Shown: one piece after another, positions 1 to 60,468 of the stretch
Numbering within the stretch: the first letter of the stretch is position 1
How the letters are laid out: each line of letters opens with the position of its first letter
Assembly: GCA_964403155.1 (NCBI GenBank)
Contig: CAYOEG010000004.1
Coordinates: 1-60,468 of the forward strand
Reading direction: 5' to 3'
Source: an uncultured Candidatus Saccharibacteria bacterium
Lineage (GTDB): Bacteria > Patescibacteriota > Dojkabacteria > SC72
Length of the DNA: 60,468 bases
Position numbers and translations under genes: made by a program
The notes under the pieces: model-generated
The model's input: the letters and a program-made list of their open reading frames with translations, nothing else
Told to the model about the DNA's origin: nothing
Database searches by the model: none

Positions 1-281
1 ATACTGATTTCAAGGCAGAGGTCTATGTATTGAGCAAAGAAGAGGGTGGAAGACATACTCCATTTGTATCTGGATACAAACCTCAGTTCTATATCAGAAC
101 TGCTGATGTAACAGGTGAAGTTGTATTGCCAGAGGGTGTAGAAATGGTAGCACCAGGCGATCATACTGAGTTCACAGTAAAACTAGGATCTTCAGTCGTT
201 ATCGAAAAAGGATTAACATTTGCTATCCGTGAGGGTGGACAAACAGTTGGTCAGGGTATTGTAACTGAGATCTTGAAGTAA
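1..281 (+). CDS. tuf: Elongation factor Tu, C-terminal fragment (5' end lies outside the window)
   Basis: The frame is open from the window edge, with the first full codon at nt 3. The translation [21 protein letters not shown]...[17 protein letters not shown] matches the conserved EF-Tu domain 3 C-terminus. It sits directly upstream of rpsJ, as in many bacteria. Confidence 0.9.
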
Positions 282-290
282 GACTTAAAG

Positions 291-322
291 GGGGAGGGGC
301 GTTGCCTCTCCCCTGTATTATT
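291..322 (+). terminator. GC-rich hairpin between tuf and rpsJ (terminator or attenuator)
   Basis: GGGGAGGGGC-GTT-GCCTCTCCCC forms a ~10-bp stem (one G:U pair) at 291-313, followed by the T-rich TGTATTATTT. The U-tract is imperfect. Confidence 0.45.
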
Positions 323-346
323 TAATTAATTTAGCTCTTTTAAATA

Positions 347-655
347 ATGGCTAATACTGCAAAAATTAGAGTAAAGTTAAAGGGATATGATTCAATCGTA
401 GTAGATAAGTCCGCTAAAAGCATAATCGAGACTGCAATTAGCACAGGTGCAAAGGTTGCGGGTCCAATCCCTATGCCTACCAAGAAAAGAAAAATCGCAG
501 TAAATAGATCGCCATTTATTTACAAGAGCTCAATTGAACATTTTGAGATTAATACACACAAGAGAGTAATAGATATCATTGATCCTACTCCAAAGACTAT
601 AGATGCATTACAACATCTTCAAATGCCTGCTGGAGTTGGTGTCGAAATACAGTAA
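347..655 (+). CDS. rpsJ: 30S ribosomal protein S10
   Basis: 102 aa with uS10-like sequence ([10 protein letters not shown]...[10 protein letters not shown]). It is the first gene of the S10 operon order. Confidence 0.95.
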
Positions 656-665
656 TTAAAAAATT

Positions 666-1256
666 ATGAAAGCATTAATAGGAATAAAAAAAGGAATGAC
701 TAGAGTAATGAACAAGGAAGGAAAGCTTGTTCCTGTTACTGTCGTCGATGTTAACGGGTGTATGCTTTCATTCAAAGAGCCTATGGGATTTGAATTAGGT
801 TTGGGTGAGAAGAAAAGAGCAAACAAAGCTTTAACTGGAAAGTATAAAGAAGCAAAGAAAGTTCCTTCCATAAGAAGATACTTTAGAGGAGAATTGGCAG
901 TTGAGAATGTAAATATTGGAGATGAAATAAAACCAGAAATCTTTGTAACAGGTGATAAGGTTGAGATAAATGGTGTTTCTAAAGGTAAGGGTTTTGCAGG
1001 TGTTGTTAAAAGATGGGGATTTAAGGGTGGACCAAGAACTCGTGGTCAGTCTGACAGATTGAGAGCACCAGGTTCTATCGGTGCGGGTACGGATCCGGGC
1101 AGAGTTTTGAAAGGTAAAAAAATGGGTGGAAGAATGGGTCAAGAGACAGTAACTTTGAAAAATAGAGAAATAGTTGATATTAAAGATACCTACCTATTAG
1201 TTTCAGGCCCAGTACCAGGTTCTAATGGAGATTTGGTAGCTATATTTAGTGAATAA
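666..1256 (+). CDS. rplC: 50S ribosomal protein L3
   Basis: 196 aa with the uL3 signature GKGFAGVVKRWGFKGGPRTRGQSDRLRAPGSIG. Canonical position. Confidence 0.95.
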   Translation: MKALIGIKKGMTRVMNKEGKLVPVTVVDVNGCMLSFKEPMGFELGLGEKKRANKALTGKYKEAKKVPSIRRYFRGELAVENVNIGDEIKPEIFVTGDKVEINGVSKGKGFAGVVKRWGFKGGPRTRGQSDRLRAPGSIGAGTDPGRVLKGKKMGGRMGQETVTLKNREIVDIKDTYLLVSGPVPGSNGDLVAIFSE

Positions 1257-1258
1257 TT

Positions 1259-1858
1259 ATGGAAGAAAAAGTAAAAAAGACTACAACTAAAGAAACAGAA
1301 GTAAAGCTAAACAAAAATGTTTGGGAATTACCTTTCAATGGAGACTTGGTAGCACAGGTACTCTATGTTTACATGAATAACGAGAGAAAAGGTACCTCTA
1401 ATGCAAAAACTAGGGGAGATGTAAGTGGTGGTGGAAGAAAGCCATGGAAACAGAAAGGTACTGGTAGAGCAAGATCTGGATCTATTAGATCTCCATTATG
1501 GGTTGGTGGTGGTGTTACATTCGTACCTAATAACAAGAATTGGAACAAGAGTATTAACAAGCAAATGGCAAAGAAAGCAACATGCGTTATGCTTTCTGAG
1601 AGATTGAGAAAAGAAGAATTGAACTTTATTGCTATGCCAAAAACTGATGCAAGAAAAGCATTGAACAAGCAGATTGGAAAGAAAGCTCTGGTTGTATCTG
1701 CAAGCGTAGAAGTAAAAAAGAGCTTAGGTAATGTTGAAGCTGTAACAGTTGTTGATCCAATCAAATTGAATGCAAAACATTTAGCAGATTCCAAGAACAT
1801 ATTAATGGATAAAGAAGCGATTAAAACACTTGAAGAAAGATTAACAAATGGAAAATAA
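1259..1858 (+). CDS. rplD: 50S ribosomal protein L4
   Basis: 199 aa with the uL4 signature GGGRKPWKQKGTGRARSGSIRSPLWVGGG. Confidence 0.92.
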   Translation: MEEKVKKTTTKETEVKLNKNVWELPFNGDLVAQVLYVYMNNERKGTSNAKTRGDVSGGGRKPWKQKGTGRARSGSIRSPLWVGGGVTFVPNNKNWNKSINKQMAKKATCVMLSERLRKEELNFIAMPKTDARKALNKQIGKKALVVSASVEVKKSLGNVEAVTVVDPIKLNAKHLADSKNILMDKEAIKTLEERLTNGK

Positions 1859-2141
1859 AGAATTGAAATTACAACCTGTTGTTTCTGAGAAAAGCTATAA
1901 CCTAGCTAATGCTTCGAACAAGTATACTTTCTTGGTAACAAGAGGTTTTAATAAAATTGAGATAGCAAAAGCAGTTGAGAGGAAATACAAGGTACATGTT
2001 GAGAAGGTAAATAGTGTTGTAAGGCCTGGGCAGAAATATAGAGACTTTAAGACAAATCTTTTCTTTAGAAGGACAGATTTGGTTAAATATGTAGTGACCC
2101 TTAAAAAGGGAGATAAAATTGATGAATTCTTAAATATATAG
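1848..2141 (+). CDS. rplW: 50S ribosomal protein L23
   Basis: 97 aa located between rplD and rplB, overlapping the rplD end by 11 nt. The core looks uL23-like (YTFLVTRGFNKIEIAKAVE). Confidence 0.9.
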   Translation: MENKELKLQPVVSEKSYNLANASNKYTFLVTRGFNKIEIAKAVERKYKVHVEKVNSVVRPGQKYRDFKTNLFFRRTDLVKYVVTLKKGDKIDEFLNI

Positions 2142-2143
2142 TT

Positions 2144-2995
2144 ATGTCAGTAAAATCATTCAAACCAAAAACTTCGACATTAAGAGGTACAAAATTAGGA
2201 GATAGGTCTGGCTTGGAAAAGAAAAAGGGTCCAAGAAGTTTAACTATTGCTAAGCAACAGAAATCTGGAAGAAATAGCCAGGGTAAAATAACTGTTAGAC
2301 ACAGAGGTGGAGGATTTAAGAGAAGAATCAGGGTTGTTGATTTTAAGAGGGACAAATATGGCGTACCTGCAAAGGTAGAAGGATTCTACTTCGATCCTAA
2401 CAGGACAGCATTCTTAGCACTCTTACAGTATGCAGATGGAGACAAGAGATATATAATTGCTCCTCGTGGAATTAATGTTGGTGATACATTAGTATCTGGA
2501 GAACAGGTAGATGTATTGCCAGGGAATGCCATGAAGATTAAGAATATACCTTCAGGAACATCTGTACATTGTGTAGAGAGTATTCCTGGAAAAGGTGCAG
2601 CATTTGGAAGATCTGCTGGCCAATTGATTGTTGTTCAAGGTATAGATCCTACTGGAAACTTTGTTCAGGTTAAAATGCCTTCCGGAGAGATTAGATTGAT
2701 CTATGCGGATTGTATGGCAACTATTGGACAGGTAGGAAATGAAGATAAAGTAAATGTAAAACTTGGAAAAGCAGGAAGAAAGAGAAACTTAGGATGGAGA
2801 CCAACAGTAAGAGGTATGGCAATGCACGCAGTTGAGCATCCACACGGTGGTGGTGAAGGTAAAGGTGTTATCGGTGGTGCTGCTAAGGATATTTGGGGCA
2901 ACAGAGTTGGAAGAAGAACAAGAGATAACAAGAGAACTGAGAAGTTTATCATTAAGCGAAGAAGGACTAAGAATAGACCTTTCGCTAAGAAATAA
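2144..2995 (+). CDS. rplB: 50S ribosomal protein L2
   Basis: 283 aa with the uL2 signatures GRNSQGKITVRHRGGG and MHAVEHPHGGGEGK. Confidence 0.96.
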   Translation: MSVKSFKPKTSTLRGTKLGDRSGLEKKKGPRSLTIAKQQKSGRNSQGKITVRHRGGGFKRRIRVVDFKRDKYGVPAKVEGFYFDPNRTAFLALLQYADGDKRYIIAPRGINVGDTLVSGEQVDVLPGNAMKIKNIPSGTSVHCVESIPGKGAAFGRSAGQLIVVQGIDPTGNFVQVKMPSGEIRLIYADCMATIGQVGNEDKVNVKLGKAGRKRNLGWRPTVRGMAMHAVEHPHGGGEGKGVIGGAAKDIWGNRVGRRTRDNKRTEKFIIKRRRTKNRPFAKK

Positions 2996-3012
2996 TTTTG
3001 AAATATTGAAAT

Positions 3013-3315
3013 ATGTCTAGATCATTAAAGAAAGGACCATATACAGACGAAAAATTGATGAAGAAGGTCGCTTTGGCTAGAGAGACTGGTAAATTGTCTC
3101 CAATCAAGACATGGGCGAGAGCATCCACTATCACACCAGAGATGGTTGGTATGAAGTTCTTGGTGTACAACGGTAAGAAACATGAGGAGGTATTGGTAGC
3201 AGAATCAATGATAGGACATAGATTGGGAGAATTTTCTCCTACAAGAAAGTTTAAAGGCCATGCTAAGAAGGGTAAACTCTCACAGGTTTACGGAAGTAGC
3301 GGTAGATTTGAATAA
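3013..3315 (+). CDS. rpsS: 30S ribosomal protein S19
   Basis: 100 aa. [14 protein letters not shown]...[10 protein letters not shown]...[15 protein letters not shown] is typical uS19. Confidence 0.95.
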
Positions 3316-3332
3316 TTAATAAATAGATAAAG

Positions 3333-3674
3333 ATGGAAGAGAAAATAGTAAAAGTAACAGTTAAAGATATAGCACAGTCTCCAACTAAGTTGAGATTAGT
3401 AGCTGATGTAGTAAGAGGAATGAGAGCAGATAAGGCTTTGGATTCTGTTATGCTATTAAACAAAAAGGGCTCTGATATTGTAAAGAAAGCTTTGCAAACA
3501 GGTATCGCAAATGCAAAAGATCTTTACAGTGTAGATAAAGATGCATTGGTAGTAAAAATGATATCTGTAGATGAAAGTAAAACATTAAAAAGAGCACAAT
3601 TTGGATCAAGAGGTAGAGTATCTAGAATTAATAAGAGAAGATCACATCTTAATTTAGAATTAAAAGTTAAGTAA
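3333..3674 (+). CDS. rplV: 50S ribosomal protein L22
   Basis: 113 aa. Position and the uL22-like C-terminus (GSRGRVSRINKRRSHL) support the call. Confidence 0.9.
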   Translation: MEEKIVKVTVKDIAQSPTKLRLVADVVRGMRADKALDSVMLLNKKGSDIVKKALQTGIANAKDLYSVDKDALVVKMISVDESKTLKRAQFGSRGRVSRINKRRSHLNLELKVK

Positions 3675-3676
3675 TT

Positions 3677-4324
3677 ATGGGAAGAAAGGTTAATGCAAAT
3701 GCAATTAGAATAGGGATAAATAAGACTTGGGATTCTGTTTGGTATGCAAGCAAGACCCAGTTTCCTAAGATTTTTGCACAGGACCTAAAAATTGAAAAGA
3801 AGGTAAGAGATACAATGAAAGATTCTGGCGTAGATCAAGTAAAAATAATGAGATCTGCAAACAAGATTGAAGTTGTAGCTAATGTTGCAAGACCAGGTGT
3901 TGCTATTGGTAGAGGTGGAGAAGGAATTGATAAATTGCAAAAAGAACTTAAGAGAATGGCAAAGGCGGATGTTGAGGTTAAGATAAGAGAAGTAAAGAAA
4001 GCTGATATTTCCTCAAGAATAATCGCAAGAACAATTGCAGAAGGTATTGAAAGAAGACAACCATCCAAGCTTTTGATGATGAGTGCGAAAGAGAAAGCAA
4101 TGATGGCAGGAGCAAAAGGTTTGAAAATATGGGTATCTGGAAGAATCAATGGTGCTAGCCAAGCAAGAACAGTAAAGGTAAGTGCAGGAACAGTACCAGC
4201 ACAGACTTTGAAAGCAGATGTTGATTTTGCTATGGATACAGCAAAGACATTGGATGCAGGATTGATGGGTATTAAGGTATGGGTTTACAAGGGTAATAAA
4301 TCTGAAGTTACAGAAGAAGAATAA
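3677..4324 (+). CDS. rpsC: 30S ribosomal protein S3
   Basis: 215 aa. GRKVNANAIRIG at the N-terminus and the KH motif GVAIGRGGEGIDKL. Confidence 0.95.
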   Translation: MGRKVNANAIRIGINKTWDSVWYASKTQFPKIFAQDLKIEKKVRDTMKDSGVDQVKIMRSANKIEVVANVARPGVAIGRGGEGIDKLQKELKRMAKADVEVKIREVKKADISSRIIARTIAEGIERRQPSKLLMMSAKEKAMMAGAKGLKIWVSGRINGASQARTVKVSAGTVPAQTLKADVDFAMDTAKTLDAGLMGIKVWVYKGNKSEVTEEE

Positions 4325-4342
4325 TATATTTAATAAACAACC

Positions 4343-4765
4343 ATGGGACTATATTTAGAACCAAAGAAAAGAAAATTTAGAAAAGAGTTCAGAGGCAGAA
4401 TGGGTGGTGTCGCAACCGCTAATAACAAGCTTGCTTTTGGAGAGTATGGAATGAAGGCTATGGAAAATGGTTGGATTGCAGGAAGAGAGATTGAAGCTGC
4501 TAGAAAAGCTATTACCAACTTCATGAAGAGAAAAGGTAAGGTTTGGATCAAGATATTCCCACACAAGCCTTTCACACATAAAACAGTAAACAGTAAGATG
4601 ATCGGTGGAAAAGGTGCAGTTGAAGGATATGTAGCAGTTGTGGTTCCAGGGACAGTTCTTTTTGAAGTCAGTGGTGTTGATGAGGCTACCGCAAAAGAAG
4701 CAATGAGACTTGGTGGACAGAAATTGTCTATGAAAACTAAGTTTATTGTAAAGACCGGAATATAG
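4343..4765 (+). CDS. rplP: 50S ribosomal protein L16
   Basis: 140 aa with a uL16 core (GREIEAARKAITNFMKRKGKVWIKIFPHKP.T.K). Confidence 0.95.
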   Translation: MGLYLEPKKRKFRKEFRGRMGGVATANNKLAFGEYGMKAMENGWIAGREIEAARKAITNFMKRKGKVWIKIFPHKPFTHKTVNSKMIGGKGAVEGYVAVVVPGTVLFEVSGVDEATAKEAMRLGGQKLSMKTKFIVKTGI

Positions 4766-4785
4766 CTTGAGAATAAGGTAAATAA

Positions 4786-5070
4786 TTGATAGAATACAAG
4801 CCGTTACCAATAAAAATTATGGAAAAAGAAATAACAAAAACAAGTAAAAAAAGAGAGTTCGAAGGAGTAGTCATTAGTAACAAAATGACTGGTACTGTAC
4901 GTATTCAGATTGAAGAAGTATACAGACATGCAGAATATGACAAAGTTCTTAAGAGAAATAAGGTATTCTTCGCACATACAAATGAACCGTTAAATATTGG
5001 TGATAAAGTAACTATTAGAGAGTGTAAGCCATTCTCTAAGAATGTAAATTGGGTTGTAGTAAGCAAGTAA
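4786..5070 (+). CDS. rpsQ: 30S ribosomal protein S17
   Basis: uS17 core [21 protein letters not shown]...KVFFAHTNE. The start is ambiguous between TTG 4786 (weak AAGGT 7 nt upstream) and ATG 4819. It follows rplP directly, with no rpmC between them. Confidence 0.9.
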
Positions 5071-5071
5071 T

Positions 5072-5443
5072 ATGGTACAGAGAGAGTCAGAATTAACAGT
5101 TGCAGATAACAGTGGAGCAAAGATTGCAAAAATCTTCGGTATCCCAGGTGGATCCAAAAGAAGATACGCATATGTTGGTGATGTTGTAACAGTATCCATA
5201 CAGAAAGCATTGCCTAATGGAGCATTAAAAAGGCATGAAGTATGTAAGGCTGTCGTTGTAAGAGTACATAAGGAATATAGAAGAAAAGATGGAACATACA
5301 TAAGATTTGATGATAACGCATGTGTATTGATAGATCCAAAAAGCAAAGCTCCAAGAGGAACAAGAATCTTTGGGCCAGTAGCGAGAGAACTAAAAGAGAA
5401 GGGATTTGATAAGATCGTGTCCTTAGCTCCAGAAGTATTGTAA
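5072..5443 (+). CDS. rplN: 50S ribosomal protein L14
   Basis: 123 aa. [17 protein letters not shown]...[11 protein letters not shown] is typical uL14. Confidence 0.96.
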
Positions 5444-5459
5444 TTTAATAAACACTAGA

Positions 5460-5861
5460 ATGAAGATTAAAAAGGGAGATACAGTAAAAATATTATACGG
5501 TAGAGACAGTGGAAAGACTGGCCCTGTAGTTGCTGTAGATCTTAAGAATCAGAAGGTTGTAGTAACGGGTATCAACTTATATAAGAGACACCTAAAGGGA
5601 GATGGCAAAACAAGAACATCCGAGATCTTAACGATAGAAAAGCCAATGTCAGTTTCAAAAGTGATGTTAGTTTGTCCATTGTGTGGAAAAACAACAAGGG
5701 TGGCCTTGAAAAGAGAAGGAGACAAAATAATGAGAATTTGTAAAAAATGTGGAAAAGTAATCGAAGCAAAGAAAGAAGAAAAAGTAGAAGTAGAAAAGAA
5801 GGAAACTAAGAAAGCTTCCACAAAGAAGAGTACTAAATCTAAGACAGAAACAAAGAAATAA
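5460..5861 (+). CDS. rplX: 50S ribosomal protein L24 (C4 zinc-ribbon variant with a Lys-rich tail)
   Basis: 133 aa with the KOW motif KKGDTVKILYGRDSGKTG. It carries CPLCGK...CKKCGK in the C-terminal hairpin and then a K/E-rich extension. Confidence 0.9.
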   Translation: MKIKKGDTVKILYGRDSGKTGPVVAVDLKNQKVVVTGINLYKRHLKGDGKTRTSEILTIEKPMSVSKVMLVCPLCGKTTRVALKREGDKIMRICKKCGKVIEAKKEEKVEVEKKETKKASTKKSTKSKTETKK

Positions 5862-5863
5862 AA

Positions 5864-6418
5864 ATGGCAAGATTAAGGGAAGAATATAATAAAAGAATAA
5901 AAGCAGAATTGATGAAAGAGGGAGACTTCAAGAATGTAATGGAAGTCCCAACCTTGAAGAAGATTGTAATCAATGTCGGGGCAGGAGAAGCTATTACAAA
6001 CAAGACTGCCTTGGAAGAGAATGCAAAGATTCTTGAGCTCATAAGTGGTCAGAAGCCAGTTATAAACAAAGCTAAGAAAGCTGTCTCGGCATTCAAATTA
6101 AGAGAAGGTATGGAAATAGGTGTATCTGTTACTTTAAGAGGTAATAGAATGTGGGAGTTCTTTGATAAGTTAACAAATGTAGTATTGCCAAGAGTCAAGG
6201 ACTTTAGAGGACTTTCTGCAAAATCATTTGATAAAGCAGGAAATTACTCGATCGGTTTGGATGATCACACAATATTTTTGGAAATAGATCCTAACAATGT
6301 TACAAAGATTAGAGGTTTGGAAGTTACAATTGTTACAACAGCTAAAGATGCGAAGTGTGGAAAAATGCTTTTAGATAAATTTGGGTTCCCTTTCATAAAA
6401 GATGTCAACAGAAGCTAA
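5864..6418 (+). CDS. rplE: 50S ribosomal protein L5
   Basis: 184 aa with a uL5 core ([15 protein letters not shown]...[17 protein letters not shown]). Confidence 0.95.
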
Positions 6419-6596
6419 AGAATACAAAGCAAGAAAATTAAAAGAAAGCTCTAAATATAGTGCTAGAGTGTATAACAGATGTGAGATTTGTGGTAGATCA
6501 AGAGGATATATCAGACACTATGGTGTTTGTAGAATATGTTTTAGAAATTTAGCAAGTCAGGGAAAGATCCCCGGTGTTAAGAAATCTATTTGGTAA
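6402..6596 (+). CDS. rpsN: 30S ribosomal protein S14, zinc-binding short type
   Basis: 64 aa with [22 protein letters not shown]...GVKKSIW (C+ type Z form). It overlaps the rplE end by 17 nt. Confidence 0.9.
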
Positions 6597-6613
6597 TTTA
6601 AATATATATAAAA

Positions 6614-6991
6614 ATGAACGATTTAATTGCAGATTTGTTAGCAAGAATACAAAACTCCGTGATGAGAAAAGAAAGAGAGACTGTTGTTGTAAATACTAAG
6701 ATGAATGTAGAACTTTTGAAGGTATTGAAGCAAGAGGAAATGATTAATGATTTTGAAGTCAAGGAGAAGGAAATTGTTGTTGCACTGGCATATGATGACA
6801 AAGAGCCAGTAGCTGCTCACTTCACAAGAGTAAGTAAGCCAGGTCAGAGAATATATGTGTCTAGAAAAGAAATTGAACCAGTTATGAACGGAAGAGGTAT
6901 CTCAGTAATAAGTACTCCTTCTGGGTTAATGTCTGGAGCAATGGCCAAGAGCAAAGGTCTTGGTGGTGAATTAATCTGTAAAATTTGGTAA
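6614..6991 (+). CDS. rpsH: 30S ribosomal protein S8
   Basis: 125 aa. DLIADLLARIQNS at the N-terminus and GGELICKIW at the C-terminus are typical uS8. Confidence 0.95.
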   Translation: MNDLIADLLARIQNSVMRKERETVVVNTKMNVELLKVLKQEEMINDFEVKEKEIVVALAYDDKEPVAAHFTRVSKPGQRIYVSRKEIEPVMNGRGISVISTPSGLMSGAMAKSKGLGGELICKIW

Positions 6992-6996
6992 TTGAG

Positions 6997-7539
6997 ATGT
7001 CTAGAATAGGACTTAAACCAATCAAAATCGAAGAAGGTGTAACAGTATTGAGCAATGATTCTGAAGTTACTGTAACTGGTCCAAAAGGAGAAATCAAAAT
7101 CTCTTTACCAGCAGATGTAGCTGCAGAGATCAAAGAGAATGAGATTCTTTTGACAGCGAAGGAAGAGACAAAGCAGTCACATTCTAACCATGGAACCTTG
7201 AGGATGATAATTGCTAACGCAGTTGAAGGAGTGAAGAATGGATTTGAAAAGAGATTAGAATTAGTAGGTGTAGGTTACAGAGCAAAAATGGAAGGATTAA
7301 ATCTCTCTATGAACCTTGGATGGAATCATCCTGTTAAGGTTGAGCCTATCGAAGGTGTAACAATTGAAGTTCCAGAAGAAACAAGAATTGTAATAAAAGG
7401 ATATAATAAGCAAAAAGTTGGTGAATTTGCAGCAAAAATAAGAGAAATTAGAAAACCAGAACCATATAAGGGGAAGGGAATAAGATATGAAGGGGAGTAT
7501 GTAAGAAGAAAGAGTTCTAAATCAAGTTTAGGTAAATAA
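6997..7539 (+). CDS. rplF: 50S ribosomal protein L6
   Basis: MSRIGLKPIKI... is the canonical uL6 N-terminus. The ORF track begins at TTG 6985; ATG 6997 is preferred. Confidence 0.93.
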   Translation: MSRIGLKPIKIEEGVTVLSNDSEVTVTGPKGEIKISLPADVAAEIKENEILLTAKEETKQSHSNHGTLRMIIANAVEGVKNGFEKRLELVGVGYRAKMEGLNLSMNLGWNHPVKVEPIEGVTIEVPEETRIVIKGYNKQKVGEFAAKIREIRKPEPYKGKGIRYEGEYVRRKSSKSSLGK

Positions 7540-7541
7540 AA

Positions 7542-7865
7542 ATGACAAAGACTAAAGATCAGAAAAGACAAAGAAGAAAGTTGCATATTAGAAAGAATGT
7601 AAATGGTACATCTTCTAAACCAAGAATATTTGTATTTAAAAGTAACAGATATTTCTATGCTGGTATCGCAGATGATGAGAAAAATATTGTAGTCAAATCT
7701 GTGATGTGTAAGAAGAACTCAGATGAAATTGTAAAATTAGCAAAAGCATTCGCTGGAGAGATTAAGAAATTTGATAGTGCAGTATTTGATAGAAGTGGAT
7801 ATAGATATCATGGTTTGATTAAAACATTCGCAGATGAATTAAGAAATAGTGGAGTTAAAATATAA
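7542..7865 (+). CDS. rplR: 50S ribosomal protein L18
   Basis: 107 aa with a basic N-terminus (KRQRRKLHIRK), PRIFVFKSNRYFYA and DRSGYRYHG, as in uL18. Confidence 0.92.
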   Translation: MTKTKDQKRQRRKLHIRKNVNGTSSKPRIFVFKSNRYFYAGIADDEKNIVVKSVMCKKNSDEIVKLAKAFAGEIKKFDSAVFDRSGYRYHGLIKTFADELRNSGVKI

Positions 7866-7875
7866 TTCAAGATAA

Positions 7876-8493
7876 ATGGAAGAAGCAAGAAGAAACAACA
7901 ATAGAGAAAGAAAAGAATTTGATAAGAAATCTCTACCTGTAAGAAGAGTAGCAAAAGTTACTAAGGGTGGAAAGAGATTGCGATTTAGCACGGTCGTTGT
8001 TGTTGGAGATCATAATGGAAGAGTAGGTGTTGGATTAGGAAGAGGAGCAGATGTTAAAAGTGCTATAGAAAAAGGGGAAAGACTTGCAACTAAAGCTGCG
8101 AAAAGTATCCAATTGATAGGAGATACTATTCCTCATGAGGTTGTATACAAGTATGGTGCTGCAGAAGTTATGTTAAGACCTGCAAGACCAGGTACTGGTG
8201 TTATAGCAGGATCTTCTGTTAGAACAGTTTTAGAATTGGCAGGCATTATGAATGTATATGGTAAGATTTTAGGAACTCAAGAGGTAAATGCTAATGCATA
8301 TTGTACCTTCCAAGCATTGAAGTCATTAAGAAGTGGTAGAGTTTTGAGAAAAATGTCAAAAATGAGAGCAAGAATTGATTTAAAGAGTGAGATGGATAAG
8401 GAAAAGAAAGCAAAAGAAGATGCAAAGAGAGCAAAGAAGAAAGAAGAAAAAAAAGATACTAAGAGAACAGCTAAAGTAAGTAGAAGAAAATAA
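7876..8493 (+). CDS. rpsE: 30S ribosomal protein S5 (Lys-rich C-terminal extension)
   Basis: 205 aa with a uS5 core (VTKGGKRLRFSTVVVVGDHNGRVGVGLGRG) plus a ~40-aa K/E-rich tail. Confidence 0.93.
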   Translation: MEEARRNNNRERKEFDKKSLPVRRVAKVTKGGKRLRFSTVVVVGDHNGRVGVGLGRGADVKSAIEKGERLATKAAKSIQLIGDTIPHEVVYKYGAAEVMLRPARPGTGVIAGSSVRTVLELAGIMNVYGKILGTQEVNANAYCTFQALKSLRSGRVLRKMSKMRARIDLKSEMDKEKKAKEDAKRAKKKEEKKDTKRTAKVSRRK

Positions 8494-8936
8494 TGTACCT
8501 AGAGAATATACCAAGAAGAAACAATAGAACAATGAAGGCTAAGAGACTTGGAAGAGGATATGGGTCTGGTGTTGGTGGTCATACCGTTGGAAGAGGCGCA
8601 AAAGGACAGAAATCAAGATCAGGTCATAAATCATTAATCTCCTTTGAGGGTGGTAATGTACCTTTCTTTAGGAGAATGCCTAAATATAAGGGTTTTAATC
8701 AGAGTAGGAAGGTTGAAGTTGCAGCTGTGAATGTTGATGTGCTTGAAAAGAACTTTAAAGATGGAGAAGAGGTAACAATAGATGCATTGAAGAACAAGGG
8801 TATTGTTAAGAAGAATTCACAGAGCGTCAAAATACTTGGAAAAGGGGAGATCAAAATCAAAGTCAATATAGTTGGTGTTGCAGTGTCCTCCTCTGCAAAA
8901 GAGAAAGTAGAGAAAGCAGGGGGATCTATTAAATAA
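8493..8936 (+). CDS. rplO: 50S ribosomal protein L15
   Basis: 147 aa with the uL15 motif GRGYGSGVGGHTVGRGAKGQKSRSG. Its ATG overlaps the rpsE stop (TAATG), so no room is left for rpmD. Confidence 0.92.
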   Translation: MYLENIPRRNNRTMKAKRLGRGYGSGVGGHTVGRGAKGQKSRSGHKSLISFEGGNVPFFRRMPKYKGFNQSRKVEVAAVNVDVLEKNFKDGEEVTIDALKNKGIVKKNSQSVKILGKGEIKIKVNIVGVAVSSSAKEKVEKAGGSIK

Positions 8937-8947
8937 CCTCTTGTAAA

Positions 8948-10213
8948 ATGTCAAATCTAAAAGAGAAAATCCTGTCCCTATTTAGGACAAAGGAGATCAG
9001 AAACAAAATCCTGTTTTCACTATTAATCCTAGTAGTGTATCGAGTCTTGTCTGCAATTCCTGTATCAGGAATCCCCGCAGAGGCTTTGATAAAGCTTTTC
9101 GAAGGTACTCAACTAGGGGATGTGTTGTCTACAGTATCTGGAGGTGTATTAGAATCTGCATCTCTTGTCGCAATCGGTTTGACCCCATACATCAATGCTT
9201 CTATTATCTTCCAACTATTAGGAACTGTGATTCCCAAGCTTGAAGAGTTAAGAAAAGAGGGACCCGAAGGGCGAAGAAAGATAAGTATGTATACTAGAAT
9301 TGCAACTGTACCATTGGCTATATTGCAATCATTTGTTATCTATTCGACATTAAGAGGATTTGGGTTAATAGAAACTTTAAGCACGTTAGAGCTTGTAGGT
9401 ATGTCTGCTGCTTTAACAGGAGGATCTATGGTTATGATGTGGTTTAGTGAATTGATCTCAGAACAGGGAGTGGGTGGTGGCTCCTCATATTTGATTATGT
9501 TGGGAATTCTTTCTGGTATTCCAGGTACAGTTAGGACAAATTTTGTTACGATGGATACTTTCCAAAAGATTGTATTTTTTGTGACAGCATTAGTTTTGAT
9601 TATTGTAACAATCATTATTACCCAGGCAGAAAGACGTGTGCCAATACAATACTCTAGAAGGGTAAGAGCAGGCGGTGCTATGGATAGCTATATACCTATC
9701 AAGCTTACCCAATCGGGTGTTATGCCAGTAATCTTTGCAATGTCTCTATTATCTTTCCCTCAATTAATAGCAAAATTCTTGGTTAGTAAGAACTATTCTG
9801 AAAGTGTTACTTACTGGGCAAACAAGGTGATTGAGTGGTTGGGTAATACATATATTTATGAATCCATATCCTTCTTATTTATTATCGCTTTCGCGTTGTT
9901 CTATCTTACTGTTGTGTTTAATACAGATGACTTGTCTGAGAATCTTCAAAAACAGGGTGCTTTCATACAGGGTGTTAGACCAGGTAACAATACTTCAGAT
10001 TATCTTAGAAAAACAGCACTAAGACTTAATGTAGTAGGCGCAATCTTCTTAGCACTGGTTTCTGTCTTGCCAAGCTTTATGATTCACTTTGGACTCATGA
10101 CAGCGAGCGTGATCACAGGTACGGGCTTGTTAATTGTCATCGGTGTGGTACTTGATATGAAGAGACAGGCAGAATCAATGATGGTTGTAAGAAGATACGA
10201 CAAGTATCTCTAA
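8948..10213 (+). CDS. secY: Preprotein translocase subunit SecY
   Basis: 421 aa and multi-TM. EIRNKILFSLLILVVYRVLSAIPVSGI, PYINASIIFQLL and the position after rplO support the call. Confidence 0.95.
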   Translation: MSNLKEKILSLFRTKEIRNKILFSLLILVVYRVLSAIPVSGIPAEALIKLFEGTQLGDVLSTVSGGVLESASLVAIGLTPYINASIIFQLLGTVIPKLEELRKEGPEGRRKISMYTRIATVPLAILQSFVIYSTLRGFGLIETLSTLELVGMSAALTGGSMVMMWFSELISEQGVGGGSSYLIMLGILSGIPGTVRTNFVTMDTFQKIVFFVTALVLIIVTIIITQAERRVPIQYSRRVRAGGAMDSYIPIKLTQSGVMPVIFAMSLLSFPQLIAKFLVSKNYSESVTYWANKVIEWLGNTYIYESISFLFIIAFALFYLTVVFNTDDLSENLQKQGAFIQGVRPGNNTSDYLRKTALRLNVVGAIFLALVSVLPSFMIHFGLMTASVITGTGLLIVIGVVLDMKRQAESMMVVRRYDKYL

Positions 10214-10220
10214 TATAATA

Positions 10221-10903
10221 GACGCTTCGCTGATCCGAAAACCATTGTGGTATAAGACACTATATGGGTTTTTGCAAGAAGTTCTGATTCCTATAGGCCC
10301 ACAAATCCCTAGCTATTCTCGATCTAAAGCTCTTTTTGTAAGTGTATGCTCCAATAAAAAATCATTTCGATAAATCCAGGGATAACCTTCTGGGAAATTT
10401 ATGGCAATTTTTCTCGGATTATTAATCACATATGCATATGTCAAAATGATAGCATCATCTCCAATAACCCATTTCCTTTTGTAAGTACCTTGAAATAGGT
10501 GGCCCGTTAATCCATATTTTTCATTGTAGTATTTTGTGTAGGCGGAGCAGATTATATGCATAGCCCGACTGAGGGTTTCTTTGCCAGTCTGAGATACGAG
10601 GATGTGGTAGTGGTTTGGCATCAAACAAAAACATAGCAGTTCATAACTTCGAACGTTTAGGATACTCCTTGTAAGATCGAACAAAAAGTCATAATCTTTA
10701 AGCTCATTGCCGATTTTACACCGACGATTCCCTCGTCCATAAATATGATAAATCCGGTTGATCTTAGGTGCTTTATACCCCATTCGAACAATATACTCTT
10801 TTTGTATGAAATTAATCTGAATCAAGCCATATAGTAAATAAAAATAGCACAATATCCCCAATAGTATTTTATGCTACAATGGTTCTTGTATAAGCTAAGC
10901 GTC
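10221..10903. mobile_element. Compact Y1-transposase element bounded by 53-nt imperfect inverted repeats (REP/RAYT-like), inserted between secY and adk
   Basis: The left repeat 10221-10273 and the reverse complement of 10851-10903 align without gaps at 40/53 positions by hand. The outer 33 nt match at 26/33 (GACGCTTCGCTGATCCGAAAACCATTGTGGTAT versus GACGCTTAGCTTATACAAGAACCATTGTAGCAT). The repeats enclose a single HUH transposase gene. Confidence 0.6.
10313..10783 (-). CDS. HUH/Y1 tyrosine transposase, IS200/RAYT-like (COG1943-type)
   Basis: It has the HUH motif MPNHYHILV, GHLFQGTYKRK and YVINNP with the catalytic-Tyr context. The ORF track starts at 10861. By alignment with the two paralogs (..IYRRN.YHI.NRGN..), the ATG at 10783 (MGYKAPKINRIYHIYGRGNRR) is the likelier start. 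Confidence 0.8.
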   Translation of the reverse strand: MGYKAPKINRIYHIYGRGNRRCKIGNELKDYDFLFDLTRSILNVRSYELLCFCLMPNHYHILVSQTGKETLSRAMHIICSAYTKYYNEKYGLTGHLFQGTYKRKWVIGDDAIILTYAYVINNPRKIAINFPEGYPWIYRNDFLLEHTLTKRALDRE

Positions 10904-10919
10904 AAAAGATTAAATACAT

Positions 10920-11567
10920 ATGAAGACATTACTTTTTCATGGTCCCTCAGGATGTGGTAAGGATACGCAAGCAGATCTTTTAGTCAATAATTTTGGTTTT
11001 CAAAAAATTGGAACGGGCGATATGTTCCGAAGTATGTATGAAAATGGTGACATTGACGGAATTAAAGCGCATGAGTCTTGGGGAAGGGGAGTATTTGTTC
11101 CTGATGAATTGACATACAAAATGTTTCCTTTGTGGTTAAAGAAGTTTGATATGTCTAAGGATTGGGTGTTTCTCTCTGTAGTACGAAGTGTAGGCCAAAT
11201 ATCTTTGTTTGATAATCTACTTAAAGAAACGGGAAGAGAATTGACAGCATTTGTACATTTGAAACTTACAGAAGATATTGTAATTGAAAGACGAACTTTA
11301 AGGTGGACATGCCCTAATTGTGGAGCAACTTACCACAAGAAACACAAACCAGAAGCGCACTTAGGGTATTGTGATGATTGTGGAATGATGCTTGGTCAAA
11401 GAGAAGATGATACGCTCGAAAAAACGAAATCTTTGTACCAAGAATATGTAAAGGGCGCAGAACCAATACTTTCAGAATATAGAGCGAGAGGAATTCTCGT
11501 TGAAGTGGATGCAAGTCCATCAATAGAGGAGATTCATAAAGACATAATAAGCAAATTAAGCTTGTAA
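10920..11567 (+). CDS. adk: Adenylate kinase (zinc-lid type)
   Basis: 215 aa with the P-loop FHGPSGCGKDTQ and a lid carrying CPNCG...CDDCG. It is in the canonical post-secY position. Confidence 0.92.
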   Translation: MKTLLFHGPSGCGKDTQADLLVNNFGFQKIGTGDMFRSMYENGDIDGIKAHESWGRGVFVPDELTYKMFPLWLKKFDMSKDWVFLSVVRSVGQISLFDNLLKETGRELTAFVHLKLTEDIVIERRTLRWTCPNCGATYHKKHKPEAHLGYCDDCGMMLGQREDDTLEKTKSLYQEYVKGAEPILSEYRARGILVEVDASPSIEEIHKDIISKLSL

Positions 11568-11642
11568 ATAATCGAAATATTTGTTATTCTATCCCTGTTC
11601 CGTTGTGTCTCACGAGAATATCTACAGAATTAGCATTTTCTG

Positions 11643-11671
11643 TTGAAAGGATGCTCTTCTTTTGATATAAT
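11643..11671 (+). promoter_or_regulatory. Sigma70-type promoter upstream of infA
   Basis: TTGAAA (11643-11648), a 17-nt spacer and TATAAT (11666-11671) with an extended TG at 11663-11664. It lies ~34 nt upstream of the infA ATG. Confidence 0.55.
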
Positions 11672-11704
11672 TCTTGGGATTCATTTACATAGAAAGACTA
11701 TAAT

Positions 11705-11938
11705 ATGATCGATAGTAAAAAAGTGTATGAGTTTGAAGGCGTAGTAAAAGAATGTCTTCCTAATACTCAATTCGTAATCGAAATAGATGTAAATGGAAAA
11801 AAACATAATGTGATAGGATACCTCTCTGGTAAAATGCGAATGCATTTCATTAGAATCCTTGAGGGAGACAAAGTAAAGATTGAAATGACTCCGTATGATA
11901 AGGAAAAAGGTAGAATTACTTTTAGATCAATGAATTAA
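11705..11938 (+). CDS. infA: Translation initiation factor IF-1
   Basis: 77 aa with an S1-like fold sequence ([17 protein letters not shown]...[28 protein letters not shown]). Confidence 0.95.
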
Positions 11939-11939
11939 A

Positions 11940-12056
11940 ATGAAAGTCCAAGCTTCTGTAAAAAAGAGATGTCCAGATTGCTATACAGTGAAAAGAGGTA
12001 GGAGAGTTTTCGTATATTGCAAAAAGAATCCTAAGCATAAACAGAGACAGGGCTAA
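11940..12056 (+). CDS. rpmJ: 50S ribosomal protein L36
   Basis: Not in the ORF track because it is under 60 aa. My own translation gives [38 protein letters not shown] (38 aa), the classic zinc-type bL36, located between infA and rpsM. Confidence 0.92.
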
Positions 12057-12083
12057 TTAATTTATTTATATACTCGAATTTAA

Positions 12084-12467
12084 ATGGCAAGAGTCGCAGG
12101 AATTGAGATAACAAATGACAAGAAATTATGGGTGGCATTGATGGGTGTCTATGGTATTGGTACAAAAAGAGCACATGACATTTGTAAAGATACTAATCTC
12201 GACGAAAATATGTTTGTTAAAGATTTAACAGAAACTCAGTTAGATGTTGTCAGAAAATATATTGAAGAGAACTATGAAGTAGAAGGTGCGTTAAGACAGA
12301 GTATCTTCAGAGATGTCAAAAGACTCAAAGATATAAGATGCTACAGAGGGATAAGGCATAAGCTTGGTCTTCCTGTAAGAGGTCAAAGAACAAGACACAA
12401 TGCTCATACTAGAAAAGGAAAGAGTAGAGCAGTTGGAGGGTTAAAGAGAGTTCTCGCAAAAACTTAA
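12084..12467 (+). CDS. rpsM: 30S ribosomal protein S13
   Basis: 127 aa. ARVAGIEI...YRGIRHKLGLPVRGQRTRHNAHTRKG is typical uS13. Confidence 0.95.
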   Translation: MARVAGIEITNDKKLWVALMGVYGIGTKRAHDICKDTNLDENMFVKDLTETQLDVVRKYIEENYEVEGALRQSIFRDVKRLKDIRCYRGIRHKLGLPVRGQRTRHNAHTRKGKSRAVGGLKRVLAKT

Positions 12468-12485
12468 CATCATTAAAATATTTAA

Positions 12486-12872
12486 ATGGCAGAAGCTAAG
12501 ACAAAGAAAAAAACAAAGAAGAGTGTCAGCACAGGAATGGTTTTTGTTCAGTCTACATTCAACAATACAATCATTACTTTAACGGATGAAGCAGGTGAGG
12601 TTTTGGGTCAGGGAAGTCCAAGTGCAGTTGGTTTTAAGGGTGCAAAAAGAAGTACCGCATTTGCAGCTACAAAAGCAGCTACAGAATTAGCAGAGAGAGT
12701 TGTTAAGAAATATGGATTAAAAGAGGTAAAAGCTTTCATAAGTGGTCCAGGTGCAGGTAGAAACTCTGCAATCAAAGGACTTGATGCAGCTGGAATCAAA
12801 GTTACTATGCTTGTAGATAGAACACCTATTCCTCACAATGGTTGCAGACCAAGAAAGTTACCAAGAAAATAG
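12486..12872 (+). CDS. rpsK: 30S ribosomal protein S11
   Basis: 128 aa. VFVQSTFNNTIITLTD...GPGAGRNSAIKGL...DRTPIPHNGCRPRK is typical uS11. Confidence 0.95.
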   Translation: MAEAKTKKKTKKSVSTGMVFVQSTFNNTIITLTDEAGEVLGQGSPSAVGFKGAKRSTAFAATKAATELAERVVKKYGLKEVKAFISGPGAGRNSAIKGLDAAGIKVTMLVDRTPIPHNGCRPRKLPRK

Positions 12873-12898
12873 TTAATATTTATTACGAAATCATATAA

Positions 12899-13510
12899 AT
12901 GGGTAGATATACAGGACCAAAAGAAAAACTAAGCAGAAGAGAGGGAGTGAATCTTCATCTTAAAGGTGAAAGATCTTTCTCAGAGAAAGCTGGTGTAAAT
13001 AGAAGACCTTTTGCTCCTGGCCAACATGGTAATGCTAGAAAAGCAAGATTATCTAACTATGGACTCCAATTAAGAGAAAAGCAGAAAGTTAAAAGAACTT
13101 ACGGTTTGAGAGAGAGAAAGATGAAGACTGTGTATGTAGAAGCAGATAGAAGAGCTAAAACAAGAAATACGGATAAAGGATTGGAGCTTTTGAAGATGTT
13201 GGAACTGAGATTAGATAATGTTGTTTACCTAGCAGGTTTAGTTCCTTCAAGAGGAGCTGCTAGACAGGCTGTCACACATGGACATATATTGGTCAATGAT
13301 AAAAAGATGTCTATCCCTTCATATGAACTTAAAGAGGGTGATAAAGTAACATTGAAAACTGCAAAACTTGCACCTGCACAGCCACTATTCTCTACACCTG
13401 AATGGTTGGAGAGAAAAGATTTGAACTGTAAGGTATCAAGAATGCCAATTAGAGAAGATATAGATGAGGGCATTAAAGAAAATCTCATCATCGAGTTCTA
13501 CTCTAGATAA
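12899..13510 (+). CDS. rpsD: 30S ribosomal protein S4
   Basis: 203 aa. GRYTGPKEKLSRREG at the N-terminus and an S4 RNA-binding domain (LRLDNVVYLAGLVPSRGAARQAVTHGHILVN). Confidence 0.95.
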   Translation: MGRYTGPKEKLSRREGVNLHLKGERSFSEKAGVNRRPFAPGQHGNARKARLSNYGLQLREKQKVKRTYGLRERKMKTVYVEADRRAKTRNTDKGLELLKMLELRLDNVVYLAGLVPSRGAARQAVTHGHILVNDKKMSIPSYELKEGDKVTLKTAKLAPAQPLFSTPEWLERKDLNCKVSRMPIREDIDEGIKENLIIEFYSR

Positions 13511-13531
13511 TTTTATACATTTACAAACTAC

Positions 13532-14494
13532 ATGGAAGCTTTTAAAGATATTAAGGTAGTAATCAAAGAAGAAAACGAAAACTATGGTCTTTTTGAGATC
13601 TCTCCTCTTCCAAGAGGATATGGTCATACTTTGGGAAATGCACTTAGAAGAATTCTTTACTCTAGTTTAAAGGGTACTGGAATCACAAGTGTTAAGATCA
13701 AAGGTGTAGATCATGAATATTCCACAATGGATGGGGTAAAAGAGAATGTAGTTGATATCATCATGAACCTCAAGCAGGTAAAATTCAAAACCAATATGGA
13801 TGAGAAATTTACATGCAAGATAAATGCAAAGGGGAAAACTGTTATCAAAGCTTCCGATATTGCAGTATCCGGTGATTTAGAGGTAGTAAATAAAGATTTG
13901 ATAATCGCGACTTTGACAGATGCATCTTCAAAATTTGATGCAGAGATAACAGTTGAGTCAGGAGTTGGATATTTAGATGCAAAGAATGCAGACAGAAAAG
14001 AAGTTGGACTAATTCCTATGGATTGTGATTTCACACCAATCGAAAAGATAAGCCTAAGTGTAGAGCAGGCTCGTAAGGGTCAGGCTACAGACTGGGATGC
14101 AGTATTAATAGGTGTTACTTCTGATGGAAGTATTACTCCTAAAGATGCGCTCTTAGAATCATCTAAGATTCTTCAGGAATTCTCAGGAAAAGTAATGATT
14201 GCAATGGGAATGTCACAGAAGGAAGTTGTTGAATTAGCAGAAGAAGCAAATACTGCAGAGGTTGTAGCAGAAGTATCTGCAGATGAGACTGATGAAATCG
14301 GATCATGGAAGATTGAAGATTTACCAATCTCAAAGAGATCAAAAACTGGTCTTTTAGCTGGGAACTTCAAAACTATTGCAGATTTGAGAAATACAACTGC
14401 AACAGAGCTTTTGAACTTACCAGGATTTGGTAACAAATCCTTGAATGAAGTTATAGAACTTTTAAATCAATACGGTGTTAACATTAAGAGCTAA
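13532..14494 (+). CDS. rpoA: DNA-directed RNA polymerase subunit alpha
   Basis: 320 aa. The N-terminal domain has ISPLPRGYGHTLGNALRRILYSS and the C-terminal domain has LPISKRSKTGL...LNLPGFGNKSLNEV. Position after rpsD. Confidence 0.93.
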   Translation: MEAFKDIKVVIKEENENYGLFEISPLPRGYGHTLGNALRRILYSSLKGTGITSVKIKGVDHEYSTMDGVKENVVDIIMNLKQVKFKTNMDEKFTCKINAKGKTVIKASDIAVSGDLEVVNKDLIIATLTDASSKFDAEITVESGVGYLDAKNADRKEVGLIPMDCDFTPIEKISLSVEQARKGQATDWDAVLIGVTSDGSITPKDALLESSKILQEFSGKVMIAMGMSQKEVVELAEEANTAEVVAEVSADETDEIGSWKIEDLPISKRSKTGLLAGNFKTIADLRNTTATELLNLPGFGNKSLNEVIELLNQYGVNIKS

Positions 14495-14499
14495 AAATC

Positions 14500-15027
14500 A
14501 TGTACAAAGGTGTAAAGAAATCAAAATTAGGTAGAAAAGCATCAAACAGAAAAGCATTGATGATCAATCAGATTAGATCTTTGTTTGAAAGTGGACATGT
14601 TGTTACTACCTCTCCTAAGGCGAAGGTATTGAAAACAAATGCAGAGTCTATGATTTCTTTAGGGAAGAAGAATAAAGGAATGCTTTCTTTGAGAAGAGAA
14701 TTGGCAGTTACATTGAAAGATGAGAAGTTAGTAAAGAAATTCATAGAATATGTTGAGAAGGCAGAAACTGGAGTAAGAATTGTTAAGATTGGCTTCAGAA
14801 AAGGTGACAATGGAGAGAAATCTAGAATTGAGTTAATTGGAATGGAAAAGAAAACCAAGAAAATAGTTAAGAAAGCAGTAGGGAAGAAAGAAGAAGTTAA
14901 GGAAGAAGAGAAACCGTCCATAGTTAAGAGTGCTAAGAAATTAGTAATGAAGGATAGTGGTAAGGGAATAGATAAGAGTACTGTAGTTAAAAAAGCAGAG
15001 AGAGCAAAGTCTCGATCAGGACTTTAA
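14500..15027 (+). CDS. rplQ: 50S ribosomal protein L17 (Lys-rich C-terminal extension)
   Basis: 175 aa. LGRKASNRKALMINQIRSLFESGHVVTT is the bL17 N-terminus, followed by a K/E-rich tail. Confidence 0.9.
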   Translation: MYKGVKKSKLGRKASNRKALMINQIRSLFESGHVVTTSPKAKVLKTNAESMISLGKKNKGMLSLRRELAVTLKDEKLVKKFIEYVEKAETGVRIVKIGFRKGDNGEKSRIELIGMEKKTKKIVKKAVGKKEEVKEEEKPSIVKSAKKLVMKDSGKGIDKSTVVKKAERAKSRSGL

Positions 15028-15044
15028 TTAATTAGAAAATACGA

Positions 15045-15479
15045 ATGAAATACAAAACACCTTGGACAAAAAAAGAAGCAATTGAAAGAAAGTGGTATGT
15101 AATTGATGTCAAAGACCAGATTCTTGGAAGAGCTACTACAAAGATAGCATCTCTTTTAATCGGAAAAGCAAAGGTAGAAGCAGTTCCTAATGAGGATTGT
15201 GGAGACTATGTTATTGTTCTTAACTCTGATGCGATCAAACTTACTAGAGGAAAAGAATTGAAGAAAGAATATAACAGACATTCTGGATATCCTGGTGGAT
15301 TGAAAACTATCAGATTTGATGAGCAATTAAAGAAGGATTCTACAAAAATTATTAGAGATGCAGTATCTAAGATGCTTCCTCAGAATAAACATGTAGATCC
15401 AAGATTAGCAAGACTATTCATATACAAGGGAGCTGAGCATAAGCAAAGTGGTCAGAAACCTGTTGAGATTAAATTTTAA
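15045..15479 (+). CDS. rplM: 50S ribosomal protein L13
   Basis: 144 aa. RKWYVIDVKDQILGRATTKIASLLIGK...HSGYPGGLK is typical uL13. Confidence 0.93.
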   Translation: MKYKTPWTKKEAIERKWYVIDVKDQILGRATTKIASLLIGKAKVEAVPNEDCGDYVIVLNSDAIKLTRGKELKKEYNRHSGYPGGLKTIRFDEQLKKDSTKIIRDAVSKMLPQNKHVDPRLARLFIYKGAEHKQSGQKPVEIKF

Positions 15480-15490
15480 GTATATAAACC

Positions 15491-15883
15491 GTGGAGAAAT
15501 ATTTTGAAGGAATCGGAAGAAGAAAAACATCTACAGCAAGAGTAAGAATATACAAGGGTGATAAGGCATCTACAATTAATGGTGTCCCAGCGGTTGATTA
15601 CTTAAAGGAGATGAATAAATCTGAGCTGTACATCATCAAACCATTAACAGTTGTTGGTTTAGAAAAACAGTACTACTTTACAGCTAAGGTACAGGGTGGT
15701 GGTATTACAGGTCAGGCTGATGCTATTAGACTTGGTCTTGCAAGAGCTATAAACGAAATGAATCCTGAGGTTAAACCTACACTCAGAAAAGAGAATCTTC
15801 TAACTAGAGACCCAAGAGAGGTTGAGAGAAAGAAGTATAACAGAAGAAAAGCAAGAAAGAAGCCACAGTTCTCAAAGAGATAG
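15491..15883 (+). CDS. rpsI: 30S ribosomal protein S9
   Basis: 130 aa with a GTG start. GIGRRKTSTARVRI...GGGITGQADAIRLGLARA...RDPREVERKKYNRRKARK is typical uS9. Confidence 0.93.
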   Translation: MEKYFEGIGRRKTSTARVRIYKGDKASTINGVPAVDYLKEMNKSELYIIKPLTVVGLEKQYYFTAKVQGGGITGQADAIRLGLARAINEMNPEVKPTLRKENLLTRDPREVERKKYNRRKARKKPQFSKR

Positions 15884-15951
15884 TTTCTTGTTTGCTATCA
15901 ATTTCCAGATATCGTAGTATTAATCTGTATATAAGTTGATATTGCGTATAT

Positions 15952-16815
15952 ATGGATAAATCATCAAAGAAGTATTGGATATTAGCTTTGGTTATACCTT
16001 TCACCATGGTAGGTATGTTTGTAGCATACATGATTGTCTCATATGCTCAGAAAACAGCGAATTCGGCTACAGAGAATTCAATTTCTATCCAATACCCCGG
16101 AATGGCGGAAGATTCATACTATGGTGGCACATATAAATTACCAAGTTCAAATGGTGGTGATACTGTGATTAAGACAGCATATATTTCAATGTCAGCTGAT
16201 GATATGAATGCAACAAATGCTTCGATACAGAGTTTGGAAACAGAATATAATGCGGAGACGACAAGCTCTCAAGATTCTGGACAAGGAGCAGATAGGTATA
16301 TAAATATAACAATTAAAGTAGAACAGGTTAAATTCGAAGAATTTTATAATGAACTGAAAGCACTTTCAGGTGAATTTACATATTCTTCAACAAGTACTAC
16401 AGATGTAACTGAAACAGTTGAGGATCTTCAAGCAAGGCTAAACAATCTCCAGTCCCTAGAAACACAGCTAAGTGATGTTCTAAAACAAGCAGAAACAGTA
16501 ACTGATATCCTAGCTGTACAAAAAGAGCTTTCCACAACGAGGACTCAAATAGAGGAACTGCAGACTCAAATTAAGAATTTAAATAACCAAACGAGTTATT
16601 CCTATATAACTATATCCATCTCACAAAGCGCAACAGGGTCGGAGCTTTCTGATGAGGAATGGAAACCATTTGGAGTATTGAAAGAAGCGGGGAGAGCTTT
16701 AGTCAGCTTTGCGAAATTCTTAGGTACAGGTCTAATCTATGTCTTGGTATTTTCACCTGTAATTGCTGCAGTGGTTGTACCAGTCATCATTATTCAGAAA
16801 AAGGCTAAAAAATAG
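15952..16815 (+). CDS. Membrane-anchored DUF4349-like coiled-coil protein
   Basis: 287 aa with N- and C-terminal TM helices. The central segment VEDLQARLNNLQSLETQLSDVLKQAETVTDILAVQKELSTTRTQIEELQ...SYSYITISI matches my memory of DUF4349 architecture. Confidence 0.55.
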   Translation: MDKSSKKYWILALVIPFTMVGMFVAYMIVSYAQKTANSATENSISIQYPGMAEDSYYGGTYKLPSSNGGDTVIKTAYISMSADDMNATNASIQSLETEYNAETTSSQDSGQGADRYINITIKVEQVKFEEFYNELKALSGEFTYSSTSTTDVTETVEDLQARLNNLQSLETQLSDVLKQAETVTDILAVQKELSTTRTQIEELQTQIKNLNNQTSYSYITISISQSATGSELSDEEWKPFGVLKEAGRALVSFAKFLGTGLIYVLVFSPVIAAVVVPVIIIQKKAKK

Positions 16816-16824
16816 TATAATCAA

Positions 16825-17130
16825 GGGTGCAAGTATCTCTAGATGATTGCTCTTACTACTTAGTAAGGGAGGAAAGTCCGGACTCTATGTCGGTCTCGAA
16901 TATTTCGAGATAGGTGCCAGCGTGAGCTGGGAGGGAGTGATCTTTCGGATAAAAGGGCAACAGAAAGTTATACCGCCTCGTAAGAGGTAAGGGTGAAATG
17001 GTAGTGTAAGAGACTACCGGGTATTGTAGTAATACAATATCGCGTGGTAACCCCCACCTAGAGCAAGGTTTATACCGCTTAGATAGATAATCATCATAAA
17101 CAGAATTCGGCTTATTGGGTACTTGCACAC
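16825..17130 (+). ncRNA. rnpB: RNase P RNA, bacterial type A (compact)
   Basis: It has the conserved blocks GGAGGAAAGTCCGGAC (P4 5' strand), AGGGTGAAATGGTAGTGTAAGAGACTACC (CR-II/III-like) and AAACAGAATTCGGCTTAT (P4 3' strand). P1 pairs GTGCAAGTA at 16828-16836 with TACTTGCAC at 17120-17128. The minus-strand ORF 16856-17128 is therefore spurious. Confidence 0.87.
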
Positions 17131-17144
17131 TTTCACACCCTGCA

Positions 17145-17687
17145 GATCTGATCTAGATCAGTTCTCTGTTCAGAAACATTTCACACTAGAATGTTATCTT
17201 TTGACATGAAGAAACCTCGGAATATCTTTATATACAGAAGAAACGCTTATTATCATATCTTCAATAGGGGAAACCGGAAAGAAAATATCTTCATCGTAGA
17301 AAAGGATTATCAAATATTTTGTGATTTACTTTATAAATATATTCGCAAAAACAAGCTTATTCTAATATCGTATTGTTTTATGCCTAATCATTATCATCTT
17401 ATTGTGAAAAGTGGCAAAGACTGTTCTGTGGTTACCAAGTTTATGAGAGCATTCATGGTCGCTTATGCAATGTATTTCAATAGGAAACACAATAAAGTAG
17501 GGCACCTCTTTCAAGGGCCATTCCAAGTCCGAAGAATATTGGGACTAAAAGATTTGAATGGAGTAATTACCTATTTGAAGATTAATCCTTTGGAAGCAGA
17601 TCTTATAGGTGGCAAGGAACTAGAATCGTATCGCTGGTATTTCCTTCGAGATGAAAAATCTGTGAATAAGGATCAGATCTAGAACGG
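17145..17687. mobile_element. Y1-transposase gene flanked by GATC-rich palindromic repeats (tentative element bounds)
   Basis: GATCTGATCTAGATCAG (17145-17161, containing the perfect 14-nt palindrome CTGATCTAGATCAG) lies upstream. GATCAGATCTAGAACGG (17671-17687) spans the stop codon. About 14 of 17 positions are identical as a direct repeat. Confidence 0.35.
17191..17682 (+). CDS. HUH/Y1 tyrosine transposase, IS200/RAYT-like
   Basis: 163 aa with MPNHYHLIV (HUH), GHLFQGPFQVRR and ITYLKINPLEADLI. It is a close paralog of 49285-49770 and a distant paralog of 10313-10783. Confidence 0.8.
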   Translation: MLSFDMKKPRNIFIYRRNAYYHIFNRGNRKENIFIVEKDYQIFCDLLYKYIRKNKLILISYCFMPNHYHLIVKSGKDCSVVTKFMRAFMVAYAMYFNRKHNKVGHLFQGPFQVRRILGLKDLNGVITYLKINPLEADLIGGKELESYRWYFLRDEKSVNKDQI

Positions 17688-17689
17688 AT

Positions 17690-18670
17690 CTATTTGAGGT
17701 TCCTTCCGATTCCGTTCATAAATTCCCTCTCGTTGGTTTTGTTTCTTCCTTCCAGCTGTAATTCTGTAACATGGAGACATACTAATGGATCTCTTGTTGC
17801 AAACAATAGATGCCCATCTTTGACAAATAAATCTCCTGGATCTTTCTCAGAAGGTGTGTTTACTAATTCTGCATTAAATATCTTCATAATTTTCCCCTCT
17901 AGATTCTTGTTATCTAAGTTTGTAGGTAATACCGTCCATGCAATTGGCCATGGTATAAGGGCACGAATCATCCTCTCAATATATTCTGGTGAACTATTTT
18001 GCCAATCTATTTGTGCATTCTCTTTTGAAATATCTTTCTGCCAACAATATGTAGCTAATTCTGGGTTTTGTTGTCTTGGGGATATACCCCCATTTATCCA
18101 TTTTTCTAGAACATCGCCTAATACTTCTGCACTCTTTTTTACTAATCTTTGTCTTAATGACAAATTGGTATCATCGTCTCGAATATCTTCTTCAAATATT
18201 TCCAATACATCTCCTTCATCTAATCCTTCGGACATTAACATGATGGATATACCAGTGGTCTTCTCTCCATCTAATATTGCTTTCTGTATAGGGACAGCGC
18301 CTCTATACTTAGGAAGTACTGAGAAATGCACGTTGGTACATCCAAACTCAGGGGAATCTATGAATTCTTTAGGAATAAGTTCTCCAAAAGCTTTGCATAC
18401 TACAATCTCAGGTTTAAATTTGTCCAAAGCTTTTTGATATAACTCAGGTTTCTTGTTTGTATGAAAGACATGAATGCCGTTATCTAATGCAAACTGTTTT
18501 ACTTCTGAAGGTGTAGATATCTGTTTTCTGCCGACTAACTTGTCTGGTGTAGTTATGACTCCTACGATATCGAATCTTTTGTCTTCAAGAAGTGCTTTTA
18601 AGGTTGTAACAGATTCCCATCCTGTTCCAAGAAATAATAGTTTTGCAGGTTCCTTTTTTAAATCTTTCAT
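17690..18670 (-). CDS. fmt: Methionyl-tRNA formyltransferase
   Basis: 326 aa. The N-terminal formyltransferase domain has NVHFSVLPKYRGAVPIQKAILDGEKTTGISIM, and a C-terminal Fmt domain is present. Confidence 0.9.
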   Translation of the reverse strand: MKDLKKEPAKLLFLGTGWESVTTLKALLEDKRFDIVGVITTPDKLVGRKQISTPSEVKQFALDNGIHVFHTNKKPELYQKALDKFKPEIVVCKAFGELIPKEFIDSPEFGCTNVHFSVLPKYRGAVPIQKAILDGEKTTGISIMLMSEGLDEGDVLEIFEEDIRDDDTNLSLRQRLVKKSAEVLGDVLEKWINGGISPRQQNPELATYCWQKDISKENAQIDWQNSSPEYIERMIRALIPWPIAWTVLPTNLDNKNLEGKIMKIFNAELVNTPSEKDPGDLFVKDGHLLFATRDPLVCLHVTELQLEGRNKTNEREFMNGIGRNLK

Positions 18671-18682
18671 ATATTAATGATT

Positions 18683-18712
18683 TTACTGTATTAAAAGAAA
18701 AATTGGTATAAT
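18683..18712 (+). promoter_or_regulatory. Promoter for queA, placed for a leaderless or near-leaderless mRNA
   Basis: TTACTG (18683-18688), an 18-nt spacer and an extended -10 TGgTATAAT (TATAAT at 18707-18712). Only 7 nt separate the -10 from the ATG at 18720. Confidence 0.45.
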
Positions 18713-18719
18713 ACAGACC

Positions 18720-19745
18720 ATGAAAATGTCAGAATTTACATATACATTACCAGAAGAAAGAATAGCGAAATATCCTCCAGAAGAGAGAGGAACTACTAAT
18801 CTCCTTGTCCTTAACCGAACAGATGGAGGAATTGAGCATAAAAAATACTTCAACATCCCAGAATATATATCTGAAGGAGATGTTGTAGTGCTTAATGAAA
18901 CCAAAGTTGAGAAAAGAAGAACATATTTCAAAAATATTAACGGAAGGCAGTTGGAAGTACTCTTTTTAAATCGTATAGGAGATGGAAGATGGTATTGCTT
19001 AATTAAGGGTGGGAAATACATCAAATGCGAGGATATCCTTACTTCTGTAGAAGATGAAAGCATCAGAGTAAGAGTTAGCGAAAGAAGTAATACAGGCTTC
19101 CTAGTAGAACCATTGTCAGAAGAGGGTGAAAAGATATTTGATAGGGTTGGGCATACCCCAATTCCGCCATATATGAAAAGATCTGATACCCCAGAAGACT
19201 ATGTACGTTACAACACTGTATTTGCACGCCTTTTAGGGTCCGTAGCGGCTCCTACAGCGAGTTTAAACCTAACAGACGAAATACTAGCCCAGATGGAAGA
19301 AAAAGGCGTTAAAACCGCCAAGGTAGAGCTAAAAGTAGGTTGGGGGACATTTGCTCCAATTCGTGAAGAAAACATAGAAGATCATGAAATTCATAAGGAA
19401 GAAATATGTGTTTCTGCTGAATCTGCAACCGTTATTAATGAAGCAAAGAAGGCCGGAAAGAAAGTTTGGGCATTTGGAACGACAGTAGCTAGAACATTAG
19501 AAAGTGTTAGTGACGAGAAAGGCTTTGTTCATGAATATTCTGGTGAGACAAACCTCTATATATATCCGGGCTATACATGGAAGTGTGTAGATCACTTAAT
19601 TACCAACTTCCATATGCCAGATTCAAGCCTTATACTTTTAGTATCGTCTTTTGCAGGCAAGGAACTAATTAAAAAAGCATACCAAGAAGCTTTAGAAAAA
19701 GATTACAAGTTTTTAAGTTATGGAGACAGTATGTTAATACTTTAA
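18720..19745 (+). CDS. queA: S-adenosylmethionine:tRNA ribosyltransferase-isomerase
   Basis: 341 aa. MSEFTYTLPEERIAKYP...GHTPIPPYMKR...TTVARTLES...FHMPDSSLILLVSSF is typical QueA. Confidence 0.9.
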   Translation: MKMSEFTYTLPEERIAKYPPEERGTTNLLVLNRTDGGIEHKKYFNIPEYISEGDVVVLNETKVEKRRTYFKNINGRQLEVLFLNRIGDGRWYCLIKGGKYIKCEDILTSVEDESIRVRVSERSNTGFLVEPLSEEGEKIFDRVGHTPIPPYMKRSDTPEDYVRYNTVFARLLGSVAAPTASLNLTDEILAQMEEKGVKTAKVELKVGWGTFAPIREENIEDHEIHKEEICVSAESATVINEAKKAGKKVWAFGTTVARTLESVSDEKGFVHEYSGETNLYIYPGYTWKCVDHLITNFHMPDSSLILLVSSFAGKELIKKAYQEALEKDYKFLSYGDSMLIL

Positions 19746-19749
19746 AAAT

Positions 19750-20778
19750 ATGGAATTAAAAGATTTCGGTAAAAAACACGTATTTATGCCAGATGCGACT
19801 AGAGGAGCAGTTCGGTTTTTGACGACTGAACAATTGAAAGAGACAGGAATAGAAGCAATTGTTACAAATACTTTACATCTGTTGATGTCCCCTGGACCTG
19901 AGAGGATGAAAGAGTTAGGAGGTATTAAGAAATTTATGAATTGGGATGGAATAGTGTTGACTGATTCTGGAGGATTTCAGGTATTTTCATTGATTCATTC
20001 AAAGAAATGGAATGGTAAAGTACATGAAAATGGTGCAACTTTTAAATCACCATGGACAGGAGATGTATATGAGCTTACACCAGAGAGTTCTATTGATACC
20101 CAAATAGCTATTGGATCTGATATTTTAGTAACACTAGATGATTGTAGAAAAACAGATTTAACCCGAGATGAAGCAGAGCTTTCTGTAGAAAGAACTATTG
20201 CCTGGGCAAAGCGATGCAAAGATCATTTTGAAAATGTATATGGTGGTACTGCAAAGACAGGAAAATTATTAAGCTGTGTTGTACAGGGTGCAAACTTCCC
20301 AGATTTAAGAGAGAAGTGTGCTAAAGTTTTAACAGAGATAGGTTTTGATGGATACAACTTTGGGGGATTTGTGGTAGATGCTGATGGAGAATTAGTGTTA
20401 GATGAGATGGCTGCTGTTGTAGAAAATACACCAAAGGATAAATTCAAATATGCGATGGGAGTAGGTAAGCCAGAGGATATTCGAAGAGCGTCAAAGGTTG
20501 GATACAGGGTGTTTGATACTGTTTTGGTTACTAGAAATGCAAGGCATGGTACTTTGTATTCTTCTGATATTGAAGGAGAGGTTTTGAGAATTAACAATAC
20601 GGAGTATGCGAATGATCAAAGACCTATTGATTCTCAATGTGATTGCTATACTTGTAAGAATCATACAAGAGCGTATGTACATCAAATGTTAAAGGCGGGA
20701 GAAGCTACGGGTATGACTTTGGCAACTATTCATAACCTCAGATATTACCGGAGGTTGATTGAGGGGTTAAATGGTTAA
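19750..20778 (+). CDS. tgt: Queuine tRNA-ribosyltransferase
   Basis: 342 aa with DSGGFQVFSL, MGVGKPEDI and the zinc site CDCYTCKNHTRAYVHQM. Confidence 0.88.
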   Translation: MELKDFGKKHVFMPDATRGAVRFLTTEQLKETGIEAIVTNTLHLLMSPGPERMKELGGIKKFMNWDGIVLTDSGGFQVFSLIHSKKWNGKVHENGATFKSPWTGDVYELTPESSIDTQIAIGSDILVTLDDCRKTDLTRDEAELSVERTIAWAKRCKDHFENVYGGTAKTGKLLSCVVQGANFPDLREKCAKVLTEIGFDGYNFGGFVVDADGELVLDEMAAVVENTPKDKFKYAMGVGKPEDIRRASKVGYRVFDTVLVTRNARHGTLYSSDIEGEVLRINNTEYANDQRPIDSQCDCYTCKNHTRAYVHQMLKAGEATGMTLATIHNLRYYRRLIEGLNG

Positions 20779-21404
20779 GGGGATTTCTTTCTTAAGATTA
20801 ATGATTGGAAGTAGAAATTTGGATCTTTACTACCTATATCAATAGTTTTAAAAGATACTAAATCGAAATATTGTTTCGCGATTGCTAATAGTGTCTCATT
20901 AGACAGAAAAGAAAAGAAACGGGGGAGTCCCATTTTTGTATTGTCTGTTATTATCTTTTCTGTATTCTCACCACCATAGACTCCGTAGAAGAAAAGCCCA
21001 TCTTCACGTAGTTGTGCAGATATAAGCTCTAGTATATATGGGAGATCATTTCTTGGGACATGTAGTAAGACATTCATCGAGTATATTGCATCAAATTGCT
21101 TTTCTAATTTCGGTATCTCGTAGAGATCCAAAATTTGTGCATCCAATCCTTTCTCCTGACACGTTTCTACCATTGATTCAGATAAATCAACGGCCAACAC
21201 ATCTAGCTCTAGACTTTTAAAGTAAGCAGAATCCGTGCCAACGCCAGCTCCTAACTCTAGCAAACTCTCTTTCTCCTCTGTTATCACAAGATTTGCGAAA
21301 TCTCCCCTTGCATTGATTTTCCAATCCTCCTTTTTGGGCTCTGAGTCTAATCTTCGTTGTGCATCCATGTTGTATGCGACGCGTAATTCCTCTTTAAAAT
21401 CCAT
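20775..21404 (-). CDS. Class I SAM-dependent methyltransferase
   Basis: 209 aa with the motif I-like LLELGAGVGTDSAYF and then VLAVDLSESMV. It is convergent with tgt and overlaps it by 4 nt. Confidence 0.65.
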   Translation of the reverse strand: MDFKEELRVAYNMDAQRRLDSEPKKEDWKINARGDFANLVITEEKESLLELGAGVGTDSAYFKSLELDVLAVDLSESMVETCQEKGLDAQILDLYEIPKLEKQFDAIYSMNVLLHVPRNDLPYILELISAQLREDGLFFYGVYGGENTEKIITDNTKMGLPRFFSFLSNETLLAIAKQYFDLVSFKTIDIGSKDPNFYFQSLILRKKSP

Positions 21405-21456
21405 TTGTGATTATACCTCGAATGATGCATTGAAGAAATCAAATAAATGAACTTAG

Positions 21457-21486
21457 CTGAAATGCCTTCTCCTATTTTGATATAAT
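21457..21486 (+). promoter_or_regulatory. Candidate promoter in the long rny upstream region
   Basis: CTGAAA (21457-21462), an 18-nt spacer and an extended -10 TGaTATAAT (TATAAT at 21481-21486). It lies ~280 nt upstream of rny. Confidence 0.4.
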
Positions 21487-21762
21487 CAAACATCACGAGG
21501 AAGAAAACGAACATATACTCGAGTGGTATATAGCTACGCCTTCCATTTTTATTCTTTCTTTCGTTGAGGTATTAGACTAAAAATGATATTATTGTAAAGT
21601 CCTATTATTAAACACTTTTTACGATTGAATATATTGATATTTATTAATTTTATGAAATCTATATTTAATAAAATTAAAGGTAGTGATTCATTAAAAACCG
21701 CTATTACAGCGGTGTATTCCCATAAAGTAGTTTAATAGGACCGATTAAATTTTAAATAAAGC

Positions 21763-23289
21763 ATGATGGAAACATTAGCAATAATACTTGCTTCTGTCGT
21801 CGCTGCTGCAGGTGGATCAGTTGTACTGCTTAAATATGTATTTAAGTGGGTAAATGTAAATAAGATTCCAGAATCTGAAATAGAGGCAGCTGCCAAGAAG
21901 ATGATGAGTAAGAAGTTCGAAGAAGCAGAAGAAGAACTTGCTGGCTTAAGAGAGCGAGAAGAGAAGCGATTGAAAGATATGAGGAGAGAGAATACTGAAC
22001 ATGAAGAAATCCTCATTGAAAGAGAAAAGACTCTGAACAAGCGATCGAAGATCTTGGATGAAAAGAGTTCTGAATTAGAGAAGATGGATAGCGATCTTAA
22101 AGAAACTATGAAGAGAATGGAAGATTCGAGAGTTCAATTAAAAACAGAACTTGAGAAGATATCAGGGCTTTCTAGAGAGGAAGCTACCGAAAGATTAAAG
22201 AAAGAAATTGAAGAAGACCTTAAAGGTTATGAAGCTCAAAAGATTAGACAGTCAGAAAAGAACATTGAAGCTGTCGCAGATGAGAAGGCTCAGCATATTC
22301 TTGTAGAATCGATGCAAAGAGTTGCAACCGATTATGTTGGTGAAACCACCACAAAAAGTATCAAGGTTGAAGATGAAAAAGTTAAAGGAAGAATCATCGG
22401 AAAAGAAGGAAGAAACATCAGATCGTTTGAACAAATTACAGGTGTTGATGTCATCGTTGATGAATCCCCAACCTCTATTGGTTTGTCATCTTTTGATCCT
22501 TTGAGAAGAGAGATTGCATACGTTGCAATGACAAAGCTCATTGGTGACGGAAGAATTCATCCAGGAGCAATTGAAGAGTGTGTGAGAAAAGCTAAAAATG
22601 AGATTTCATTAGAAATTAAAAAGAATGGACAGATCCTTGCAGAAGAAGCTGGCTGGCCAGATATTGATATTGGTCTTCTCAAGCTTATCGGTAAGATGAA
22701 ATACAGAACCAGTTATGGCCAATCTTTGATGTCTCATACGATTGAGGTTGTCAGATTAGCAGAGGTACTTGCTGCAGAGGTAGGTGCTGATGTTGAATTA
22801 GTTAAACGTGCGGCATTGCTTCATGATGTAGGAAAAGTATTAACACATAAGATAGATTTGCCACACCACCATATATCAGGGCAGGTTGCAAGAAAGTATG
22901 TCTTAAGTGACAAACTTGTTAATGCTATCGAAGCACACCACATGGATATCGAACCTACATCTGTAGAAGCAGTAATAGTGTACCTCGCAGATGCAATCTC
23001 AGGTGCGAGACCGGGTGCTAGAAAAGATAGCTATGAACAATATATACAGAGAATTGAAGGTATCGAGAATGCCGCAAAGGATGTTGCAGGAGACAAGATT
23101 GATGATGTCTTTGCTATTAGAGCAGGTAGAGAACTTCGTGTAATCGTTAAGCCTATTCTTGTTTCAGATGATGAAGCAAAGGTTATGGCAAAGCAAATTG
23201 CACAAGCGATTGAGAAGACCCAAAGCTATCCTGGTAATGTAGAAGTAACAGTTATCAGAGAAACAAGAGCTATAGAAGTGGCGAGATAG
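21763..23289 (+). CDS. rny: Ribonuclease Y
   Basis: 508 aa with an N-terminal TM helix, a coiled coil, a KH domain (GRIIGKEGRNIRSFEQITGVDVIVD) and an HD domain (LLHDVGK...EAHH). Confidence 0.92.
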   Translation: MMETLAIILASVVAAAGGSVVLLKYVFKWVNVNKIPESEIEAAAKKMMSKKFEEAEEELAGLREREEKRLKDMRRENTEHEEILIEREKTLNKRSKILDEKSSELEKMDSDLKETMKRMEDSRVQLKTELEKISGLSREEATERLKKEIEEDLKGYEAQKIRQSEKNIEAVADEKAQHILVESMQRVATDYVGETTTKSIKVEDEKVKGRIIGKEGRNIRSFEQITGVDVIVDESPTSIGLSSFDPLRREIAYVAMTKLIGDGRIHPGAIEECVRKAKNEISLEIKKNGQILAEEAGWPDIDIGLLKLIGKMKYRTSYGQSLMSHTIEVVRLAEVLAAEVGADVELVKRAALLHDVGKVLTHKIDLPHHHISGQVARKYVLSDKLVNAIEAHHMDIEPTSVEAVIVYLADAISGARPGARKDSYEQYIQRIEGIENAAKDVAGDKIDDVFAIRAGRELRVIVKPILVSDDEAKVMAKQIAQAIEKTQSYPGNVEVTVIRETRAIEVAR

Positions 23290-23325
23290 CAATATCGAGC
23301 ATAGCTTCTAGTTATGATTGCTATA

Positions 23326-23356
23326 GGGGAAGGGGTAAAATCTCTTCCCCTTTTTC
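23326..23356 (+). terminator. Intrinsic terminator after rny
   Basis: GGGGAAG (23326-23332) pairs with CTTCCCC (23344-23350) across an 11-nt loop, followed by TTTTT. Confidence 0.75.
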
Positions 23357-23672
23357 ATTAATGTACCACGGGACTGTGCAAAAAACTTGCAACAGCTTAA
23401 TTTTTGTGTAAATACCTGTAAAACAACGGTATGACGGTATTTGTAGGGTACTGCGCAACTACCAGTGCATATTCTAGCGAGAATATGATTACAAAGTTGT
23501 AACAATGAGAAACCTTAATATACCAAAGTTTTTGATCATAACCATATCCGCCCTGTAGTAAGTAGCATGCTTGACGATTGGCTTTATATAGCCTATTTTT
23601 AAGGTGGATATACACAAAGACTTAATTTAAAGCTTTTGTGCATAGTATCTCTTAAGAAAGGAGGTCATCGTC

Positions 23673-23942
23673 ATGTTAAAAAAAGATTTAGTTGATAAAA
23701 TTGCATCAACAGGTTTAACAAAGAGACAAGCAGGTGATGCTTTGGACGCAGTCCTCGAGGCAATCTCTGGTTCTCTTAAAGATGGTGAACCTGTTCTTTT
23801 AACTGGTTTCGGTAAATTTGAAGTCAGAACAAGAGCTGCTAGAACTGGAATCAATCCAAAGACTCTTGCTAAGATCAAGTTACCTGCAACCAAAGTTCCA
23901 GCATTCAAACCTGGAAAAGCTTTGAAATCTGCAGTAAAGTAA
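23673..23942 (+). CDS. hup: DNA-binding protein HU
   Basis: 89 aa. LKKDLVDKIA...GFGKFEVRTRAARTGINPKT...KIKLPATKVPAFKPGKALK is typical HU/IHF. A strong SD (AAGGAGGT) precedes it. Confidence 0.92.
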   Translation: MLKKDLVDKIASTGLTKRQAGDALDAVLEAISGSLKDGEPVLLTGFGKFEVRTRAARTGINPKTLAKIKLPATKVPAFKPGKALKSAVK

Positions 23943-23980
23943 GTGCCGCCGGCATTTCCTTGCAGATAAGGAAAATGGAG

Positions 23981-24010
23981 AAGGACTCGAAAGAGTCCTT
24001 TTTCGTTTTA
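23981..24010 (+). terminator. Intrinsic terminator after hup
   Basis: AAGGACTC-GAAA-GAGTCCTT (8-bp stem with a GNRA loop) followed by TTTCGTTTT. Confidence 0.85.
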
Positions 24011-24067
24011 AAGGCTCGACTATTTGAAATAAATACTTTAAACTAGGAAAGTATATACAATGCCCAT

Positions 24068-25435
24068 ATGAAGAACTTCTTTATTCCAACTCAACATAAC
24101 AAGTACAAACCATATCTGCTTAGAAAAGTGGCTTTAGTAGCATATTCTTTTATCATCGTATTCGTTAATAGTTTTGGCGGGATATTTGGGATTTCCAAGG
24201 TGGAGGCTAGCACAATATCAACAGAGAATATTATTAATCTAACCAACCAAGAGAGAATTGCAAGTGGGTTGAATGCTTTAAATGAAAACTCTCAATTAGA
24301 TGCTGCAGCCTTAGCAAAAGCAAATAATATGTTTGAACAACAATATTGGGATCATTTCGGGCCAAATGGAGAAACACCATGGCAGTTCATTCGAGCAGAG
24401 GGATACAACTATGTGTATGCAGGAGAAAATCTTGCAAAAGGTTTCCAGACTGCAGAAGGTGTGCATGAAGCTTGGATGGCAAGTCCAACACATGCTGCAA
24501 ATATCATGAGCGGAAATTACAAAGACATAGGGGTTGCAATTGTACAAGGGGTTTTGCTTGGGAAACAGACTACTTTAGTTGTGCAAATGTTTGGGAACTT
24601 AACTACTCAGGTTGCTGGGACTTCCACAGTAGAAGGAACAGAGTCATCTAGTGGTACGGTTATTGGAAATGAGCAAGGAGAGATAAAGAGTATCCGGATA
24701 ACATCGCCAGTGCAATCATCAATATCTACAGATCCTAGCCTCAATGTGCAAGGTGAGACAGCGAATGTCTCGGGTGATTACACAGTAGAAGTATTGGATA
24801 AATCAGTGGTGGTTGGAGAGACCACATCTAGTGATAATAGTTGGGAATATGACAAAAACGGAGATTGGTTTGAGGGTGAGCATGTATTAAAAGCACAGGT
24901 GAAGGGAGAGAATGTAGTCTCACAGGAAATAAGCTTCACAATGGACTCTACAGCCCCTCTGGTGGACCTTTCCTCTATCGCTGTAAGCAAGGGGGACGAT
25001 TCATATACTCTGACTTTCAAAATAGATAACACATGGACAGACTTACGTATTGTAAACGGTGCAGATACAATACCTGTGACATCTGAGGATAAGGAAAATA
25101 TCACAATCGAAATCCCCACAAAAGGTATAGGAACCAAAATTGTGATAATGGCATCCGATGTACTTGGTAATGTCTCGCAGACAGATATAACTGAATATTT
25201 CCAAACTAATGAAGGAAAGACTAACATAGTCTTGAGTATTTTTAATTCAAGTATTGGAGACAAAATTAGCGTAGGAATTGTAATCCTAATATTTATTCTT
25301 TTGTGCATTGAAATTTTTGTATACTGGAGAAAAGGCAAATTGAAGGAAATAGTTGGAGATTTGTTTACGGTAGGTGCATGGTGGCTAATATTAACAGTAG
25401 CAATATTTAATGGATTTACAGGCTTAATTAATTAA
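24068..25435 (+). CDS. CAP/SCP-domain (YkwD-like) secreted protein with a C-terminal membrane anchor
   Basis: 455 aa with an N-terminal TM or signal. The CAP-like block is NQERIASGLNAL...AGENLAKGF...HEAWMASPTHAANIM...YKDIGVAIV. A beta-rich region follows, and two TM helices sit at the C-terminus. Confidence 0.6.
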   Translation: MKNFFIPTQHNKYKPYLLRKVALVAYSFIIVFVNSFGGIFGISKVEASTISTENIINLTNQERIASGLNALNENSQLDAAALAKANNMFEQQYWDHFGPNGETPWQFIRAEGYNYVYAGENLAKGFQTAEGVHEAWMASPTHAANIMSGNYKDIGVAIVQGVLLGKQTTLVVQMFGNLTTQVAGTSTVEGTESSSGTVIGNEQGEIKSIRITSPVQSSISTDPSLNVQGETANVSGDYTVEVLDKSVVVGETTSSDNSWEYDKNGDWFEGEHVLKAQVKGENVVSQEISFTMDSTAPLVDLSSIAVSKGDDSYTLTFKIDNTWTDLRIVNGADTIPVTSEDKENITIEIPTKGIGTKIVIMASDVLGNVSQTDITEYFQTNEGKTNIVLSIFNSSIGDKISVGIVILIFILLCIEIFVYWRKGKLKEIVGDLFTVGAWWLILTVAIFNGFTGLIN

Positions 25436-25446
25436 AACACTGCCCA

Positions 25447-26244
25447 GTGAAAAAATACAGGTTAAAAGTACAAAATGATTTAGCATATCTTTTCATACTT
25501 CTGGCATTAACAGAATTCTTCAACTATCTTGTACCAATAACCAAGGGATTTACACTCATACTTACTGGTGTAATGGGGATATTACTTTTGGAGACATGGT
25601 TTGTAAGGATATTCGGTAAATATTCTGGTAAAAAAATATCAAAATACAGTGATGTAATAGTTAAAATCTCATTGAAAGAAAGATTCTTTAGCTATTTTGT
25701 TCTTCCTTCTGTTTTCTACTCTGCGATCCTTGCATTCTTGTACTTTAATCGAAATATTGTATTGGGGCACGTAGTTCTAGGGGTTTGTATGATACTTTTC
25801 TTAGTTCTCTTTCTTAATGTAAAAAGTTCACTTAACAAAGTATATTCAGTAGCGAATGCAACGAGGGCAATATTTGACTTCATATGTATAACAATTCTTT
25901 TCTTGTTAGTTAATGTATATATCAGAATTGGGATATCTTTGTTAATATTCGCACTTCTTGTGTTCATATCCTCTTTCATACTATTAATCTTCTCTTTGAA
26001 ACTACATAAAAGAATTGGTGGTATTGAGTTACTAATTTCACTCCTAAGCTCAATATTTATAGCTTTGTTAACTGCAATATTTTGGAATACTAACATTTTC
26101 GTCATACCATTAATTAGCACTTTGGCATTCTACCTAGTCATTTCAATTTGGAATATAAGATTTGCAGGAAAAATCCATTTAGTTGATTACATTTTGCCAT
26201 TCCTCTATGTAATACTCGCATTAACACTAATATTAACGCTATGA
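25447..26244 (+). CDS. Polytopic membrane protein, unknown function
   Basis: 265 aa with a GTG start and ~8 hydrophobic helices. I recognise no motif. The coding call rests on length, strand continuity and tight packing with its neighbours. Confidence 0.4.
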   Translation: MKKYRLKVQNDLAYLFILLALTEFFNYLVPITKGFTLILTGVMGILLLETWFVRIFGKYSGKKISKYSDVIVKISLKERFFSYFVLPSVFYSAILAFLYFNRNIVLGHVVLGVCMILFLVLFLNVKSSLNKVYSVANATRAIFDFICITILFLLVNVYIRIGISLLIFALLVFISSFILLIFSLKLHKRIGGIELLISLLSSIFIALLTAIFWNTNIFVIPLISTLAFYLVISIWNIRFAGKIHLVDYILPFLYVILALTLILTL

Positions 26245-26945
26245 CAGGACAAAAAATTGTATTAAAGATAGGTGGCTCAATCCTTTTTGATAAGAGTTTA
26301 AATATTAATTTCCAATTGTTAGAGAAGGTAAAGCAATGGTATTGGAGAGTTCTTCCTTCAGCTGAAAAAATAGCCATTGTAGTAGGTGGAGGATATCTTT
26401 CAAGAGAGATTCAAAACAGAATGAAAGGAGAAATTACTGAAGAACAGGCTTTGCACAATATTGCTATGCAGGTAACTCAAACTAATGCCGCATTAGTACA
26501 GGGGTATATAAATGATAGCAATTCATATCTTCCGAAGAAATTGGGTGATGCATATGAATTTCTTAAGGATCCTAAGGGGAAGGCATTGGTAAGTGGCGGT
26601 TTAAAAATAGGTTGGAGTACAGATATGGATGCTGCGGTATTCGCAAATATACTGGATGTGGAAAAGATTCTTAAACTTTCAAATATTGAATATGTATATG
26701 ATAGTGATCCAGATACTAATCCAAACGCTATGTCCCAAAAAGATTTAACATGGAAGGAATATTTCAAACTTGCAGGAATCAGTGATGGTGATGGACATAT
26801 AGTGAATAAGAGCATGCCAATTGATGCAACTTGTGCTCAATTCTGCGAAAAGAAAAAGCTCTCCTTCTTTATCTGTGGTGGGAAAAATCTCATTGAAAAA
26901 AACAGCATAGAAGAGGTTCTCTCTTCGGGAACTTTAATACACTAA
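26241..26945 (+). CDS. pyrH: Amino-acid-kinase-fold protein, probable archaeal-type UMP kinase
   Basis: 234 aa. KIVLKIGGSILF, VVGGGYLSREIQ, SGGLKIGWSTDMDAAVFAN and LSNIEYVYDSDPDTNPNA resemble the short (~225 aa) archaeal UMP kinase pattern as I remember it. Confidence 0.5.
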   Translation: MTGQKIVLKIGGSILFDKSLNINFQLLEKVKQWYWRVLPSAEKIAIVVGGGYLSREIQNRMKGEITEEQALHNIAMQVTQTNAALVQGYINDSNSYLPKKLGDAYEFLKDPKGKALVSGGLKIGWSTDMDAAVFANILDVEKILKLSNIEYVYDSDPDTNPNAMSQKDLTWKEYFKLAGISDGDGHIVNKSMPIDATCAQFCEKKKLSFFICGGKNLIEKNSIEEVLSSGTLIH

Positions 26946-27409
26946 TCTATAGCTTGTACTTTGTACTTGGTATCACCTTTGGGTGTCGAAATTGTGACTT
27001 CTGCACCTAATTTCTTTCCCATAATGGCTTGTCCAATTGGGGATAGATGAGAGATTTTCCCTTCTAATGGATTTGCTTCATCTTCACTTGTAACCTCATA
27101 TTTAACAGTTTTACCATTTTTTAAGGTCACAATATCTCCAATTCCAACAATGCTTTTGTTTTTGTCCGTTACCACTTTTGCCGATTTAATCTTCTCTTTT
27201 AATTCAAGAATCTTCTCTTCATTAATCTGTTGCTCTTCAATCGCCATAGAGTAAGCATCGTTCTCGCGCAGGTCTCCTTGATTTCGCATCTCATTGAGGG
27301 TGTTTGCGATCTTAGAACGTAGATTTTCTTCTCTGTGTTTAAGTTCGTCTTTAAGCTTTTTTAGCCCGGACAGTGTTGTCTGATATATGTTTTCACTCAT
27401 ATCTGACAT
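26942..27409 (-). CDS. greA: Transcription elongation factor GreA
   Basis: 155 aa with the coiled-coil tip motif QGDLRENDAY and the C-terminal domain ISHLSPIGQAIMGKKLGAEV. Confidence 0.88.
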   Translation of the reverse strand: MSDMSENIYQTTLSGLKKLKDELKHREENLRSKIANTLNEMRNQGDLRENDAYSMAIEEQQINEEKILELKEKIKSAKVVTDKNKSIVGIGDIVTLKNGKTVKYEVTSEDEANPLEGKISHLSPIGQAIMGKKLGAEVTISTPKGDTKYKVQAID

Positions 27410-27505
27410 ACGCTGAATTTAGTTAACTGACCATAATATTACTATGAGTATATGATGTCAATAGGAGGAAAATATGATAGAATTACACCCGTAATAATGA
27501 GTTAT

Positions 27506-27580
27506 GCCGCCATCGTCTAACGGTTAGGACATATGATTCTCAATCATACAATCGGAGTCCGATTCTCCGTGGCGGTACCA
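27506..27580 (+). tRNA. tRNA-Glu (anticodon CUC), CCA encoded
   Basis: Hand fold: GCCGCCA-TC-GTCT-AACGGTTA-GGAC-A-TATGA-TTCTCAA-TCATA-CAAT-CGGAG-TCCGATT-CTCCG-TGGCGGT-A-CCA. There are two oddities: a G1:U72 wobble and C in place of U at T-loop position 55. Confidence 0.8.
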
Positions 27581-27621
27581 TATATTTCACCTCAAATTTA
27601 AATTAAAGAATTTTAGTTGTA

Positions 27622-28266
27622 ATGATTAAATTTGATATCATCACAATCTTCCCAAACATTGTAGAAGAATATATAAACACAGGAATAGTAGGAACTGCAA
27701 AAGGAAAGGGAATTGTAGAAATAAATATCCATGATTTAAGGAAATGGACAACGGATAATCATAAAACCGTAGATGATACTCCCTGTGGAGGTGGACCAGG
27801 AATGGTTCTAAAGATAGAACCAATCTATGCTGCAATCCAAGAGTTGAAAAAAGAAAATACCATAGTAGCAATTACTACACCAAAAGGGCATAAGATAGTT
27901 CAGAAAGATTTTAAAGAATTCTCAGAAAACAGTGATCTGCATATGATTATACTTTGTGGAAGGTACGAAGGATTCGACCAAAGAATACATGACAATTTGG
28001 TTGATTATGAATTCTCAATAGGTGACTACGTATTATCCGGAGGAGAATTAGCATCTCTTGTCCTAGTAGACGGGATTACTAGGCTATTACCAGGAGTCTT
28101 AGGTAATGAAGAATCTCTCGCAGATGAATCATTCAATGATGGTGCTACATTAGACTATCCTCAATATACCAGACCCATCGAATTCAATGGATGGAAGGTT
28201 CCAGAAATACTCTTAACAGGTGATCATGAAAAAATTAAAAAATGGAGAGAGTCGCAGAGGGGGTAG
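27622..28266 (+). CDS. trmD: tRNA (guanine37-N1)-methyltransferase
   Basis: 214 aa. IKFDIITIFPN...DDTPCGGGPGMVLK...CGRYEGFDQR...SIGDYVLSGGELA is typical TrmD. Confidence 0.92.
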   Translation: MIKFDIITIFPNIVEEYINTGIVGTAKGKGIVEINIHDLRKWTTDNHKTVDDTPCGGGPGMVLKIEPIYAAIQELKKENTIVAITTPKGHKIVQKDFKEFSENSDLHMIILCGRYEGFDQRIHDNLVDYEFSIGDYVLSGGELASLVLVDGITRLLPGVLGNEESLADESFNDGATLDYPQYTRPIEFNGWKVPEILLTGDHEKIKKWRESQRG

Positions 28267-28354
28267 TTAGGTGATTTTTAGGGGGTGGTTTGCGTAGAGG
28301 TTTTGGTCATATATAATATACTATAGAGCGAGTCTAAATTAAGAACACATCGCT

Positions 28355-28825
28355 ATGAAAGAGAAAGAAAAAATACTGTTAACAAAAGAAAAGAAGGAGA
28401 AATTAGAGCAAGAATTAACTAATCTTGAGAAGGTAAAAAAACCTGAGATATCAAGTGGGCTTGAGGCTGCAAGGCAACATGATCTAAGTGAGGATACTGA
28501 TGATTTGAGTGTAATGCTTGTGGAAAAAGAAGTAATCGAAACCAGAATCTTGGAACTAAAAAATATTTTGGCTAAGGCTAAAGTTTTCATTAAAAAAGTA
28601 TGTAATCCCAATAAGATAGATATTGGCTCAGAAATTACTGTAGAGGTTAGTGGGAAGAAAAAAGTTTTGACAATTGTTGACCCATTGGAAGCAGATCCGC
28701 TCAATGGAAAAATATCGGATCATTCTCCATTAGGTAAAGCCTTAGTAAGAAGCAAGAAAGGCCAGGAGGTAAGTATTAAAGTAAATGGGAAAATTGTAAA
28801 GTACAAAGTCTTAGAGATTTGCTAA
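28355..28825 (+). CDS. Gre-family paralog (divergent GreA/Gfh-like)
   Basis: 156 aa with the same architecture as GreA, including the C-terminal ISDHSPLGKALVRSKKGQEV. The coiled-coil tip reads HDLSEDTDDL instead of GDLxENxxY. Confidence 0.7.
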   Translation: MKEKEKILLTKEKKEKLEQELTNLEKVKKPEISSGLEAARQHDLSEDTDDLSVMLVEKEVIETRILELKNILAKAKVFIKKVCNPNKIDIGSEITVEVSGKKKVLTIVDPLEADPLNGKISDHSPLGKALVRSKKGQEVSIKVNGKIVKYKVLEIC

Positions 28826-30094
28826 TTCCTCTATACTTGCACGTTTTTGTTCCATGGTATCCCTGTCTCTAACAGTTACAGTGTTATCTTCCAATGTTTG
28901 ATAATCAACAGTTATACAGTATGGAGTACCAATTTCATCCTGATATCGGTATCTTTTACCAATATTTCCTCTAGCATCCCATACCACTTTCTTTGTATCT
29001 GTAAGCTTCTCAAATATCTCTCGAGCTTTGTTGACTATTTCAGGTTTGTTAGATACTAGTGGGAATACTGCTGCCTTGTATGCTGCAATTTCAGGATTGA
29101 CCTTCAATACTGTTCTGACTTCCCCATTTGGTAAAGTCTCTTCTTCGTAAGAATCGAGTAGGAGGAACAAGAATGTCCTGTCTACACCTCCTGAAGTTTC
29201 AACAATATTTGGAATATATTTTTCACCTGTTTGTGGATCTGTGTATGAAAGATCTGTCCCGGAAAATTTGTTGTGCTGTGTTAAATCATAGTCAGATCTC
29301 CAGTGAATACCTTCATTTTCAGCCCATCCCCATGGTGCTAAATATTCAATATCAAACGCCTTCTTCGCGTAGAAAATCAACTTCTCTTGCGGATGTTCAT
29401 AGAACCTTAAATTCTCATGCTTTCTGTAAAGCTTCTTGTAGAATTCCATTCTTTCATTCTTCCAATATTCAAAAGCTTCTTCCATAGCAGTTGGATGAAC
29501 GAAATATTGAAGATCCCACTGCTCAAATTCCCTAGTTCTGAAAGTAAATCTGTTGGGTGTAATCTCATTTCTAAATGCTTTACCAATCTGTGCAATACCA
29601 AAAGGTATTTGTTGTCTTGTTGAATCGACTACATTTTTAAAATCAAGATATATTGTTTGGCATGCCTCACCTCTAAGATATGCTGGCATCTTTTCACCTT
29701 CTATGACCCCAATTTCAGTATTGAAAAGAATGTTGTATTTTCTAGCTTCAGTAAAGTCTGTTCCACCACACTTAGGACATTTTCCATCAATATCCTCAGG
29801 TCTAAATCTAGCATGGCATTTTTTACATTCGATAGATTCATCGGCAAAATTTTTAACATGACCGGATGCCTCCCATACTTTTGGATGAGTAATGATAGTA
29901 CCATCTATACCAACGACATTCTCACGTTTGTCTACCATATTCTTCCACCAATACCTCTTAAGGTTGTTTTTCATCTCTACACCTACAGGACCGTAATCAT
30001 AGAAACCTCCTACGCCACCATATATCTCAGAATTCTGAAATATTATGCCTCTTCTTTTGCAAAGAGATGTGACTTTTTGTAACAGGTCTTCCAT
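28811..30094 (-). CDS. glyQS: Glycine--tRNA ligase (alpha2 dimeric type)
   Basis: 427 aa. RRGIIFQNSEIYGGVGGFYDYGPVGVEMKNNLKRYWW, class II motifs and a zinc-like CKKC...CPKCG insertion. Confidence 0.9.
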   Translation of the reverse strand: MEDLLQKVTSLCKRRGIIFQNSEIYGGVGGFYDYGPVGVEMKNNLKRYWWKNMVDKRENVVGIDGTIITHPKVWEASGHVKNFADESIECKKCHARFRPEDIDGKCPKCGGTDFTEARKYNILFNTEIGVIEGEKMPAYLRGEACQTIYLDFKNVVDSTRQQIPFGIAQIGKAFRNEITPNRFTFRTREFEQWDLQYFVHPTAMEEAFEYWKNERMEFYKKLYRKHENLRFYEHPQEKLIFYAKKAFDIEYLAPWGWAENEGIHWRSDYDLTQHNKFSGTDLSYTDPQTGEKYIPNIVETSGGVDRTFLFLLLDSYEEETLPNGEVRTVLKVNPEIAAYKAAVFPLVSNKPEIVNKAREIFEKLTDTKKVVWDARGNIGKRYRYQDEIGTPYCITVDYQTLEDNTVTVRDRDTMEQKRASIEELANL

Positions 30095-30199
30095 AGGTAT
30101 TAGGATGAAATTATTATTACCGATTATATCTTAATTCCCTAGTAATACAAAGAAGCTATGATATAATTACGAGAATAATTAACTTTTTTAAGCTCAAGC

Positions 30200-31744
30200 A
30201 TGGAAGATACGCAAAGAAGTGATCTGCTCGGACAAAGACAAGTAAGATTAGACAAACTCGCAGAGCTTAAGAAGTTGGGTGTAGATCCATATCCAGCAAA
30301 GTCATACAGAAATTATTCTAATGGAGAGGTATTAAATAAATTCGGGGAATTTGAGAACAATGAGGTATGTTTAGCTGGTAGAATCACAGCATGGAGAGAG
30401 CATGGGAAATTGGTTTTTGGGAATATTCTTGATCAAAGTGGAAGTATTCAGTTGATGATTAGAGAAGCTGATTTAGTTGAGGATCTTCAAAAAGGATACT
30501 TAGGTTGGGACAAGCTATACCTTCTGGATCTTGCAGATTTCGTTGAATTGTATGGAACGATAGGGAAAACAAGGACGGGGGAAATTACCATTATGGTTAA
30601 GAATGTAAGACTTTTAACCAAAGCCTTGAGACCAATTCCACGAAAATTAGAAAACAAAGAGCAGATATTTAGGAGAAGATATTTGGATTTAGTGGTAGAT
30701 AATGAATCATTAAAGCTTTTTGAAAGGAAAGCGAAATTCTGGCAGGTACAGAGAGATTTTCTTAGAGATCATGGCTTTATGGAAGTAGAGGTGCCTGTGT
30801 TGGAAGCCGTAACTGGTGGTGCGGATGCTGCACCATTCATTACACATCATAATGCTTTGGATCAAGATTTCTATCTTAGAATCTCTACAGAACTGTATCA
30901 AAAGAGATTGATAGGTGGAGGTTATGAAAAGATATTTACATTAGGACCAAACTTCAGAAATGAAGGTATGGATGACGAGCATTTACAGGAATACTATCAG
31001 TTGGAATGGTATTGGGGTTATGCTAACTACAAAGATAATATGCAGTTGGTGCATGATCTATTCTTAGAAATTGCAAACAAGGTATATGGCAAAACTCAAT
31101 TTACAACAAGGGGACATACTTTTGATTTGGCGGATGAGTGGAAAGAAATTGACTATACTTCTGTCATTAAGGAGAGATTTGATATTGATATCTTTAATGA
31201 TTCTGAAGAGAAGATGTTGGGTGTGATTAAGGATAACAATATTGAGATGGGTGGAGAAGTGAATAGAAATAGGATGATTGATACTTTGTGGAAAGCAATT
31301 AGAGCTACTATCTCCGGTCCTGCTTTCTTGGTTAATCAGCCTAAGTTTGTTTCTCCTTTAGCAAAATCGCATCAAGATAATCCTGATTTAACAGAGAGAT
31401 TCCAGGTAGTTATCGCGGGTAGTGAACTAGGTAACGGTTATTCTGAAATCAATGATCCTCAAGATCAATTGGATAGGTTCTTGGAGCAGCAGGCTATGAG
31501 GGATAGTGGTGATTCCGAAGCTCAGATGTTGGATATTGATTTTGTAGAGATGTTAGAATATGGTATGCCTCCTGTAAGTGGTTATGGCCAGAGTGAGAGA
31601 ATTTTCTGGTTCTTAGAAGATATTTCTGGTAGAGAAGGTACTTTCTTCCCACAGATGAGGGTAGAGGTAGAGAATACTACAAAACAGATATACAAGGACA
31701 AGGCCAGATTTAAGGAGAATATTAAAAAGGAAGAGAAGAAATAA
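30200..31744 (+). CDS. lysS: Lysine--tRNA ligase, class II
   Basis: 514 aa with an OB anticodon-binding domain. Class II core: FMEVEVPVLE..GGADAAPF, YLRISTELYQKRL, FRNEGMD, ELGNGYSEINDP and PPVSGYGQSERI. Confidence 0.92.
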   Translation: MEDTQRSDLLGQRQVRLDKLAELKKLGVDPYPAKSYRNYSNGEVLNKFGEFENNEVCLAGRITAWREHGKLVFGNILDQSGSIQLMIREADLVEDLQKGYLGWDKLYLLDLADFVELYGTIGKTRTGEITIMVKNVRLLTKALRPIPRKLENKEQIFRRRYLDLVVDNESLKLFERKAKFWQVQRDFLRDHGFMEVEVPVLEAVTGGADAAPFITHHNALDQDFYLRISTELYQKRLIGGGYEKIFTLGPNFRNEGMDDEHLQEYYQLEWYWGYANYKDNMQLVHDLFLEIANKVYGKTQFTTRGHTFDLADEWKEIDYTSVIKERFDIDIFNDSEEKMLGVIKDNNIEMGGEVNRNRMIDTLWKAIRATISGPAFLVNQPKFVSPLAKSHQDNPDLTERFQVVIAGSELGNGYSEINDPQDQLDRFLEQQAMRDSGDSEAQMLDIDFVEMLEYGMPPVSGYGQSERIFWFLEDISGREGTFFPQMRVEVENTTKQIYKDKARFKENIKKEEKK

Positions 31745-31754
31745 TTATTGTAAT

Positions 31755-31800
31755 TAAAAAGGCCAACCCTCGAGAATATATTGCTATCTGAGGGTTGGCC
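31755..31800 (-). terminator. Intrinsic terminator oriented for the minus strand (ends the GC-rich RNA unit; may also stop lysS)
   Basis: A perfect 11-bp stem pairs GGCCAACCCTC (31761-31771) with GAGGGTTGGCC (31790-31800). On the minus strand the hairpin is followed by TTTTT (complement of the A-run at 31756-31760). On the plus strand no U-tract follows. Confidence 0.7.
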
Positions 31801-32014
31801 CATCTGAACCGTCTCTGTCGAGGCAAAATTTCCCCAGAATTTTGTTGATCAGCTCCGATTCAAATGTCTTTGTTTCCATACAGGTGGTTATAGTGCGGAT
31901 CATCCACAAAGTATGAAAACCATTGTTCTTACTGCAACCATATTGCTCCAATGCATTGATCCTTGTTGAAGAAGACAACGGTCTCCCATTGGCAGGCTTT
32001 ATGGTTTGATATTT

Positions 32015-32110
32015 ACTACACCCGATGGGAATTGAACCCACATATAGGGGAATGAGCCCCATACCTCACCTAGCGAGTGCAGGCAGATGCCGCGCACGGC
32101 GTTGTGTAGC
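32015..32110 (-). other. 96-nt tRNA-like domain inside the GC-rich unit
   Basis: Read on the minus strand. The closing stem is GCTACAC/GTGTAGT (7 bp, one G:U). Hairpin GCCG-TGCG-CGGC is present. The D-arm-like element is CTC-GCTAGGT-GAG. Hairpin TGGGG-CTCATTC-CCCTA has CAU at the anticodon position. The T-arm is GTGGG-TTCAATT-CCCAT. It is not a canonical cloverleaf: there are ~21 extra nt after the 5' strand and 3 extra nt (CGG) before the 3' strand. Confidence 0.3.
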
Positions 32111-32161
32111 GACACCCTAATATTTTATTTTAATGAACAAAAAAAACTGTTAGAACAGGAA

Positions 32162-32190
32162 ATTATAGTATTTGTATGATTATAGGTCAA
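32162..32190 (-). promoter_or_regulatory. Promoter cassette copy A (drives the GC-rich RNA unit)
   Basis: On the minus strand, TTGACC (32190-32185), a 17-nt spacer and TATAAT (32167-32162). It is part of a 34-nt direct repeat with copy B and overlaps the stop codon of the acidic ORF. Confidence 0.55.
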
Positions 32191-32896
32191 TGACAGCAAA
32201 GGGGTCATTCTCTTCATTCTCACAAATCCTGATGGAAGGTAAATGGGTGATTTGTTTAGAGAAATCTTCGTAATCAATAATACCTGTCGAAAATTTGTTT
32301 AAAATTTCTATTGCCAATTTGTCATTATTGAAAATTCCACTCCAAATTTCTTCCATATGATCGAAGGTAGCTTTTAAACGAAGTTTTAAATACTCTGCAA
32401 GGATTAGGTTTGGTGATGTGAGTATAGTTTTAGTATCAGCTTTTTTGTCATCTTCCTGAGTTTCAAGTATCTTGGGGTTCAAACTTATAAATTCTGCTTC
32501 GTCTTTATCAATTCCCAAATTTTCAAGTTTAAGCTCAAGGGTTTCTATTGGACGAAGTAATTGAATAATACTCCCGACTTTACGGCATGAAATATCTCTT
32601 ATTTCAGAAACAATTTGATTTAAAGTTTTCTCTACCGCAGTTGTATTTATATATGACATGTCTCCGAGAGTTTCGATATTTATAGATATTTCTGGAAACT
32701 GGGGAGCCATTTCATTCACAAAATCGTAACCGTTGAAAGAATCGACTTCACCACCATTGATATTGGGAGCAGAAGAACTATCGATTTTTGAAAGAAGTAT
32801 ATTTAAATCTGCAATTTCATCATCAGCTTTTCCGAATGCATTGGTGACTTCATCAGGAAGTGATTCTTCAAGGTATGTTATTTCTCCTTCGGACAT
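32180..32896 (-). CDS. Highly acidic hypothetical protein (238 aa), probably leaderless
   Basis: An uninterrupted 238-codon ORF with 47 D/E versus 20 K/R by hand count. I recognise no motif. A consensus-like promoter ends 8 nt upstream of the ATG and there is no SD. Confidence 0.55.
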   Translation of the reverse strand: MSEGEITYLEESLPDEVTNAFGKADDEIADLNILLSKIDSSSAPNINGGEVDSFNGYDFVNEMAPQFPEISINIETLGDMSYINTTAVEKTLNQIVSEIRDISCRKVGSIIQLLRPIETLELKLENLGIDKDEAEFISLNPKILETQEDDKKADTKTILTSPNLILAEYLKLRLKATFDHMEEIWSGIFNNDKLAIEILNKFSTGIIDYEDFSKQITHLPSIRICENEENDPFAVIDL

Positions 32897-32904
32897 GATA
32901 AGAA

Positions 32905-32933
32905 ATTATAGTATTTGTGTGATTATAGGGCAA
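32905..32933 (-). promoter_or_regulatory. Promoter cassette copy B (drives the acidic ORF)
   Basis: On the minus strand, TTGCCC (32933-32928), a 17-nt spacer and TATAAT (32910-32905). The ATG lies at 32896-32894. Confidence 0.55.
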
Positions 32934-32942
32934 TAGAAATTC

Positions 32943-32998
32943 CTCGACCCTCATCTTTAACAAATTACCTCTAAAGGTAAAAAAAGATGAGGGCCGAG
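32943..32998 (-). other. Long compound hairpin downstream of tRNA(CAG)
   Basis: A 16-bp stem pairs 32943-32958 with 32983-32998, and an inner 5-bp hairpin TACCT-TTAG-AGGTA is present. The single non-Watson-Crick position is an A:C mismatch in plus-strand RNA but a G:U pair in minus-strand RNA, which argues for a minus-strand function. No U-tract follows. Confidence 0.5.
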
Positions 32999-33000
32999 TT

Positions 33001-33037
33001 GAATTGGCGAGAGTGAGGGGGGCACCCTAACCAATTC
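33001..33037 (-). other. Hairpin immediately 3' of tRNA(CAG)
   Basis: GAATTGG (33001-33007) pairs with CCAATTC (33031-33037) across a 23-nt G/C-rich loop. It begins 3 nt after the tRNA 3' end. Confidence 0.4.
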
Positions 33038-33039
33038 TA

Positions 33040-33114
33040 GGCGAGCGAGACAGGATTCGAACCTGTGGTTTCAAGCCTCTGAAGCTTGCGTCATGTCCAC
33101 TTGACTACTCGCTC
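33040..33114 (-). tRNA. Class-I tRNA with anticodon CAG (isotype unresolved; not a canonical tRNA-Leu)
   Basis: Hand fold of the minus strand: GAGCGAG-TA-GTCA-AGTGGACA-TGAC-G-CAAGC-TTCAGAG-GCTTG-AAACC-ACAGG-TTCGAAT-CCTGT-CTCGCTC-G-CC. All stems are perfect and the universal tRNA positions are present. The variable loop is 5 nt, position 37 is A and the discriminator is G73. Confidence 0.8.
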
Positions 33115-33264
33115 TAGCGAGATAAGAAGAGGAAAGATGGTTTTAACAACCAATCCAGGTATGAAGTATACTAATCACTTTTTTGCTGGTTACTGGTGTG
33201 GCCAGAGCTCTCTCTTTTTCTGAATGTCTTCAGTTACTTATCTCTCTTTAAAAGAACAGGAGCA

Positions 33265-33293
33265 ATTTTACCAAATAATATATTATAGGTCAA
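33265..33293 (-). promoter_or_regulatory. Promoter cassette copy C (candidate promoter of the tRNA(CAG) unit)
   Basis: On the minus strand, TTGACC (33293-33288), a 17-nt spacer and TAAAAT (33270-33265). It shares the 13-mer ATTGACCTATAAT with copy A. It implies a ~140-nt leader before the tRNA. Confidence 0.45.
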
Positions 33294-33331
33294 TATCCTT
33301 TAATATATATATTTCTGATATCATTAATGAT

Positions 33332-33691
33332 ATGGAATCCATATCAGATATATTAAAAAATCTAAAACCTCAATCAGAAGAAAAAAAACAACCTCAACCA
33401 GAACTCTTCAACATGGATGAAATAAAGGATAATCCCAAGAGAATGTTTGGAGACAAACATAAATATATCTCTACTGAATATCAAGTATATGGGCTTCGTC
33501 TAGCAGGCAAATTGGGAGACACAAAGCGAACAACAATGTATATAAAGTGGGCGAAAGAGAAACCGAGAGCAATCTTAGAAATGGCTTACAGCTTTACGAT
33601 AGACTATCCGAATGCAAAAGACAAAAGTAAGATATTTATGTGGAAAGTAAAAGAACTAGAAAATGAAAGAAAGAATAAAAAAGAAGAATAA
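33332..33691 (+). CDS. Small basic hypothetical protein
   Basis: The ORF track starts at 33224, but that N-terminal part overlaps the minus-strand promoter copy C and is low-complexity. ATG 33332 (MESISDILKN...) is preferred. I recognise no family. The ATG is embedded in the near-palindrome GATATCATTAATGATATG. Confidence 0.4.
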   Translation: MESISDILKNLKPQSEEKKQPQPELFNMDEIKDNPKRMFGDKHKYISTEYQVYGLRLAGKLGDTKRTTMYIKWAKEKPRAILEMAYSFTIDYPNAKDKSKIFMWKVKELENERKNKKEE

Positions 33692-34487
33692 TTGGAAAGA
33701 AATAATCAAGAAACACCTTGGAATGTATTTCTCGCAAGAGTATATGCATAAGGGACAACTTATATCATGGATTATCTCGGATATTATTAAAATTGCAGGA
33801 TTGTGTTTTGTATGGATAGCCTCTTCAAATATAACGGGAAGTATAGATCAAGGGTATCTAGTTACTTATTACATTCTTATCCTTGTAGTTGGTAGATTAA
33901 TGGCTGATATTACTCCAGAGGAGGGAGTGAGGCAGATTCTTAATGGAAAGTTCTCGAATCTTTTGTTAAAACCGGTAAGCTACATTAACTGTTACATTGG
34001 TAATAATTTAGGTTCAAACCTGTTCAGGTTAATGGTATCTGCACCTGCATTTTTAGGGGGAATGTTTTTAGCGATAAAGTTGGATTTATGGGTAATGGAC
34101 TTTAACCCATATTTAATATTTCTTGCACTAATAGCAGTTATCATGGGGTTTTTAATAAATTTCTTCTTGGGTAGTATCTTTTCCTTGTTAGCGTTTTACA
34201 ATAAAAACATGGAAGGGATGAGAATCTTTTATTTTAATATTGCAGCACTTCTTTCAGGTGAATTTATTCCAATTATCATACTCCCTTTTCTTGCACAGTT
34301 TGTTCTTAAAATGTTGCCTTTTAGGTATACGCTATCGTTTCCGATTGAAATATTAATAGGGAGAATGACGAACTATGATATTTATTCAGGATTTGCAATC
34401 GGGATGATATGGTTAGTTGCTTTGTATTTTATCTACAAAATTCTTTATTCAATAGCCATAAGAAGATATGCAGCAGAAGGTATTTAA
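33663..34487 (+). CDS. ABC-2 family transporter permease (DUF990/COG4587-like)
   Basis: 274 aa with ~6 TM helices. Its size and pairing with a second similar permease fit the two-permease uncharacterized ABC-2 system as I remember it. Confidence 0.55.
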   Translation: MKERIKKKNNWKEIIKKHLGMYFSQEYMHKGQLISWIISDIIKIAGLCFVWIASSNITGSIDQGYLVTYYILILVVGRLMADITPEEGVRQILNGKFSNLLLKPVSYINCYIGNNLGSNLFRLMVSAPAFLGGMFLAIKLDLWVMDFNPYLIFLALIAVIMGFLINFFLGSIFSLLAFYNKNMEGMRIFYFNIAALLSGEFIPIIILPFLAQFVLKMLPFRYTLSFPIEILIGRMTNYDIYSGFAIGMIWLVALYFIYKILYSIAIRRYAAEGI

Positions 34488-35280
34488 ACAAAATATATTT
34501 AGATATTGGAGAATATGGATATTGTGTCTGAAGGCAAGTCTTAAGAAAAGCAAGGCTTACAAAGGAGAAATATTTGTTAGATTTTTGCGTACTATTTTCA
34601 TATTACTTACACAAATACTTCTTCTTTCTGTAGTTTTTGGAAACCAGGAATACCTTGCAGGATGGTCAAGATCTGAAGCATATCTTGTGCTTGGCATTTG
34701 GAATCTCTTAAATTACTCTGGATGGGCATTTTTCGGTGTTAATCTATCTATGTTAGAAAGGCATGTGGTGGATGGCGATTTTGATTTTACTCTTATGAAG
34801 CCAGTTTCTTCTGCATGGCTTACATCTTTTGGTGATTTCTCAATGTATAATTTAATATCGGCTTTATCAGGAGTAATCTTAATTGGATACTATTTTGTAG
34901 CTAATTGGACGACTGTTTCGCTCGTAAATGTGGGCTTTTTCCTTTGTGCATTGATAATCGCAATGCTGATTTGGTACTCAATATATCTATTCTTCGCTAG
35001 TTTTACATTATCTATACCTAGAAATGGATTCATGGGTATAGCAAAAGAGATATTGGGGCTAACCAGATATCCTACTAGTATATATATAGAATCTTTGCAG
35101 TTTGTTTTTTATACTGTAATACCAATTGCTTTTGTTTCCACAATCCCTTCAGAGGTCCTTTTGGGAAGAGTAACACCTTCAGTATTAATATTGGGAGCAG
35201 GAATAGCAATCCTATTATTAAGACTCAGCTATTGGGTTTGGAATATGAATGTTAAGAGGTTTGTAAGTGCTGGTGGATAG
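34468..35280 (+). CDS. ABC-2 family transporter permease (second subunit, COG3694-like)
   Basis: 270 aa with ~6 TM helices. It overlaps the previous permease gene by 20 nt. Confidence 0.55.
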   Translation: MQQKVFKQNIFRYWRIWILCLKASLKKSKAYKGEIFVRFLRTIFILLTQILLLSVVFGNQEYLAGWSRSEAYLVLGIWNLLNYSGWAFFGVNLSMLERHVVDGDFDFTLMKPVSSAWLTSFGDFSMYNLISALSGVILIGYYFVANWTTVSLVNVGFFLCALIIAMLIWYSIYLFFASFTLSIPRNGFMGIAKEILGLTRYPTSIYIESLQFVFYTVIPIAFVSTIPSEVLLGRVTPSVLILGAGIAILLLRLSYWVWNMNVKRFVSAGG

Positions 35281-35338
35281 ACATTATAGTTTTCAAAAGC
35301 TCGCAAAAATCTCAAATAGTGATTGTTGTGATAAGGGT

Positions 35339-36343
35339 TTACTTAGACGCTAAGCGTCCTACTGCATCTAATACTTTCTTCAATGCTTCTTCTGCGGTTT
35401 CTGCTTTCAGTGATGATGCGGAGGCATATGGATGTCCTCCACCTCCAAGAGCTTGTGCAATATCTCCAACTTCTTGGTATCCTTTGGTGCTTCTAAATGA
35501 CACAAACCACGTATCTTTATTGTCAAAATCTGGCTTAATTACAAAACCCCAATGTACACCTTGTATAAACCTGATATATTTATCCCTTAAAAATGCTTGT
35601 GCTTCATTAACTCCTGTTTTTGTTAAATTCTCTTTTTCAATCTCATCTAGTGATATATACATGTATGCCATATCTTTTTCAATTGTTAAAGTTTTAAGAT
35701 ATGAAATAATAGCGGGTGTCGCTTCTTTTGGAAATTTCGCTGCATTGTAAGACATTGCTTCCATATCAACATTAAAAACTTGCTTCGCATCTGCGAAGAC
35801 CCTTAGTGTATCTGGAGTTGTCGTCTCGTAAAGGAATCGCCCGGTATCTGCAACGATGCCGTACTGTACCAATTCTGCAATATCTTTTGTTAATACAAAC
35901 TTTTTCCCAAGAATATCCTTAAAACTTACGAATACTTGTTCTGTTGCAGAACTACGCTTTTCGTTGATAACAAAGGAGTCTGAATTGGGTTCAACCTCCG
36001 TGTGATGATCGATACAGATGACTTCTTTGTTAGTATCCTTCATCTGATCTCTTGCGAAGTCTAAACATAGATCTATCTTTCCTGCATCGGTGACAATGAT
36101 TAGATCTTCTTCATCCTCTCTCAATTCTTCTACCACATGTATAGCTTTCATTCCTGGTAGGTTCGCTGTGGGCATCTGCCTTGCTTTCATAACTACATTC
36201 TTTTTAGGATCTAGAGGCTCTATGAGAAATTTGATCAGAAGCATGCTACAGAAAGCATCAATATCGGGACTCCTGTGAGTGATGATTAAAATATTCTTAG
36301 ATTTTTCAATTAATTGTTTTAATTTCTTGTTGTACTGTAACAT
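35339..36343 (-). CDS. nrnA: DHH/DHHA1 phosphoesterase (NrnA-like oligoribonuclease/pAp phosphatase)
   Basis: ILIITHRSPDIDAFCS (DHH motif I), IVTDAG, IDHH and the DHHA1 motif GGGGHPYASA. The ORF track starts at TTG 36406. ATG 36343 (MLQYNKKLKQLIEKSKNILIITH) fits family N-termini better. Confidence 0.8.
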   Translation of the reverse strand: MLQYNKKLKQLIEKSKNILIITHRSPDIDAFCSMLLIKFLIEPLDPKKNVVMKARQMPTANLPGMKAIHVVEELREDEEDLIIVTDAGKIDLCLDFARDQMKDTNKEVICIDHHTEVEPNSDSFVINEKRSSATEQVFVSFKDILGKKFVLTKDIAELVQYGIVADTGRFLYETTTPDTLRVFADAKQVFNVDMEAMSYNAAKFPKEATPAIISYLKTLTIEKDMAYMYISLDEIEKENLTKTGVNEAQAFLRDKYIRFIQGVHWGFVIKPDFDNKDTWFVSFRSTKGYQEVGDIAQALGGGGHPYASASSLKAETAEEALKKVLDAVGRLASK

Positions 36344-36497
36344 AATCTTGATAATACCAGATGGGGAGAATATAATAAACCAAGAAATGAGAAGATATTT
36401 TTGCAATAACTCATCAACATCATCCGTCCTCTAAGAGGACGAAATTAATTACTTTCAAAATTTTGGTTTAGTATATTTAAATTAAAGAAATAGATAG

Positions 36498-37769
36498 ATG
36501 ATAGATATTAAAAAAATAGTTGAAGAAAAAGAGAAGGTTCAAGAAGCTTTACTTAAGCGAATGGAACCAGAGAAGTTGGATTTGGATACCATAATAAATC
36601 TTTACAATCAGAGAAAAGAACTTCAGACGGAATTTGATGTTAAGAGGGGTGAGCAGAATGCGTTTAATGAAAAGATGGCAAAGGTTGAAAAGGGTGGAGA
36701 TGAATTTAAACAATTGGTTGCGGACTTAAAAGTTAAGGCGGAGGAGGTGAAGGGTATTGAAGAGAAATTAAAGGCTGTTGAGGCTGAACTTAAGGCTAAG
36801 ATGGAGGTGCTACCTAATATCTCTGACGAAGATGTGGTTGCTGGAGGAAAAGAGAAGAATGAAGTTATAAAGATGGTAGGAGAAAAGCCTACATTTGATT
36901 TTCAAATTAAGGATCATGTAGAACTTGGAAAGAATTTAGATATTTTCGATTTGGAAACAGCCGCGAAGATTTCTGGTGCAAACTTTCCAATGTATAAAGG
37001 TTTAGGGGCGAGATTAGAATGGGCATTAATAAACTTCTTCATATCAGAGCATAACAACTCAGGATATGAGATGATCATTCCTCCCAATCTTGTGATTGAA
37101 CAATCTGCATATGCTGCAGGCCAATTACCAAAGTTTAAGGATGATGTATATTGGGTACAGGATGGGTTATGTTTAGTTCCTACTGCAGAAACAGTTTTGA
37201 CAAATATCTACAGAGACTCTATGTTGGAAGAGAAGGATCTTCCTAAGAAATTCTTTGCATATACTCCATGTTACAGGAGAGAGGCGGGTACATATCGCGC
37301 AAGTGAAAAAGGGTTGATTAGAATGCACCAATTTAATAAGGTTGAGATGTATCAGTTTACTGCAGATGATAAATCGAAAGAAGCGTTTGATGAGTTAGTA
37401 GCTAAGGCAGAGGATTTAGTCAAAAAATTAGGATTGCATTACAGAGTAGTTAAGTTAGCTGCTGGAGATTGTTCTGCAGGTGCTGCAAGGACATATGATA
37501 TTGAGGTATATATGCCTACAATGGACACTTACTATGAAGTAAGTTCTGTTTCTAACGTTACCGATTATCAGGCAAGAAGGGGTAATATGAGATACAAGCC
37601 TGCCGATGGAAGTAAGCCTAGGTATATGCATACTCTTAATGGTTCTGGTTTAGCAACAAGTAGATTGATGGTTGCATTGGTAGAGGCATATCAGCAAGCT
37701 GATGGTTCTATTACAGTTCCAGAAGTCTTAAGACCATTTATGGGAGGAATAGATAAGATAGCTAAATAG
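36498..37769 (+). CDS. serS: Serine--tRNA ligase
   Basis: 423 aa with an N-terminal coiled-coil arm. Class II core: FFAYTPCYRREAG, MHQFNKVEMYQF, EVSSVSN..DYQARR and TLNGSGLATSR. Confidence 0.93.
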   Translation: MIDIKKIVEEKEKVQEALLKRMEPEKLDLDTIINLYNQRKELQTEFDVKRGEQNAFNEKMAKVEKGGDEFKQLVADLKVKAEEVKGIEEKLKAVEAELKAKMEVLPNISDEDVVAGGKEKNEVIKMVGEKPTFDFQIKDHVELGKNLDIFDLETAAKISGANFPMYKGLGARLEWALINFFISEHNNSGYEMIIPPNLVIEQSAYAAGQLPKFKDDVYWVQDGLCLVPTAETVLTNIYRDSMLEEKDLPKKFFAYTPCYRREAGTYRASEKGLIRMHQFNKVEMYQFTADDKSKEAFDELVAKAEDLVKKLGLHYRVVKLAAGDCSAGAARTYDIEVYMPTMDTYYEVSSVSNVTDYQARRGNMRYKPADGSKPRYMHTLNGSGLATSRLMVALVEAYQQADGSITVPEVLRPFMGGIDKIAK

Positions 37770-37773
37770 AAAT

Positions 37774-38316
37774 ATGTTTTTCTTGGGATTTTGCCCTGAC
37801 AAGGAAGCTATTAAAAAGATACGCAAAGTGTCGTCGGAATTGGGCAAAGTTTTTGACGATTTTGATATTTCTGTAAGATGGAGTAATCCGGATAGCTATC
37901 ATATGATGATGGTACCTTTGGATATCAAATTCCCTTTCTTGGAGATACCAATATTAAAATACAGAATGCTCAAATATTGTTTTAGTCCTTTTAAGGTAGT
38001 TTTTAATACTGGCAAATTAGGGATTTCTAGGAAGTACAAAGAGCTTGTATATCTTGATGTGAAAGAGGGTGGTGAGGAGATGAGGAAGATGTATTTAGAT
38101 ATTAGAAAGTTTCTAGGGAAAAAAGATCAGGGCAACTTTATACCTCATCTTGTATTGGGAAGAATTAGTAAGGATCTTTGTGATCAGGAATATACAAATA
38201 TATCCAGAGATCTTTATAGGGTAGCCAAAGGATTGGATATTCAAGATATTCATTTTTCTGTGAATGCATTAAAGATAATCAAGATGACACCAGAAGGATT
38301 AGAGATTATTGGCTAA
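37774..38316 (+). CDS. 2H-phosphoesterase-like protein (LigT/ThpR family, divergent)
   Basis: 180 aa with two H-x-x-x motifs at the expected spacing (SYHMMMVPL and IPHLVLGRI). The usual Thr/Ser after each His is absent. Confidence 0.4.
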   Translation: MFFLGFCPDKEAIKKIRKVSSELGKVFDDFDISVRWSNPDSYHMMMVPLDIKFPFLEIPILKYRMLKYCFSPFKVVFNTGKLGISRKYKELVYLDVKEGGEEMRKMYLDIRKFLGKKDQGNFIPHLVLGRISKDLCDQEYTNISRDLYRVAKGLDIQDIHFSVNALKIIKMTPEGLEIIG

Positions 38317-39156
38317 TATATCTTCAAGATTTTTAACCCATATCACATTATGGTTTCTTCTAAACCATGTCTTTTGTCGTTTAATATACTTCATCGTATT
38401 CTTAATAATTACTTCTTCTACATCCTCAAGAGTATATCCTGAAGTCTTCTCAAAATATGGTAAAAATTCTTGATATCCAATAGATTGAAGGGCAGGATAT
38501 TTGTAATATCCTTTTGCAAAGGCATCATATGCCTCTTTTTCTAAACCCTGCTCAAACATCCTTTCAACTCTATCTCTTACATTTCTGTCTAAATCTTCCT
38601 TAGATACATCTAATACAAAATATTTACATGGATATATGGGAATGGTATTTCTTAAAGTTGTTACCCCTTCCTTCTCTATAATTCTAATTAATCTTCTCGG
38701 ATTATTTCTATCACTCTCATTCAACTGATTAAGAATATCCAGAGAAAGCCTGGATTGTAAATCTTCTAATGTGAGTGATGATAGCTCTTCTCTTTGCTTC
38801 TTGTTATCATTTTCCGAATCTAGATCATATCCAAATATTACAGAATCTATATATAGACCAGTACCACCGACCAAGATTATCTGTTTCTCCTCTGGGAGTG
38901 TATCAATCAGATTTATAACTTCTTTCTGATATTTATGTATATTGTATTGTTCTGTAACAGAAACATGCCCAAAGAGGTAGTGTTGGATATCATCCATTTC
39001 AGCAATTGTTGGTCTTGCTGTACCTATTAAAAGTTCTTTGTATACCTGTCTTGAGTCCGCATTAATGATTACACCATCAAGTCTCTTTGCTAAATCAATT
39101 GCAATCTTTGATTTCCCAGATGCAGTAGGACCTGCTATGACAATGATGGAACGCAT
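38299..39156 (-). CDS. miaA: tRNA dimethylallyltransferase
   Basis: 285 aa with the P-loop IAGPTASGKS. DSRQVYKELLIGTARPT and LVGGTGLYIDS are typical MiaA. Confidence 0.9.
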   Translation of the reverse strand: MRSIIVIAGPTASGKSKIAIDLAKRLDGVIINADSRQVYKELLIGTARPTIAEMDDIQHYLFGHVSVTEQYNIHKYQKEVINLIDTLPEEKQIILVGGTGLYIDSVIFGYDLDSENDNKKQREELSSLTLEDLQSRLSLDILNQLNESDRNNPRRLIRIIEKEGVTTLRNTIPIYPCKYFVLDVSKEDLDRNVRDRVERMFEQGLEKEAYDAFAKGYYKYPALQSIGYQEFLPYFEKTSGYTLEDVEEVIIKNTMKYIKRQKTWFRRNHNVIWVKNLEDILANNL

Positions 39157-39157
39157 T

Positions 39158-39667
39158 CTATTTGATTAATTTGTAAACCAATATATATGAAATCCAAAGA
39201 GTTGCTAAAGAATCTCCAAGTGCGATTAGAAGAGGAATTATTAGAGAGGGAGAGAGTACTGCGACTGCAACCAGTAGTAATGTTAAAGAGAGAGACAATC
39301 GTATAGTATCGTTCTTCATCTCTTGTTTGATCTCTAATATGGAGAAGTCTTTTCGCTTACGATTTCGCATGAAGTATCCAACAGCAGTTCCAATATTAAG
39401 TGTAAGTGCAAAGATTGTTACAAATGGTACAACTTTAAAAATATCTGTAATTTCTAATTTAAATGCTAAATCGGCAACAAAGAAAGTAACGCAAACCAAA
39501 ATGCCCGATATCAGGATAGATAGGAGAGATATTAGCGAAAATCTTTTATTTTTTGTAAATATCCAAACGAGTGCAGGTATGACAAGTAGTATTATTAAGA
39601 GAAGAGCACTGAGAAGGAGTTTCTCGTAAGATGTCCAACTGTTCCAAAGATTTGTAAATATTTCCAT
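39158..39667 (-). CDS. Small polytopic membrane protein, unknown function
   Basis: 169 aa with ~5 TM helices. It starts 2 nt after the stop of the upstream SecD-like gene, suggesting an operon. Confidence 0.4.
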   Translation of the reverse strand: MEIFTNLWNSWTSYEKLLLSALLLIILLVIPALVWIFTKNKRFSLISLLSILISGILVCVTFFVADLAFKLEITDIFKVVPFVTIFALTLNIGTAVGYFMRNRKRKDFSILEIKQEMKNDTIRLSLSLTLLLVAVAVLSPSLIIPLLIALGDSLATLWISYILVYKLIK

Positions 39668-39669
39668 AG

Positions 39670-40878
39670 TTATATTTTCTTTATCTTATTTAAATACCAA
39701 CCAGATATTATCAAGCATAATTTTGAAAGTGAGGTTAAGAGTAATACATTTTGTGCTAATTGACTTAATGCACCACTTGCAAGGAAGATGGTTGAGGTCA
39801 GTAAGATTAGTAAGAAAAGCTCAATGTAGAAATGTGAATCTTTGTTTTCACTAAGCACGTATGTGGTTACAACTAACAATACCATCTCTATCGCCAAGTA
39901 ATTCAAATCAACAGGTACATTAAATATCTTTAAGAAGGCAATATACAATGATGCAGAGAGGATTGTTGCTATCAATGCTTTTCCAACTCTTTGTTTGTCT
40001 ATGCTTTTTGAAACTACGAGGTATGTGTAAAGAATAATTATGCTTGCGACTATTGCGATTGTGATACCGATATAGTCAATTGCAGTTGTGTCTAAGGTTC
40101 TCTCGGTTTCTGATTCTATTGTGCAATCAGTATTAATTAATCCTGAGTTGTAAAGTAAATCCATTACCTTGATCTGTTGTTCATCCTCTGTAGAGACTGG
40201 AATTGCAAATATCTGCTGTGTGGTATCTACCAAGTATGGTGTAACAAATCCATCTAGATTTACACCAATGTATTGAGTATTGTATTTCTGCAAAAATGTA
40301 TTGAATGCCTCAACCTTGTTAGGCCAAAGTTTAAAAATTGCAAAGTATGAGTTCTCTCCACTACTTGTTTTTAATTTTGTAATGTATACATTTCTAAAAT
40401 CACTTCTATCCCATTCAGTTGCATCATAGTTTTTGACATAAATATACGCATACGGATCAGAGGTGTCCTCGAAGTTAACATCTGCCTTTCTCGTAACTAT
40501 CTGCGCTGCGAAACGATTAGCTAAAAGTTCTCTAACCAAAGATCTATCCTTCGAAGAGGTTATGGTTATATGTATTTTGTTTTCTATGATGCTGGATGAG
40601 ACTTCTTCTACGCCAAAACCTCTAAGTCTTTTGAAAAAGATATTGTTAATCTCATCAAGTGATTGCACAGATGTATCTTCCGCAGATATTACATATTCTT
40701 GTGACCAATATGTTCCGTTTTTGAGTGTAAGATTGTAATTTACTTTAGAAACGTACTTCTCTGTTAATGGGAGTGCAATGAAAACAGTCGCGATGAAAAG
40801 CGCGGTTGTGATTATTATTAATATGTAATTTAGCAAGGGCTTGAGATTCAAGCTCAGCTTTAATCTTGGTAATTTCAT
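39670..40878 (-). CDS. SecD-like membrane protein (divergent)
   Basis: 402 aa with the topology TM1, a ~240-aa periplasmic domain and ~5 TMs. NLTLKNGT resembles the SecD LGLDLKGG motif. IFFKRLRGFGVEEVSSSIIENKIHITITSSKDRSLVRELLANRFAAQIVTRK parallels the SecD segment [30 protein letters not shown]...AKEILG.TA.LEFR, recalled from memory. Confidence 0.4.
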   Translation of the reverse strand: MKLPRLKLSLNLKPLLNYILIIITTALFIATVFIALPLTEKYVSKVNYNLTLKNGTYWSQEYVISAEDTSVQSLDEINNIFFKRLRGFGVEEVSSSIIENKIHITITSSKDRSLVRELLANRFAAQIVTRKADVNFEDTSDPYAYIYVKNYDATEWDRSDFRNVYITKLKTSSGENSYFAIFKLWPNKVEAFNTFLQKYNTQYIGVNLDGFVTPYLVDTTQQIFAIPVSTEDEQQIKVMDLLYNSGLINTDCTIESETERTLDTTAIDYIGITIAIVASIIILYTYLVVSKSIDKQRVGKALIATILSASLYIAFLKIFNVPVDLNYLAIEMVLLVVTTYVLSENKDSHFYIELFLLILLTSTIFLASGALSQLAQNVLLLTSLSKLCLIISGWYLNKIKKI

Positions 40879-40881
40879 GTA

Positions 40882-41454
40882 TTAAAGTAGGTCAGATATC
40901 TGTCCGAATATGATCATCTTATCCTTTTCTAAGATGTTCATCAAGAATGGTTCTTTCTTTTTTCTAGCGAAATCGAAATCCTCTTTAGTTATCGCACTAA
41001 ATCTAATCTCTCGTTTTTGATCCTTCTCTAATTCGCTAACAGCTGTAGAGAGTTCCCTAACTTTCATATTACCAATGAAGAGGAAATCAACATCGGTGGT
41101 GTTATCATATCTATTCTTAATGAAACTTTCAGTTAAAACGACAACCTGTATTCCCTCGACGCCTTCAATAACTTTGAGAACTGCTTTCCCTATATTGGAT
41201 TCTTTGTAGAACATACTTCTAAGATCCTGGAGAATAGGGCATTTTTTGTTTAATCTATACACCAATTTGTTCCCATCTTTTTTAGAGTAGAGTAGTCCAG
41301 CATCTTGAAGATTTAAGAGTTCTCTTCGAACTGCATTGATCTCTTCATCAAGAATTCTAACTAAACCTCTAACATGGAAAGCTGCGTTCATATCGAGCAT
41401 ATATTGCTCTAGGATTCTAATCCTAACTTTTGATATAAAAAGATTCTTTAGCAT
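40882..41454 (-). CDS. Winged-helix transcriptional regulator
   Basis: 190 aa. The N-terminal wHTH-like segment is VRIRILEQYML...VRGLVRILDEEINAVRRELLNLQDAGLLYSKKDGNKLVYRLN. Confidence 0.45.
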   Translation of the reverse strand: MLKNLFISKVRIRILEQYMLDMNAAFHVRGLVRILDEEINAVRRELLNLQDAGLLYSKKDGNKLVYRLNKKCPILQDLRSMFYKESNIGKAVLKVIEGVEGIQVVVLTESFIKNRYDNTTDVDFLFIGNMKVRELSTAVSELEKDQKREIRFSAITKEDFDFARKKKEPFLMNILEKDKMIIFGQISDLL

Positions 41455-41475
41455 AGTTCCCCAACCTGCTTAATA

Positions 41476-42777
41476 TTATTGCTCAATTATATCAAATTTC
41501 CCATCAGATGTACCTAGCATTTCGACCCATATTCTTCCTCTATTAAAAATCATCTCGTTGCCTTCACTATCATAGTATGTAGTTCTATCCGTACGGGAGG
41601 TCTTCTTCCATGTACCAGTAGTTATCTTCCCATCTACGAGGAATGTTGCATCACCCTGCCCGATAGTAGTAATAATTAGGTGCCCTTTGTCATCTCCGGA
41701 TTGAACCATTGAAACTTCCTGCACAACTATGTTCTTAGTATTAACTTGTGTTTTTGTCTCTTGGTCTATATCTGCTTGCCCACCAACCATCCTTAAATAT
41801 GAGTTAGTATCTGGGTCATATGTCCATATAACATTGTAAAGACCACTATTAATTAATCTCGTATGGAATGTAAGTTCTACTTTTGTCTTCTCTCCACGAC
41901 TTGAGATATCTGCATCTGCTTTAAATTTCCACTTTTCAAAACTGGTAGGGAAGCCATCCCAATCTACTTTCTTAGCATACTCCCAAGCATAAGTTATGGA
42001 GCTGTACTCATTGTGAGGCGCGACTCTTCTTCCATCGTTCCATCTCCATGCACCAATAGTGGAGAGATCTTTTGCACCGTAGCTATATAGGTTGCTGCAC
42101 GCATTTGTTCTTGGATCATCAGATGATGCACATCCATCATGAATGATTAATGAATCATATTCTAATGCCCATTCCAGGTAATAATTTCGAATGCTTCGAA
42201 CAGGGCCTACTTTTTCGGGAGCTTGACTCCAATAGATTGCCATTAATCGCGTAATACCAGCTTCTGCATTAGCCTCTATTACTAGATCTGCGCTATTGGG
42301 GCTAGATAATGGTCTTGCATCAGAATGGTTGTTCGTCATTACAGCGACTGCTCTTCTTGTCATCATCGTATCCATTTCTGATTTGGTGAATAGTAAGCCA
42401 TTTATTGGACTTTCTTCTGTTCTTGGCTCTGTTGGTTTAGAAAGTAGGTTTAATGAATACAGAAATCTGCCAGCGGGGGCATCCGCAGTAATGTAATCTT
42501 GGTTAAAAGAAAATATCTTCTCCAACGGTTGTGGTTTTACTTTGTAAATACCGAAATAGTAAAAGGCTGCTATTCCTAGAAGAGTAACTAATGCAACAAT
42601 TGGGAATATGAAATTCTTGAAAACTAATTTCTTTTTGGGAAGATTCAATTCAACCTTTTCTTCTTTGATCTCTTCTTCTAACTCGTTTTTGATTTCCGGA
42701 ATTTTTATTTCCACAACAGGGTTTGTATCTTTAATCTCGGACTTTCCCGTGTCTGTAATATTTATCTCTTTGGCCAT
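41476..42777 (-). CDS. DUF3048 (YerB-like) domain protein, membrane anchored
   Basis: 433 aa with an N-terminal TM helix. RRAVAVMTNNHSDARPLSSPNSADLVIEANAEAGITRLMAIYW matches my memory of the DUF3048 signature (..V.INN...ARPQSGL..AD.V.E...EGGITR..A.F). Confidence 0.6.
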   Translation of the reverse strand: MAKEINITDTGKSEIKDTNPVVEIKIPEIKNELEEEIKEEKVELNLPKKKLVFKNFIFPIVALVTLLGIAAFYYFGIYKVKPQPLEKIFSFNQDYITADAPAGRFLYSLNLLSKPTEPRTEESPINGLLFTKSEMDTMMTRRAVAVMTNNHSDARPLSSPNSADLVIEANAEAGITRLMAIYWSQAPEKVGPVRSIRNYYLEWALEYDSLIIHDGCASSDDPRTNACSNLYSYGAKDLSTIGAWRWNDGRRVAPHNEYSSITYAWEYAKKVDWDGFPTSFEKWKFKADADISSRGEKTKVELTFHTRLINSGLYNVIWTYDPDTNSYLRMVGGQADIDQETKTQVNTKNIVVQEVSMVQSGDDKGHLIITTIGQGDATFLVDGKITTGTWKKTSRTDRTTYYDSEGNEMIFNRGRIWVEMLGTSDGKFDIIEQ

Positions 42778-42856
42778 GGCAGTTTAGTGTAGATATATAT
42801 CCAATATACTAACATATTGTGGTAATATTAATAAATAATATTTTATGGAATGAAAT

Positions 42857-43876
42857 ATGATGAAGAAAATCGTATGGTTCCTAATATTACCTCTCATAGT
42901 AGGTGTCAGTATCTACTTAATATTCTTCAAGCAAAAACCAGCAACTACGGATGATACGAACAGTGATGATACACAAACCTCTGAAGAATTCGATACTGAT
43001 ACAACGACAGAAAAGGAGGAGGATGCGGATACCTCTACAGAAGAAAATGAAGAGACACAAACAATCACAGGATTCTCAACGGAATCTCAGACAATTGGAG
43101 CGGCTTCTTCATCAAAATATACGATAGAGGAGGTTAGCAATACTTCCCATACCGACTATCACGAATTTGTATTTACACTTTCGTCAACAAGTACTGATGA
43201 ACCTAATGTCATAGCTGAATACAAAAGTAGCCTTGGTGTCATAAGGTTGGATTTCAATCAGATTGAAAAAGATGACAGCGGAATTGGATATCAAAAAGAA
43301 GTCAGTATAAACAAAGAAGGAATCTCAAGACTGTATCACAATGTATCTTCGGATCAGACAGAGGAATTGTATGACATAGGTGTTACAAAAGAGACAGTAT
43401 TCAAGTTGATGTCAGAGAAAGTAGGTGACAATTGGGAGATTACGATATATGTCCAATATCCAGGAGAATCTACAAGTACTGTGGACTCTGGAAGTACCGA
43501 TTTTAGTACTCAGGCACAATCAGTTACAGGTGTTGATGCTTCAAAAGGTGCGGCAATTAGTTCATATACATATGGTATTAGTGGAGGAGTTTTGAAGTTT
43601 GTCTGGAACGTAAGTAGTACAGACACGAATCCAATCCCAAGTGTAACTGCTGCGTACGATTCTGAAAATCATTTAGTTGTTACATTCACAAGTTTAAAGA
43701 CAGATAAGGTATATCTTGCAGTTGATGGTATTTCATTACCTGGTAGCTTAGCTATGCAGACAGAGAAACCTGGGGAATCAACTATATATACCATAGGTGG
43801 ATTCTCAGCAAAAGCAGAATATAAATTAAGTGCAAGCACAGGCCCAAATCAGGTAATTTTAGAAATTGAATTATGA
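42857..43876 (+). CDS. Secreted or anchored hypothetical protein with a T/D/E-rich linker
   Basis: 339 aa with an N-terminal signal or anchor, an acidic Thr-rich low-complexity linker and a beta-rich body. I recognise no family. Confidence 0.45.
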   Translation: MMKKIVWFLILPLIVGVSIYLIFFKQKPATTDDTNSDDTQTSEEFDTDTTTEKEEDADTSTEENEETQTITGFSTESQTIGAASSSKYTIEEVSNTSHTDYHEFVFTLSSTSTDEPNVIAEYKSSLGVIRLDFNQIEKDDSGIGYQKEVSINKEGISRLYHNVSSDQTEELYDIGVTKETVFKLMSEKVGDNWEITIYVQYPGESTSTVDSGSTDFSTQAQSVTGVDASKGAAISSYTYGISGGVLKFVWNVSSTDTNPIPSVTAAYDSENHLVVTFTSLKTDKVYLAVDGISLPGSLAMQTEKPGESTIYTIGGFSAKAEYKLSASTGPNQVILEIEL

Positions 43877-43927
43877 CGCTTCGCTTCGATGTGAAGCCTT
43901 ATTGTATCAATGACTATATGGGTTTTT
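43875..43927 (+). repeat. Solo copy of the 53-nt repeat that bounds the secY-adk transposase element
   Basis: It has the same length and the same ends as 10221-10273: GACGCTTCGCT at the 5' end and ACTATATGGGTTTTT at the 3' end are identical, and 12 of the 27 internal nt match. Like the copy after secY, it starts at or just after a plus-strand stop codon. Confidence 0.5.
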
Positions 43928-43963
43928 AACAATTTTTTAACTTACTATAAACACCTCTAGAAT

Positions 43964-44377
43964 ATGATTCGTGCGCTAGTATTTGATTTCAATGGTGTAA
44001 TACTAAATAAACATACTCACCAGGTGGACTTGGATATGTTAGCTTTGATTAATGAACTATATGACTTAGAGGTTGATATGAATCTTTTCTCAAATACTTC
44101 GAAAGAAGCTATATATTTCTTAGATTCAAAATTTGATTTCCTAAAATATTTTAAAAATGTAATTCTTGTAGAGGATACAGGATTAAGTAAACCTTCTGAT
44201 GAATCGTTTGAAAATCTGTTTAAAATATTAAAAACTGATCCACAGGATATTGTATATATAGATGATAATAGGAATAATGTTAGGCAAGGGAATAAATTTG
44301 GAATGAAGGGTGTATTTTTTACAACAGAAACGAAACTTAGAGCTAAATTAATAGAGATTGCAGAAAATGATAACTAG
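43964..44377 (+). CDS. HAD-superfamily hydrolase-like protein (short)
   Basis: 137 aa. Motif I is VFDFNGVIL, with the second Asp replaced by Asn. Motif IV-like is VYIDDNRNNV. Confidence 0.5.
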   Translation: MIRALVFDFNGVILNKHTHQVDLDMLALINELYDLEVDMNLFSNTSKEAIYFLDSKFDFLKYFKNVILVEDTGLSKPSDESFENLFKILKTDPQDIVYIDDNRNNVRQGNKFGMKGVFFTTETKLRAKLIEIAENDN

Positions 44378-44948
44378 AGAAAAATGTAATGAACTTTTAG
44401 AGAAATATGTGACTACTCCGTGGCTTAAGATGCATATGCGAGAAAGTGATTTAATAATGCAGGCTGTAGCAAAAAGACTTAATGAAGATTCTGAGAAATG
44501 GGGGCTATCCGGTTTGCTTCATGATCTAGATTTTGATTATGTTAATAAGGATCCACAATGGCATGTTATTAAATTCGATGAAATCCTTGGGAAGGAAGGA
44601 TTGAAAGTTGGTACAGATATAGATGATGATGTGTATCATGCTATTCGTGCTCACTATGAAGAACATCCAGACATTGCTGAGAAGAGAGAAAATAATCTTG
44701 ATTATGCATTGTCTGCATCGGAGAATCTCTCAGGGTTTTTAGTAGCGTGTGCTTTGGTACAACCAGATAAAAAGATTGCTAGTGTAGGGGTAGAGAGTGT
44801 TACTAAGAAGTTGAAGAAAAAAGATTTTGCAAAGGCTGTTAGAAGAGATTTGATACAGGATATTGAGAAGGTAGGTATATCTCTTGATGAGTTCATAAAG
44901 ATAGCTTTGGATGCTATTAAGGCTAATGCATCAGAATTGGGTTTGTAG
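44358..44948 (+). CDS. HD-domain metal-dependent phosphohydrolase
   Basis: 196 aa with H...HD...D spacing (MHMRES...GLLHDLDFDY...HAIRAH). It overlaps the previous gene by 20 nt. Confidence 0.55.
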   Translation: MQKMITREKCNELLEKYVTTPWLKMHMRESDLIMQAVAKRLNEDSEKWGLSGLLHDLDFDYVNKDPQWHVIKFDEILGKEGLKVGTDIDDDVYHAIRAHYEEHPDIAEKRENNLDYALSASENLSGFLVACALVQPDKKIASVGVESVTKKLKKKDFAKAVRRDLIQDIEKVGISLDEFIKIALDAIKANASELGL

Positions 44949-44965
44949 TAAAATATCCTCAACAA

Positions 44966-45042
44966 CGGGGCGTAGTTCAGATGGCTAGAGCGCTTGCATG
45001 GGGTGCAAGAGGTCGCACGTTCAAGTCGTGTCGCCCCGACCA
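44966..45042 (+). tRNA. tRNA-Pro (anticodon GGG), CCA encoded
   Basis: Hand fold: CGGGGCG-TA-GTTC-AGATGGCTA-GAGC-G-CTTGC-ATGGGGT-GCAAG-AGGTC-GCACG-TTCAAGT-CGTGT-CGCCCCG-A-CCA. C1:G72, G37 and A73 are typical for bacterial tRNA-Pro. Confidence 0.9.
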
Positions 45043-45063
45043 TATAATTTCATATACCTAAAT

Positions 45064-45825
45064 ATGGAACAGAAAAAACAAAAATTGTTTTTCCTCATAG
45101 GAATAATATTCCTAATCCTCGTAGTTATCTTTCTCTTAATATATTTTCTTGTAATTAAGAAATCTTCTACAAATGCTACCACCGCTGTTCCTAAAGCCAA
45201 TGATCCTACTGTAGAAAGTAGGGTAACTATCTCACAAAGTGACGTATATCTCTTTGACTTCTCAACAGAAGAAGTTCACGATACAAGAGATCTTGTACAT
45301 TTAAGAATATGGCCTGTTCTTGGTTTCTATACCACGGGAGAGATTAAGAGTGCAAAAATTAAAAATATCCATGTAGAAACAGCAAACAATTACGACGTTG
45401 CCATAATATATCCAGGACATGTAGCAAACAATCTTTCACAATATGACATTCTCTTTGGAACAAAAGATCCGGTCAAGGCTTCTGACATAGAAGATTATGG
45501 AAATACATTGGAATACAATGTTGTAGATAGTGCTCAGTACTATGATGAAGTGTACAAGAGTAGTGGAGCACCTCAGTGGTTGATAGTTCTGAAAAATCTG
45601 GGAGAATATAACTATACTGAGATTATGAACAGGGACAACCTTTTTGATAGTGGAAGAATTCTAGAATATGCAGGTATTACTGGAGAGGATCTTAATACCT
45701 CTTTCTATTTCGATCTTGAGATAGTATTTGAAGATGGCGAAAAATATGTGAAGAGATTCTCTTCTACCATAGAGGGTGATAAATATATGGTGGATCAGTT
45801 TTACAATCCTAAGCTTACATATTAA
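45064..45825 (+). CDS. Membrane-anchored hypothetical protein
   Basis: The ORF track starts at 44998 inside tRNA-Pro, so ATG 45064 (MEQKKQKLFFLIGIIFLILVV...) is used. It has one N-terminal TM helix and I recognise no family. Confidence 0.45.
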   Translation: MEQKKQKLFFLIGIIFLILVVIFLLIYFLVIKKSSTNATTAVPKANDPTVESRVTISQSDVYLFDFSTEEVHDTRDLVHLRIWPVLGFYTTGEIKSAKIKNIHVETANNYDVAIIYPGHVANNLSQYDILFGTKDPVKASDIEDYGNTLEYNVVDSAQYYDEVYKSSGAPQWLIVLKNLGEYNYTEIMNRDNLFDSGRILEYAGITGEDLNTSFYFDLEIVFEDGEKYVKRFSSTIEGDKYMVDQFYNPKLTY

Positions 45826-46838
45826 TCCAAGAGATCTGTAATAGATTTTCTTTGATTAATCCTACTTATCGTATCTGCAAAATAGCTTGCAATAGACACT
45901 TCGTTAAACCACGGGGATTTAGCTAAGAATTCCTTTGAATGATATGTACTGTCTGTTCCAATTACGAGATCAAGAAAACCCTTCTCATAGGCTTCTTGGA
46001 ACCTCTCCCATGCAGGCCCATTGAAAAGTGCATGAGTACATACCGCGATAACTTTTTTCGCGCCCATATTCTTTGTCTCTTCTAAAGCTTTTACCAAAGT
46101 CCCTCCAGTACAGATCATGTCATCAACAATATATACATCCTTTCCTTTTACATTTCCCAATATCGATATCTTGTCTACTGTATTTGCTTTGCAGTAGTTT
46201 CTGACCTTGTATGTAAACGCTATATCTGTTCTTAATGCTTGGGCATAATGATTAGCCCTCTTTGCACCTCCTAGATCAGTTGGCATAATGACAGTATTTT
46301 CTTTGTCCTTAACCATTCTTTTTAGAACAGGAACTAAAACATATCCTCCCATTAGATTATCAATCTTTGCTCTTCTAAAGAATCCTTGTATTGCTGAATT
46401 GTGCAAATCTATTGTTATTAGGTGATCCACCGATCCATCTCCCTCTAACTCATATGCAATTCTCGCAGCCGTAATACCTTCTCTTCCAGATTGTTTGTCT
46501 TGTCTAGCATATGGGTATGAAGGTAATACAGTAGTTATTCTTTCTGCATCGCATCTTCTGCATGCGTCAACCATGGTATACAGTGCTCTCAAATTTTGAT
46601 CTGTGCATTTCCCATCTGTGTGATTTTCACAGTCTTGTATTATGAATACGTCTTTACCTCTGATACTTTCGTTAATTACAGTTTTCAATTCTGTGCTAGC
46701 AAAATGCATCTCTTCTGAATCTATTAGGTGTACTTCATCACCATATTTCTTTCTAAGGGATTTAACTATCTTTTTTGCGAAATTTAGACCTGAATTACAA
46801 GCTAGTATTGAAAGTGGAGCCTTAGATGTTGGAGACAT
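45822..46838 (-). CDS. prs: Ribose-phosphate pyrophosphokinase
   Basis: 338 aa with DLHNSAIQGFF, the PRPP loop VDDMICTGGTLVKA and YPYARQDK. Confidence 0.88.
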   Translation of the reverse strand: MSPTSKAPLSILACNSGLNFAKKIVKSLRKKYGDEVHLIDSEEMHFASTELKTVINESIRGKDVFIIQDCENHTDGKCTDQNLRALYTMVDACRRCDAERITTVLPSYPYARQDKQSGREGITAARIAYELEGDGSVDHLITIDLHNSAIQGFFRRAKIDNLMGGYVLVPVLKRMVKDKENTVIMPTDLGGAKRANHYAQALRTDIAFTYKVRNYCKANTVDKISILGNVKGKDVYIVDDMICTGGTLVKALEETKNMGAKKVIAVCTHALFNGPAWERFQEAYEKGFLDLVIGTDSTYHSKEFLAKSPWFNEVSIASYFADTISRINQRKSITDLLD

Positions 46839-46960
46839 ATAGGAGTGTATAAAGTTAGTACTATATAGTGTACTACTGAAATATGGTATTTGTGAAATAT
46901 ATTTGAATAAATCTCAACTATCTGTAACAATATATCTGTTAATATTTCACTAATATACAA

Positions 46961-47167
46961 ATGAAAGTATCTATAGATCATACAAAATGTGCAGGTTGTG
47001 GCTCATGTGTAGCTATTTGTCCAGAGGTATTTGAAATGAAGGATGATGGTACTGTAGATGTTAAAGCAGAATATCAAGGTGTTGATATCACAGATGCAGA
47101 ATTAGTAGAAAAGGTAAAACAAGCAGCTATGGCATGTCCATCTGTTGCTATTGTAATAGAAGAGTAA
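46961..47167 (+). CDS. fdx: Ferredoxin (single-cluster type)
   Basis: 68 aa. CAGCGSCVAICPEVF...ACPSVAI has a Cys pattern typical of small Fe-S ferredoxins. Confidence 0.8.
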   Translation: MKVSIDHTKCAGCGSCVAICPEVFEMKDDGTVDVKAEYQGVDITDAELVEKVKQAAMACPSVAIVIEE

Positions 47168-47168
47168 T

Positions 47169-47588
47169 ATGGACGACTGTATCTTTTGTAAAATTGTAAG
47201 AGGAGAAATTCCTTGTTTTAAAGTGTATGAAGATGATAACTATCTGGCATTCTTAGATCTGTCAAACTTCACAGAAGGGCACACATTGGTAATACCTAAA
47301 AAACATTACAGGTTTGTATGGGATGTTGATGATATCGAAGGATACGCAAGAATTGTCAAGAAAATATCAAACCATTATAGAGATAATTTGGGGTTTGCCT
47401 ATGTTGATACTCTTACTTTTGGAAGAATGATCCCACATGCACATGTACATTTGGTACCTCATAATTCTGACTCTGAAGATTGGGAAAAAGCCTTGGAGAG
47501 AATCGGAGAATTACAGGGGGATGCTACACGCAGACTATCAAAAGAAGACGGAGAATCAATTGCGAAAAAGTTCTCAATAGTGGAATAG
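47169..47588 (+). CDS. HIT-family nucleotide hydrolase
   Basis: 139 aa with CIFCKIVRGEIP...AFLD...GHTLVIPKKH and the histidine triad HAHVHLVP. Confidence 0.85.
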   Translation: MDDCIFCKIVRGEIPCFKVYEDDNYLAFLDLSNFTEGHTLVIPKKHYRFVWDVDDIEGYARIVKKISNHYRDNLGFAYVDTLTFGRMIPHAHVHLVPHNSDSEDWEKALERIGELQGDATRRLSKEDGESIAKKFSIVE

Positions 47589-48434
47589 TTATTCTGCTTG
47601 GAAGAATGTAAGGATATCTGTCATGTATTCCTTATCTACATCAAAATGAGTTTTCCCTTCCAATTCGACCAATTCAATCTCTTTACCAAGTTTACTAAGT
47701 GAAGTTACAAAGGTTCTTGAACTAAAGAGACCAATATTAACATCATCTGTACCATGCCATATCTTTATATCTATATTCATAATCTTGTTCACCTCAGTCT
47801 GATTCCATTCGTATGTTCTAGTAGTTGGTGCTAGCAATGCTACCTTTTCAATATTCTCTGGATATTTTTGTACAAAATGCATAGTAGGTAACCCTCCCAT
47901 GCTAAATCCAATCATATATATCTTTCCAGAAGTTTCGTATTTCTCTTCAATCCACTCCTGAAGATTAACCATGTCAGCTATGGATGCTGCATTTCCCCAG
48001 TTCTCATCATGCTCATTTGAAGCTGCAAATATGAAATTGTGCTGTGTAAAATAGATACCATATTCTTGAAGATCCATCATGAAGGGATCCAACATATCTG
48101 AGATGACTCTTGTATTAGAACCGTGGCTATACAATATTATAGAAGGAGGATTATTTTCATCAATATTTGTAGGTGCCACTATATATGCTGTCTGGCCCTC
48201 AATCGCGAAATTTGTCTCCTCGTAGTGTGGACCCTCTGGAACAACATCTTCTTCCTCTTCCGTAGTAGTTGTTTCTTCCAATGTTTGATCTATGCCTTCT
48301 TGTGTTTGGGAATTATTTTGTTTCTGTGCTACAAGAATGTCATAGCAAAGATATATAGGAAGGGCTAATAACAGAAGGAAAACAATGAAAAGTATTATAT
48401 CTGATAGTTTCATTTTGGTTTTTGTACTTTCCAT
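47589..48434 (-). CDS. Membrane-anchored alpha/beta hydrolase
   Basis: 281 aa with an N-terminal TM helix, an acidic linker, the nucleophile elbow GFSMGG and a late HG.DD / H segment. Confidence 0.6.
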   Translation of the reverse strand: MESTKTKMKLSDIILFIVFLLLLALPIYLCYDILVAQKQNNSQTQEGIDQTLEETTTTEEEEDVVPEGPHYEETNFAIEGQTAYIVAPTNIDENNPPSIILYSHGSNTRVISDMLDPFMMDLQEYGIYFTQHNFIFAASNEHDENWGNAASIADMVNLQEWIEEKYETSGKIYMIGFSMGGLPTMHFVQKYPENIEKVALLAPTTRTYEWNQTEVNKIMNIDIKIWHGTDDVNIGLFSSRTFVTSLSKLGKEIELVELEGKTHFDVDKEYMTDILTFFQAE

Positions 48435-48516
48435 ATATGAAAATTATAGACATTTTTTTCTACTCTGTCTATTAGATGGTATAATCTTAAATTACCTAAA
48501 TTTATACCTTTAATTC

Positions 48517-49269
48517 ATGAAGAGTTCTAAAAAAGTCGAAACGAAAGAGGTAGTCATTAATCTTGATACATTTGCAATTCCTTTGGCTATTGTAATAGCG
48601 GGTGTAATCATTGCACTAGGGATATTTTTTGCAAACAAGAATAAGAGTACTGCAGATACCAATACTGGAAACAGTGATACTACTGCTACGGAAGGGACGG
48701 ATACATTTGCTGCAGCTACAACCAATATTGGTACAGGTGCAGTGTTAGGAAACAAGGATACCGCAAAGGTAGCTATTGTTATGTACAGTGACTATCAGTG
48801 TCCTTACTGTCAGAAGTTTGAGGAAGATACTTTGCCAGAGATTAAAACTAATTATGTAGATTCTGGAGATGTTATCTTTGTATTTAGAAACTTCCCATTG
48901 GATTTCCATGGTGATCTTACATACCAGTCTGCATATGCGGGAGAGTGTGTGTATGATCAGTTGGGTGCAGAGAAATTGGCCGAATTCCATGCTCAAGCAT
49001 ATTTAGCTGCTGATATTGCTGCAGTTAACACAGTAGCTAAGAATTTAGGAGTTAATGAATCTGAGTACAATACATGTCTTTCTACTCAGGAGTTCAAATC
49101 TAGAGTAGATGCTGATTTCGCAGCAGGGCAGGATGCAGGAGTATCAGGAACACCAGGGTTTGTTGTTGGTGTGTTAGGCGATGATGGTAGTGTTACAGGA
49201 AAACTAATCGAAGGAGCATACCCATATGATTCCTTTAAGGCTGTTATTGATGAGATGTTAGCAAAGTAA
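48517..49269 (+). CDS. DsbA-like thiol:disulfide oxidoreductase, membrane anchored
   Basis: 250 aa with a TM anchor, the thioredoxin-fold active site CPYC, and GVSGTPGFVVG near the C-terminus. Confidence 0.7.
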   Translation: MKSSKKVETKEVVINLDTFAIPLAIVIAGVIIALGIFFANKNKSTADTNTGNSDTTATEGTDTFAAATTNIGTGAVLGNKDTAKVAIVMYSDYQCPYCQKFEEDTLPEIKTNYVDSGDVIFVFRNFPLDFHGDLTYQSAYAGECVYDQLGAEKLAEFHAQAYLAADIAAVNTVAKNLGVNESEYNTCLSTQEFKSRVDADFAAGQDAGVSGTPGFVVGVLGDDGSVTGKLIEGAYPYDSFKAVIDEMLAK

Positions 49270-49275
49270 CCTTAC

Positions 49276-49297
49276 GGGGCAGACCTAGGTCTGCCCC
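49276..49297. repeat. REP-like palindrome, left copy
   Basis: A perfect 22-nt palindrome. Its central CTAG supplies the transposase stop codon (TAG on the minus strand, 49287-49285). It lies 7 nt after the dsbA-like stop. Confidence 0.7.
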
Positions 49298-49770
49298 ATA
49301 TCCTCATACCTTTTTCTCACAAAAAACCATTTGTATTTTTCATCTTCCTTTATTAGTCTTGCTTCTATTGGATTACGTTTAAGATACGTGATAACTGTGT
49401 GGAGATCTAGTAGTCCTTTAATCCTACGAACTTGGAATGGACCTTGAAATAGGTGTCCTACCTTATTGTACCTTCGATTAAAGTAGGTAACGTAGGCAGT
49501 CATAAAGCCAGCCATGAACTTTGATACTGAATTCAAGTCTGTTCTGCATTTTACAACTAGATGGAAATGGTTGGGCATGTAGCAGTAGCTAACTAAATGC
49601 AGCCGATTCTTTCTTACGTACTTATACATCAACGAACAAAATCGCTTGTAATCATCCTCTTTGAAAAATGTTTTCTCCTTGTGATTTCCACGATTATAGA
49701 TATGATAAAACGAATTTCGTCTATAAATGTTTTTGTTCTTGTCCTTCCTCATATTAAGAGGATAGGGCAA
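49285..49770 (-). CDS. HUH/Y1 tyrosine transposase, IS200/RAYT-like
   Basis: 161 aa with MPNHFHLVV (HUH), GHLFQGPFQVRR and ITYLKRNPIEARLI. It is roughly half identical by eye to 17191-17682. Confidence 0.8.
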   Translation of the reverse strand: MPYPLNMRKDKNKNIYRRNSFYHIYNRGNHKEKTFFKEDDYKRFCSLMYKYVRKNRLHLVSYCYMPNHFHLVVKCRTDLNSVSKFMAGFMTAYVTYFNRRYNKVGHLFQGPFQVRRIKGLLDLHTVITYLKRNPIEARLIKEDEKYKWFFVRKRYEDMGQT

Positions 49771-49792
49771 AGAGATTAAAATTCGGTGAAGT

Positions 49793-49813
49793 GGGGCAGA
49801 CCTAGGTCTGCCC
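49793..49813. repeat. REP-like palindrome, right copy
   Basis: 21 of 22 nt are identical to the left copy. It lies between the transposase 5' end and the 3' end of the downstream minus-strand gene. Confidence 0.7.
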
Positions 49814-49819
49814 TGTTAT

Positions 49820-50956
49820 CTACTTCTTTTTCTTTCCGCCTTTGAAGTATTCAAATTTCATTCTTGCAAATGCTCCTGTTGCAATTATTGATATTACAGA
49901 TGAATATATCCATCCAAATATTGGTATGAGTCCGATACATACAGTGAGGAATCTCCCAATTGCTAAGGACTTGAAAGGTCTGTACTCCTTTACCTTGAAT
50001 AGTGTTAGTATCTCTTGCCCAAATGCAGTTTCAACCCAGAGTTTTCCAAATATTGTCAAAAATAGTAATATCCCAATCAAAAATACTGCCAATGGTGCAC
50101 CTACGACAGATACTGTAAGCAAAATGATCCCAATAGGGGCAAGTATTGTTATTCCGAGTCCAATTGCGAAACTAAGTAAAAGATCTTTCTTGCTTCCAAT
50201 TATCTTGGTCATTAACTTTCCTGTTTTAACAGGTGCAATTGCTATTAACACATAGCCAACTAAGCTCATACTACAGAAAGCAAAGAGGGCATTAAATAAT
50301 TTATTCTCGAAAACAGAAGTTTCCGTTTGTTCTACTTTGGCATCTAAATCAACTCCTTGCTCTTTTGCGATATTTTTTATAATGGATTCTGTATATATCT
50401 CTCCAGTTACATTCTCTTCTTGTAGAGAATATCTATCACCAGATATCAACAAATCACCTTTTATTACGGATTTTACCTCCCCCTCTGCAATAGCTATTCT
50501 GGCATCATCGCTGACTGTACCATCTAGGGTAGCGTTCATTGCTAAAAGATATAGATCTTTCTCAATATCACCATTTATATTAACCACCGTTCCTGATGTG
50601 AAGACATTTCCTTTGACTACACCTTGTATAGATACATCGTTACCAAAAGCATATATATTTCCGAATGTGTTTCCAGAGAATGTTACATCTGCTCCAAAGA
50701 GTAAGACATCGCCTGTTACAGTCCCTGTGACTTTTACAGTAGATGCACTTACGAATAGGTCTCCTTGCACAAACCCATTTATTTCTGTGTTTGTATTAGT
50801 TACATAGAGATCTTCGGATATGGTTTCGTCTTGTGCAAGAGTATAATCTGTCATTACAAATTTAGCTGCACTTACAGGTTTTACCATTAAGAAACCTAAG
50901 AGTAAGGTTATTAATGGAAGAGATAATAGCCCAATTAAGCGTTTTGAAAGAGACAT
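49820..50956 (-). CDS. Membrane protein with a bactofilin-like beta-helical repeat ectodomain
   Basis: 378 aa with a signal peptide, a repetitive G.V.GD / G.V.GN segment (INGFVQGDLFVSA..VKVTGTVTGDVLLFGADVTFSGNTFGNIYAFGNDVSIQGVVKGNVF) and ~4 C-terminal TM helices. Confidence 0.45.
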   Translation of the reverse strand: MSLSKRLIGLLSLPLITLLLGFLMVKPVSAAKFVMTDYTLAQDETISEDLYVTNTNTEINGFVQGDLFVSASTVKVTGTVTGDVLLFGADVTFSGNTFGNIYAFGNDVSIQGVVKGNVFTSGTVVNINGDIEKDLYLLAMNATLDGTVSDDARIAIAEGEVKSVIKGDLLISGDRYSLQEENVTGEIYTESIIKNIAKEQGVDLDAKVEQTETSVFENKLFNALFAFCSMSLVGYVLIAIAPVKTGKLMTKIIGSKKDLLLSFAIGLGITILAPIGIILLTVSVVGAPLAVFLIGILLFLTIFGKLWVETAFGQEILTLFKVKEYRPFKSLAIGRFLTVCIGLIPIFGWIYSSVISIIATGAFARMKFEYFKGGKKKK

Positions 50957-51017
50957 CTTTAGAAAGATGATAATTTACTAAATATATAGTAGCATAAAAG
51001 GTTCTTAATTGGCATAG

Positions 51018-51046
51018 TTGCGGTAAAATTCAAATACAAATATAAT
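51018..51046 (+). promoter_or_regulatory. Promoter of the glycan-export operon (near-leaderless)
   Basis: TTGCGG (51018-51023), a 17-nt spacer and TATAAT (51041-51046). The ATG at 51056 is only 9 nt after the -10. Confidence 0.45.
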
Positions 51047-51055
51047 CTTACAAAC

Positions 51056-51820
51056 ATGATTAACTACCTAGAACTACTTTGGCAGTTCATAACAACAGAT
51101 TTCAAACTCAGATACAAGAATTCGTATCTTGGCATTATCTGGATTGTACTAAAACCTCTCGCAATGTTTGCTGTCATATATACCATCTGGTCTAGTATCT
51201 TCAAACAAACTCCAGACTACAAGATGGGCTTACTTCTTGGAATCATCATGATGAACCTCTTTAGTGAAGCAGTAATGATGGGAATGGATTCCCTTATGTC
51301 AAAAGCAGGAATTATATTAAAGATAAAATTCCCAAGGGAGGTTGTTGTATTTAGTGGTGTGACGATAGCAATGTTTGATTTCTTCTTCAATATGATAGTT
51401 TTTGGAATCTTCTGCATATTTACACCAATCAATACAACGGGAATAGGAGTGCTTCTTTTCCTTCTCGCAATACTTAGTATATTTATTCTGACACTAGGAT
51501 TAAGCTTGTTCTCCAGCATAATTTTCATAAAGCTAAGAGATATCCATAATCTTGTTGAAGTGCTTATACAGTTAGTATTCTGGGCAACCCCAGTGTACTA
51601 CACATTAGAAATGTTACCCGAGAATTTACAGAATATCGTTAAGTTTAACCCCCTCACATTGATAGTAACCTACGCAAGAAAAGGTCTGATAAACGGAGAT
51701 GCAGTGAGAACAGAGGACTTTATGCAATTAGCAGTTGTCTTTTTAATATGTTGCGCAGTTTTGTTACTAGGTAATATCTTCTTTAAGAAAAAAGTTTCTA
51801 AAATAGCCGAATACTTCTAA
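51056..51820 (+). CDS. ABC-2 type polysaccharide/teichoic-acid export permease (Wzm/TagG-like)
   Basis: 254 aa with 6 TM helices and the N-terminal LWQFITTDFKLRYKNSYLGIIWIVLKP typical of Wzm/TagG. It is coupled to the ATPase gene through an overlapping stop/start. Confidence 0.8.
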   Translation: MINYLELLWQFITTDFKLRYKNSYLGIIWIVLKPLAMFAVIYTIWSSIFKQTPDYKMGLLLGIIMMNLFSEAVMMGMDSLMSKAGIILKIKFPREVVVFSGVTIAMFDFFFNMIVFGIFCIFTPINTTGIGVLLFLLAILSIFILTLGLSLFSSIIFIKLRDIHNLVEVLIQLVFWATPVYYTLEMLPENLQNIVKFNPLTLIVTYARKGLINGDAVRTEDFMQLAVVFLICCAVLLLGNIFFKKKVSKIAEYF

Positions 51821-52560
51821 TGGATGAAAGAAAACCAATAATACATATAAAGAATGTTAGAAAATCCTTTTTCTTACCAAGTGAGAAACATAATACCTTG
51901 GTAGAATTCTTGCATAATCCGCTAAGACTTTTCAAACCAGCAGGAGAACAATATTCAGTATTGAAAGATATTGATCTAGATGTGTATCCAGGGGAATTTG
52001 TAGGTATCATGGGTAGGAATGGATCAGGTAAATCGACATTACTTAAGATAATGGCAGGTATATATGAGCCAACAGATGGAACAGTACGTGTAAATGGAAA
52101 GTTGGTACCTTTCTTAGAACTAGGTGTAGGGTTTAATCCTGAATTAAGTGCAAGGGAGAATGTATATCTTAATGGTGTCATATTGGGTATGAAGAAAAAG
52201 GATCTTAAACAGAAGTACCAAGAGATTGTGGATTTCGCTGAATTAGAAAAGTTTATGGAAGTCCCCCTAAAGAACTTCTCCTCTGGTATGCAGGTGAGAT
52301 TAGCATTCTCGATAGCCATAATGGCTGATGCGGATGTATATCTTTTGGACGAGGTATTGGCTGTGGGAGATGTAGCTTTCCAAGAAAAATGTTTTAATGT
52401 ATTTAGGAAATACAAAGCAGATGGTAAGACAGTTGTATTAGTCACACACTCACCTCAATCAGTAAAAGATTTCTGTGATAGAGCGGTGTTCTTAAAAGAT
52501 GGTATTATACAGCCCCAAAATACTGTTGATGATGTAATTCAAGCATATATCAATGGATAG
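51820..52560 (+). CDS. ABC transporter ATP-binding protein (Wzt/TagH-like, no C-terminal glycan-binding domain)
   Basis: 246 aa with Walker A GRNGSGKSTLLK, the signature-like FSSGMQVRLAF and Walker B VYLLDE. Confidence 0.88.
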   Translation: MDERKPIIHIKNVRKSFFLPSEKHNTLVEFLHNPLRLFKPAGEQYSVLKDIDLDVYPGEFVGIMGRNGSGKSTLLKIMAGIYEPTDGTVRVNGKLVPFLELGVGFNPELSARENVYLNGVILGMKKKDLKQKYQEIVDFAELEKFMEVPLKNFSSGMQVRLAFSIAIMADADVYLLDEVLAVGDVAFQEKCFNVFRKYKADGKTVVLVTHSPQSVKDFCDRAVFLKDGIIQPQNTVDDVIQAYING

Positions 52561-53779
52561 ATTAAAACTCAGGGTTAGGCACAACAAGGTTATTCTTAAA
52601 AAAGAGTTAATAAATCTCCTAGAGAAATTACGTATTAAAGATTTCTTAAGAAAAAGGATGGAGATGAATACTCCTGCGTTTGGAGATACTGTTGAGATTG
52701 ATAATACTAAGAAGAATATCTTTGTGCTTCCTAATATGCCCTGGACTTACAGGATGCAGAGACCTCAGCAGATCTTTTCGAGATTGGCTAAGAGATACAA
52801 TGTTTTTTACATCTCTCCAATTACATCTGGTACAGAATATTTTTGTAAAGTAGCAGATGGTATATATGAGGTACATCTTCAAACTAAGGTTTCGGGGAAT
52901 GTTTTGAGAGATTTCCATTTAAATACTGAGAATGAGGATTCATTTGTTGAATCATTTGAAAGACTTTTAGGTGATTATACAAAGAAGAGTGGATCTCTTC
53001 TTTTTGTTTTACATCCGGTATGGAAGAATGTAGCTTTTAGAGTAGAGAATGTAAAAAGAGCTTACGATCTAATGGATTTGTATGCTGGATTTAGTGATGC
53101 AAGGGAGGAGCTTGTAAAAGGAGAGGGTGAGTTGATAAAAGAAAGTGATGTGGTAATAACTACTGCACAGAATCTTTTTGACCATGCAAAGAAATTAAAC
53201 AAGAATTCGTATCTTGTTAGGAATGGTTGTGATTATGATATGTTTTCTAAGTTAAAGAAGAATGGGGAATTGGATAGTTTAGAGGGTAAACCAATTTTAG
53301 GTTACTATGGTGCTTTGACTGATTGGATTGATGCCAAGACTTTGGAGGAGGTGGTGAAGGGGAATAGGGATAAGTATTTTGTGCTTATAGGGGCTGTTAA
53401 TACTGATACTTTAAAACCTTTGTATAAGTATCATAATGTGTATTTCTTGGATGAGGTTAGTCATAGGGAGTTGCCTGGGTATTTGGCATATTTTGATGTT
53501 TGTATGATTCCTTTTGTTTTGAATGATTTAATATTGAATACTAATCCTGTTAAGTTCTATGAATATATTTGTTCGGGGAAGCCGGTTATAGCTCCACAGT
53601 TACCAGAATTAAAACAGTATTCTGATATTTGTTATTTGTATAATAATGCAGAGGAGTTTAATGGATATATTAATGAGGCTTTGAAGGAGAAGAAGGAATT
53701 AAAAGAGAAGAGAAAGAAGACAGGGAAAGAGAATAGTTGGGAGAATAGGGTGGAGGAAATTATTAAAATAATAAAATAA
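52553..53779 (+). CDS. Glycosyltransferase, GT-B fold (TuaH-like module)
   Basis: 408 aa. The C-terminal half GYYGALTDWID...FVLIGAVN...NVYFLDEVSHRELPGYLAYFDVCMIPF...NPVKFYEYICSGKPVIA is shared with 53781-55046 and with the C-terminus of 58052-60271. Confidence 0.6.
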   Translation: MDRLKLRVRHNKVILKKELINLLEKLRIKDFLRKRMEMNTPAFGDTVEIDNTKKNIFVLPNMPWTYRMQRPQQIFSRLAKRYNVFYISPITSGTEYFCKVADGIYEVHLQTKVSGNVLRDFHLNTENEDSFVESFERLLGDYTKKSGSLLFVLHPVWKNVAFRVENVKRAYDLMDLYAGFSDAREELVKGEGELIKESDVVITTAQNLFDHAKKLNKNSYLVRNGCDYDMFSKLKKNGELDSLEGKPILGYYGALTDWIDAKTLEEVVKGNRDKYFVLIGAVNTDTLKPLYKYHNVYFLDEVSHRELPGYLAYFDVCMIPFVLNDLILNTNPVKFYEYICSGKPVIAPQLPELKQYSDICYLYNNAEEFNGYINEALKEKKELKEKRKKTGKENSWENRVEEIIKIIK

Positions 53780-53780
53780 T

Positions 53781-55046
53781 ATGATGAAAAAACTATTACA
53801 CAAAATAGCAGTTAAGACTCGTCTGATATATCTTTGGAGAGTTGCGAAGAATGTAAAAAATAAAGGGTTGAAAAAAACAGCTAAATATTTTTCTTACAAG
53901 GTATCTACTATTTCCCCTGTATTAAAACTGAGACAAAAGAGGTTGGATAATCAACTAAATGAGATCTTAGGTTCTAACAGTGATAAGCCAATTATCCTTT
54001 CTCTTTCTTTCATAGATTGGGATGTTCCGTTGTATCAGAGACCACAGCATGTAGCGATTCAGTTAGCTAAACAGGGCTTCTTGTATTTTTACCATACTAG
54101 AAACTACTATGATTTCTTAGATGGGTACAAGAAGATTGGTGAGAACATGTATCTTACAAATAGGTTTGATGATGTATATGAGAAATTAAAGGGTAAGAAG
54201 AAATTCATACATTTGTATTCTACAAATATGTATGAGGATGATGAGGCGAGGATAGAGAGAGCTTTGGATAATGGAGATATGATTTTGTATGAATATATTG
54301 ATGAGATTAGTGAGAAGATATCGGGAAGGAAGATCCCACAGTTTGTACTAGATAGGCATGAAAGGTTGTTAAAGGATGAGGAGCATTGTTTTGTTATCGC
54401 TACGGCAGATAAGTTATACAAGGATGTTGCTAAACACAGAAGAAAGAATTTTAAATTGGTTACTAATGGGGTAGTATATGAACATTTCATGGATATTGAG
54501 AATATGATTCCCAAGGAGATGGAAGGGGTTGTAAGTAAGAACAAACCAATTGTTGGATATTATGGCGCTTTGGCTAGTTGGTTTGATTATGAGCTACTTA
54601 AGGGTGTTGCAAGGGAGAGAGAGGATTGGAGTTTTGTATTGATTGGTTGGGATTATGATGGTAGTTTTAAGGGTTCAGGGTTAGATGGGTTAAAGAATGT
54701 GTTTGTTATCCCTCCTGTGGATTATCATAGGCTTCCTTTGTATGCTCAATGGTTTGATGTATGTATGATTCCATTTCAAATTAATGAGGTTACATTATCT
54801 ACTTCACCTGTAAAATTATTTGAGTATATGGCTTTGGGTAAACCTATTGTTACTACACCTATGCCTGAGTGTAAGAAATACAAGAGTGTATTGATAGCAG
54901 AGAATAAAGTAAGAGATTTTGTTAAGAAGGTAGAAGAGGGATTAAGGAAGAGGGAGGATGGTAAGTATTTAGAATTACTAAAAGAAGAGGCTTTAGAGAA
55001 TACATGGAAGAAGAAGGCGGAGGAGATTAGGGAAGTTATTTCTTAG
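53781..55046 (+). CDS. Glycosyltransferase, GT-B fold (paralog of the preceding gene)
   Basis: 421 aa with VGYYGALASWFDY...FVLIGWDYD...NVFVIPPVDYHRLPLYAQWFDVCMIPF...SPVKLFEYMALGKPIVT. Confidence 0.6.
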   Translation: MMKKLLHKIAVKTRLIYLWRVAKNVKNKGLKKTAKYFSYKVSTISPVLKLRQKRLDNQLNEILGSNSDKPIILSLSFIDWDVPLYQRPQHVAIQLAKQGFLYFYHTRNYYDFLDGYKKIGENMYLTNRFDDVYEKLKGKKKFIHLYSTNMYEDDEARIERALDNGDMILYEYIDEISEKISGRKIPQFVLDRHERLLKDEEHCFVIATADKLYKDVAKHRRKNFKLVTNGVVYEHFMDIENMIPKEMEGVVSKNKPIVGYYGALASWFDYELLKGVAREREDWSFVLIGWDYDGSFKGSGLDGLKNVFVIPPVDYHRLPLYAQWFDVCMIPFQINEVTLSTSPVKLFEYMALGKPIVTTPMPECKKYKSVLIAENKVRDFVKKVEEGLRKREDGKYLELLKEEALENTWKKKAEEIREVIS

Positions 55047-55054
55047 GTGATTTA

Positions 55055-55834
55055 CTATCTTAGGGATTCGTCTATTTCCTGATTGTACAGAATATCATAC
55101 CAGTCTGGGCCATACTTTTTACTAAATACTTCCACTGTGTTTTCCCAACCAAGTCTTCTTCTGTCTTCTGCAGACATATTCATCCGATCCATTTTGTAGC
55201 CAATATCAGTCGTCTTTGAAACTTCTATTCTTTCATCAATCCATATAGATTTATTTGCTTTTCTTGCTTTCCAACACATTTCCACGTCTACCCCATATGC
55301 ATATTTTAGGTCACGATTCACTCTTCCATTCTTGTCCAACCATTCTGCCCTCCATAGTGGTGCGATGTTATCTATGAACCATGTTTGTCTGAAATTATTT
55401 GTACCTCTATTTTTTAAATGCTCCCAGTATATATTAGAGTCTTTTGAAATGGAAGGTATTACCACAACAGCATTTTTATCTTCTTTTAATTTTTGTATCA
55501 TGTAGGAGATAGGGTCTTTGCTTTTTTTCGTAAATTCCATGCTAGTAAAGAGAAACATATAGCCAAAGTATTTATATGGTTTTTTATCTGTCTCTTCAAA
55601 GGCACGTAGCCATCCTCCCATTGTTTGCAGGTTTTTCTCCATAATAACATTGGCATATTTTGAAGGTGGAACCAAATCTGAACCATTATCAACAGAATAT
55701 ATATCTATTGGATAATGTACATTCTTAACAATATATTCATAAAGTTTATCTGCCTTTTCGGGCATGTTATAATTTACTATGAAAACAGCAACCTTCTTGC
55801 TTCTAGGTTTGAGGAAATTTAAGAATTTGAGCAT
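55055..55834 (-). CDS. Glycosyltransferase family 2-like protein
   Basis: 259 aa with an N-terminal GT-A pattern (VAVFIVNYNMPEKADKLYEYI...IYSVDNGSD). Confidence 0.5.
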   Translation of the reverse strand: MLKFLNFLKPRSKKVAVFIVNYNMPEKADKLYEYIVKNVHYPIDIYSVDNGSDLVPPSKYANVIMEKNLQTMGGWLRAFEETDKKPYKYFGYMFLFTSMEFTKKSKDPISYMIQKLKEDKNAVVVIPSISKDSNIYWEHLKNRGTNNFRQTWFIDNIAPLWRAEWLDKNGRVNRDLKYAYGVDVEMCWKARKANKSIWIDERIEVSKTTDIGYKMDRMNMSAEDRRRLGWENTVEVFSKKYGPDWYDILYNQEIDESLR

Positions 55835-55865
55835 ACATTTTTAGCCTTTATTGAAAGAATTATAA

Positions 55866-57218
55866 ATGGATATTAAAAAAGAAATAGAACAAAGTCAATT
55901 ATTTGAACGTCGTTATGAAGAATTACTATATCTTTTTAGTGAAAGAACAGGACGATTACTTCATATGGTCAAATTCCATTATCTGAAATTATATATTCAA
56001 CTGAAAAAGGAATTTCTACCTCAATTCGTAAAATCAGAAATACAACTCAAGGTGAAAAGAGGGTTGAAATATATTCGTCACAAAGAACCTGTCGGTATTC
56101 TAGTGGATAGTTTGGACAAAGGAGGTTTGGAACAAGTTGTATATAATATTTGCAAAGGTTTTAAAAAAGTAAAACCATATATTTTTATTACCGGAGAGGA
56201 ATATGGGGATATGGGCTGGAAACTTCGTCAGGAAGGTTTTTATGTATATATTCTGGAGGATGATTTTAAGAGATTTTCCTCTTTAGTACAACAGATCGGA
56301 ATCAAAAAAATAAATTCCCATTACAGTATATGGAACTTCAAGAAGATTCATCACAAAGAAATACAGATTTTTTATACAATTCATAATAGTTATACTTGGA
56401 TAGAAGGTGAAAATCTTGATATCCGAAAAGAAGCATACAAAAAAGTTACAAAATTCATAGCAGTTTCTTGCTCTGTAAAGAGATATTTTTGTAAAAAATT
56501 TAATGTACCTTCGAAAAAAATCAATATTATTCCGAATGGTTTTGATTTGAAAAGATGGGTAAATTTAAAAAATAAAAAATATGAAAGTAGAAAGCGCAGG
56601 GAAAGAGTTTTCCTAAATGTCGCGTCATTTGCACCATTAAAAAATCAGATCCTCCTTGTAAGTGCATTTGCAGAAGTAAATAAAAAATACCCGGATACCA
56701 TTTTATATCTTGTTGGAAATGTTTTAGATGTCGATTATTACAATAGAGTTGTTAGTCTAATAGAAAAACTAGGTTTGACAAAAAAAATAAAAATTATGGA
56801 TTTTATGACTCAGGAAAAACTCTTTGATGTATATAAAAAAACTGATTGCTTTGTTTTATCTTCCTTGCAAGAAGGGGCTCCAAATGTTCTCTTAGAGAGT
56901 ATGTATATGGGTTTGCCAACAATATCTACGGATGTAGGGAATGCAAGAGAATTACTTTCTGATTACGGAATAGTAGTAAAAAATTCTTACGAAGATTTAA
57001 CAAAACTAAATATAAATGACTTAATCGTTATCGCGAAGGATAACAATCAATCAAACCGAGAAGAGCTAGCAAAATCAATGGAAAAGGTTCTTGAGCATTC
57101 TGAGATCTATAAAGGAAAAGCGGAATCATCATCAAATCATATAGTGAAGTTTTTTAATAAAAAAGTGCAGATAACGAAATATGAGGAAACTATGGAGGTA
57201 AGTCATATAAAAGGATAA
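55866..57218 (+). CDS. Glycosyltransferase family 4 (GT1 superfamily)
   Basis: 450 aa with the C-terminal Glycos_transf_1 pattern (FLNVASFAPLKNQ...LYLVGN...VLSSLQEGAPNVLLESMYMGLPTISTDVGNARELL). Confidence 0.7.
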   Translation: MDIKKEIEQSQLFERRYEELLYLFSERTGRLLHMVKFHYLKLYIQLKKEFLPQFVKSEIQLKVKRGLKYIRHKEPVGILVDSLDKGGLEQVVYNICKGFKKVKPYIFITGEEYGDMGWKLRQEGFYVYILEDDFKRFSSLVQQIGIKKINSHYSIWNFKKIHHKEIQIFYTIHNSYTWIEGENLDIRKEAYKKVTKFIAVSCSVKRYFCKKFNVPSKKINIIPNGFDLKRWVNLKNKKYESRKRRERVFLNVASFAPLKNQILLVSAFAEVNKKYPDTILYLVGNVLDVDYYNRVVSLIEKLGLTKKIKIMDFMTQEKLFDVYKKTDCFVLSSLQEGAPNVLLESMYMGLPTISTDVGNARELLSDYGIVVKNSYEDLTKLNINDLIVIAKDNNQSNREELAKSMEKVLEHSEIYKGKAESSSNHIVKFFNKKVQITKYEETMEVSHIKG

Positions 57219-57238
57219 TTTTTGCAAAGAAATATCTC

Positions 57239-58045
57239 TTAAATTTTCTTTTTGCAGACTAAGCAGAAATGTCTTCCTGAATATTTGTATCCCGGAGAAT
57301 AATCAAATTTTATAATTTCTAGCCCAGCTTCTTTGAGTAAGCTAAATAGCTCTTTTTTATTATACTGATAGATATGTGCGTCAATTATCTTCTTCCTTTT
57401 GTTCGGGAGCGGCATAGCTTTGGGATTCTTGTAAAAGGTTGTTACTTTCCCCCATTCCTCGGCATCAGGAGTAGTGATATATATCAACCCATCTTTTTTT
57501 AGAACCTTTGCTATTTTTTTCAGTGTAGGTATGGGATTGAAATTAAGATGCTCTAGTACTTCTGTAAAGATAATGGTATCAAAAGATTCTTTCTTAAAAG
57601 GAATAGGCTCTAATTCTATATTTGCGACTTTGAAATTTAAGGAGTGTTTCTTGATTAACTTTTGACTCATGTATGCTCCTATAAAATCTACCATAAAGGA
57701 AGAACAGCCAGTCAACCTCTTTGTAAATATTGAGAGGGTACCATAACCACACCCGATATCAAGGGTTTTCGAAATTGTTCTTTTTTTCGCATCTTCGTAT
57801 AACCATCGAGTTACGGGATTCCAGAAATAAATTTCGGAAGACCTATATGTTGGGAATGAAATTTCTTTTCCAGAATAGTCTTTTCCAGTTTGGACTTTCT
57901 CATAGAAGCCTTTATCTGAAAGTCTGGCAATCTCTTCTTGTGTGTCATAGATTTCTCTTACCCAAGGAAAAAATTCATCCATGAATAGGCTATATGGATC
58001 AACCTCTGCATCTTTTGTTTTAATTTTGAATATATCTTTAAACAT
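57239..58045 (-). CDS. Class I SAM-dependent methyltransferase
   Basis: 268 aa with motif I TLDIGCGYGTLS and the post-I/II segments FDTIIFTEVLEHL and LKKDGLIYITT. Confidence 0.65.
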   Translation of the reverse strand: MFKDIFKIKTKDAEVDPYSLFMDEFFPWVREIYDTQEEIARLSDKGFYEKVQTGKDYSGKEISFPTYRSSEIYFWNPVTRWLYEDAKKRTISKTLDIGCGYGTLSIFTKRLTGCSSFMVDFIGAYMSQKLIKKHSLNFKVANIELEPIPFKKESFDTIIFTEVLEHLNFNPIPTLKKIAKVLKKDGLIYITTPDAEEWGKVTTFYKNPKAMPLPNKRKKIIDAHIYQYNKKELFSLLKEAGLEIIKFDYSPGYKYSGRHFCLVCKKKI

Positions 58046-58051
58046 ATAGAT

Positions 58052-60271
58052 TTAATTTTTAATTGTTTTAAGAATTTTCTTTACTCGTGACTCCCAGTTG
58101 TTATTTTTAACAAATGTGTCGATTTGTTTGATATCAATTTTCTTTTTCATAGCTATATCTATGTTATCCAGAAATTCTGTTTTATTTTTTGCACAAAAGA
58201 CATAGGGGAGACCCCTTAATTCTTCCATGTCAGATGTTACGACGGGTTTATGCATTGCCAAGTATTCGTAGACTTTTAGCGGGTTGACATATTTTGTAAT
58301 ATGGTCATTTTTGAATGGGATTATACATACAGAAGCGTAAGCTAGGTATGCAGGGAGATCTTTTTGTTGTTTAAGTCCCAAAAAGAATATATTCGAAAAG
58401 ATACTCGTGTAGAAATGTTCTTTATCTTCTGGTATGCCACCAATAAAGACAAAATTGTAATCCTTATTTTTTTTCAAACAAAATTCAACCAAGTTCCAAT
58501 CAAACCACTCTCCCCACATTGCTCCGATATACATTACAATTGGTTTAGATATCATCAGATCTAATGGTTTCCGGTATGCAAGATTGGGTTTAAACAAATT
58601 TGTATTCACTGCATTTGGGACCAATGCAATAGACTTTTCTTTATACCTAGAAAAGAGTTCCTCTTGTAATGTTTTTGCTGAGGCTACAACATAATCGCTT
58701 TCATGCAGTAATTTTTGATCTATATCTGCAGAATACCATATTGACCCAAGTGAAGACTGCCAATTATCAATATAATCATATATGATTTTGACATTTTCTT
58801 TTTTGAGTGACTTGATTAACTCTAAGAATTTAATATGTGGGAATTCCATTAAGCAGAAAGACCTATTTAATATGCCTTTATATCTCTGTACGAAATCTTC
58901 TAAAGAAAAGTCATCAATTTGATATAGCTCCAGCAAAGTAATATCGATATCAAAAAACTGTACCTGAGGAGGCTCGTAACTTGGATACAAATTGATATAT
59001 ATGACCTTATATCCATTTCTGATAAGTTCCATTGTTAATTGGGAGCATCTTTGCCCCCCACCAGAATCGGTCAGTGGTACTCCCGCAAACATTAAAACAA
59101 CTCCCTTAATTTTACGTTTTTTAATTTCTATCATGCTTCTTTCCATTCTTCCCTCAAGGTAACCTTGGAGTCTTGCTTGTTTTTGAGAAGAAAGGAGTAA
59201 ACGTTTTCCATGTAGTGATTTTATGAGATTTTGATAAAATGAAAAATCACCTAAACCACTCTCTCCATCCCCCTTTGAATATCTTCGTGTTAATAAGAGT
59301 GATTTCAATTTGTTAGCGGGCGAATTCCATAAGACAAAAGCATTTAAATTGAAAATCCATCGTTTACTTACTTTGCGATAATTAACATCATAAAGAGTAT
59401 CTTCGCCAGTCTTTGAAAGATATTCAGGGTAGTGATTGATTTTTTGAGAAATGCTCTTCTTTATCAATAGAGATCTGGAAGAAGGTAAGAAGTTTTTCCA
59501 ATACACGCCCTTCTTAAAATCGGCGACATAGTATTTTGAGAATTGATTCTTTTTCTTGGAATAATATATTCCACCCACCAAATCTGTGTCAGGGTATTTT
59601 TCTGCTGTACCTACGAGATTCTGGCAGAAACATTTATCAATCTTACAACCAGCGTCTGTGAATACTATAATCTCATTCTTCGCATGTCTTAAACCTTTAT
59701 TACGTCCTTCTGCTATATTTAAGACAGATCCTCTGAAGAATTTAATATTCAAAGTTGTTTTCTTCATGAATTTTTCCACTACTTTGATTGTATTGTCTGT
59801 AGACCCCCCATCAACAAGGATGACTTCATTTGGGGTCAAAGTTTGATTCTCAATGTCCGCAAGAAAATTTAAAATGTTATCTGATTCGTTGAAAATAGTT
59901 GTAATAAGGGAAAATTTTGTTTTTATTTTTTCTGGATCAAAATCTTCCTGAATAACATGTACATCAATATCTTTTAAAAATGTTAAGAAAGAGTATGGAT
60001 TATATCTCTCTGATGTTAGAAATTCTCGAAACTTTTTCTTGAAATCCATGAACTTCTTGATTGATTTTTTTAAGGAAACAATAATTGGTTTTAAGAACGA
60101 ATATTTCTCAAGAAAATTATAATATTTCATTATCATTCTCCAGGAATAGGAATTCTTTATAATATATAGTTCTCTTTGAAAGCTAAGATATTCTTGCTCC
60201 ATGAGAACTAACTTCTCCTCTGCGCGCATATCTTTTGGATGAACGAGAGATTTATTAATTTTCGTCTTCAT
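58052..60271 (-). CDS. Fused two-domain glycosyltransferase (N-terminal GT2 plus C-terminal TuaH-like GT-B module)
   Basis: 739 aa. The GT-A part is FSLITTIFNESDNILNFLADIENQTLTPNEVILVDGGSTDNT...FTDAG. The C-terminal part is VMYIGAMWGEWFDWNL...FVFIGG...NIFFLGLKQQKDLPAYLAYASVCIIPF...NPLKVYEYLAMHKPVVT. Confidence 0.65.
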   Translation of the reverse strand: MKTKINKSLVHPKDMRAEEKLVLMEQEYLSFQRELYIIKNSYSWRMIMKYYNFLEKYSFLKPIIVSLKKSIKKFMDFKKKFREFLTSERYNPYSFLTFLKDIDVHVIQEDFDPEKIKTKFSLITTIFNESDNILNFLADIENQTLTPNEVILVDGGSTDNTIKVVEKFMKKTTLNIKFFRGSVLNIAEGRNKGLRHAKNEIIVFTDAGCKIDKCFCQNLVGTAEKYPDTDLVGGIYYSKKKNQFSKYYVADFKKGVYWKNFLPSSRSLLIKKSISQKINHYPEYLSKTGEDTLYDVNYRKVSKRWIFNLNAFVLWNSPANKLKSLLLTRRYSKGDGESGLGDFSFYQNLIKSLHGKRLLLSSQKQARLQGYLEGRMERSMIEIKKRKIKGVVLMFAGVPLTDSGGGQRCSQLTMELIRNGYKVIYINLYPSYEPPQVQFFDIDITLLELYQIDDFSLEDFVQRYKGILNRSFCLMEFPHIKFLELIKSLKKENVKIIYDYIDNWQSSLGSIWYSADIDQKLLHESDYVVASAKTLQEELFSRYKEKSIALVPNAVNTNLFKPNLAYRKPLDLMISKPIVMYIGAMWGEWFDWNLVEFCLKKNKDYNFVFIGGIPEDKEHFYTSIFSNIFFLGLKQQKDLPAYLAYASVCIIPFKNDHITKYVNPLKVYEYLAMHKPVVTSDMEELRGLPYVFCAKNKTEFLDNIDIAMKKKIDIKQIDTFVKNNNWESRVKKILKTIKN

Positions 60272-60320
60272 GATATTCTAGAACCAAGACTCCCCAAGTT
60301 AAGTTATAAGATTATAGCGG

Positions 60321-60468
60321 GTGAAACTAAATAAATCAAAATTTACCCTCCTTTTCATCTTCGGTACACGCCCAGAAGCAGTAAAAATGGCTCCCTTAAT
60401 TAAAGAATGTGAGAAATATCCTGAAGATTTTAATGTAAAAATACTAGTAACAGGCCAACACAGGGAAA
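60321..60468 (+). CDS. wecB: UDP-N-acetylglucosamine 2-epimerase, N-terminal fragment (3' end lies outside the window)
   Basis: My own translation from GTG 60321 gives [56 protein letters not shown] and TGQHRE are hallmark WecB/MnaA motifs. It is not in the ORF track because no stop codon falls in the window. Confidence 0.8.

Follow-up and report, generated by a model that had tools for sequence, protein, structure and literature searches.

The reading we favour, at about an even chance of being right, is that the 1.5 kb following lysS in a genome of Candidatus Dojkabacteria (CPR) represent the local state of a hypervariable, dispensable slot for stable RNAs, in which spare tRNAs undergo birth-and-death turnover. 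The window, that is, the whole stretch of DNA analysed, is 60,468 nt long. Within it, the slot would comprise three units that are transcribed independently, the strong sigma70-type promoter of the lineage being repeated ahead of each (Table 1). Units 1 and 3 would belong to a single ncRNA gene family, whose members run from a promoter and a boxA-like 5′ end through a leader helix and a tRNA (or its relic) to trailer hairpins and a terminator. Unit 2 is an open reading frame for an acidic protein, orf238. Related loci are designated L followed by a number.

Table 1. Features of the slot and of its two borders, in window coordinates.
Feature	Position	Strand	Remarks
lysS (class II LysRS)	30200..31744	+	Left slot boundary; Pfam tRNA-synt_2 + OB fold; syntenic in ~95 loci
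Unit 3 intrinsic terminator	31756..31800	-	Long hairpin (31800-31761) followed by UUUUU; T-run on minus strand only
3′ body of unit 3 RNA	31801..32016	-	Lineage-specific; no detectable homologue
tRNA-like element of unit 3	32017..32080	-	Acceptor-like stem, 8-bp hairpin, T-arm; no D-arm; Rfam 19.8 bits
GC-rich hairpin GGGUGUCGC...GCGGCAUCU	32085..32117	-	In L001, a substitution converts U.G to U-A
Degenerate boxA-like start CCUGUUCUAACAG of unit 3 RNA	32147..32159	-	
33-nt repeat copy 2 = promoter P3	32159..32191	-	TTGACC-17-TATAAT; 1 substitution/33 nt vs L001
orf238 (unit 2), acidic, 238 aa	32180..32896	-	Apparently leaderless mRNA; stop codon within 33-nt repeat copy 2
33-nt repeat copy 1 = promoter P2	32902..32934	-	TTGCCC-17-TATAAT
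Trailer hairpin 2 of unit 1	32943..32998	-	16-bp stem; no T-run here; compensatory changes
Trailer hairpin 1 of unit 1	33001..33037	-	Conserved C-rich loop GGUGCCCCCCUCAC, identical in L164 and L093
Class-I tRNA of unit 1	33040..33114	-	Anticodon CAG, G73, A37; followed by CC-U, not CCA; ARAGORN; Rfam
Structured leader of unit 1	33115..33247	-	Closing helix GAGAGAUAAG/CUUAUCUC abutting the tRNA; MFE fold z = -6.2
boxA-like UGUUCUUUUAA	33248..33258	-	Predicted 5′ end of unit 1 RNA; putative function
Promoter P1	33265..33294	-	A-TTGACC-17 nt-TAAAAT; divergent from 118-aa gene; same place in ~20 related species
118-aa gene	33335..33691	+	Right slot boundary; conserved; diverges from P1

The slot, its flanks, and its promoters

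The gene order conserved among relatives is trmD-greA-glyS-lysS-[slot]-orf118-ABC2-ABC2-DHH-serS. The initial annotation had named the ABC-2 pair as the far-side neighbour, overlooking the conserved 118-aa gene, with which a family search returned zero matches. Of 95 related loci, 60 have lysS directly next to the 118-aa gene (gap ≤165 nt). The gap is occupied by RNA cassettes in 24 of the 95 and by unrelated protein genes in the other 11, this protein cargo including a YhcG nuclease and a CYTH/NUDIX pair in other lineages. Elsewhere the junction spans just 30-90 nt, and these genomes are small and dense. RNA cassettes are carried at the junction by one sub-clade of Candidatus Dojkabacteria. 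Slot content is unlike even between genomes whose LysRS are 93-96% identical. Two conspecific contigs, L086 and L087, have flanks that are 96-99% identical and differ by the precise presence or absence of a 402-nt cassette; the deletion junction in L087 shows only ATTT microhomology. The segment had been proposed to be accessory, with synteny as the check, and the direct adjacency of lysS and the next gene in most relatives, the variable junction content, and the L086/L087 pair bear this out.

Slot content would most likely change as homologous recombination acts on the conserved flanks and on the promoter repeats. Most occupied slots of relatives hold a tRNA unit alone. The tRNA unit is combined with an RNA of the unit 3 type (unit B) in L093, L007, and L006, and with the unit 2 ORF in L164 and L167. 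This separate occurrence speaks against the description of the three units as self-contained. It also bears on the proposal of a single module, mobile or derived from a phage, that serves tRNA-based counter-defence, which we consider highly improbable. The content is accessory and variable, and an acidic protein beside tRNAs recalls anti-defence cargo, if by resemblance only. Against this stand the core genes in conserved order on both flanks, the bare microhomology at the L087 junction, and the finding of neither an integrase nor an att-type repeat at the slot. Moreover, phage BLAST, PHROGs, and PADLOC yielded no match to the slot, and pattern scans of IMG/VR viral contigs gave no matches or chance matches only. 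By these searches of phage, viral, and defence collections and by the flanks, the suggested phage or mobile origin was not borne out. A close likeness is to replacement-type flexible genomic islets, in which one junction with sharp boundaries and conserved flanks carries unrelated contents by strain or species; like them, the slot has no mobility genes. It differs in that small RNA genes, not surface or defence proteins, make up most of its cargo, and in that its modules share a repeated promoter able to mediate duplication and deletion.

The 13-mer ATTGMCCTATAAT is present in three minus-strand copies, at 33294-33282, 32934-32922, and 32191-32179, as annotated initially save for two coordinates that were off by one. 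Three matches occurred in 0/100 dinucleotide shuffles. A promoter scan confirmed the three predicted tandem near-consensus sigma70-type promoters on this strand, all with 17-nt spacing and with scores of 10-11/12. The copies ahead of units 2 and 3 form a 33-nt direct repeat, 31/33 identical and 743 nt apart; judged from this repeat, the orf238 promoter is a duplicate of the unit 3 promoter. The earlier view of one promoter reused for three unrelated products therefore needed revision: units 1 and 3 appear related, as derivatives of tRNA units, and the promoter of the ORF duplicates that of unit 3. The combination of promoter and YGUUCUUUUAAA motif recurs at fixed spacing in ~20 species and is confined to the slot.

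This motif resembles boxA. It lies 5-7 nt 3′ of the -10 element in nearly all cassettes, a position conserved in ~20 of them. The rrn boxA is UGCUCUUUA (PMC2724277), and the boxA consensus is GYTCTTTAANA (PMC5725501). The unit 1 copy, UGUUCUUUUAAAG, departs from boxA by one substitution and one extra U; the unit 3 copy, UGUUCUAACAG, is degenerate when set against UGCUCUUUA and GYTCTTTAANA; and the L057 copy matches GYTCTTTAANA exactly. The motif is AT-rich, and enrichment over the whole window was absent. As in rrn-type boxA/Nus antitermination leaders, GUUCUUU(U)AAA directly follows a strong promoter and heads long untranslated structured RNAs, with a leader helix after the motif as in rRNA leaders. 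The closing helix of the window leader recurs, with altered sequence, in L164, L093, and the L085 group. In contrast to rrn leaders, the slot motif heads tRNA or ncRNA units instead of rRNA operons and sits at the extreme 5′ end of the predicted RNA, and the window copies carry the departures noted above. The boxA-like start would probably recruit Nus factors, allowing RNA polymerase to read through a long untranslated RNA.

The CAG tRNA and the slot tRNAs of relatives

The tRNA of unit 1 scored 65.2 bits over the full-length Rfam model RF00005, whose gathering score is 29 bits. Its MFE fold is a clean cloverleaf in which the tertiary-pair positions are all canonical, and no decay was seen. 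Such a perfect cloverleaf behind a strong promoter suggests more function than 'spare'. ARAGORN, Rfam, and a variable loop of 5 nt agree with its first description as a well-formed CAG tRNA on a class-I body with two downstream hairpins. The outer stem of trailer hairpin 1 has a different sequence in each of the window, L164, and L093, and trailer hairpin 2 is terminator-like in L093, where UUUUU follows. The pieces would probably be freed by processing of the RNase P/Z type, at the tRNA or at the tRNA-like element.

We compared this tRNA with features of tRNA-Leu. The long variable arm of class-II tRNA-Leu is replaced by the loop AAACC. The discriminator A73, the major LeuRS determinant in E. 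coli, is G (...CUCGCUC-G-CC), and position 37 of the loop UUCAGAG is A rather than the G37 (m1G37) of CUN-reading tRNA-Leu. By known bacterial rules, G73, A37, and the short variable loop predict that the tRNA is a poor LeuRS substrate. Codon usage was unremarkable: CTG makes up 3.9% of Leu codons, as compared to 2-10% in relatives, and equals the usage in relatives that lack this tRNA. Similarly, 11 CUG codons in syntenic genes, a small sample, align with Leu, Ile, Val, or Met. The initial suggestion of a decoding-modifying module was therefore not supported. Because the tRNA appears to be a poor LeuRS substrate and leaves no trace on the usage or meaning of CUG, we regard it, on the evidence of the 60-kb window, as a spare that decodes little or nothing. 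The same small sample and CTG fraction gave no sign of CUG reassignment, which would place CUG at positions conserved as a non-Leu residue and alter its usage.

The tRNA differs sharply from its surroundings in conservation. Between the window and L164, LysRS, GlyRS, and SerRS are 96% identical, and within the slot the promoter is 87%, the leader end 74%, and the trailer hairpin 76% identical, versus just 44% for the tRNA. Indeed, the window tRNA is 44-45% identical to the tRNAs found in the same place in L164 and L093, which are 76% identical to each other, and the nearby housekeeping tRNA-Glu(CUC) is 87-100% identical between relatives. The tRNA formerly resident in the slot of the window lineage, which has anticodon UUC in the closest relative, would have been exchanged between conserved flanks for the CAG class-I tRNA. 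A parent body for the window tRNA was not found.

Slot anticodons vary by species (CAG, UUC, UCG, GGU, GGA, UUG, CAC, CAU, CUA), and some slot tRNAs have anticodon loops of 8 to 15 nt. Rfam scores are 52-76 bits, with degenerate members at 29.8 bits (L035) or below threshold (L084, L089, L006, L007, L101). Among the relatives, remolding is evident from orthologous bodies that bear different anticodons, CAU in L114 versus CAC in L057 and UCG in L004 versus GGU in L005. In addition, a Gly-type body carries AUC in L167, GGA and UGA sit on class-I bodies, and L167 has a 67.7-bit tRNA with the amber anticodon CUA. Most odd members do not encode CCA, unlike the housekeeping tRNAs here. The Gly-type slot tRNAs are coherent, with U73, CCA, and NCC anticodons, as are Thr-type ones with NGU anticodons. 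Since ARAGORN assigns isotype from the anticodon alone, its labels of tRNA-Leu, Ser, Pyl, and Asp for slot genes are probably wrong. The slot tRNA would thus be an accessory, supernumerary gene in birth-and-death turnover, a coherent tRNA-Gly or tRNA-Thr in some species and anticodon-shifted or visibly decaying in others.

Accessory tRNAs are well known from phages and mobile tRNA arrays. The slot copies resemble the non-canonical tRNAs of bacterial and phage arrays, and remolded or alloacceptor-shift tRNAs, in that orthologous bodies bear differing anticodons, the copies are supernumerary and dispensable, and the isotypes of anticodon and body are mismatched (here CAG on class-I). They differ from arrays in occupying a single fixed chromosomal slot between core genes of a reduced CPR genome instead of a long mobile array, and from remolded tRNAs in that the body in the window was apparently replaced outright rather than point-mutated.

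The acidic gene and the unit 3 RNA

The 238-aa ORF of unit 2 is acidic as first described (47 D/E vs 20 K/R). Its ATG lies 8 nt after the -10 element, again as first described, in both the window and L001, and 10 nt after it in L164. An SD sequence is absent, and the transcription start is a prediction; orf238 would be expressed from the duplicated unit 3 promoter, apparently as a leaderless mRNA. Relative to L001, dN/dS was 0.14 and 55/90 differences fell at third positions, and by these measures orf238 is a real protein-coding gene under purifying selection. Homologues occupy the same slot in L164 (~53-54% identity) and L167 (32%), and others range down to 25-30% identity. A search of orf238 for a known domain or fold found none. 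On these comparisons, orf238 evolves fast and belongs to a tiny family, specific to Dojkabacteria, that is also lodged in the slot.

Unit 3 had been described as ~400 nt with a tRNA-like core and a hairpin plus TTTTT that reads as a terminator on the minus strand only, and all of this held. The whole-unit fold gave z = -3.9. The Rfam and ARAGORN runs proposed initially, which identified unit 1 as a tRNA, gave a sole Rfam signal here, a weak tRNA match of 19.8 bits at 32017-32080 that falls below the 29-bit threshold. The core is an incomplete cloverleaf in which 9 unpaired nt replace the D-arm and the anticodon stem is 8 bp. Its 5′ GCACUCG and 3′ GUGGGUUCAAUUCCCAUCGGGUG match the tRNA-Gly of L107, one of the Gly-type slot tRNAs. 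From these matches, unit 3 looks like a Gly-type tRNA unit that has decayed but appears still constrained in its 5′ part. Sequences from different lineages cannot be aligned across the middle of unit B, and terminator hairpins homologous to that of unit 3 are present in L093, L007, and L006. For a 92-codon ORF at 32062-31784, no homologue was found, and the other unit B RNAs contain nothing equivalent.

Unit 3 diverged from L001 by K = 0.034, as compared to dS = 0.485 in the adjacent ORF, a rate ~14x slower, and its substitutions preserve base pairs. The low divergence could instead mark a recombination boundary rather than selection. The apparent constraint suggests more function than 'spare'.

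With ~400 nt, a tRNA-like part without a D-stem, and its own promoter and terminator, unit 3 is reminiscent of tmRNA, including the two-piece permuted form. It differs in that the tRNA-like part is contiguous and 5′-proximal and the body lacks conservation even between close relatives. tmRNA was rejected as an identity: neither ARAGORN nor Rfam called one, the acceptor has A3-U70 rather than G3.U70, and CCA is absent. An acceptor-like stem on a canonical T-arm (GUGGG-UUCAAUU-CCCAU) within a longer RNA also recalls tRNA punctuation or mascRNA-type modules and minihelices. For recognition, RNase P, RNase Z, and the CCA-adding enzyme require no more than this acceptor/T-arm shape. Unlike dedicated modules of this kind, the element of unit 3 appears to be a relic of a Gly-type tRNA.

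Alternative readings and significance

The units might serve by shape alone. The tRNA and tRNA-like modules would then be non-decoders, acting either as processing and stability handles or as decoys and spares against tRNA-targeting toxins; for example, the C-rich-loop hairpin could be a small regulatory RNA, with leader and trailer RNAs stabilised via RNase P/Z handles. Were the modules not decoders, the anticodon could drift freely or come under diversifying selection. We judge this unlikely. It fits the uncoupling of anticodon from body (GGA and UGA on class-I, AUC on Gly-type, CUA, expanded loops) with retention of the cloverleaf or T-arm, the missing CCA, the constancy of the loop GGUGCCCCCCUCAC on a species-specific outer stem, the apparently constrained minihelix that is all unit 3 retains of a tRNA, and the hypervariability of the slot between near-identical genomes, as is frequent in conflict loci. 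It sits poorly with leaders and trailers that are weakly conserved past close relatives, with Gly- and Thr-type members that resemble ordinary tRNAs of coherent identity, and with the lack of a linked toxin or nuclease gene and of an established target for the C-rich loop. At the other extreme, the RNA units could be functionless, decaying tRNA-gene duplicates, kept since the promoter region is needed by the divergent 118-aa gene, with orf238 alone functional. In its favour, decay is plain to see in many slot tRNAs, strains of one species can do without the cassette, and the middle of unit B cannot be aligned between lineages. Nevertheless, this reading is improbable given the slow, pairing-preserving divergence of unit 3, the retention of terminators and a boxA-like start in all units, the intact window tRNA, and the shortness of the same junction elsewhere in these small, dense genomes.

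Quite unlikely, in our view, is that the CAG tRNA functions in missense decoding, charged with an amino acid other than Leu and rendering CUG ambiguous, with analogous suppressors in relatives. Conserved genes have CUG at Leu and other aliphatic positions at a usage matched in relatives without this tRNA, orf238 contains zero CUG codons, and A76 is not encoded in the tRNA. The tRNA could be a one-step derivative of tRNA-Gln(CUG) or tRNA-Arg(CCG), and its G73, G10, A20, and A37 are presumably compatible with a Gln- or Arg-type parent, based on E. coli identity sets, which would favour the missense reading. A perfect cloverleaf at 65.2 bits, a near-consensus promoter, and the amber-anticodon tRNA of L167 point the same way. 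GlnRS/GluRS and ArgRS, however, depend strongly on position 35, the mutated base. A broader proposal, which we also hold to be unlikely, is that a CPR sub-clade maintains, at a fixed junction, a set of tRNAs that are expressed strongly, exchanged rapidly, and uncoupled in anticodon from identity; this would be a natural tRNA-diversification locus. We found no published account of a reduced CPR genome in which one fixed chromosomal slot exchanges entire tRNA units between genomes that are nearly identical.

If such a diversification locus exists, it could be a source of suppressors (missense or nonsense) or of spare or decoy tRNAs that resist toxins, in conflicts with phages, hosts, or competitors, and the fast-evolving acidic protein (~53-54% identity, as compared to 96% for neighbours) would belong to the same system. 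If the boxA-like start on these non-rRNA units is real, Nus-dependent antitermination would extend to small accessory RNA genes. Finally, the odd tRNAs, if charged, would act as naturally occurring mistranslating or suppressor tRNAs in bacteria whose translation machinery is minimal. If uncharged, they would show how rapidly redundant tRNA genes arise, become re-targeted, and decay, and that tRNA relics may be retained as RNA structure modules.

Promoters and layout of the minus-strand segment

The minus-strand organisation of positions 31755-33294 reads as the initial annotation described it. Three copies of the 13-mer ATTGMCCTATAAT were located, and at least three matches to it occurred in 0 of 100 shuffles. 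The near-consensus promoters of the region, TTGACC-17-TAAAAT, TTGCCC-17-TATAAT, and TTGACC-17-TATAAT, were its three best promoter-like sites in a consensus scan. The promoter copies before units 2 and 3 form a 33-nt direct repeat (31/33 identical, 743 nt apart) that flanks the unit 2 ORF, orf238, whose final codons and stop fall within the second copy. ARAGORN and Rfam recovered the unit 1 tRNA, with anticodon CAG and a score of 65.2 bits. orf238 comprises 238 codons with 47 D/E versus 20 K/R, and its ATG lies 8 nt past the -10. The terminator proposed for unit 3 was borne out: its 3' end is a long hairpin followed by UUUUU (unit 3 fold z = -3.9). Its tRNA-like core was detected only as a sub-threshold match (19.8 bits). 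The ABC-2 permease pair had been taken as the neighbour of this segment; the true neighbour is an overlooked 118-aa gene, divergent from promoter 1.

Elsewhere in the window, a bacterial class A RNase P RNA (154.7 bits) has a -10-like box, TAGTATAAT, immediately upstream. Among the 70 window ORFs of at least 100 aa, stop codons were TAA in 48, TAG in 20, and TGA in just 2; the window GC content is 35.5%.

Coordinates of features in the window and in related loci
Sequence	Feature	Position	Strand
Window	13-mer, copy 1	33294-33282	-
Window	13-mer, copy 2	32934-32922	-
Window	13-mer, copy 3	32191-32179	-
Window	unit 1 leader end, CUCGCU-A	33115-33121	-
Window	unit 1 tRNA (CAG)	33040-33114	-
Window	tRNA 3' acceptor strand, CUCGCUC	33042-33048	-
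Window	C-rich loop, trailer hairpin 1	33013-33026	-
Window	orf238	32896-32180	-
Window	unit 3 tRNA-like core	32017-32080	-
Window	unit 3 site partly complementary to C-rich loop	32057-32070	-
Window	92-codon ORF in unit 3	31784-32062	-
Window	118-aa gene	33335-33691	+
Window	second ABC-2 permease	34468-35280	+
Window	tRNA-Glu(CUC) promoter region	27420-27505	+
Window	RNase P RNA	16829-17130	+
L086	tRNA-Thr(UGU) cassette	2586-2987	
L087	junction without cassette	2465-2468	
L114	enclosed tRNA-like element	3522-3601	
L057	enclosed tRNA-like element	7804-7881	
L164	leader/tRNA junction	4668-4678	
L167	CUA and AUC tRNAs	1407-1482 / 1505-1580	

The lysS slot and its RNA cassettes in relatives

Relatives were drawn from a LysRS scan of species-representative genomes, which yielded Candidatus Dojkabacteria (WS6, CPR) MAGs, and 80 further loci came from a metagenome scan with the 118-aa protein. 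The gene order trmD-greA-glyS-lysS-[gap]-118-aa gene-ABC2-ABC2-DHH-serS is kept. The gap was at most 165 nt, mostly 30-90 nt, in 60 of the 95 loci with both genes. Minus-strand RNA cassettes of 360-780 nt occupied it in 24 loci and unrelated protein genes in 11; thus, the lysS/118-aa-gene junction is a general insertion hot spot. The protein cargo included a YhcG/DUF1016 nuclease, a CYTH and NUDIX/wHTH pair, and weak ParB_N- and peptidase-like ORFs. In the conspecific contigs L086 and L087, whose flanks are 95.7% and 98.7% identical, a 402-nt promoter-to-terminator tRNA-Thr(UGU) cassette is present in the former and precisely absent from the latter, where the junction holds only an ATTT microhomology. 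The cassette is dispensable within one species. Variability is far higher in the second ABC-2 permease than in the genes around it: its identity is 64-87% in relatives with a LysRS identity of 93-96%, so the variable zone may reach past the RNA slot.

Cassette units all begin with ATTGACC(N)ATA...-17-TAtAAT and carry the motif YGUUCUUUUAAA(UAGA), also written GUUCUUUUAAA, 5-7 nt 3' of the -10. A helix of AUAACAAGG/CCUUGUUAU type (window version, GAGAGAUAAG/CUUAUCUC) closes the leader and abuts the tRNA; trailer hairpins and then a terminator follow. The 5' motif resembles the rrn boxA, which is UGCUCUUUA in Escherichia coli (PMC2724277), and that of L057 matches the consensus GYTCTTTAANA (PMC5725501) exactly. 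No rRNA gene occurred in the 180 sequences examined, and the motif was compared with published boxA elements. The motif is AT-rich and was not enriched across the window; its support is its kept position across cassettes. The promoter and boxA-like composite was not found beyond the slot in 1.5 Mb of loci, all from this same neighbourhood and not genome-wide, and matched no IMG/VR contig. A promoter similar to that of the slot (TTGACCTATAATAT...) precedes the housekeeping tRNA-Glu(CUC) and reads CTGACCATAATATT...TATGAT; the tRNA-Glu leader lacks the boxA-like motif.

The predicted fold of unit 1 (z = -6.2) comprises a single-stranded 5' motif, the leader helix, a cloverleaf, and two hairpins. 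The loop of trailer hairpin 1, GGUGCCCCCCUCAC, is kept in the window, L164, and L093 on outer stems that differ in sequence in each; trailer hairpin 2 shows compensatory changes. The C-rich loop of trailer hairpin 1 is partly complementary to GGUGAGGUAUGGGG, which lies in an unpaired stretch of the tRNA-like element of unit 3; the site has no counterpart in relatives, and the complementarity may be due to chance. In L114 and L057, the leader helix AACAAGG/CCUUGUU encloses an additional tRNA-like element with an extended, bulged anticodon stem and a 3' end of ACC-U.

Identity and origin of the slot tRNAs

The slot tRNAs of relatives differ widely in anticodon. Many scored 52-76 bits against the Rfam tRNA model, as housekeeping tRNAs do; L035 scored 29.8 bits, and L084 and L089 fell below threshold. 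Mean identity among slot tRNAs was 59%; the internal control, tRNA-Glu(CUC) upstream of trmD, was 87-100% identical in the same species, where its anticodon never varies and its CCA is encoded. Coherent members are the Gly-type (U73, CCA, NCC anticodons) and Thr-type (NGU anticodons), which look like working tRNAs. The anticodon is shifted on an orthologous body in L114 versus L057, in L004 versus L005, and in the AUC tRNA of L167, which has U73 and CCA. The amber-anticodon CUA tRNA of L167 is canonical-looking (67.7 bits) and was labelled 'Pyl' by ARAGORN.

Anticodons of slot tRNAs as called by ARAGORN
Locus	Anticodon	Remark
Window	CAG	
L164	UUC	
L004	UCG	
L005	GGU	
L008	UUG	
L057	CAC	
L114	CAU	
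L084	GGA	class-I body
L099	UGA, GCC	UGA on class-I body
L085, L092	UGU	
L088	CGU	
L090	UCC	
L107	GCC	
L167	CUA, AUC	AUC on Gly-type body
L035, L093		8-nt anticodon loop
L089		15-nt anticodon loop
L006, L007, L101		degenerate

The window's CAG tRNA (body GAGCGAGTAGTCAAGTGGACATGAC) has perfect Watson-Crick stems, canonical D- and T-loops, and a 5-nt variable loop; its 3' flank is CC-U, not CCA. Bacterial LeuRS requires A73, and tRNA-Leu is a class II tRNA with G37. Based on its G73, short variable loop, and A37, the CAG tRNA would probably not be charged by LeuRS. A single base change would turn a CUG (Gln) or CCG (Arg) anticodon into CAG, and the G73, G10, A20, and A37 of this tRNA are compatible with a Gln or Arg parent. 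Position 35, the base mutated in such a derivation, is critical for those synthetases.

The initial annotation also raised a possible decoding-modifying role; the code is not visibly changed. Orthologues of nine syntenic genes have Leu or Ile/Val/Met at the 11 CUG codons, much as at other Leu codons, and CTG makes up 3.9% of Leu codons in the 70 ORFs, within the 2-10% of relatives without a CAG tRNA. A link between the tRNA and orf238 was rejected, as orf238 contains no CTG codon. Together, these data gave no sign that CUG is reassigned or that the tRNA serves a dedicated client gene.

No genome found was closer to the window than L164, whose LysRS, GlyRS, and SerRS are all 96% identical to the window's. 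Between the two slots, identity is 87% for the promoter, 74% for the leader end, and 76% for trailer hairpin 1, but just 44% for the tRNA; the L164 tRNA shares 76% identity with its counterpart in L093, a more distant relative. This pattern indicates that the resident tRNA was swapped for the CAG tRNA, over positions 1-73, in the window lineage. The leader end (...CUCGCU) and trailer start (CCUAGA) were left in place. The leader end repeats the sequence of the CAG tRNA's 3' acceptor strand and can therefore pair with the tRNA 5' strand. This repeat and the L164 leader/tRNA junction, UCUCGCUCG, may be traces of the mode of swapping. The literature on tRNA oddities in Dojkabacteria and Patescibacteria yielded archaeal-type Tyr/Trp identities only and nothing on the lysS slot.

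orf238, unit 3 and the nature of the slot

Between orf238 and its 85%-identical homologue in L001, dN/dS was 0.14 and third positions accounted for 55 of 90 differences; orf238 is a genuine protein-coding gene. Four additional relatives came from an exhaustive HMMER search. P0003 (54% identity) occupies the same slot in L164-L166, 3' of the tRNA unit, where it overlaps the stop of lysS; P0004 (32%) lies in the slot of L167 behind two tRNAs; and P0006 lies outside the slot amid cell-envelope genes. An identity of 53% where neighbouring proteins are 96% identical means very fast evolution or allelic replacement. Searches of Pfam, PHROGs, PADLOC, NCBIfam, and PDB profiles gave no significant match to indicate a function; sub-threshold matches to Stonustoxin helical and MTIP/EF-hand-like entries (E 0.04-0.1) were rejected. 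An initial AF2 model was of low quality (pLDDT 55). The six-sequence AlphaFold model is confident (pLDDT 82, pTM 0.75), with long helices and a small sheet, and its best Foldseek match in the PDB had E = 0.18 and TM <= 0.3.

The promoter, degenerate boxA-like start, and terminator of unit 3 are homologous to those of unit B, the second RNA unit of L093, L007, and L006; the bodies are not alignable. The unit 3 core matches Gly-type slot tRNAs in its 5' acceptor strand (GCACUCG versus GCACCCG) and in its T-arm and 3' acceptor strand (GUGGGUUCAAUUCCCAUCGGGUGU versus GUGGGUUCAAAUCCCAUCGGGUGC), and it has lost the D- and anticodon arms. In isolation, its fold has an acceptor-like stem, then 9 nt left unpaired, a hairpin of 8 bp, and a canonical T-arm; the same T-arm relic persists in L006. 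Searches for tmRNA (including permuted forms), SRP RNA, 6S RNA, and other Rfam families gave no match at E <= 10 save the sub-threshold tRNA. The core lacks the G3.U70 of tmRNA, and the body is not conserved. A coding role was also rejected: the 92-codon ORF, which extends from within the tRNA-like core as far as the unit 3 terminator, matched no homologue in the protein collection, nor even itself, and homologous unit B RNAs have many stop codons and lack a counterpart. The ORF has probably arisen by chance.

Over the first 121 nt of the predicted unit 3 transcript, the window and L001 differ at four positions (K = 0.034), in contrast to a dS of 0.485 in the adjoining ORF and a K of 0.41 upstream of it. 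Low divergence of this kind could alternatively mark a recombination boundary. Two of the four changes maintain or strengthen base pairing: a U.G pair becomes U-A in the GC hairpin, and a G.U pair becomes A-U in the T-stem. Together with the low K, they point to purifying selection on the 5' part of unit 3.

Overall, the observation was confirmed and its interpretation supported only in part. A mobile or phage-derived origin was suggested; the slot is not phage-like: no phage match came from BLAST searches of phage genomes or from four pattern scans of IMG/VR. An 18-mer IMG/VR match (L170, in a coding region) and nine 17-mer matches were taken as chance. Nor do the three units form a self-contained package. 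One improbable reading is that the slot diversifies tRNAs for use in suppression or in a conflict with tRNA-targeting toxins. This reading draws on the window's retention of a perfect, strongly promoted tRNA of incoherent identity, and on the relatives' retention of class-I tRNAs with Ser anticodons, an amber anticodon, and expanded anticodon loops.

The data fit an accessory stable-RNA slot whose modules, namely the tRNA unit, unit B, and the ORF, come and go, are duplicated, and are exchanged. Likely routes for this turnover would be recombination in the conserved flanks and between the repeated promoters. On sequence grounds, the three promoters are predicted to be transcribed, the 5' motif may have a Nus/boxA role, and the RNAs would be processed by RNase P/Z. 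The slot is classed with known kinds: anticodon-shifted accessory tRNAs, boxA-type leaders, and a flexible genomic islet.

Follow-up and report, generated by a model that had tools for sequence, protein, structure and literature searches.

The 60,468-nt stretch of DNA analyzed in this study, hereafter the window, comes from a Candidatus Dojkabacteria (CPR) genome and carries on its minus strand a unit of approximately 400 nt that reads from a promoter to a terminator, with a predicted start near 32154. The slot that it occupies is hypervariable and separates lysS from the conserved p155/ABC-2 operon. The convergent lysS has its stop codon 10 nt from the end of the unit terminator, and at the other end of the unit the stop codon of a neighbouring 238-aa ORF falls within the -35 region of the unit promoter. 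For the 238-aa protein, PADLOC and PDB sequence searches returned nothing, and structure prediction gave a pLDDT of 55. The features of the unit are as follows:

32190-32162, minus strand: sigma-70-type promoter TTGACC-17-TATAAT, matching 11 of 12 hexamer positions
32118-32154, minus strand: A/U-rich 5' leader, with the start near 32154 inferred from the -10 box
32117-32085, minus strand: predicted GC-rich 5' hairpin of 33 nt, a 9-bp stem GGGUGUCGC/GCGGCAUCU around a small CAC/GUG stem
32082-32016, minus strand: predicted D-arm-less tRNA-like module (RF00005, ARAGORN, RNAfold)
32082-32074/32024-32016, minus strand: acceptor-like stem of 9 bp
32073-32065, minus strand: unpaired 9-nt linker CUAGGUGAG, read as a D-loop remnant
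32064-32057/32049-32042, minus strand: anticodon-like stem of 8 bp with the loop CUCAUUC at 32056-32050
32041-32025, minus strand: T arm GUGGG-UUCAAUU-CCCAU with a 5-bp stem
31801-32015, minus strand: 3' body of about 215 nt that has no homologue and whose 11-bp stem (31866-31856/31811-31801) immediately precedes the terminator
31800-31755, minus strand: intrinsic terminator, a 14-bp hairpin GGCCAACCCUC.../...GAGGGUUGGCC at 31800-31761, then UUUUU
31784-32062, minus strand: 92-aa ORF that shares sequence with the tRNA-like module, the 3' body and a terminator arm; we do not regard it as a gene

A preliminary description of this stretch had proposed the promoter and the terminator, and both were found. 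The promoter lies in a 33-nt direct repeat (32159-32191) which also contains the stop codon of the 238-aa ORF and is a 94% copy of the promoter of this ORF (32902-32934). Five promoter matches of the same quality (11/12) occur in the window, compared with 4.6 expected in shuffled sequences. The module consisting of the -10 box and CCTGTTC is specific to the hot spot and was found only at 33270 and 32167 of the window and in the related loci L004 and L032. In strain L088, the only other strain that carries the unit, the promoter differs by one base, and both hexamers and the 17-nt spacing are kept. The terminator hairpin with its U run was overlooked by a terminator scanner solely since its loop is longer than 8 nt. 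Homologous hairpins are present in L004 (5930-5885) and L003 (5586-5548) and contain compensatory CC/GG, UC/GA and UU/AA pairs. The hexamers, their spacing, the hairpin and the U run expected of a sigma-70 unit with an intrinsic terminator are therefore all found on the sequence, and both ends are conserved. Single features of the unit do not rise above chance; it stands out because of its conservation in L088 and because its promoter and terminator are copies of hot-spot modules.

The GC content of the unit is 43.6%, compared with 35.5% for the window. A recount confirmed the previously noted GC-rich core, in which 31 of 45 nt are G or C (32073-32117). The A/U-rich leader contains CUAACAGUUUUUUUUGU, a motif that is shared with a further unit, L003b, and it differs from the leader of L088 by one 5-nt indel and no substitution. 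With the terminator included, the whole unit folds with z=-4.0. The 3' body folds modestly better than shuffled sequences (z=-2.0; 6 of 200 shuffles were equally good), and searches of 80 related loci and of phages, plasmids and metagenome contigs detected nothing similar to it. In the strains of run X5 in which the terminator is kept, a different sequence occupies the position of the 3' body. The suggestion that all 400 nt form a single RNA of an unknown ornate class thus finds no footing in the 3' part of about 215 nt, with its lack of a homologue and its z of only -2.0.

For the 5' part, the tRNA model, ARAGORN in relaxed or mitochondrial mode and RNAfold agree on a D-arm-less fold of 64-69 nt next to an independent hairpin (32117-32085), which appears in both the minimum-energy and the centroid fold. 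The Rfam tRNA model RF00005 scored 19.8 bits (E=0.32 in 1 kb), which is below its gathering threshold of 29 bits, and its alignment passes over the D arm, placing 7 nt where the model has 13. ARAGORN made no tRNA call on the domain at default settings, a tRNA-Met call at the 80% threshold and a D-armless mtRNA-Met call in mitochondrial mode. The T arm is that of a tRNA: its loop follows UUCRANY, and CGGGUGUAG lies directly behind it and pairs with 32082-32074. A cloverleaf was not obtained, as neither the covariance model alignment nor the minimum-energy fold contains a D stem and the sole possible one of 3 bp (CUC/GAG) is gone in L088. The anticodon-like loop CUCAUUC has U33 and CAU at positions 34-36 but carries a U in place of a purine at position 37, the pyrimidine that had already been pointed out. 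Above this loop the arm is closed by three G-C pairs in a row, which at this end of the anticodon stem are a hallmark of initiator tRNAs. Taken as a whole, the 111-nt domain folds with z=-1.5 and is not significantly more stable than shuffled sequences. Judged by these sequence features, the domain is tRNA-derived. Because the D arm and the purine at position 37 are missing, we infer that the module cannot act as a decoding tRNA. A tRNA with an intron in its D arm was considered and dropped, as the D stem is broken in L088, and we know of no bacterial mechanism for such an intron.

The L088 sequence originates from a different sample, is the only close homologue and covers the 5' part of the unit up to the T loop. 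In the first 145 nt or so, 3.5% of the positions differ between the two strains, whereas the third codon positions of the adjacent gene differ by 23%. In this 238-aa ORF, 90 of 717 sites have changed (18, 17 and 55 by codon position), as have 19 of its 68 four-fold sites. The corresponding counts are 1 of 56 for the unit promoter and leader and 4 of 88 for the 5' hairpin and the tRNA-like part. Fisher tests gave p=5.6e-5 against the four-fold sites and p=6.6e-8 for the 5 of 144 sites of the unit against the third positions, and no 144-nt window of the ORF holds fewer than 11 differences. The boundary between high and low divergence is the position of the promoter, and the upstream promoter copy has diverged at 7 of 38 positions. 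The D-arm-less fold accommodates all five changes in L088: three turn G·U into A-U, and the other two lie in a loop and in the linker. G32100A lies in the loop of the 5' hairpin and G32090A turns a U·G into a U-A pair, with a shift of the hairpin energy from -15.0 kcal/mol in the window to -15.6 kcal/mol in L088. The deletion of G32067 falls in the linker, while G32064A and G32041A both convert G·U into A-U, and the tRNA-like fold is preserved. The 5' part of the unit is probably under constraint, as far as one pair of strains can indicate. The low divergence could also stem from a recent recombination tract that begins at the end of the ORF, instead of from selection.

The slot itself varies strongly among relatives. 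Between lysS and p155 most Dojkabacteria loci have a gap of 10-100 bp, while in the clade of the window it measures 0.3-2 kb, and what fills it is not homologous from one lineage to another. Among genomes whose LysRS is at least 90% identical, the tRNAs in the slot are CAG in the window (a CAG anticodon on a class-I body), Glu(UUC) in L090, Thr(GGU) in L096 and L097, Arg(UCG) in L001 and an odd tRNA in L032. More distant relatives carry an amber-suppressor-type tRNA with CUA, an A34 tRNA with AUC, and duplicates with anticodon loops of 8-9 nt. Degenerate tRNA-like pieces occupy the same slot in L003, L004 and L032. Since very close relatives lack the unit, it is dispensable by this comparison of genomes. 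No integrase or phage genes adjoin the slot. A remnant of an integration att site was rejected as an origin, as the 3' half of the tRNA-like module shares no core with the upstream tRNA(CAG) except GGUUC-AAUCC.

The nearest candidate relative of the unit is L003b, which like the unit is the last one before lysS and which scores 41.2 bits with the Rfam tRNA model. It was the top nhmmer match, with E=0.03 in a 19-kb set of hot-spot sequences and E=2 in 1.3 Mb. L003b shares the leader motif, an AUAU variable region, a loop CUCGUCC that also has a pyrimidine at position 37, and the T arm GUGGG-UUCRAUU-CCCAU. Moreover, reading the two anticodon stems side by side reveals three double changes that preserve the pairs, and L003b has three unpaired nt (GAA) that separate the T stem from an outer acceptor-like stem, comparable to CGG in the window. 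A T arm of this type is generic; ordinary tRNAs of phages, with four different identities, have it too. A consensus fold of three sequences by RNAalifold contained the T arm alone, with the anticodon arms misaligned. L003b is a possible distant homologue of the unit on these sequence likenesses. Two other signs were discarded: the 21-mer ATATGTGGGTTCRATTCCCAT, tried as a diagnostic, had no matches other than ordinary tRNAs of phages (Cys, Met, Gly, Ser), and UUAGGGUG, common to the unit and a tRNA trailer, is an 8-mer whose match is expected by chance. The search for homologues by nhmmer and blastn that had been proposed earlier thus yielded, in 80 related Dojkabacteria/CPR loci, the terminator in L004 and the weak match to L003b, and nothing further. 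Blastn in its 'distant' mode found no match to the unit in phage and plasmid collections. Scans of IMG/VR gave 0 hits for the T-arm and acceptor 23-mer and 0 for the GC-rich core, and two scans of JGI metagenomes, for the anticodon-arm and T-arm pattern and for the terminator pattern, gave 0 hits each. Among RNA-seq runs, none was found to contain the stretch.

Comparison with known RNA families was made with Rfam 15, using the gathering threshold for the whole window and E<=10 for 31500-32500. There was no clean family match, and the only signal in the unit was the sub-threshold tRNA. Neither threshold yielded ROOL, GOLLD, OLE, raiA, HEARO, RNase P, SRP or 6S in the unit, in agreement with the preliminary description, which had seen no tmRNA, SRP RNA, 6S or RNase P in it; the RNase P RNA of this genome lies outside, at 16829-17130. 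For tmRNA, no model of the clan matched 31500-32500 at E<=10, and ARAGORN made no call at default settings and only an implausible one (32408-33121) at the 70% threshold. The tRNA-like domain of tmRNA also lacks a D stem, and both YrlA and tmRNA mimic tRNA by a stack of T arm and acceptor. However, where tmRNA has a long connecting helix, the unit has an anticodon-like arm that forms a closed hairpin, and it has no tag reading frame. The YrlA/Y RNA model RF02553 had no match in 31500-32500 at E<=10, no Ro/TROVE gene is a neighbour, and no Pfam domain was found in the 238-aa protein encoded next to the unit. With the tRNAs that carry a CAU anticodon (initiator fMet, elongator Met and Ile2; RF00005) the unit shares the stack of acceptor and T arm, U33 and CAU at 34-36. 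It departs from a canonical tRNA in the lack of a D stem (about 7 nt are missing), in U at position 37 and in a G·U at 1-72; in addition, the module is embedded in a predicted transcript of some 400 nt, at a distance of about 70 nt from its 5' end, and no CCA is encoded. Relatives keep real tRNA genes at the position of the unit. Modules resembling tRNA are also known from long transcripts, such as mascRNA at the 3' end of MALAT1 and MEN-beta and bacterial sRNAs derived from tRNA-linked spacers, such as 3'ETS-leuZ. Like mascRNA, for whose mascRNA-menRNA Rfam model there was no match in the window, the unit would place a tRNA-shaped element in a longer non-coding RNA that could be cut by RNase P or RNase Z. 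Those cases are eukaryotic or involve genuine tRNAs, in contrast to the element of the unit, which is a degenerate tRNA of a CPR bacterium. Accessory tRNA arrays occur in mycobacteria and phages, and 'allo-tRNAs' with odd cloverleaves or anticodons have been seen in metagenomes. The slot resembles these in being a variable site with extra tRNAs that change identity and include suppressor-type and odd ones. It differs in being a single slot where promoter, leader and trailer are conserved and the tRNA body itself is exchanged, and in that the element considered here is not a usable tRNA.

In the preliminary description a different fold had been drawn, namely a 96-nt domain with four arms (an outer 7-bp stem GCUACAC/GUGUAGU, a UNCG hairpin and a 3-bp D arm); on this reading it would lie in one ornate RNA of about 400 nt. 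All its strings do exist (GCTACAC/GTGTAGT, GCCG-TGCG-CGGC, CTC-GCTAGGT-GAG, the CUCAUUC hairpin and GTGGG-TTCAATT-CCCAT), and the unpaired GAA of L003b parallels the CGG that this fold leaves unpaired. Nevertheless, it reaches -27.2 kcal/mol where the minimum-energy fold of the same stretch reaches -40.0 kcal/mol, and RF00005, RNAfold and ARAGORN all failed to recover it. Three of the five changes in L088 break its UNCG hairpin and its D stem: both outer GCCG/CGGC pairs become mismatches (A·C, C·A), and the GAG strand is lost by the 1-nt deletion. We regard this fold as extremely improbable. A small protein, with the tRNA-like part as its 5' UTR, is also very hard to sustain. The candidates are the 92-aa ORF, a 31-aa ORF in the same frame (METKTFESELINKILGKFCLDRDGSDGPTLR) and a 29-aa ORF beginning MGDRCLL. 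One frame is indeed open for 92 codons across the unit, the last 31 residues look helix-like, and the neighbouring ORF appears to be leaderless (ATG 8 nt after the -10 box), so that the absence of a Shine-Dalgarno sequence is not disqualifying. On the other hand, the 92-aa ORF starts in the anticodon-like stem and ends in the terminator stem, its 4 Cys, Trp and His are atypical for an AT-rich genome, and an SD-like GGUGAGG 1 nt from its ATG is destroyed in L088. The protein-like conservation that would speak for this ORF was not seen: it has no homologue among 5.8 billion proteins, where it is not called as a gene either, no Pfam or PHROG match and no tblastn match in the 80 related loci.

The unit might instead be a 3' UTR extension of the mRNA of the 238-aa gene, in which the tRNA-like fold would be a punctuation or stability element and the promoter incidental. 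The lack of a terminator-like site between 32896 and 32160, the ORF stop codon inside the repeat and the joint occurrence of ORF and unit in both strains are consistent with this. We consider it improbable in view of ORF homologues that abut lysS without a unit (L090 and L092 with 54% identity, L093 with 31%), of an L003b-type unit that exists without the ORF, and of the promoter copy, in which both strains retain the hexamers and their 17-nt spacing, in contrast to the diverged upstream copy. The ORF homologues in slots without a unit also led us to reject a two-gene module of protein and RNA. Another reading holds that the unit is a neutral relic, a dying accessory-tRNA pseudogene with spacer left by cassette turnover, whose promoter and terminator are leftovers and whose RNA has no function. 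The complete turnover of slot content among genomes with at least 90% identical LysRS, the degenerate pieces in L003, L004 and L032, the absence of the unit from the 80 related loci and the public collections searched, the unique 215 nt at the 3' end and the sub-threshold tRNA score (19.8 against 29 bits) all fit a relic. A divergence of 3.5% over the 5' 144 nt, compared with 23-28% at near-neutral sites of the neighbouring gene, does not, nor do the preservation of the predicted stems by all five L088 changes and the coincidence of the divergence boundary with the promoter. A neutral relic therefore seems rather unlikely to us, though it deserves to be taken seriously. A bolder proposal, which we hold to be unlikely, sees in the slot a dedicated, fast-diversifying tRNA cassette site with conserved promoter, leader and trailer and an exchanged body and anticodon. 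The unit would then be a neo-functionalised, non-decoding D-arm-less mimic that selection maintains. It might serve as a decoy or inhibitor in a conflict over tRNAs with tRNases of phages or competitors, or else as the handle by which a variable 3' RNA cargo is processed.

With moderate confidence, we favour the interpretation that the unit is a strain-restricted, tRNA-derived ncRNA gene and a paralogue of the accessory-tRNA transcription units of the slot. It is composed of a duplicated local promoter, the A/U leader, the GC hairpin, the tRNA-like fold, about 215 nt of unique sequence and a local terminator. Of the origins suggested beforehand, the nearest is that of a tRNA-Met/Ile gene that has decayed and become part of a new transcript: the tRNA derivation, the tRNA slot and the duplicated local promoter agree with it, but 'decayed' is incomplete, as the 5' part of about 145 nt is conserved. 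The suggestion of a tRNA mimic fused to a larger RNA holds in part, in that this 5' part is far more conserved than the neutral sites of the neighbouring gene. If the unit is such an ncRNA gene, the module would most likely act as a tRNA mimic that is recognised by enzymes that process tRNA ends (RNase P, RNase Z, CCA-adding enzyme). Cleavage at the borders of the module would then affect the primary transcript as well as transcripts that read through from the upstream 238-aa gene. A small tRNA-like RNA would thereby be set free or stabilised, alongside a separate 3' RNA, and the product might have a further role, for instance as a decoy for factors that target tRNA.

Taken alone, this small, strain-restricted unit adds modestly to what is known of tRNA mimics and tRNA pseudogenes. 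A tRNA-like RNA without a D arm and with a pyrimidine at position 37 would nevertheless be unusual if maintained in a bacterium, and this one has signs of constraint although it is non-canonical. Moreover, the slot is a compact hot spot in which the flanks are conserved and accessory tRNAs are swapped among close CPR relatives. If this pattern reflects selection, it would offer a tractable example of tRNA-centred conflict or of the tuning of codon usage in minimal genomes.

The unit, a segment of about 400 nt on the minus strand, runs from a promoter to a terminator and is assembled from duplicated local modules. The promoter TTGACC-17-TATAAT at 32190-32162 of the minus strand was present as described before (11/12 match), and so was the terminator, a 14-bp hairpin GGCCAACCCUC…GAGGGUUGGCC at 31800-31761 (minus strand) followed by UUUUU; 10 nt separate this hairpin from the stop codon of lysS (30200-31744), a convergent gene. 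G or C occupies 31 of the 45 nt at 32073-32117, and the GC content of the unit was 43.6% vs 35.5% in the window. All short strings listed in the preliminary description were found in the sequence, so the raw observation stands. No single feature, be it the promoter match, the tRNA score or the 111-nt fold, exceeds chance alone: five 11/12 promoter matches were seen in the window vs 4.6 expected from shuffles, and the fold of the 111-nt domain was 1.5 sd better than shuffles.

The preliminary description had drawn a four-arm tRNA-like domain of 96 nt at 32110-32015. Three independent methods concur in predicting a different fold. The Rfam tRNA model (RF00005) aligned to 32080-32017 with the D arm deleted (19.8 bits, E=0.32 in a 1-kb search), ARAGORN reported a tRNA-Met at 32081-32016 at the 80% threshold and a D-armless mtRNA-Met in mitochondrial mode, and RNAfold placed a separate 33-nt hairpin before a tRNA-like fold. 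The D-arm-less fold of RNAfold reached -40.0 kcal/mol vs -27.2 for the four-arm fold.

Elements of the D-arm-less fold predicted by RNAfold (all minus strand)
32117-32085: 5' hairpin, GGGUGUCGC…GCGGCAUCU
32082-32074 / 32024-32016: acceptor-like stem, 9 bp, CUGCACUCG / CGGGUGUAG
32073-32065: linker, 9 nt, CUAGGUGAG
32064-32057 / 32049-32042: anticodon-like stem, 8 bp, GUAUGGGG / CCCUAUAU
32056-32050: anticodon-like loop, CUCAUUC
32041-32025: T arm, GUGGG-UUCAAUU-CCCAU

Acceptor/T-arm stack, T loop and anticodon-like arm are all retained in this tRNA-derived fold, which lacks the D stem. The anticodon-like loop carries U33 and CAU at 34-36, yet a pyrimidine, U, at position 37, and its stem is closed by three G-C pairs, as in initiator tRNA. 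About 25 nt past the tRNA-like module there is a weak terminator-like hairpin of 6 bp at 31976-31991 of the minus strand (CAAUGG-GAGA-CCGUUG, then UCUUCUUC), which could end a short transcript of ~180 nt; one such site was found vs 1.5 expected by chance.

The modules of the unit recur in the gap between lysS and the small conserved gene p155, referred to here as the hot spot. The unit promoter (32159-32191) is a 94% identical direct repeat of the promoter (32902-32934) of the 238-aa ORF directly upstream; the 33-nt copies, spaced by 743, flank this ORF. The combination of the -10 box and CCTGTTC is confined to the hot spot, where it occurred at 33270 and 32167 in the window and in the related loci L004 and L032. 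The terminator is homologous to hairpins of L004 and L003 with the common sequence GGCCAAYYCU…AGRRUUGGCC and compensatory pairs (CC/GG, UC/GA, UU/AA) among the three. In sequencing run X5, strains with the terminator preserved carry other bodies, as does L004, which suggests variable cargo between conserved ends.

The L003 unit is the last one before lysS, matching the relative position of the window's unit, and both share the leader motif CUAACARU..UUUUUGU. Its tRNA-like element, L003b, scored 41.2 bits against RF00005; position 37 of its loop, CUCGUCC, is again a pyrimidine, its variable region reads AUAU and its T arm GUGGG-UUCGAUU-CCCAU. Among the five inner anticodon-stem pairs, as read from the sequences, three differ from the window by double, pair-preserving changes. 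L003b was the best nhmmer match of the 5' part of the unit, with E=2 in the 80 loci and E=0.03 in a 19-kb hot-spot set. Homology to the window's module is suggestive and not secure, since these values are weak and the T arm is generic, its 21-mer being shared with ordinary tRNAs of phages, of four identities. Elsewhere in the window, 10221-10273 and 43875-43927 (plus strand) form a 53-nt pair of 72% identity with shared ends GACGCTTCGC…ACTATATGGGTTTTT, perhaps a small element or a terminator that is repeated.

The unit was absent from 80 related loci and was not found in phage or plasmid collections, IMG/VR or JGI metagenome contigs. An identical strain occurred in four bioreactor runs. As judged from two sequences, the unit is conserved in a second strain, L088, a 912-nt contig from another sample. 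This contig carries one close homologue of the 238-aa ORF (85% aa) and runs through the promoter into the unit, ending in the T loop.

Differences between the window and L088
238-aa ORF, all sites: 90/717
238-aa ORF, codon positions 1 / 2 / 3: 18 / 17 / 55, of 239 each
238-aa ORF, four-fold sites: 19/68
Unit promoter plus leader: 1/56 and one 5-nt indel
Unit hairpin plus tRNA-like part: 4/88 and one 1-nt deletion

Compared with near-neutral sites of the ORF the unit differed significantly less (p=5.6e-5 vs four-fold sites; 5/144 vs third positions, p=6.6e-8), and every 144-nt window of the ORF had at least 11 differences. Alternatively, a recent recombination tract beginning at the end of the ORF may account for this low divergence between two strains. 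All five changes are compatible with the D-arm-less fold: one (G32100A) affects a loop, one (the deletion of G32067) the linker, and the other three (G32090A, G32064A, G32041A) convert G·U pairs to A-U. The fold energy stayed the same or became slightly better. In the four-arm fold, the UNCG hairpin and the D stem are lost through three of the five changes.

We lean towards a functional tRNA-derived RNA gene. The unit resembles tRNA mimics such as the tRNA-like domain of tmRNA, YrlA and mascRNA-type processing modules, and it also resembles tRNA pseudogenes in variable tRNA loci. A neutral relic, which has the low divergence from L088 against it, seems less likely to us. The small probability left is shared by the four-arm fold, a 3'-UTR element (the 238-aa gene lacks its own terminator; the unit has its own promoter) and a small protein. 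The 92-aa ORF, for which protein-like conservation had been considered, had no homologue among 5.8 billion proteins, where it is also absent as a called gene, no Pfam or PHROG match and no tblastn match in related loci; we therefore rejected a protein gene. We likewise dismissed an origin as an integration-site remnant, because the unit and the upstream tRNA have no core sequence in common.

A clean match to a known RNA family, raised as another outcome, did not appear either. In Rfam 15 no family besides tRNA matched at the gathering threshold or at E≤10, including tmRNA, YrlA, RNase P, SRP, 6S, ROOL, GOLLD and the rest, and ARAGORN found no tmRNA. By the membership criteria tested, the RNA falls outside tRNA, tmRNA and YrlA. 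The window's own RNase P RNA (16829-17130, plus strand) is of bacterial type A (154.7 bits), with 302 nt vs 367 model positions and several peripheral helices shortened or missing.

As a functional gene, the unit would yield an RNA that probably does not decode. RNase P, RNase Z and CCA-adding enzyme would recognise the tRNA-shaped element and cut the primary transcript at the borders of the module, and would also cut read-through from the 238-aa gene. That would leave a small tRNA-like RNA on the one hand and a 3' RNA of ~260 nt on the other. In the window sequence alone the 3' 215 nt of the unit were weakly structured (z=-2.0).

The codon-position pattern shows that purifying selection acts on the 238-aa ORF (32180-32896, minus strand) and that it is a real gene. 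With its ATG only 8 nt past the -10 box it seems to have a leaderless mRNA, and its last four codons lie in the downstream promoter repeat. The protein is an acidic, all-helical orphan (AlphaFold pLDDT 55) with no match in Pfam, PHROG, PADLOC or PDB. Its tiny family (P0001-P0006, 25-85% identity) is mostly found in the hot spot. The unit is no obligatory partner of the protein, since family members adjoin lysS there without it (L090/L092, L093). The 33-nt repeats on either side of the ORF are consistent with recombination via promoter copies that would have put an ORF cassette between a hot-spot promoter and the unit.

By its LysRS the window belongs to Candidatus Dojkabacteria (WS6, CPR), the nearest genomes being 93-94% identical. 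Most of the 80 related loci carry p155 and two ABC-2 permease genes within 10-100 bp after lysS. In the window's clade the gap spans 0.3-2 kb with contents largely non-homologous between lineages, and the nearest relatives have ~300 bp with one minus-strand tRNA, a different one each time, in place of window 31745-33240.

tRNAs of the hot spot in related loci
L001: Arg-UCG
L002, L096, L097: Thr-GGU
L005: Gln-UUG
L054: Val-CAC and a 76%-identical duplicate (5804-5881) with an oversized anticodon loop of 8-9 nt
L032, 5685-5759: odd tRNA, 29.8 bits, irregular anticodon loop
L003, 5901-5972: Ile-GAU-like, T loop UGUAAAC
L093 (more distant), 1407-1482 and 1505-1580: adjoining tandem of amber-suppressor-type tRNA(CUA), 67.7 bits, and tRNA(AUC) with A34, 66.5 bits

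The L001(UCG), L002(GGU) and L093(AUC) tRNAs have a backbone in common (68-75%). Bacterial tRNA-Leu has a long variable arm, which the window's 'tRNA-Leu(CAG)' (33040-33114, minus strand, 65 bits) lacks; its body is class I and its variable region has 5 nt. In L090 (4495-4870), whose LysRS falls into one 90% cluster with that of the window, a tRNA-Glu(UUC) is framed by the same promoter/leader (…TCTTCTTATCTCGCT) and trailer (CCTAGARTTTGGTTAGGGTGCCCCCCTCAC) as the window's tRNA(CAG) (flanks 32940-33300), so the tRNA body was exchanged or diverged while the flanks were kept. In more distant Dojkabacteria protein genes occupy the gap (L006/L008 5540-6600; L025 5402-6785; L009/L017), among them a YhcG PDDEXK nuclease (E 5e-57), ParB_N-like and peptidase-MA-like proteins (both weak, under the Pfam cut-off) and a 419-aa orphan; the slot thus behaves like a small variable island. 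Metagenome reads showed that co-occurring strains diverge from the window no more than ~12 nt away from the stop codon of lysS (breakpoints 31732, 31738, 31743). On the other side of the gap, the internal ATG at 33332 is probably the true start of the listed 155-aa ORF, which is conserved in relatives only from about residue 37 on; the 108 nt upstream of this ATG (33224-33331, plus strand) contain the minus-strand hot-spot promoter.

The changing tRNAs, the protein cargo and the strain breakpoints together mark the site as a hot spot, both for accessory tRNAs and for other cargo. With tRNAs of changing identity inside conserved flanks, this hot spot is a more unusual observation than the unit, and its suppressor-type and oddly shaped tRNAs belong to more distant relatives.

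Follow-up and report, generated by a model that had tools for sequence, protein, structure and literature searches.

The stretch of DNA analysed here (the window, 60,468 nt in full) has a GC content of ~0.35, and its open reading frames are intact under translation table 11. The best homologs of its LysRS are named Candidatus Dojkabacteria, a lineage of the CPR/Patescibacteria. The gene order shared with close relatives runs from trmD through greA, glyS and lysS to a variable stretch and a small ORF, and then continues with two ABC-2 permeases, an NrnA-like gene, serS and miaA. Here, trmD lies at 27622-28266; an earlier note on this DNA had already stated that the window encodes the gene. Between lysS (30200-31744) and a 155-aa ORF with the ABC-2 permease operon, blastn delimits a strain-variable island at 31739-33246: homology to the nearest relatives (L049-L052, L255 and L256) stops at 31739 and resumes at 33247.

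The island of ~1.5 kb consists of three units on the minus strand, each situated behind a sigma70-like promoter within a 33-nt repeat. The motif TTGNCCTATAAT of this promoter-like repeat occurs in three copies in 60 kb, all of them inside the island. The reference copy of the repeat carries P3 (TTGACC-17-TATAAT, 32162-32190, minus strand), and the copy with P2 (TTGCCC-17-TATAAT, 32905-32933, minus strand) is 94% identical to it. The third copy, 67% identical, belongs to P1 (TTGACC-17-TAAAAT with a TG extension, 33265-33293, minus strand), which was recognised by promoter scan as well as by its membership in the repeat family. P1 is located ~145 nt upstream of a tRNA gene and is kept in the relatives L255, L051 and L258.

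In the first unit, the tRNA (33040-33114) is preceded by a structured 5′ leader of ~145 nt (33115-33258, minus strand), delineated by fold z-score and segment identities, and followed by a trailer of two hairpins. Hairpin H1 (33001-33037, minus strand), taken from the consensus fold of the window and L258, has a 14-bp stem and a C-rich apical loop, CCCCCCU, while H2 (32943-32998, minus strand), seen both as an inverted repeat and in the consensus fold, is long and terminator-like. Leader, tRNA and trailer together reach a fold z-score of -5.1.

The second unit encodes ORF238 (32180-32896, minus strand), an acidic orphan protein with no match in Pfam, NCBIfam, PHROG or PADLOC and no aaRS domain. 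A single homolog was found (85% identical), the AF2 model has a pLDDT of 55, and the ORF is absent from L255, L258 and L051. The third unit is a structured non-coding RNA (31756-32155, minus strand), identified by its fold (z-score -4.1), by Rfam and by its conservation in L173, L256, L255 and L258, where compensatory changes affect its acceptor and T stems. Within this RNA lies a tRNA-like element that lacks a D-arm (32017-32080), for which the Rfam tRNA model gives 19.8 bits in the window and 34.7 bits in L255; the RNA ends in a strong hairpin followed by a T-run, i.e. a terminator (31756-31800). A 92-aa ORF that overlaps this RNA (31784-32062) is probably spurious. Apart from tRNA, no known RNA family was found in the island at E values up to 10. 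A phage origin of the island found no support: the phage collection gave neither a blastn match to the island nor a tblastn match to ORF238, and PHROG and PADLOC were negative as well.

ARAGORN, Rfam and the sequence itself agree on a class-I tRNA with anticodon CAG, A37 and G73 at 33040-33114 on the minus strand (hereafter tRNA(CAG)), with the mature body at 33042-33114. ARAGORN labels the gene tRNA-Leu(cag). The Rfam model RF00005 scores the mature body with 65.2 bits (E 6e-12; gathering score 29), which is higher than the 58.2 bits of the tRNA-Glu(CUC) in the same window. Re-reading of the minus strand reproduced the parse of the earlier note exactly, with a 5′ half of GAGCGAG-TA-GTCA-AGTGGACA-TGAC-G-CAAGC-TTCAGAG-GCTTG and a 3′ half of AAACC-ACAGG-TTCGAAT-CCTGT-CTCGCTC-G, then CCT. 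The stems are Watson-Crick in 21/21 pairs, and U8, A14, G18G19, A21, G26, U33, T54-T55-C56 and A58 are all present, as are G53:C61 and G15:C48; sequence, ARAGORN and Rfam thus confirmed every conserved nucleotide and each of the perfect stems that had been listed before. The variable loop, AAACC, counts 5 nt. Since the 3′ end reads G-CCT, CCA is not encoded, unlike in both housekeeping tRNAs of the window.

With a cloverleaf, the conserved tertiary nucleotides and a score above the gathering threshold, tRNA(CAG) belongs to the tRNA family, and with unbroken stems and all invariant nucleotides kept, the window copy does not qualify as a pseudogene. Its decoding features comprise a 7-nt anticodon loop, U33, a purine at position 37 and a perfect elbow. 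The window copy looks fully translation-competent, and nothing in its own sequence speaks against charging or use. An error of sequencing or assembly at anticodon position 35, which the earlier note had named as a point to check, was ruled out by two independent Logan assemblies from other runs, SRR8925774 and SRR8925775. These match window positions 31674-33317 and 31709-33317 exactly, cover the tRNA together with the two island junctions, and confirm A35; the tRNA is identical in L001 and L002.

The label tRNA-Leu(CAG) derives from the anticodon alone. Compared with class-II tRNA-Leu, the variable loop measures 5 nt instead of the required arm of >10 nt, and the A73 and G37 of CUN readers are replaced by G73 and A37. 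The tRNA-Pro(GGG) of the window does carry G37, the position methylated by TrmD, and trmD is present. The lack of a long arm, A37 and G73 bear out the view of the earlier note that this is not an ordinary tRNA-Leu. The class-I tRNA-Leu family does not accommodate the gene either: its members share the D-arm CCAAC.GGCAGAG and A73 and occur in sets of several Leu anticodons, while tRNA(CAG) has a different D-arm, GTCAAGTGGACATGAC, carries G73, scores 8.1 bits with the class-I Leu model and stands alone.

Isotypes were compared with anticodon-masked HMMs built from the tRNAs of the fetched loci, leaving aside hits chosen because their D-arm matched. With these models, which are sequence-only, trained mostly on phage tRNAs and hence a rough stand-in for the tRNAscan-SE isotype models, tRNA(CAG) reached 28.5 bits for Gln, 25.0 bits for Pro and 24.4 bits for Val; Arg gave 16.1 bits, and class-I Leu took 16th place of 18 isotypes. 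The two controls from the window were assigned clearly, tRNA-Glu(CUC) to Glu (44.1 bits; runner-up 24.4) and tRNA-Pro(GGG) to Pro (44.1 bits; runner-up 28.3). Against these margins of 16-20 bits, the lead of Gln in tRNA(CAG) amounts to 3.5 bits. The body of tRNA(CAG) has no confident isotype, with a marginal lean towards Gln. A nearest-neighbour search among the 1,418 tRNAs of the fetched loci gave a best match of 54/73 and was uninformative on isotype.

The D-arm of tRNA(CAG), GTCAAGTGG, is one that Glu, Gln, His and Cys tRNAs commonly have, in agreement with the likeness noticed earlier. Of the tRNA-Gln elements considered, the gene has G73 and G36, with A35 and G1:C72 in place of U35 and U1:A72. 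The earlier note had also proposed an origin from a tRNA-Gln(CUG) by a U35-to-A change, and this proposal found no support: the acceptor stem starts with G1:C72/A2:U71, unlike the weak 1:72 pair (U1:A72) of tRNA-Gln, Gln is barely the best isotype (28.5 versus 25.0 bits for Pro), and a positional ortholog in a relative shares the acceptor stem yet has a UUC anticodon. A loose link leads to a metagenomic tRNA-Arg(CCG), L174, with which tRNA(CAG) shares A20 and G73, the D-arm (one mismatch), G26 and four of the five nucleotides on the 5′ side of the anticodon stem. According to the established E. coli identity rules, A20 and C35 are the major ArgRS determinants. A35, the Arg score of 16.1 bits and U20 in the ortholog from L258 speak against a tRNA-Arg(CCG) with a mutated anticodon.

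CTG is the rarest Leu codon of the window (3.7 per 1000 codons, 3.9% of Leu), so that its rarity in reading frames, as first noticed in the earlier note, is borne out. The CTG codons of 16 window genes were mapped onto three relatives that lack tRNA(CAG). At these sites the relatives have Leu in 46/68 cells, mostly with the synonymous codons TTA, TTG, CTA and CTT, and I, M, V or F in a further 13/68. This rules out a genome-wide reassignment of CUG, which had been judged unlikely before. CTG is no rarer in relatives that lack an intact copy (2.4-5.9 per 1000), and CTG in the window is not significantly depleted compared with them; given this use, another CUG reader must exist in the clade. As judged from these alignments, CUG means leucine with or without tRNA(CAG), and the genetic code is unchanged.

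The closest relatives (LysRS 93-94% identical) lack tRNA(CAG) at the syntenic site, and the boundaries of the island are sharp. What they have in its place varies. L255 (LysRS 94%) has a tRNA-like gene of 45.8 bits with the loop UAGGUAA (GGU with A33) and an encoded A73-CCA, and L051 and L052 (LysRS 93%) have one of 47.8 bits with the loop CGGCCAU (GCC with G33), also with an encoded A73-CCA. L050 and five contigs of other samples (LysRS 83-84%) contain a tRNA of 51-54 bits that is interrupted by an insertion of 53/54 nt in the anticodon loop; with its intron option, ARAGORN reads CAG for this gene, a result that depends on which of several possible positions the insertion is given. L049 (LysRS 89%) has no tRNA behind P1. 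In L258 (LysRS 91%), by contrast with these, P1 is followed by a canonical tRNA of 70.6 bits with anticodon UUC. In more distant Dojkabacteria (LysRS 77% identical), synteny is lost downstream of lysS, and they are uninformative on the locus.

In several relatives the damage appears specific to the anticodon loop, and the rest of the cloverleaf survives; a missing U8 is among the defects of the relatives' tRNA-like genes. Decay in relatives, which the earlier note had named as a finding that would tell against its view of the gene, is therefore seen in part, in the form of R33, an insertion or a missing U8. The strain specificity, the variable cassette array, the non-conserved anticodon and the disrupted loops in relatives are absent from that note.

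Detailed comparison of tRNA(CAG) with the L258 ortholog, the one close counterpart of this cassette type that was retrieved, showed a conserved frame around a variable core, a pattern drawn from these two sequences. The acceptor stem GAGCGAG/CTCGCTC is identical (14/14 nt), the final 16 nt of the leader (33115-33130, TCTTCTTATCTCGCTA) are 100% identical and the trailer reaches 91% identity, compared with 62% in the middle of the leader and 60% (35/58) at core positions 8-65. The flanks have 124 matches and 9 mismatches, and the difference between core and flanks is significant (Fisher p = 1e-7). Despite the divergence of the core, 21/21 pairs are kept in both copies, five through two-sided changes and one through a one-sided change. 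The two-hairpin fold of the trailer, with 33 pairs, has 0 broken between the window and L258; all pairs of H1 are kept, two of them altered on one side only. L258 has the anticodon UUC and discriminator A, where the window has CAG and G. It should be added that the core is about as identical as the middle of the leader, so the contrast may reflect constrained flanks and not an accelerated core.

The body of the L258 tRNA seems unlike tRNA-Glu despite its UUC anticodon. The recognition element of GluRS under the established E. coli identity rules, U11:A24 with U13·G22 and a 4-nt variable loop, is present in the clade's own tRNA-Glu(CUC), whereas the L258 tRNA has C11:G24 and a 5-nt variable loop. 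With the masked-anticodon HMMs, it scores highest for Asp and Cys (37.5 bits each), and Glu ranks sixth. The codons that a UUC anticodon would address, GAA and GAG, make up ~7% of all codons in the window and its relatives.

Searches for further copies gave little. An exact-pattern scan for the anticodon loop and T-arm in 185,579 species genomes returned the unrelated class-I tRNA-Leu family and chance matches only, a D-arm/T-arm scan of the metagenome collection returned no CAG relative, and specific-pattern scans of viral contigs returned nothing, all under the demand of exact matches, by which diverged relatives would be missed. In the literature searched, neither a description of such tRNAs from the CPR nor a bacterial or CPR case of positional orthologs with swapped anticodons was found.

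Several known systems are nevertheless comparable in part. A loop/T-arm pattern scan located class-I-shaped tRNA-Leu in the tRNA arrays of huge phages, as full sets (CAA, UAA, GAG, CAG and UAG) of 74-77 nt, and in 26 bacterial genomes, among them Actinoplanes, Catenulispora, Kofleriaceae and Clostridiales. Like these tRNAs, tRNA(CAG) has a Leu anticodon (CAG is one of theirs), A37 and a variable loop of 5 nt. In Streptomyces coelicolor, a type-I tRNA-Leu(CAA) is charged with leucine and does not depend on A73, as an A73G mutant retains 83% efficiency (PMC6614811). A class-I body can thus be a substrate of a LeuRS, and in some cases without A73. Anticodon shifts, or remolding, have been described for eukaryotic nuclear genomes and mitochondria; there, genes recognised as positional orthologs by their conserved flanks differ in the amino acid that their anticodons specify (PMC3923123, PMC4783518). 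These shifts involve one or two anticodon substitutions in a near-identical body, the identity being re-set by the anticodon. Here, in contrast, the two orthologs have the acceptor stem in common but differ in all three bases of the anticodon and in 40% of the core, and neither the window body nor the L258 body matches the isotype of its anticodon.

Accessory bacterial tRNAs of patchy distribution with a mismatch between anticodon and body include the tRNAProX/ProRSx pair of Streptomyces, the allo-tRNAs and the tRNA-Other of Bacillus cereus. Like them, tRNA(CAG) is accessory and patchy, and its anticodon does not match the identity of its body; unlike them, it has no nearby synthetase paralog, 8/4 or 9/3 architecture, long arm or T-box. 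Two further precedents are RNAs linked to a tRNA, the 3′ETS-leuZ sponge RNA of E. coli and the eukaryotic MALAT1-mascRNA. The likeness lies in a tRNA fold inside a longer structured transcript, and as in these cases the conserved flank could be a product of RNase P/RNase Z-type processing. In bacterial tRNA-linked RNAs the tRNA is an ordinary housekeeping one, while the locus described here has no stable anticodon, and its trailer is assigned a role by inference.

From the sequence comparisons above, tRNA(CAG) appears to be an accessory tRNA without a clear isotype, specific to a strain and located in a modular, variable array of one Candidatus Dojkabacteria clade. One reading of the gene is a supplementary, atypical class-I tRNA-Leu that is charged by an anticodon-blind LeuRS and harmlessly aids the rare CUG codon. 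LeuRS generally ignores the anticodon, the S. coelicolor tRNA remains well leucylated with G73, class-I-shaped tRNA-Leu is common in huge-phage arrays and found in 26 bacterial genomes, and the interrupted tRNA of the L050 lineage can be read as CAG. We nevertheless consider this reading unlikely. The family signature (D-arm CCAAC.GGCAGAG and A73) is absent, the class-I Leu score is among the lowest (8.1 bits, 16th of 18), position 37 is A instead of G, and the CAG in L050 depends on the choice among several intron placements. Moreover, if the shared frame conferred Leu identity, it would do so on the UUC ortholog as well, which would be very costly with GAA and GAG at ~7% of codons. The same cost would arise for a mistranslating tRNA that inserts a non-Leu residue at CUG at a low level via a CAG-tolerant synthetase, as an identity determined by the shared frame would make the UUC ortholog mistranslate ~7% of codons. 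Candidates for such a synthetase are ArgRS, via A20 and G73, or the Glu/Gln pathway. A canonical gene behind a promoter-like site, a body that is not Leu-like and has Gln as marginal best isotype, the likeness to the L174 tRNA-Arg(CCG) in A20, G73, D-arm, G26 and anticodon stem, and the limited damage to be expected at the rarest Leu codon are all compatible with it, and tRNAProX/ProRSx of Streptomyces is a natural precedent. Yet ArgRS, GlnRS and GluRS all depend on position 35 under the established identity rules, no dedicated synthetase paralog adjoins the gene, and ORF238 lacks an aaRS domain; the GlyRS, LysRS and SerRS genes are housekeeping copies that relatives without tRNA(CAG) have as well, and CTG is not significantly depleted compared with relatives. 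A mistranslator is therefore quite unlikely in our view.

A tRNA gene of recent acquisition or duplication that now drifts at a site the cell can do without, with CAG as an accident, would explain the patchy distribution, the R33, missing U8, large loop insertion or outright loss in relatives, the failure of the body to match any isotype and the lack of another copy in the pattern scans of 185,579 species genomes and the metagenome collection. What makes such a relic quite unlikely is the mode of conservation: both intact copies keep 21/21 pairs, five of them via two-sided changes, at 40% core divergence, conservation is 91-100% in the acceptor stem, the end of the leader and the trailer but 62% in the mid-leader, the promoter-like site is near consensus, and the damage in relatives is concentrated in the anticodon loop and spares the stems. 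An invariant acceptor stem next to a varying anticodon could also point to an aminoacyl-tRNA donor for a non-ribosomal pathway (cell-wall, lipid or peptide synthesis), in which identity would lie in the acceptor stem and the anticodon would be irrelevant. This is very improbable, as the discriminator differs between the orthologs (G versus A), the acceptor stem lacks known identity elements such as G3:U70 or G-1, and a scan of 15 island and nearby proteins found no Fem-type protein, MprF, cyclodipeptide synthase or L/F-transferase; ORF238 has no family match and is missing beside the UUC ortholog.

The reading that we favour, with a probability of about 0.4, is that tRNA(CAG) is an accessory RNA selected for its tRNA shape and not the cell's decoder of CUG. 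Between the window and L258, conservation covers the fold, the acceptor stem, the final 16 leader nucleotides and both trailer hairpins but extends neither to the sequence of the body nor to the anticodon, and such an RNA would act through its tRNA shape. It is hard to see how a working decoder could have passed from UUC to CAG via missense intermediates, or how it could bear an identity set by the shared frame on a Glu anticodon that would read ~7% of codons; both suggest that selection acts on the tRNA shape and the flanking RNA and not on decoding. Under this reading, a sigma70-like promoter of its own would drive a structured precursor of ~330 nt, composed of leader, tRNA and two-hairpin trailer. 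The tRNA shape may serve as a handle or scaffold, whereby processing by RNase P and RNase Z would free or stabilise the conserved flanking RNA. Alternatively, the shape could engage a tRNA-binding factor as its ligand or decoy. CUG would be read by some other tRNA, and any decoding of CUG by tRNA(CAG) would be a side effect. A processing handle has no obvious need for an invariant acceptor-stem sequence, which is a counterpoint to this model.

A bolder possibility, which we regard as rather unlikely although worth stating, is that the locus is a hypervariable tRNA cassette of an undescribed kind in Dojkabacteria, with a fixed frame of promoter, leader end, acceptor stem and trailer hairpins. 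If so, body and anticodon would be rapidly exchanged or diversified between strains (CAG, UUC and disabled loops), and the products could serve as switchable decoders or mistranslators; they might likewise take part in a conflict with anticodon-targeting nucleases, serving there as decoys or replacements. The array also houses a second family, the tRNA-like RNAs without D-arm.

For annotation, the name tRNA-Leu(CAG) at 33040-33114 calls for caution, as the anticodon is its only basis. The evolutionary pattern at this locus is unusual, and the gene represents neither a change of the genetic code nor a demonstrated mistranslator. Should further genomes bear it out, this would be the first case known to us from bacteria of a whole-anticodon swap between positional orthologs of a tRNA gene on a kept frame and fold. 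The promoter-leader-tRNA-trailer arrangement makes a compact candidate, and the finding bears on the natural uncoupling of tRNA identity from the anticodon, on the tolerance of rogue tRNAs by the reduced translation systems of the CPR, and on the use of tRNA-shaped RNAs as processing modules or decoys.

Promoter P3, one of three sigma70-like promoters formed by copies of a 33-nt repeat, precedes a conserved structured RNA (window 31756-32155, minus strand), which holds a tRNA-like element of about 64 nt without a D-arm (window 32017-32080). Counterparts of this RNA were located at 1937-2000, about 3700-3790 and 4304-4709 of the relatives' loci L255, L258 and L256, respectively, and at 769-912 of L173. 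The acceptor and T stems of the element covary between strains, as exemplified by the changes from G1·U72 to A1:U72 in the acceptor stem and from GUGGG/CCCAU to GCGAG/CUCGC in the T stem. The anticodon-like loop differs: the window has CUCAUU(C), L255 UUUAGAC and L258 UUAUGAC. The motif ACACAACGCCGUG ahead of the element is invariant. When the structured RNA was compared with Rfam, no family was matched except for a weak tRNA match.

Promoter P1, which precedes the class-I tRNA gene with anticodon CAG in the window, likewise precedes tRNA-like genes in L255 (2202-2276, minus strand; 45.8 bits, loop UAGGUAA) and in the relative's locus L051 (11628-11699, minus strand; 47.8 bits, loop CGGCCAU). 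Both genes show a good fold and encode A73-CCA, and both carry a purine at position 33, while the L051 gene also lacks U8. ARAGORN made no call for either of them.

In the L050 lineage, the tRNA is interrupted by a 53/54-nt insertion within the anticodon loop, which is kept in six contigs from different samples (L050 11777-11901, minus strand; L259-L261 7771-7896; L262 5315-5440; L263 2351-2476). With the -i option, ARAGORN places an intron at position 33 and calls this gene tRNA-Leu(cag). A group I intron would need to be far longer than this insertion.

Outside the window, class-I-shaped tRNA-Leu genes form a coherent family, sharing the D-arm CCAAC.GGCAGAG and A73 at a length of 74-77 nt. 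The tRNA arrays of huge phages hold complete sets of them for five Leu anticodons, and they are also present in genomes of Actinoplanes, Catenulispora, Planobispora, Kofleriaceae and Clostridiales. Among the phage and bacterial loci scanned, they were found at L004 3035-3622, L005 93-249 and 2090-2164, L006 4550-4793 and L008 10187-10599, as well as in 26 of the 40 loci L009-L048. Short tRNA-Ser genes (72-74 nt) were also seen in L008.

In the window's tRNA-Glu(CUC) (27506-27580, plus strand), the T-loop reads UCCGAUU and carries C at position 55, which is universally conserved; the corresponding loop reads UUCGAUC in the relative L049 and UUCGAUU in L051. In this Dojkabacteria clade, the tRNA also has a G1·U72 pair and A73 instead of the usual G73. 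The tRNA-Pro(GGG) (44966-45042, plus strand), called by ARAGORN, appears canonical by eye (C1:G72, A73, G37, CCA encoded) and is absent from the whole-window Rfam scan at the gathering threshold.

The acidic orphan protein ORF238 (window 32180-32896, minus strand) is encoded behind a promoter of its own, between two copies of the 33-nt repeat. Among 5.8 billion clusters it has one homolog (85% identical), and it is absent from L255, L258 and L051. Its fold is predicted, with low confidence, to be mostly helical.

Immediately upstream of P1 lies an AT-rich palindrome, ATATTTCTGATAT ... ATATCAGATATAT (window 33309-33353), within which both independent Logan contigs stop, at 33317. The tRNA(CAG) gene itself is bracketed by the short direct repeat CTAGAG / CTAGAA (window 33112-33117 and 33034-33039, minus strand), one copy spanning the junction between leader and position 1 and the other directly following the discriminator; L258 has matching sites. 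Within the leader, the segment CUCGCU at -7 to -2 also duplicates the 3' acceptor strand. This arrangement could be a signature of recombination or processing.
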